Source: Negaprion brevirostris
Taxonomy: Eukaryota
Length of the DNA stretch: 64,000 bases
Assembly: GCA_030324005.1 (NCBI GenBank)
Contig: JARDVH010000193.1
Location: 39,251,696-39,315,695 of the forward strand
Reading direction: 5' to 3'
Each line of letters opens with the position of its first letter. Positions within the stretch are counted from its first letter, which is position 1. The translations under genes and the position numbers were made by a program. The notes under the pieces were generated by a model. That model had not been told where the DNA came from and made no database searches. It saw nothing but the letters and a program-made list of their open reading frames with translations. Shown in pieces: positions 1-64,000 of this stretch.

Positions 1-910
1 CATCTGTCTCTGTATGAAAGCATTGTGGACTGCAGGTAGGTAATTACCTCAGATGTTCATATTAGCCTAGATTTTGGAGTCACTATTTGCAGCGAAGGGA
101 TGGGGCTTACTGTTGACTTCAAATCTGCCAACAAAGATCTAGCATCTGTGTTGTCGATTTCCCCCAAGCCAATGCCAATTTCATTCTGACACCACGGGAA
201 ATCTTTGGTATCCATGAACAGCGGACACCAAAGCTGGCTGAGGAGCCTATGAAAGTTGTAGAATTCTAACCAACAGCATATGTAAACTATATGTAATATT
301 TTAATATGTAAATAAGAATATAAATTTTAATATATAAAAATATGTTTTTTAAAAAAACATATTTTTGCTGTTAAAAACAATTGAGATTGAGATGCCTTAT
401 TGAATGTGGTGCGATTACATTTTCAATGTTGTACCAGGTCGTAATTACTCTCCGCCTCAAAAGTCTAATTTTAGAATCAAGCAATGTCATGTCCATCATT
501 TCATGATAAAAACTTTAAAAAATCTTTTAATATTGATTTTTAATGTATATTTGTGATATTTCAGCTTTTACCTTAAATCTCATGTGTCTGTCCTGATCTT
601 TATTTTGCTCTATAAAATGATTATGAAGTGAATTGATGATCAGTGCTTTTTACTTTCTGATTTTCTGTTTGTGAGAATTCTTTAACCTGACAGGCTCCTC
701 AGCCTGTTTGATGTCGGGCGTCCCCCATAGCTGGTGCCTGAATTCAATTGGTATTGAAATAGACAGAACAGACCTTGTAGACCTTTGCAAATTTGTAGTC
801 AATAGTGGACTCCACTCCTTCATTGCTAACTACAAAATCTAGGCCAATGTGAATGTCCAGGATAATTACTTACCTGCAGTCCACAGTGCATTCGTACAGA
901 GATAGATACG
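1..910. mobile_element. Long inverted-repeat structure: MITE-like element (~64-845) inside a palindromic repeat
   Basis: Positions 1-60 are the approximate reverse complement of 850-910. Inner termini GCCTAGATTTT (65-75) and AAAATCTAGGC (834-844); weaker complementarity continues to ~140 and ~775. Confidence 0.7.
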
Positions 911-1949
911 TAGAAGCATCTAAGACTAGGCCATTTTAGAACTTGTTGACTACATTAAAATAATTTCAAACAACACCCTTAATGAATGAAGCTACGGAAC
1001 TCTGCATCTTAAAAATTAAAAGTTGAAGGAAAAAAAAGGGTAACAATCCCATTCCTTCAAAGGGCAGAAGCATATTGAAAATTTGAGATGTGATCTGCAT
1101 AGAATACCAAGTATATGAAATGTCTCATTATTATTTTTATGGCTTTTACAACTATTCAATCCAGGACTAATGCTTTGAAAACACTGTTACGGCTTTACAG
1201 CTTTAAAATTAGCTTCAGATTCTTACCTTCATTTCTCTCAACTTGTGTATTACCCAACTTGGAAACCATATTATGCATCCACTCTCGTTCTTTCTCTATT
1301 AATCCTTATAGATGTTCAAATCATTGAAATGCAGAGACACTTAATGTCACAAAAGTGCCTTAGCACTGCTGTCTTTTTTATATATTAATTGTCAGGAAAA
1401 GACAGTAACAAGTGCATAAAGTAGGTGTTTATCCCTTGAAAAGGATTTCTTCCTGATGTTGCAGACCCTATCAGGTTTGCTCGCAGAGTTTTGCAGCCTG
1501 ACAAAATCAACACCTCCGCTAATTAACTGCCAACAAAGCTCCAATGTTAGTAAAGCAAAAGACAAGTCACAGAATAAATTACAGCTTCAAACTTTTTTTG
1601 ATCAAATTTTTTGCCCAGCAATTTTGTTCTTGAAAGTTTAGTTTTCTTGGCCAAATTCCCAATTGCCTGTTCTGCTCTGATGTTGTTCTGTGTTGTGAGT
1701 GATGCGTAACATGGCTGACATTATCAACTGATGCCATGTGCGACAAGATCTCTGTATGGAAAATATTTTGATTCACAAACCAAAATAAAAACAGAATTTC
1801 AGAGTAACTGGCAGCCAAATTAGCTGTTGTTTGTGGTAACAAATAATATCAGCTACAAAACTTAAAACTGACAACTCACTATACTTTTTTGACCACCAAC
1901 CTGCGTATAATTTTGAAATCTGGACCCAGCTTAGAAATCGACAAAAGAA

Positions 1950-2580
1950 TGATTTGCATTTATATAACATCTTTTGCAACATTTTCAGGTGTTTTATAAC
2001 TGATAGAATATTTTTGAAATGTGGTCACTGTTATGACATAAGAATTATGGAAGTTAATTTTCACATTGCAATGCCTCGCAAACAACATTGAAATAAATAT
2101 TGATAATCCAATTTTAACTATTGTTTGAGGGATGACTGTTGGCCAGGACACCAGAAATACTCCTCTGCTCTTTGAAGTACTGCCGTGGGATCCTTTAAGT
2201 CCACCTGAGAGGGAAGATGAGGCCTTGATTTAACATCCTTTTCAAAAGATGACACCTCTGAAAAGTGCAGGAATATGGTAAAGTTGCCAATAGTCCCAAA
2301 TGACCCCTCCTTTTGAGGGGGAAAGCTGACCAATGGTGATTTAACTTGAGGATCATCACACTTCAGGTGAGGTGCAACATTGAGAAGCTGGGGCCATCAT
2401 GGATAACCTCAGCACTGTTGGCATCATTTTGCATCACAAATCAGCCATCCAGCCGACTGAACTAACAGATTCCTCAGTAATACACTATAATGTTAGGTTA
2501 TATGCTCATGAATCTGGAGTGGGAGTTGAGCCCACCACATATGACTCAGACAGAAGAATGCTACAACTGATCCACTGCTG
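1950..2580 (-). mobile_element. Deu-domain SINE (SacSINE1/AmnSINE1-related) interrupted by a second SINE
   Basis: Tail TTGCATTTATATA, Deu core TTGGCCAGGACACC...GGGATCCTTTAAGTCCACCTGAGAGGG, tRNA-like head at 2515-2580. Matches the recalled consensus. Confidence 0.75.
2272..2468 (-). mobile_element. tRNA-derived SINE nested in the Deu-SINE
   Basis: Minus strand begins GTTAGTTCAGTCGGCTGGATGGCTG (A-box-like) and ends GGGACTATTGGCAACTTTAC; splits the host SINE. Confidence 0.6.
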
Positions 2581-3279
2581 ATACTAAAAACAGTTATTGT
2601 TTCATGCTCCACACTCCTAACTCATTCAGCACCTCTCTATCCAGCAGACAGTTTGGATGCTTCAATGGCATATATTTTGTGCCCTTTTTAGATGTAACTT
2701 GTGGATTCACCTTTCCCCAAACCAAAATAAAATGCAGAAAACACAACTTCAAGTGATTTACTTTAAGTCCTGGTGTCAAATCTCACCACAGACTTTCAAC
2801 AACTTATATAATAAATCAAAGAAATGTCATTTGGGCGCACAATTTATCAATGTATCTCACAGCATGATCATACTTAATAAACCACAAGTGATGAGTCATG
2901 AGTGAGTATATCTGCTCTAATGAGTGGGAGATTATTGTAAACCACTGCCCTTTAATTTATAATAGTTTTACCAAAACCTCACACACATTTTGTGTAGGTA
3001 AACTGCACCATCATTTCTGAATTAATTACATTTTCCCCATGGGAACTGTTTTTCGTAAAATGACCCATCTGAGGCATCACCAGGAGAATGCAGTCAAAAG
3101 TTTCAAAATTCTGCAATCTCATTATAACCCTTGCCTTATGAATGAAGAGGTACAGTAAGTTTAAGTTCAACATTATTTAATCACTGCTTCCTAATTGATC
3201 TTGTTTATTTTTCTACTTCTTTCATTCTAAGTTATGATTGGGAATTCTGTAAGGAGTAACTCCTCTCCTGACTTCCCAG

Positions 3280-3755
3280 ATCCTGTCCACCATCTATAAG
3301 GCACAAGTCAGGAGTGTGATGGAATACTGTCTATTTGTTTGGGTGGTTGCAACTCAAACAGCACTCGAGGCTTGACACCATCCTGGACAAAGCAGCCTTT
3401 TGTCTGAAGTCTCATTCACACCTTAAAATTTCACTCCCTCCGCCACTGGCACACAGTGACAGCACTGTGTACCATCTACACACGCACTGTAGCCACTCAC
3501 CAAGGCTTCTGTGACAGCATCATTCAAACCAGTGACCTCTACCATCACAACATGGGCAATACCACCACATACATGTTCTCCTCCAAACCATTCATCATCC
3601 TGATGTATAACTAAATCACTGTTCATTCCTTCACTACTGCTGGGTGAAAATCCTAGAACTCCCTCCCTAATGCTCTGCTGTGGTTCCAGAAGGTGGCTCA
3701 CCATCACCAAGGATAAGTAATAAATGTTGGCTTTGCACATCCATGAATGAAAAAT
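3280..3755 (+). mobile_element. LINE 3' fragment (CR1/L2-group ORF2 C-terminus plus 3' UTR)
   Basis: IYKAQVRSVMEY...LDTILDKAA...SLRHWHTVTALCTIY-like remnants; related copies at 7583-8065 and 58383-58512. Confidence 0.8.
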
Positions 3756-4514
3756 GTCCTGCTTTAGAAACATTGGTCCTTCACCAAAGATTTTCATTTA
3801 AAAAAAAATCTTAGTGGCATTTTAAAGATACCAACAATTTTGTGTTGTAATGTTCATTTCATGCAGAGGTCATTTGATTTTAAGTGACTTAACAGTAAAT
3901 GGACTAATTTGTAAGATACAGTGCAGCAGTTCCTTAAAACCAATGCAAACACTGTGATAACTGAAAGCTGAATGCTTATTGGGAAATCTAGCCCACATAA
4001 GCAAACAGATACATTGGCTTAAACTCAGTTTTTAACACAAAGGCAATGAAACAGACTGTGGCTTTTTTGTACCACTGGAAGTGGCTAATAAGTGATTACT
4101 AAACAAATTAAAGGACAGAACATATGAAGATATGTTTACACTGTATGAGTCCTAGGAGACCATCTGCAAAAGAATACTTGCAAACCCGACTGGCATATTC
4201 ATGACCAAGGCCTATTGGAAGCCATATTGCTTCTGTTGATGTGGATCTATGCTTTGTGTATATATATATAAATCACGGAACTACAAATGTGGACTGGGAG
4301 GGAATGACTCTGTTAAGGAAGGTAGGACTCAGTGAGAGAGATTTCATGGAATCATCTTTGTGATATTACTATTGATAATACATGCAAGAAAAGCCAGATT
4401 TTCACAGCACTGGTTCTCTCCAGCTGCATGCCTCTGTCATGAAAATAACTAGATGAGTTTCTGTTGGGAGTTCCAGTATTGGATTCTTTGTATTAGCAAG
4501 ATTGATTATCATGG

Positions 4515-5250
4515 CAACAACAATTTATATTTATATAGCTCCTTTAACAAAAGAAAATGTCCCAAGTACTTTTTTTAGGAATATTATAAAACAAAATTTG
4601 ACATTGAGTAACATAATGCAATATTAAGGCAGAAAATCAAAAGTGTGGTCAAAGTGATAGGAGAGTCTTAAAGAAAGACAGAAAAGTAAAGAGATGAAGA
4701 GGTTTGTGGAAAAGATTTCTGAATCCTAGGGCCTCGGCAGCTGCAGGAACTGATATCAGTGATGGACTGATTCAGATCAGGGATGGTCAAGTATTAAAAT
4801 AGGGTCATTGTGTGATCACAGCACAGGAGGAAGCCATTTGGCCCATCCAATTCATGGTGACCTGTGGAACAATCCTATCAGTCCCATTTCTCTACTTTAC
4901 CTTTGTAACCCTATATGCTTTTTCTCCCCCTTCAATCGGCCCTTCAATTTCACTTTGAAATCCTTCATTGTCTCTGCTTTCACCACTCTCGTAGGAAGTG
5001 AGTCCACGTGGTTACCACTTGCTGGAAGTAATTATAGAGATTGGGTGTACTGAGGCCATGGAGAGATTTGAAATCAATTGTGAGAATTTTAAAATTGGGA
5101 CATTGCTTAACAGGGAACCAATGTAGACCAATGAGTAGAGGGGTGATGAGTGGACAGACTTGATGTGAGTTAAGACAATGGCAGCAAAAGCTTTGGATAG
5201 GTTCAAGTTTACGGAGGTAAGAATGTGGGAGATTGGCCATTAAAACAAGT
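4515..5250 (-). mobile_element. L2 LINE 3' fragment with a nested CR1 3' fragment (~4810-5020)
   Basis: PLITPLLIGLHWFPVKQCPNFKILTIDFKSLHGL is a typical L2 ORF2 C-terminus; tail TATATAAATATAAATTGTTGTTG on the minus strand; internal block resembles a CR1 3' end. Confidence 0.8.
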
Positions 5251-5255
5251 TGCAA

Positions 5256-5547
5256 GTTTATTCATTAGCATCATAAGTAGGCTTACATTAACACTGCAAT
5301 GAAGTCACCATGAAAATCTCTTAGTCGCCACACTCCAGCAACTGTTTGGATACATTGAGGGGGAATTTAGTATGGCCAATGCCCCTAACCAGCACGTCTT
5401 TCAAACTGTGGGAGAAAACTGAGGAAGCCCACGCAGACACTGGGAGAACATGCAGACTCCGCATAAACAGTGACCCACACCGGGAATCAAACCTGGGTCC
5501 CTGATGCTGTGAGGCATCCGTGCTAACCACTATGCCACCGTGCCACC
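5256..5547 (-). mobile_element. V-SINE (tRNA head, V domain, GTAAGCCTACTT tail)
   Basis: GGCACGGTGGCATAGTGGTTAGCAC A box, GGTTTGATTCC B box, V-domain CTGCATGTTCTCCC; several similar copies in the window. Confidence 0.9.
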
Positions 5548-7582
5548 TCTTCTGAGCTATCCATTCATCACTGGAATGTGGTTCTGCATGAACTAGTTGT
5601 TCTCTGGTACTTTGCCCAGATGACCCTCATCCTCACGTCTTCACAATGACAGAGACAGGATTAACACTCCCTCTTTTTCATTATTGGATATGGACAATTT
5701 GTTTAAGTGTGCGGATCCTTTAAGTTGGTTTTGTGTGGCTGCGCAGGGACTGGCTGGTTGCTGTCCAATCTGCAAATATTTAGAGCGAACATTGGGTGGG
5801 ACAATGGCATCTTGGTCATCCGGTCCAAGCTTATCTACACAAACCACCCACATGCATTCCATACCAGTTAATGCCACTGGGTACTGAAGAGGAACAAGAA
5901 CTTTGGCTAATTCCCCACCCTGTTCAAGCAGCTAATGCTGTTCTACTAATTCAGCATCAACTAAGGATCAAACTTGGTCTTTCTGGTTCATTTAATCACC
6001 AGATAAAGTGTGAGCAGCCATCAGGAGAGCAAGTGAAACACTTTGCATTTAACAATAATCTTGAGCCACAGAAATGAACAGTGACGAATCTGTGATAGTA
6101 GAGTTCTTTCTATTTGCTAGAACATAGTCAAATAAATGGAATAGCTGATGCTATTTCTTATGTCTTTNNNNNNNNNNNNNNNNNNNNNNNNNNNNNNNNN
6201 NNNNNNNNNNNNNNNNNNNNNNNNNNNNNNNNNNNNNNNNNNNNNNNNNNNNNNNNNNNNNNNNNNNTGTCTTTGAACAGCTTCTAGGATAATAAATTAC
6301 GCAATTCAATCTTGATTGTCTTGAACAGAAATGTCAGATCTCGTTGCTGTCCCATTGTATTTAGAGCACATGCCTTTGCCTACGGGTGTGGTGTAGTTTA
6401 GATATTCCATAAAGGTTACAACAAGTGTATTGAATTTATACTGAGAGTAAGCAGCAACATGATACTTCAGATTATTCAGAACAACCTGGATGGGCCAAAT
6501 TGCTGTTTCTTCTTCCTTGTTGTCTGATATTCTTAACTAACAAGCATTGAAACTTACAGCGAATTATTAAAAATATGCATAAAGCCAGACTAACTCCTTA
6601 GCCCACTGCAGTGTTATTTTCTGCTCTATTTAACTTGGAAAGTAGATACATTTCAATACTTTTTTTTGCATATTGTGTTTAAAAAGTCTTCTAGTCATTG
6701 CCATGATATCAGATGATGTGTCTCTGTTTTTTTTAAAGAATTCAAAGCTGGGTTGCTATGTACAGGATGTGTGGGATGTCTTTATACAAATAAAAGAAAA
6801 CTGTAACAGCAAACAAGCATTGTAATGTCAAAAAAAGGTAGAAACTTCACTCCACTGTAGGTATCAGTGATATAAACATCTGAATAGCAGATCTCATTGA
6901 CACGGCATTCACACACATGAAACGTATACTGTCATCTTGCACCTCATGCTTGGGAAGGCCTGGATGGGATGCATTGTCTGTGAAGCAACTTCTAACTGTT
7001 TTCTATTGCAATGCGACAATCCAAACAATAACATGTTTGAATGCCAGTGCGATTAAATAAACCTTACCTTTGTGGCTGGTGAGCAGCCAATATGAAGGTG
7101 CCACAATAAAAAGGCAGACATGGATATAATCAGATGAATAACATAAAATGTTTTTAACAGTGTGCTAATTTTGTAGCAGTATCAGGCTCCCTTTATAATA
7201 TGGAGCACTAAATTAACTCTTGTCATCAGAAGGCCTGTTAAATTTACTCAAGAAATGTTTATAAATTATATCAGTATGATTGCTGATATTAACATTATAT
7301 ATCAAGCAGCAGCTATATGAAAGGGCACAACTCCAGGAACATTTTAACAATGGAATTCAACCTGACAGACCAGGGTAACTGTATTAGCCACACAGTATTC
7401 TCCATAATGTGTTCTTATTGAAAAGGGTTTATATAAAAATTTGCTTATGCCTCATTCTGCTATTCCTGACCAAACACTCTACTTAATTATTCAATGGATG
7501 ACACCTCATTTCTTCACAAGTATGCCGTGTCCTACTTGTGCAAACACAGACTTCCTAAGGACATAGCACTCTTACCTTTGGA

Positions 7583-8065
7583 CCTCAAGAAGCTTGACAC
7601 AATCCAAGACAAAGCAGCCTGCTTGATTGGCCCCACACCTGCAAACATCCACTCCCTCCACCACTGACGTACAGTAGCAGTAGTGTGCACTATCTACAAG
7701 ATGCACTGTAGCAATTCACCAAAGATCCTTAAATCTTAGGCCTACTTGTGACTAATATGTATACTTTACTTTAGACAGCATCTTCCAAACCCATGACCAC
7801 TTCCATCAAGGACATGGGCAGCAGATATATGGGAACACCACCATCCACAAGTTCCCTCCAAGCCACTCACTATCCTGACTTGGAAATATATCACCGTTTC
7901 TTCACTGAAATTCCCTCCCTCACGGTGTTGTGGGTCAACCCACAGCATGTGGATTGCAGTGATTCAAGAAGACAACTCACCAACATCTTCTCAAGGGCAA
8001 CTAGAGTTGAGCAATAGATGCTGGCCAGCCAGCAATGCCCGCATCCTACAAATTAATAATAAAAA
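7583..8065 (+). mobile_element. LINE 3' fragment, same family as 3280-3755
   Basis: LKKLDTIQDKAACLIG...SLHH*RTVAVVCTIYKMHCSNSPK, then 3' UTR and an A-rich tail. Confidence 0.82.
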
Positions 8066-8732
8066 AACTCAGCTGAAATCTAACTAGTATTTGATGGCTT
8101 CAGGAAGTAGCTTCATTCTATTAGACGAAATACAAATAATGTGCAAAATCTCACAATGTTAGCATAGAAAACTGTTGTGATTAAAAAATCTATCTAGTAT
8201 TCAATTACTGACAAATACTTCACTGAGAGTTCAAAGTATCATCAATTCTGAATCTCACGGGTCAGAACTTGCAGACATTCAACAATGCCTGATTGAGTGC
8301 CACTACTAACCAAACACTGATGTTTAACCACATACCCCAAAATCAAGGGAAAATATTAAGTTTTGAATTATTGACTCCTTCTAATTGGACATGATGAAGT
8401 TAAGTTTTGGAGAGATTTACAGTGATACATTCTCGAGAGTATGTATAATGCCATCTTGTTTNNNNNNNNNNNNNNNNNNNNNNNNNNNNNNNNNNNNNNN
8501 NNNNNNNNNNNNNNNNNNNNNNNNNNNNNNNNNNNNNNNNNNNNNNNNNNNNNNNNNNNNNNNNNNNNNNNNNNNNNNNNNNNNNNNNNNNNNNNNNNNN
8601 NNNNNNNNNNNNNNNNNNNNNNNNNNNNNNNNNNNNNNNNNNNNNNNNNNNNNNNNNNNNNNNNNNNNNNNNNNNNNNTGCTTCAAAGCCAATTAATGAT
8701 ATTTTTCAATGTTGATATTTTTGTAAGAAGTC

Positions 8733-9023
8733 TATTTATCAATGTCACAAGTAGGCTTATATTAACACTGCAATGAAGTGACTGTGACTGTGAAAATCCC
8801 CTAGTCACCAGACTCCAGCGCCTGTTTGGGTACATTGAGGGAGAATTTAGCATGGTCAATGCACCTAACCAGCACGTCTTTTGAACAGTGGAAGGAAACT
8901 GGAGCACCCTGAGGAAACCACACAAACATGGGGAGAACATGAAACTCCACACTGTGACACAAGCCGGGAATCGAAGCCGGGTCTCTGTTGCTAAGAGACA
9001 GCAGTGCTAACCACTGTACTGCC
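8733..9023 (-). mobile_element. V-SINE
   Basis: Collinear with 5256-5547 (GAATTTAGCATGG-CAATGCACCTAACCAGCACGTCTTT). Confidence 0.9.
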
Positions 9024-9039
9024 AGTAAGCACAGAAATG

Positions 9040-9315
9040 ATCAATGCACAGCAAGAACACACAAATAACAATTAGATAACTGGTCCATCTATTTTAGGTG
9101 TTAACTGTTGGCTGAAGTGCCAGGAGAACTCACTTGCTATTCTTCAAAGAGTGTTGTGTTATCTTTTGTGTACACCTGAGAAGGCTGACAAGGCAGTGCA
9201 GCACTCCCTCAGTGACACACTGAATGCCAAGCTTAGATTATATGTTTGAGTTTTCTGGAGTGAATCTTCAATCTACCACTTTCTGATTCAGAGGTAAGAA
9301 TGCGACCACTGTGTT
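9040..9315 (-). mobile_element. Degenerate Deu-domain SINE
   Basis: CAGTGCAGCACTCCCTCAGT, CACCTGAGA and a tRNA-like head; similar to 1950-2580. Confidence 0.7.
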
Positions 9316-9989
9316 GAGACTGGCTTTCACGTTAGTGTGATATAGGAACAGCCTGTCCAGATTTCTTAAACTTGTAAGTCAAAAAAAGCAGGGTTTTCAT
9401 TTTTATTTTAAAATCACTGATCACCACACATTTTCAACAGTAGCAAAATAATTTCATACTTAAGGTCAATAATACCATCTTGCTGTGCCCTTACTTGTTC
9501 TATGCCTGGCACTGGACTTGGTGGAAGGTAGAAACTGTTATATATGTTAGCATAAAAACACTTCAGTGCAAGTATGTGTGGGACCCAGATCACAATATAT
9601 AAGATGGTGTTTTGAAATATATTACACAAACAAAATACTCTTGCAACTGCCTACACTAGAATTTGGACAAAGAAATCTAATGGAGCTAGAAAGGGAATGT
9701 GGTGTTTACTTTCATTTCAAGGACCATCCTAATCTGCTTATCTCCCCGCCTTCGAATCACGCTGTGGCCTATTCTCGCCATTATAATCCACATCGATAAA
9801 AGTGGATCAACACAATAGCTACCAAAAAAAATTGTTATGCTGCAAAAAGCTATTCAAATTTGGGTCACTGCAATTCCTAAATGTTACACGTGGCAATGAG
9901 TGATTAGGATCTCTCTATCTGCTCAATGATGGCCCTTCAGGAGTTGGCTACTGTGCTCTAGTAATGACCACAAATAGCAAAACTTGACT

Positions 9990-10440
9990 TGTTGATGTCC
10001 AGTCACACACTGCAGTGTGCTACATCACTGGAATTATCGCGTCAACCCCACGTTGTCACAAATCACTATCCCACCCGTTCATGCCGTGCTACAATCCTGT
10101 GGGAAATCCCAGCGTATAGAGAGAAAACAAACCATCGTCTCTCTCTCCAACAGGACCTGAACAATCCCCCTCATTGCAGCTTGAGGCCCTTTTAGACACA
10201 CACGCCTAATCTTTGACAATGCGACTTCAAACTGATGACACTTGGAAAGACGGATGGAATTGGCAAGGAGTTACAAACACCTTGCGAAAGACCTGAGACA
10301 GGAGATCCCTGTCTTTGATCTTCCTTGAAGGCCATGGATAACTTAAACTGTGTCCGCATAAACCTTGGCAGACCCCTGAAACAACTATGGAAAACGAAAA
10401 CCACTCCAGCGCGGAGGAGATACCATGGAACATATAACGA
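9990..10440 (+). mobile_element. Non-LTR retrotransposon ORF C-terminal remnant (Ingi/Vingi-like)
   Basis: LSLQQDLNNPP...RPF and DLRQEIPVFDLP*RPWIT/LNCVRINLGR resemble the PGFDLPR..W.TLNR.RT.HGR motif; clade assignment uncertain. Confidence 0.55.
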
Positions 10441-13400
10441 CTGAATGCCTAATTCACAATCACCAAGGAATTGTCACAGTGATACACTTGGCACAATTAA
10501 CTGGTTTAGCCAATTGATGTACAATTAGAGTTGTCGCTGTACACTTATATCAGCCACAAGAGAGAATGATTAGAAGGATATCGTTTGGTTAAGGGTTCAA
10601 CAATGTCATGGGCAACTGGGAGTGAAGGCGTTTTATTTTCACTGCAATCATTCCCACTTCCTTTTACGACTTAGAAGCTACAAAGCAACATTATCTTTAA
10701 CATGTGCACATGTTATTTATGATATCGTCACTGAAGTCTCAAATACTTCGTGTTACCACTCACACAAATTTAATCTACAGTCCTCTTTCGCTTTATAAAA
10801 TCGGAGTTATACCATGGTGGTTTCTTGCTTTTTACCCTACGTACTCATAAATTCCTGCAATTTGCCATTTGATATTTTTTCGTGTGTTGTTACCTCACTT
10901 CTGAACAATCAGGGAACCCAATAGTTCCAGAGGTGGCTTATTCCTTCCTGTTAATTGACTCCCCGGGCCTTGACAGTGAAGCCTGTCCTGCAATTGGTAC
11001 CATTCCACCACCCCCCACCTCTAAAAAACAAGCAATTGATGTCTTGGCAGGAGAGGCGACAAAATCTTAAGTTACCGGCTGCTCTAAACAAACAAAAACA
11101 CAATATTTGAGAAAATATATACATTTGCGAGAAATAAAATTCTACGTACTTTTCTAAGCTTTTACACCCTTTTACAGCGCGAGATTTTCCCTACATCAAC
11201 CAATTGGAACATTTCCCCCAAGAACGAGAACATCTGGAAATGCAATGTGTCTCTCAATCCTCTGCTACCAGGCTTACATGCCACACCAAGCATCCCAGGA
11301 AACTATTAACATACAGGTACTGGGGGAAAAAATACACCAGAGTTTAAATTATTTCCATCGGCAACTTGCTTACTTCCTGCTTTACTGAAAGGATTCATAC
11401 AAGAAATGATATGACATTCGCCGGATGAACAGAACTAGTGCAAAAGTTTGGAACATGTTTAACTCTCGGGAAATGTGAAAAGTAAACGTAGCCGAAGGCT
11501 ATTTCAAGGCGAACATAAATTGTGATGCAGATTTCCAGAGAGTTTACTGGGGGAACCTGACTATTAAGTTGAAAACTTCCCTTTTAACCCGGGAATGGAG
11601 GACAGCAGCTAGGACACCTGTCAGTGTTGGGGATGTAACGCCAGTCTCCATTCTCCCCAATACACTGAAATGCCTGCACTGCTGAGTCGGGTGGAGGATT
11701 TCTTATCTCGAATACCATCCATACTATCAATCTGAATCAAATCAAATCTTCTAAAAATCAGGCGACCTTCAATATTCAAAATTGGAAGTACTGTAGACTC
11801 GGTTAAAAGTCAGTAAATCTATATTAAAAATGATTTCAAAGATGAATTGAAAGTAAAAATGACTGGTATTAAATCATTTCAAAGACAGGAAAACTCTCTG
11901 TTTTAGGGAGACCACCAACCCATGTTGAAAAAACTGAAAGCGCCGTATTATCCAACTTGAAGTGAATATACAACCGTCCGGGTTGGGTTTGTTTAACACG
12001 CTGTAAAAGTTTAAACTAACTTAAGCGAGTCACAAATTCAAACAAGTTCGACTGGTGTCCAGCGCTAAAGTTTTCGCCACTAAATGAAGTCAGTTTGGTC
12101 CCGTCTTGCTCTTGAAAACGCCCGAATTTCTATGCGTGTGTGTTTCTTTTTAATCCCTCACCGAGCTAACTAGTGAAAAACGGAGTAGAAGTTTAAAAAA
12201 AAGATGATTGCATCAATCAGTGTCAGGCCAACCAGAGATGATTTATGAATATGCGTAATGAGTTCACTTTTGAACAGGAATGGTGGGCAGATAATTGATT
12301 AGACAGGAAAGGGAGGGAGGGGAAAGGAGACACTGAGATAGAACGATGCGTACAGGGGCGAGAGTTGTCAGGACATAAATGCGATGCGTAGTCAGGGCGA
12401 CAGAAACAGTAAATGCCTGGGTTTAGGACTACACTTAGATCTCCACGTAACTTCTTCCTTGACTTGCAAACAGTTTCCCAATACAATATCCACGCCTTTT
12501 AGTGAAAAATAAAACAAAGACGCTAATGACGGTTTTGCTGATATGTTACGGTTCACTATGTACAAGGTACAAGAAATCGAGTGTTGACGAGAGTAAACTT
12601 GCAGCCGTTGCTCAAATGAGCGGAAAGAAAAAGCACAAAGTTCAGATAAAGTATCAGATTATGACAGGGATATAGTTGCTGTACTGCCGCCAGTCTGTGA
12701 AACTTTCTATCCAGCACGAAGGTGTACCAGGGCCCAGAAATTGTCAATACCCGAACCTCGCTCTACTCAATCCTGGCTAAATTCGTCAAGTGCTTTGAGT
12801 GTAATGATATTATTTGAGCTGGTTCCAAAGTGCGACTCGTGAAATAAGGCAGAAGTTTCAGCTTCGGTGGCGCTGGCCAAGAGAAAAGGCCTGCACCAGG
12901 ATTCTTACATTGTTTGAAATTTTTTTTGAGGAGACAAGATTCGGCGTTACATATTGCACTGTCTGCTCAACTATGCATTCACGGAGCCACAACGGAGAAT
13001 GGGAACCTAACCAAACAGCTAACCCAGAAAAATCCAAACATTTTAATTAAAGCAACATTGAGCTAATTCGTACTAAAAAAAACACTTGCATGTTTCATCG
13101 ACTTGAATCAATGTCGCAATCACAACTATTTGTAACTGACGCGCCTACTAAAAAGAAACTAAAATATACACCGCCCACTACATTGAGTCGACTAATTGCA
13201 GAAATATGGATTGTTTTTAATACGAGCATGCGAAATACAAATCGTTCTGGATTAAGTTACTGAGTTCTGATTCGCACAACTAAGTCACAATAGTTTCCCT
13301 GTCGCTCAGGCGGCAGTATTTTTTTAAATCACACCTTCATTAAATCATTATTTATCGGATAAAAAAGATTGCGAAACTATTACATGATCTAATAAAGGGA

Positions 13401-52846: not shown

Positions 52847-53098
52847 GTTCTCATATTGTTCAGAATTTTAACCTTTGGTAGGATTGTAAAAGTGTTTGGA
52901 TCAGATTAGTCACTTGTTAAACATCCATCCAGACCTACCTGAAATTATTTTGTCCACTATGATCAATTTTTGAGAGTCTACTCTCGGAAGGATTTCAAAG
53001 CCATGGTCAAAGTATGAAAGAGATTTAATGAAATTATACCAGAAATAAATGACCTAAATTATGATGTGAGATTCGAGAAACAGCGGGGGGAGGGTGCA

Positions 53099-54450
53099 GG
53101 GATATGATTCTCCCATCCCACTGTGTTAATTTCATAGTGCAGCAGGCTGGGAGAATCCTGTGGCAGGGTATGTGCAGGATTTGTGCAGACGTTCCTGCTG
53201 TGATAGCATCTCCCGGTACTGGATTTCCGGCGGTGTCTGCACTTGCTGGAAATCAGCGGAGAGGCGGGTTTAATATTTAAATCATAATATTGATATCGTT
53301 TAAATGTTATTAGTGGACCCAGGACTGAACTCTCCGGGCCCACTAGTCTCTCCCACCGTGCCAGAGCGTTTCACTCCAGCAGATTTTAGAGTACAAAGAA
53401 CAAAGAACAACACAGCACAGGAAACAGGCCCTTCGGCCCAACAAGCCCGCGCCGCCATTTTGACATTCAGTGAGTGCCTCATCTACCTATGACTTTTCTC
53501 TACGCCAGATTAAGGGAGGTCGAATTTAGGGACAATTTGTTAACACCAATCAGCCTAAAAGCACGTTTTTGGGGTGTGGGAGGAAACCGGAGCATCCGGA
53601 GTAGCTCCCCACTTTTGGTGAACTTGCAGCCTGGCCCCACTGGATTGTAGGGGGGGCATTCGGGGACCCCCAAGTGGTCGGGCAGTGGGGGGATGATGGG
53701 CCCTGAGCATTGGCACCTAGGAAGTGCCAGCTTGAACCCCCAGTATGGCCCATGGGACTAAAGTGCCAATGCCCAAGCGGGCACCTTGGCACTCCCCTTT
53801 GGGCATTGGGCAATGGTGGAGAGGTGGGGCATATTGGGGGGGGGCAGGGCCCAGGGGCAATTGGTGGGGGATAGAATGTCCTGCTGTCATTCTGCATAGG
53901 GATCTGTGGGGGAAGGATTGGGGCAGGCTCTGGGAGTGTGGTCAACCTACTGGGGGGTTCGACACTGCAGTGGGGGAGTTGGGACTGTGGGGGGGGGAGA
54001 ATTGGTGAGGGGGCTGACACCACAGCAGGCCCCAGTGGGGGGGTATGGAGGGGGGCTTGAGGCCGGCCCAGGAATGGTCAGGGGGTCAGTGGTCGGACCG
54101 AGGGGTGAGGAGGGGGCAGCTGAGGGCCAGTGTTACAGGGGTTGCACAGTTGGCCAGCGATTGAGCTGGCCAGCATTCGGGAGGCCATCAGTGTGGGACC
54201 ACAGCGCATGCGCTGATCTTGGCGCTGACTGATTGACGCATGCGCAGTGGCCCCTCAGCTTGCTGATTTCAGCCTCTCCAGTGGAAATAGACCCCGCCCA
54301 CTGAAATTTAATCATATTCACACTGATGGCCTCTGTAGTGTACAGAGTCAGGGAGATTCTTCTCTGAACTCTCACTGAACAAACCAATGTGAATTACTCC
54401 AATTACTCCAATTTGATACGCAGAGCTTTTTGGAGAGAATTCCACTCCCA
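53099..54450. mobile_element. GC-rich non-autonomous DNA element (Harbinger-like) with a nested HE1-type SINE (53383-53602, minus)
   Basis: Termini GGGATATGATTCTCC and GGAGAGAATTCCACTCCC; G-rich interior; splits an old CR1 between RFEK and GLFS codons. Confidence 0.65.
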
Positions 54451-54957
54451 GGTCTCTTTTCTCAGGACTTTGCTTTATAATTCTCCTGTGAAGCACTTTG
54501 TGACCTTTCATTCTGTTAAGGACACTAGGTAAATATAAGTTGTTGTAGAATATTGAAAGACAATTGGGTAGAGGTTAAACAGTTTGCAATGCTTTGAAAG
54601 TAACAGGGAAAACTCTTTTCACTGGTTGGTGATCCAAAATAACTTTTAAGATCATCACCAAAAATTTAAGGGAAAGTTTAAAGGAAAACTTGCTAATTTC
54701 TACTACAATGGAATAAATTACCACTACAAATCAAAATGACAATTGACATTTTGCTTAAAATATAAGAAAGTCATCCTTGTTATGTAGTACACAAGCTAAA
54801 ATGAGTTCAGGCAGCTCAGTCTCACTGCTGTTTCTGAAATGGGTATTACTTCCAGTTATTACATGAGTTGGAAAAACAAAGGATTCGTACTTGTTTCTGC
54901 ATGTCATTTAGACAATAATTACTAAGGGTGGATGTTTACAGAGAAAAGAGTTACTGT

Positions 54958-55151
54958 CAATGTTCCCTCTAAGCTGTCTGGATGCATGACTGCACGACAG
55001 TATAGAACTTACCACGCAGATAATTAACAGGCCAAATACAGAACTGGTCCCTTTAAGACGTGCACACATGTGACCACATGACAATGTTAAAGGCATTTTG
55101 CAGTGCAACAAACAGGCTGCTCTAAACAAATATAAATTAGAGGGAGCATTG
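54958..55151. mobile_element. hAT-type MITE
   Basis: 15-bp TIRs CAATGTTCCCTCTAA / TTAGAGGGAGCATTG (14/15 match); 8-bp flanks GTTACTGT / CTTCCTGT (6/8), consistent with a decayed TSD. Confidence 0.8.
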
Positions 55152-58100
55152 CTTCCTGTCCCACTAATTATTTTGCCAGCAAAAACATTCAGGAGGCAGG
55201 AAAACAAAACTAATGATTGACATGGTAAAATCCTAATAGAAGTACACCCTCAAATTCATCATCATCATTAGATGAACAGGGTATGTGTAAAGTCCAGCCA
55301 GGCAACAACAAATTGTAANNNNNNNNNNNNNNNNNNNNTTCAATTAAAGTGACCTATAGACTCAGAAATAACAGAATTTTGAAATGAACATGGAATTAAA
55401 GACTTGTTTTTATGCACTGGAAAAACATTGATGGACCAGTAATGCGTGATGCTGAAGTGATACTTGAAGGTGAATATACTAGTTGCCTTGGCCAATCACA
55501 ACAAGGGTTCATTAGCTCTGCAAGCTGACATAGCCCAATGCTTTTCAAAGCTATTCACTAAAATAACGTCAGGGGCCACAGAGGAGGTGGGGGAAGAGGT
55601 AGTGGGTTGCTGGGGTGACATGTTACATTAGCTCCTTATGACATGTAGCTCAAGGGAGATGGAAAGCAGGAGGAAAAGAACAAGATGTGTCTCTGTAAAG
55701 CTAAGCACGTGCTTTCATCTGTTATTGCCATCTTAACTCTAAAAATGTATGCTTCCCCCATTAAGCTGAATTGGTTCCTGTGCTATATACAGTAGTGGAA
55801 GATCATCGTCTCTATTTGATTTTATAAGGTCTCTGGTGACAAGGAAATATACAGAATGATTGATTGGTTCAGTGCAGTGTTTTGATTTATAACTTAATGT
55901 GAATCCCAGTTAAATGAATATTTACAGGAAGTAAATATAAGTTCATGTCATCATCTTGTTTACTTAACAAGAATGAACTGTGCTGTTGTAATGATTTTCT
56001 TGGATTCCTAGTTCACACAGCCAGACAGCTTTACTAAATACACCTTTTTCAAAATCCCACCATGGAGGAATCTTGACTTGCTAGTAAATGTGAATGAATG
56101 ATAGAGAGACAGCAGAATTTGCTCCGAATTGGATAAAAATCATGGTCCAGACAGCAGTCCGATGGTAATGTGAAGAAAACAGATTGACTTAGTTCAACTG
56201 TATCATTTACCTCCTTCCCACAGAAGAATCACTGAAGCTTTTGTGGGGCAGATACACAGCAGTTAGGTCAGTACCAGCATTTCAACAGCAATGGGCAGAA
56301 GGCTTGGAATTCCCTGCTTTCCTGACTTCTGGGGTTTCTTTTCATGCACATGGTGTGATGACAGATAAAGACATGTGCAAAATCAGTTCTTGAGGAGGGC
56401 GATGTTAGCAGAGATGCGGCTTAACCTTTTGAGTACTGGATCAGTTTAGCCACTCACAGAACAGCATGCCTCCACATTTCTACACCAAGGGGCTACTTAT
56501 TTCCAAATGTCCAACAGATTGAACTGGTTTCTGTTTTAAATCAGCTCTAGCAGTTATGTCTAAACAGAGACACATTATCCTTTTTCCTCTGATGTAATCA
56601 TTAATTTCAGGTCAATTTCATTAATTTGAAATCACAAACAATCAGGGATCTCAAAGTATTTTGGAACTGATTTAGCAGCAAGGCTGTCAGTAGACAAACT
56701 ATTTTAATACGATTTTAATAGCTTTTGAATGAAGTTTGATCAGGATAAAATTGTATCACAATTTGAACAGGAAGCAATGCACTTTAACCTTTTGTAGTTT
56801 GCAGATGAGGCCTGTTCCTATTTTTCACATCAAAATGGGTGAGTTTCTTATATAGATTTAGAAATTGGTGGTTCGGATAATATTTCATTAAGAGGAGCAG
56901 GCAAGTATTCTGCAGACATGATTTTGGACTGGGGATGTTGCTTGTATTTTTTCTACTTAAAATTATGGATTTCAGTGTAATAACATGGCACAGTTGCAAT
57001 GATGAGTATTCCCCATATGAAGTTCTGTGTAAATCATCAAAATGAGATTGGCTGAATGATAACTGGTATTATCTACCTGCAATCCAGAAAAGATAACCTC
57101 TCTTTTCTCTGAGCACTCCTAATATATTAGCATAGTTCTGTGTCCTAATGATCACATAATCACTTTCTTTGTACAAATATTTTAAAAACAGGTCCAATAT
57201 CTTTTATTCCTTTTTACTGGGGGATGTCTTTACAGTTTACAGATACTTGCCTGTGAGTCAGAAGATGGTGGTTTGAAGTCCTGCAGCAGAATTGTACTCC
57301 TTCCCTAGCCACCACCAGCAGCGCCCCCCCCCCGCCCCCGCCAACCTCCTTTGTTTGTTTGATTGTTTCTTTCTTTATTTCTTTATTTATTTCCTCTCTT
57401 TCTTTCTCTTTGTCATATATGGCCGTTTGGTTTCAAAGTTATTATGGTACACACTTAACTGTCTAACAACAGATACTACAACATGTTTGAAGACCTAAAT
57501 AAATTTTATAGTTGTGTGAATTTATAGTTGTGTGAACCTAAGTTTAATCAATATGTAAAGTTATGTATAAAGCAAACATTTCCTTATCCATTTGCAACAA
57601 ATTGGTATGGCTCATATGTGAACATGTTTGTATTCGCAAATCTATGAAAGATCATAACTGAAAATTCTGACCTTTTACCTGAAATTGCCTATTATAGTGT
57701 TCTGTGAAGTACAGTTACCCATTTCAGGTACAGCACAACATTTTGTGACATGGTGTGAATTAGTTGTGCTATGATACAAAAGAAATGTCTGTAACTGGAA
57801 GAACTAGTGCAAGGGTTGCCTTGGTTTTTTTTATGTCAGATCTTTAGATGGCTTATTGCAATAATCTTGATATTTCTTGATGCTGAATATTTTGTATTAC
57901 ATTGGTTTGGGAGTCATCATATGTGTGTTTTGAATGAGTAATTCATCATATATTAACCATTCACTTTTGACAATGTAGTATGATTTCAAACCCCCATCTG
58001 GGTCATCCCTTTCCAACCAGCTTTCCACAGTGAGAATATGTTCTTGTAATCTTACAGCTGGAATCTCTATTTCATTTGCAGATTTTTCACATGCTGAAAG

Positions 58101-58382
58101 ATGTACTGCGAAGTTTACATATTGCTGCAAACCTTGAACTATTTTAGTCACTCCTGGTACTGGAGTTGTGATTGAGAACTGATTGCTAATGAATATGCTG
58201 TGCATTTCCAGCTTTTTTCAATGTTCCTTCCACCTTGCCTTCTCTCCCATCATTTTAAGCCAACTGCCATGGCCTTATCTCAATCATTACCCTTCATCCC
58301 TTGCTCCTTTGAATCATTCATTCTCCAGTTTTTCAAGTCCATTATCCTTTTCTCTAACTTTATAGCCACTGAATCACAATAC

Positions 58383-58512
58383 TGGAACACCCTACCAAAT
58401 AACACTGCTGGATTACCATTATCACATGAATAACAGTAGATCAAGAAGAACTCCGTTTTCTCAGGAATAGGCAATAAATACTGGAGCTGCCATACCTCAA
58501 TAATAAATAAAA
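58383..58512 (+). mobile_element. 3' end remnant of the LINE family seen at 3280 and 7583
   Basis: TGGAACACCCTACC...GGCAATAAATACTGG...A-rich tail. Confidence 0.55.
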
Positions 58513-59020
58513 AAGGTCATCTAATTATATTACAACCACATCTCAAATTGGAATAGCTGGAAATGTGGAAAATTGCTTTTCCTGATTGAATATTTTATGA
58601 AATCAACAAACCTTACATTTGGAATGGTGAAACATGTTCCACTGTTAGATTCTGTATGCACAGAACTGATGTATGCGCAAGACTAATGTACATTGAAGAT
58701 TGGCCTACACATAGAGCTCAGGGGGGTAAGGTTTACATAAATGCTGATATGTCTTCCTTTACCCATGTTCTGTCTGCTCCCATCTCCTCTGCATTCATTC
58801 TCCATTCTCTTGCTATTCCATTCTTTCTATGTCCGAGGACAATGGAGATGATGTGATGTCATAAACTGACAGTCCTAGGCATCTAATATAAAAGTCAATG
58901 TTGATCCAAAATGACCAATTGATTCGGGTGGAGCGAGGCCCAGGGCCAAGCCTCCCTCCACCTCTACATATTCATACCGACACTTGCAGTTTATCACCAG
59001 CTCTTTGAAGCATTTGTCCC

Positions 59021-59464
59021 ACAGCATTCGGCCCACAAGTTGCGCCGATCACTTCTATACCTCCTAGGCCATGGACCTGTCTGTGGCCCCCAGTCCCATT
59101 GGACCCCATGTGCTCATCCAGAGGTCTTTTGGAAGGCCCTGGCGAGTTCACCTCCACCGCCACCGATGGCGGCCGATTCCATTCACTCGCCACCCTCTGA
59201 GTGGGGGGCTTGCCCCTGGCGTCTCCTCTGTGCTTGCTTCCCTGCGCCTTGAATCTGTGTCCTCTCATGGCGACCATTTCCGCTCTGGGGTTCCACTCTG
59301 TCTATTCCTCTCAACATCTTGTGAACCTCTGTCGGGTCGCCTCTTGGCCTTTGTCTCTCCGGGGAGGGGAGATCTGGCTCCCTCAACCTATCTTCGTGAG
59401 GCATGCCTCCCAATCCAGGCAACATCCTTGTAAATCTCCTCTGCACCCTTTCAATAGCTTCCAC
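59021..59464 (-). mobile_element. CR1 LINE 3' fragment with T-to-C hypermutation on the coding strand (A-to-G on plus)
   Basis: [18 protein letters not shown] followed by REPDLPSPERQRPRGDPTEVHKM where CR1 normally has RELGLFSLERRRLRGDLIEVYKM. Confidence 0.92.
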
Positions 59465-59596
59465 GTAGGGAGGTCTTGCTGCAACTGTACAGGGCACTGG
59501 TGAGGCCGCAGCTGGAGTGCTGTGTGCAGTTTTGGTCGCCACACTTACGCAAGGATATTTTGGCCTTGGAGGGAGTGCAGAGGAGGTTTACTAGGC
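59465..59596 (+). mobile_element. CR1 LINE fragment running into a gap
   Basis: [42 protein letters not shown]. Confidence 0.92.
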
Positions 59597-59696
59597 NNNN
59601 NNNNNNNNNNNNNNNNNNNNNNNNNNNNNNNNNNNNNNNNNNNNNNNNNNNNNNNNNNNNNNNNNNNNNNNNNNNNNNNNNNNNNNNNNNNNNNNN

Positions 59697-59886
59697 GTTT
59701 GCACATTCTCCCTGTGGCTGCATGGGTTTTCTCCAGGTGCTCCGGTTTCCTCCCACATTCTGAAAGAAGTGCTGGTTAGGTGCATTGACCTGAACAGGTG
59801 CTGGAGTGTGGCGACGAGGAAGATTTCACAGTAACTTCATTGCAGTGTTAATGTAAACCTACTTGCAACACTATTAAATAAACTTT
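59697..59886 (+). mobile_element. V-SINE (head hidden in the gap)
   Basis: GTTTGCACATTCTCCC...CAGTAACTTCATTGCAGTGTTAATGTAAACCTACTTG tail. Confidence 0.88.
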
Positions 59887-61549
59887 AAAAATCTAGCTGT
59901 TCCATCCTGGTAATTTCCTCTTTCATCTTCAGTAAAACTGGAATGGATACATCCTGACAACTTATCTAGGGAAATACATTGAATTGAGTTTTAGTTTGAT
60001 GTTTGCATGTACTTTCACAAGAATCTTGCCAGACTTTTGAAAAAATGGCCTATTTCAAGCTATACGTCACCTTTGCTACTGCCTCTAATTTGGTAGTAGT
60101 CTGAGGACTTGAATTGCTGGTGCTTTGAGTCTAGATCACATTTTCTTCCTCTTTCTTTATCTTTTCTAAGATGTGCATCCCATGAACTTTTCATGCACGT
60201 TCTGAGAATTATATTGTGAGCCATTCTAGCTATTGGTTTGTGTCTGTAATGCAAGTAAAAATCTTTTCAATTACTGGGATTCTGAGAATAATTGTTTTGA
60301 CTGTTCCTGAGTCTGTTGTGCTAATGATTTGGACATCTTTGAGGAAGATGCTCACTGTCTGGAGGTTTCCATCCTTTTGTTATAATTCATCCAGAAATAC
60401 ATGTCATTGGCCATTTATTGGAATGACAGGGATGTTTCCTTCTTCTGACATACTGCTTGTGTCTTTCTTCTAATATCTGTGTCACTTCATACTACAGCAG
60501 GACATCTATCTCTTCAGTGTGGTTAGTAAATATCCACAACCGCCATGGGTTTTCATTTATCAGTGATCTTCTCTCTCCATGCGTGATTTGGTTTCAGATG
60601 CTACTTTGGTCAAGCCACGTTTGTTGGCTGCTAAGCTTTTACAACATGCTTTAAGTAGATCCAGATTTGCTTTCCCATCTGGCTCACGTTTAATGACCTT
60701 CTGTTGCCTTTGAATACCTCCCCTTTGCCTTGTTTGCCTATTGGTTCTCAATTAAGATCAGGGATGACCTTGAAGTCTTTCTAACAGTCTTTCATCTCTA
60801 AGGCTTTCACAAATCATTTCATTGTGTAGAATATCATACATGAAGTGCTCTGCTGCCCCTATGGCTGTGACGAAACGGCCTACAGGTGCCTCCTTTCCCT
60901 TTGGCAGGATTTAGTTCTTTTGAAAATTGCTTTCTGATAATGAAAAAATGCCTCTGAAATCTTTTCACACCCACCTTATTGCTCCTTCTCTCTGTGCCAT
61001 CTTCACTGGGCAGAAAACAATCTCTTGCTTCTTCTCCCTACATCAATGAGAAGGTACAAATTGTCTCGTGTTTTTCACAGAAACCAGTTGCTTTTCTGTA
61101 CCCCAGGGAAACTCAGTACATTCTTTCCCTGTGAGCCTTTCATTGAAATGTTTTCACTTTTCCTGTTATGTAATGACCACTACACCGGTTTACAATCTGG
61201 TTTTTCTGTGTGCCTCACACAAATTTTCTCGCTAATTTGCAAAGCAGCAATGATTTTTGTGGTTTAGTTTTAATTAGACTTAAACACGTGACTTTAGATG
61301 TTTGCTGGTGTTGTATTCCTTTTACCGTGTCCATTGAGGGTGAGAAGGGTGGCAGAAAATCAAGGCAGGGTAAAGATCTGTCTCAAGAGTTACCATTGAG
61401 CATATATTGAAGATGACAGCTTCAACTGAATGCAACTTACCACATCATGATGTAAAAACAAAAACACAACCACTTGAAATACTTTAAAAAAAAGACACGT
61501 GGCTATGTCTTTTTTAGGGAGATACTTGATATTTGGAGAGCCTATCTGT

Positions 61550-61905
61550 GTTACAGACCTCAAACATAAAGTTTCTTCCCCTCTCCTTGGATCCAGCCTG
61601 ACCGGCTAACTTCCAGCATTTTCTGTTCATGTTTCAGATTTCCAACATTTGCGGTATTTTGTACTGCAGGTTCAAGTTGGCTTACAATTCAATGCCAGTT
61701 GGAACATTGTATAACATTTCTGACCCAAATTTAATCTTACTGTGTTACTATCCACATACTATCACATGCTGTGCACAAAACTGTTCACATGTGATATTAA
61801 CAGTGCCATTTCAGGTGACTCACCTGATGAAGGGGTACCTGTTGGACTTTAACCTGGTGTTGAGAGACTTCTTACTGTGCCCACCCCAGCCCATCTTCAT
61901 ATCAT
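61550..61905 (+). mobile_element. Two short Penelope-like terminal-repeat remnants (~61550-61660 and ~61815-61905)
   Basis: TTCCAGCATTTTCTGTT...TTCAGATTTCCA and CACCTGATGAAGG...CCTGTTGGACTTTAACCTGGTGTTG match recalled shark Penelope-derived repeats; a related tail lies at ~50590-50626. Confidence 0.5.
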
Positions 61906-62169
61906 TTCAGATAAAATGAGAAATCCCCAATTCCCCAAAGATTTTCTTGTATAAAAAAGCTAAACCTTATTTCAGATAAACTCAAGAGTTCTCAAAGCAT
62001 CCAAACTAACTATATTGACATTACACTCTTTAAATATTCCAAAATGTTTATTGTTGACATTTCATAAAAGACAGTGCCAGTACTTCCATCTATGAGTTGC
62101 TCTAAGTGATCACATTATAGGGATATTGGGACATTAATGCCTTGAAGTACAATTATAAATCATGGACCA

Positions 62170-62347
62170 TAGAGTATAGAATCCTGCAATGCAGAAGGAG
62201 GCCATTTGGCCTATCGAGTCTGCACCGACCACAATCCCACCCACGACCTATCCCCATAACCCCATGTGTTTACCCTAACTAGTCCCCCTGACACTAAGGG
62301 GCAATTTTAGCATGGTCAATCCACCTAACCCACACATCTTTGGACTG
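62170..62347 (-). mobile_element. HE1-type V-SINE, 3' half
   Basis: Reverse complement of the 3' half of 32218-32540. Confidence 0.85.
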
Positions 62348-62849
62348 GGACGGGACACTGATACAATAGCTCTTGACAATCATCGAACAATGTCCGTAAC
62401 AAGACAAAGGACGGAACTCTCTGATCTCACCTGCTGCTATAATTCTTCAGTCCCACTGCAGCGACTGGAGATTTGGCTGAGTGCTGAATTCTCCATTCTC
62501 ACAAACAGTAGTAGCGGGGCACTTGAAACTAGAGAATTCCAGCCAAATTCAGGCAGCAGAGAGATCAGAAATCTCAAATATCCAAAAGTGAACAGAACAG
62601 TCCTAATAGTAGGAAGGATGTAGAAATAATGTTCTCCTTCCTCAATGGCCGTGACACTTCCTACTAGCGGTGGAATGTCAAGGCGACGTGGAATTAAAGA
62701 GTTTGAAGCTATGGGAAGCTTCATTCAAACCTCCATGGCTGGAGCTGCTTGGGGCCTACAATCCCCTCAGGCCATGGTGCAATGCTAGTATAGTGAGCTC
62801 AGGGAGACAGTGGAGCTCAGGGAGACATTACAGTGAGCTCAGGTTGCTC

Positions 62850-63205
62850 TCTGATGGGGGGGAAGGAGAGGGAGGTGGGTCGGATCATTCTCTGGTAAGG
62901 GGGAGGGAGGCAGGTCAGATCACTCTCTGATGGGAGGAGGAAGTGGGTCAAATGGCTCTCTGGTGGGAGGGAGGGAGGCGGGTCAGATCACTCTCTGGTA
63001 GGGGCGGAGGGAGGTGGGTCAGATGGTTCCCTGGTCAAGGGTCGGGACGCCGGTCAGATGGCTGTCTGATGGGAACCNNNNNNNNNNNNNNNNNNNNNNN
63101 NNNNNNNNNNNNNNNNNNNNNNNNNNNNNNNNNNNNNNNNNNNNNNNNNNNNNNNNNNNNNNNNAAGGGTAGGGAAGCCGGTCAGATGGCTGTCGGATGG
63201 GAACC
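62850..63205. repeat. Imperfect ~31-33 bp G-rich minisatellite inside a MITE-like element ending at ~63609
   Basis: Repeated GGGAGGYGGGTCAGATCACTCTCTG units; terminus GGTAAAATCGGGCCC at 63595-63609. Confidence 0.75.
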
Positions 63206-64000
63206 GGTGGGTGGGAAGGGGTGGGTCCACTGCCACTCTGAGTACTTTTGGTAGAGGGGAAGGGGGATAGGGGCCCACGAGCGGTCTGGGCAGCAGGAGC
63301 ATGGGGGGTGGGTAAATGTCTGTGGGGGCCAGGGACAGGCATTATCCATTCTGGAAGTGATGTGGCAGGAGAGCATTTTTCTATTTTTTTTCTGTGCATG
63401 CGCAGTTGGAGGCTCCGATTGAAGCTGCAGCATTTTGGGTGTGCTAAGCCCCGCCCACAGGCTTCTGCAGCATGATTTGGAATCACTGATTCTTTTTTCA
63501 GGCAGAATGTGTATGTGGGCTCCTCAGAATGGGCCGAAAAGTCGTATCGGAAACACTCCCAGATTCAAGTCCGCCCAGCATTTAGAATCAAAATGGTAAA
63601 ATCGGGCCCATGGCCTGACCATCCTTCTAGACAATGTTCTGAGACCTGAAGACATTCTTTATCTTTGTTGCTGGGCTTGTTTTATTTCCTGCAACCTTTT
63701 TTTTACAATAGCTGGTAAGTGCTGAGTGATTAAGGATGTATATATGCTTCAACCTCCCTGATGAAGTGGAAATCCTCTTGTTCAGTTACTTCTGGTGATA
63801 TTCATGACACTTATTCCACTGTTTTTTGATACTTTCTTTGCATATTCTCCATCATATCTCATCAATCTTAATCTGAACTGTTGGATTCTGTGGGGTATGT
63901 TTGCAATTTTCTTTCATGTTCGGAAGGATGACTAGTGACTGAAGGTCTATTTTGATATTGAAATGCAATCCCATTACAGTCTAAAATTTTTTGCATGCCC

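What the first reader, a model, noticed from the sequence alone, without database searches (positions are those of the whole stretch)
59021..59464. Genomic fossil of ADAR-type A-to-I hyper-editing in an antisense CR1 LINE copy
Seen in sequence: this CR1 piece is strongly A-depleted on the plus strand (31 A in 59131-59400; none in 59201-59251), and only 2 of those 31 A follow a T. Most departures from conserved CR1 ORF2 motifs are T-to-C on the coding strand: LGLFSLE to PDLPSPE, LRGDLIEVYK to PRGDPTEVHK, YRGDVRGKFFTQRVV to HRGDARGKPPTQRVA, WNxLP to WNRPP, FKRLLD to SKRPLD. The CR1 at 50740-50980 keeps LGLFSLE...LKGDLIEVFK as an internal control. Established: ADAR converts A to I (read as G) in dsRNA and prefers a 5' U or A; neutral decay gives CpG-to-TpG and APOBEC gives C-to-T/G-to-A. 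Inference: an antisense LINE RNA was hyper-edited in the germline, reverse-transcribed and fixed in the genome.
Basis: partly seen in the sequence, partly recalled or inferred. Interest (0 to 1): 0.88.

Follow-up and report, generated by a model that had tools for sequence, protein, structure and literature searches.

The report
ADAR-edited RNA copied into the genome
In a 330-base stretch of this jumping-gene fragment more than half of the A letters on one strand read G, and four other repeats in the same genome show a similar scar, most likely because RNA rewritten by the editing enzyme ADAR was copied back into chromosomal DNA, probably riding in on another jumping gene's insertion.

Summary
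Against 29 genomic sister copies, this single-copy CR1 fragment (59028-59466, minus strand) has 45 of 109 plus-strand A's changed to G, versus T>C 1/106 and G>A 2/53. All 45 lie in 59067-59398, with 5' neighbours T 18/21, A 12/20, C 10/25, G 5/15, which is ADAR's pattern. The fragment lacks its 3' tail and abuts an unedited sense CR1 of another subfamily. Four related lineages show an empty site, and one near-identical run carries the junction. The G's themselves rest on the assembly alone. Eight motif searches found four more edited repeats in two other families, three antisense and one sense. In 5 of 5, a sense CR1 or SINE starts within 70 nt downstream on the edited strand (controls 0-7%; post hoc). 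Best reading: a LINE reverse transcriptase jumped from its own RNA onto ADAR-edited RNA (0.62). Rivals: ADAR acting on cDNA, in-place conversion, artefact, polymerase error. Nine literature searches found no such report for LINEs or SINEs. This scan noted the phenomenon before on other genomes.

The parts
59028..59466 (-). 3' fragment of a CR1-type LINE (subfamily 'O'), 5'-truncated and lacking the last ~35 nt including the (TTCTATG)n tail; one private 14-nt deletion near 59282
   Evidence: Alignment to 29 own-genome copies; match ends at 59466. The name CR1 is recalled from ORF2 motifs and 3' anatomy; Pfam gave no hit on three short peptides.
59067..59398 (+). A>G hypermutated tract on the strand antisense to the LINE: 45 of 81 A's; 5' neighbour T 18/21, A 12/20, C 10/25, G 5/15
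59465..59596 (+). 5'-truncated sense CR1 of another subfamily ('Y'), unedited, head-to-head with the edited piece with a 2-nt overlap at 59465-59466; runs into N at 59597
   Evidence: 92-97% to 29 copies; differs from their majority only at 3 polymorphic columns; 60-71% alike to subfamily O. Junction not found elsewhere among 40 of 1011 candidates scored.
59021..59027 (+). End of the target-site flank; 6 of 7 letters match the antisense of the O tail region, a possible joining microhomology (inferred)
   Evidence: Contigs of X2, X6, X11, X12 match the flank to 59027 and then diverge; X1 runs through into the element
59697..59889 (+). 3' part of an older SINE, shared with relatives and not part of the insertion
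   Evidence: Right-flank contigs of X2, X6, X11 begin at 59861 inside it; many copies in the window

Best explanation
This single-copy, lineage-restricted CR1 fragment carries a one-strand A>G burst with ADAR's neighbour preference, likely because an ADAR-hyper-edited RNA bearing the element in antisense was reverse-transcribed into germline DNA. Inferred steps: (1) a repeat-containing RNA paired with a complementary copy somewhere else, and about half of its adenosines were deaminated; (2) a CR1 reverse transcriptase, priming at the tail of an unedited Y-subfamily RNA, reached 59465 and switched across a 2-nt microhomology onto the edited RNA, reading inosine as G; (3) the cDNA stopped near the O element's 3' stem-loop and was joined to the target at 59027. 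Shown: the spectrum, context, tract limits, missing tail, junction, empty orthologous sites, and recurrence in other families. Inferred: the enzyme, the RNA intermediate and the template switch.
For: Spectrum and density. 5' context p=0.004, repeated in the four other edited repeats after removing the motif-selected sites: T 18/25, A 23/35, C 10/34, G 9/28, p=5e-4. This matches U/A preferred over C/G in PMC3113232 (Results part 1 read). A density near half matches ADAR-type avian retrovirus cases (PMC12925331 passage). Single copy. Empty site in X2, X6, X11, X12; junction present in X1 with 0 differences over 757 nt. Four more edited repeats among 9 non-self motif hits: L111 40/73, L113 12/37, L110 11/46, L109 10/69. 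On the edited strand a sense CR1 or SINE begins within 70 nt downstream in 5/5, against 1/88 and 0/97 in 264 kb of neighbourhood and 19/281 and 5/276 in all controls. The two largest cases (window, L111) both lack the 3' tail. One edited copy (L113) is edited on its sense strand, which a cDNA-strand mechanism does not predict.
Against: The G's rest on one assembly; no read-level confirmation was obtained. No dsRNA partner or source locus was found: in 304 kb around the window (28.5 kb N) no inverted match longer than about 110 nt exceeded 65% identity, and none was found for L111 or L113 in 40 kb each. The architecture rule and the 70-nt cut-off were chosen after seeing the data, n=5, and 1 of the 4 non-edited motif hits (L116) also fits it. 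L109 is a full-length resident SINE split by a CR1, with edits 170-220 nt from the junction, which fits in-place change better. L109 and L110 are only moderately significant once the selected sites are removed (p=0.024 and 0.014, uncorrected). Polarity is 4 antisense to 1 sense (p=0.19), as a cDNA-strand mechanism would give. No 3' G preference (p=0.40). CA>TG double changes (4 of 18 edited CA sites pooled, against 4.5% background C>T) only weakly favour long residence in DNA.
Confidence: 0.62

Rival explanations
1. ADAR deaminated deoxyadenosines of the first-strand cDNA while it was still paired to the element's sense RNA (TPRT or a second, twin-primed cDNA), or of the template strand in an R-loop. 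This is the adenosine counterpart of APOBEC editing.
For: 4 of 5 edited copies are edited on the antisense (cDNA) strand. No dsRNA partner is needed and none was found. The flank end 59021-59027 could have primed on the O tail region. Full-length ADAR2 edits the DNA strand of a matched 90-bp hybrid (PMC5389660, Results part 1 read).
Against: In that paper hybrids react at 0.02 versus >=0.4 per min for RNA duplexes, and only three sites were edited in the 90-bp hybrid, far from 56%. L113 is sense-edited (12/37 versus T>C 0/43). The partner elements' cDNA strands are unedited. No edited copy was found at the young CR1 3' end in either polarity.
Confidence: 0.12
2. The element inserted unedited and was later converted in place, using an edited transcript of this locus (or of a paralogue) as repair template.
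For: The tract is internal with unedited ends (16 of 16 A's kept in 59399-59464, p=2e-6). L109 is a complete resident SINE with a 50-nt edited patch.
Against: No local inverted partner. It does not explain the missing tails or the downstream partners. The locus shows no long host ORF nearby, about 40 kb upstream of a minus-strand homeobox gene.
Confidence: 0.1
3. Assembly or RNA-derived artefact: edited cDNA reads entered the consensus.
For: No independent read-level confirmation of the G's. The tract lies about 200 nt from an N run.
Against: The junction is real DNA in X1. Five loci on five contigs share context and architecture. CA>TG doubles are slightly more frequent than an RNA-only origin predicts (weak). 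The pile-up scans of the fetched DNA (71 kb and 19 kb of alignable positions) found no other A>G/T>C cluster of this kind, so there is no diffuse A>G noise.
Confidence: 0.08
4. Polymerase error: G inserted opposite U or T by a dATP-starved reverse transcriptase or by a Y-family polymerase (eta or iota) during second-strand synthesis.
For: It would give one-strand A>G. The WA preference of polymerase eta is recalled, not from a call.
Against: 56% substitution over 330 nt with only 2 A>T and 2 A>C. The adjoining partner on the same strand is clean. In runs of A the first, T-preceded A is changed preferentially (TAA 6/6). Recalled error rates and processivity of these enzymes do not reach this.
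Confidence: 0.06

Closest known systems
APOBEC 'DNA editing' of retroelements fixed in vertebrate genomes (PMC4866542, passages; lizard L1, PMC3880073, passages)
   Same: Deaminase-type hypermutation of one retroelement copy, seen against sister copies and strand-specific.
   Different: There it is G>A on the sense strand from C deamination of cDNA, with other mismatch types called very rare; here it is A>G, mostly antisense, in CR1, SINE and a third LINE family.
ADAR-type A>G hypermutation of avian retroviruses RAV and ALV (Felder 1994; Hajjar and Linial 1995; seen only as cited in PMC12925331)
   Same: Nearly half of the adenosines changed, carried through reverse transcription.
   Different: Those are retroviral sequences from infected cells; here they are non-LTR repeats in an animal genome assembly, and no local inverted repeat was found.
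ADAR hyper-editing of repeat-derived dsRNA (neighbour rules PMC3113232)
   Same: 5' U/A preferred over C/G; dense clusters in repeats.
   Different: Normally seen only in RNA; here it is in the DNA assembly.
Extra nucleotides and microhomology at LINE 5' junctions; twin priming (PMC4245944, passages)
   Same: Foreign sequence joined at the 5' end of a truncated LINE; short microhomology.
   Different: The extra piece is about 440 nt of another subfamily in inverted orientation and is edited; the two arms come from different RNAs, so it is not a 5' inversion.

Membership tests
ADAR A-to-I hyper-editing footprint | One-strand A>G excess over all other changes | tested here: met
   45/109 versus T>C 1/106, G>A 2/53, C>T 6/154
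ADAR A-to-I hyper-editing footprint | 5' neighbour U/A preferred over C/G | tested here: met
   30/41 versus 15/40, p=0.002; independent loci 41/60 versus 19/62, p=6e-5
ADAR A-to-I hyper-editing footprint | 3' G preference (weaker; ADAR2) | tested here: inconclusive
   G 12/18, A 14/22, C 11/23, T 8/18, p=0.40; TAG 4/4
ADAR A-to-I hyper-editing footprint | A long double-stranded partner for the edited strand | tested here: inconclusive
   None found locally in 304 kb, 28.5 kb of it N; Y is only 60-71% alike; the source RNA may come from elsewhere
ADAR A-to-I hyper-editing footprint | Inosine in an RNA, dependent on ADAR | not testable with these tools
   Needs matched RNA and DNA, or enzyme assays
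CR1-clade LINE copy made by ordinary TPRT | Intact 3' stem-loop and microsatellite tail | tested here: not met
   All 29 sisters end in a TTCTATG-type tail; this copy stops about 35 nt short
CR1-clade LINE | ORF2 reverse transcriptase and endonuclease domains | tested here: inconclusive
   Only the C-terminal ORF2 end is present; Pfam 0 of 3 peptides; family name recalled from motifs
APOBEC-edited retroelement | G>A clusters on the sense strand | tested here: not met
   Plus-strand C>T 6/154, family-like
Twin-priming 5' inversion | Both arms derive from one RNA | tested here: not met
   Arms belong to subfamilies 60-71% alike
Multi-copy G-rich CR1 subfamily | Other copies share the G's | tested here: not met
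   Best other copy 79-82% (40 candidates scored each); exact edited motif once in 2.69 Gb

The most novel reading that the evidence does not exclude
ADAR is a germline DNA editor of retroelements: it deaminated about half of the deoxyadenosines in first-strand cDNA held in an RNA:DNA hybrid, the adenosine twin of APOBEC restriction. A review calls this unknown for retroviral hybrids (PMC12925331 passage), and 4 of 5 edited copies here have that polarity.
Probability: 0.12. Interest if true: 0.92.

Novelty: new variant of a known kind. Interest (0 to 1): 0.7.

Why it matters
If the G's are confirmed in DNA, A-to-I RNA edits become heritable mutations in a vertebrate through LINE machinery, a route long proposed but, in nine searches here, not found reported for LINEs or SINEs. 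The edits also mark which strand was RNA, so they can be used to read how chimeric LINE insertions form: here they point to capture of cellular RNA at CR1 5' ends. The question is directly testable with a whole-genome census. The effect on the genome is small, very roughly 1 in 10,000 repeat copies (3 exact motif copies in 464 kb per family).

Tried and rejected
Read-level check of the G's was inconclusive. In one search (93% likeness) no contig of X1, X12, X2 or X7 covered the edited core (depth 0 at 59080-59139 and 59360-59395). X1's index share of 0.68 equals the 0.678 expected if only the flank and unedited ends are held. This could mean X1 carries the insertion unedited. It could also mean that a ~400-nt, depth-6 path between very deep repeat nodes was clipped or filtered: X1's contigs break about every kilobase here, X7 had no flank contig despite a share of 0.22, and the tool warns that a hole proves nothing. 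No RNA holder was listed. X12 is labelled organism A like X1 but differs at 9 of 228 flank letters, so it is not counted as a conspecific. Hairpin of O with Y: rejected as the main substrate (60-71% alike; visible Y unedited). Source locus with the same junction: none. Target-site duplication: none convincing for the window, whose right end is N, nor for L110 or L111. Motif searches with no hit: sense-edited O, young CR1 3' end in both polarities. Hits dropped: L108, L114, L115, L116 (balanced spectra, p 0.2-0.5) and L112 (beside an N run, not alignable). Eight control head-to-head junctions showed no A>G excess where alignable (L024 and L054 had no pile-up; L054 was balanced at about 63% identity). 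The Fisher value 0.014 printed assumed 0 of 4 non-edited hits had a downstream partner; L116 has one, so that value is not used. The Y motif counted was slightly off register, so its count is not used. Pfam: no hit.

Full report
Setting. The window is G000:C193:39251696-39315695 in a 2.69-Gb assembly. Repeat types suggest a cartilaginous fish (recalled; an earlier scan note on this genome says shark, unchecked). An Iroquois-type homeobox gene (name recalled from the peptide) lies on the minus strand near 16700-18600, so the element is about 40 kb upstream of it; no long host ORF was listed nearby.

The observation. A search of the genome with 59021-59464 scored 40 of 4855 candidates; the best other copy is 82% alike. 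Every one of the 29 fetched sisters differs from this copy by 42-51 A>G and only 1-5 G>A on the window's plus strand. Against the column majority the copy has A>G 45/109, T>C 1/106, G>A 2/53, C>T 6/154 and 4 transversions, while sisters have 0-6 A>G each. Apart from A>G it is as diverged as its sisters; ancestral CpG decay is 5/13 against a mean of 27%. The 45 changes lie in 59067-59398 (45 of 81 A's). The 5' neighbour matters (T 18/21, A 12/20, C 10/25, G 5/15; p=0.004) and the 3' neighbour does not (p=0.40). This is the ADAR pattern reported in PMC3113232 (outline and Results part 1 of 2 read).

Not a subfamily. The edited core alone finds nothing above 79% (40 of 1990 candidates scored). 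An exact motif needing three edits occurs once in the genome, here; its sense-edited counterpart does not occur.

Anatomy. Sisters end in a stem-loop and a TTCTATG-type tail; this copy stops about 35 nt short. At its 5' end it overlaps by 2 nt a plus-strand CR1 of another subfamily (59465-59596) that is unedited and 60-71% alike to it. An N run and an older SINE follow. Contigs of four other lineages (X2, X6, X11, X12; flanks 96-97% alike) follow the left flank to exactly 59027 and then continue for 329-580 unlike letters. Three of them, laid over the right side, share the SINE tail there. X1, identical over 1398 flank and junction letters, crosses the junction to 59056. So the insertion is restricted to this lineage. 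The G's themselves were not confirmed by independent reads (details under Tried and rejected).

More cases. Eight exact-motif searches, paired by strand over four families, gave 9 non-self hits. Four are edited: L111 (third LINE family, antisense, 40/73, tail missing), L113 (same family, sense, 12/37), L110 and L109 (SINE, antisense, 11/46 and 10/69). Four are background and one could not be aligned. With the three selected sites removed from each, p is 4e-12, 3e-4, 0.014 and 0.024, and the pooled context is T 18/25, A 23/35, C 10/34, G 9/28. Pile-up scans of the fetched DNA found no further A>G/T>C cluster (71 kb and 19 kb of alignable positions).

A shared layout. Read along the edited strand, all five are followed within 70 nt by a 5'-truncated sense CR1 (four) or SINE (L110). 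Controls give 1/88 and 0/97 in the neighbourhood and 19/281 and 5/276 overall; the product is 6e-6 without the window, or 1e-4 with a 150-nt cut-off. Cautions: the rule is post hoc; two partner families were defined from these loci themselves; 1 of 4 background hits also fits; and L109 is a resident SINE split by its CR1.

Mechanism. The layout is what is expected if the edited strand was RNA: a reverse transcriptase primes on the partner's tail, copies it, and jumps to an inosine-rich RNA. That accounts for the unedited partner, the microhomology, the missing tails and the one sense-edited case. The duplex in which the RNA was edited is not local and stays unidentified. I give this 0.62. ADAR acting on the cDNA strand of a hybrid fits the 4:1 antisense polarity (p=0.19) and is chemically possible, but it was at least 20-fold slower and limited to three sites in vitro (PMC5389660, abstract and Results part 1 of 2): 0.12. 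In-place conversion 0.10, artefact 0.08, polymerase error 0.06.

Comparison with what is known. Genome-fixed hypermutation of retroelements is established for APOBEC G>A (PMC4866542 and PMC3880073, passages). PMC2873906 (passages) finds A>G clusters enriched in RNA traces. ADAR-type hypermutation carried through reverse transcription is known for avian retroviruses (PMC12925331, passages). Extra sequence at LINE 5' junctions is known (PMC4245944, passages). Nine searches (listings and abstract starts only, apart from the papers named) showed no report of ADAR-edited LINE or SINE copies in a genome; the library lacks most subscription papers. This scan has 33 notes with these words in at least 12 genomes, 8 shown, several describing the same phenomenon on other DNA (unchecked AI notes, not support). 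None mentions the head-to-head template-switch layout by my words, and none covers it in this genome.

Verdict. A real, non-random, ADAR-like scar on a lineage-restricted insertion, with sister cases that suggest how edited RNA gets into DNA. New variant of a known kind; interest 0.70, held down by the missing read-level confirmation and the small, post hoc sample for the mechanism.

Noticed in passing
window 16698-18558 (-): Iroquois-type homeobox gene (name recalled from the peptide; part of the homeobox exon reads N); the edited element lies about 40 kb upstream.
   Followed up: no
L111 = G000:C25:4968360-4971380: Second strongly edited LINE fragment, 40 of 73 antisense A's, tail missing; the best independent locus for PCR confirmation.
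   Followed up: partly
L109 (G000:C1:75964575), L110 (G000:C132:29571238), L113 (G000:C59:74960342): Three further A>G-edited repeats: two SINE tails (antisense) and one LINE end (sense).
   Followed up: partly
L038, L054, L056, L060 and other control loci: Loci picked for 5'-truncated young CR1 copies often show an opposite-strand repeat at the CR1 5' end (14 of 147 element ends in L002-L060 versus 1 of 88 in neutral DNA), suggesting 5' chimeras are common in this genome; none showed A>G excess where alignable.
   Followed up: partly
window 59028-59696 versus X2, X6, X11, X12: Relatives have 329-580 unique letters after 59027 that are not visible in the window: deleted at insertion or hidden by the N run.
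   Followed up: no
L108 2024-2246: A 227-nt palindromic repeat (84% self-complementary), multi-copy, MITE-like.
   Followed up: no
run X12: Carries the same organism label as X1 but differs from the window at 9 of 228 flank letters and shares variants with organism B.
   Followed up: no
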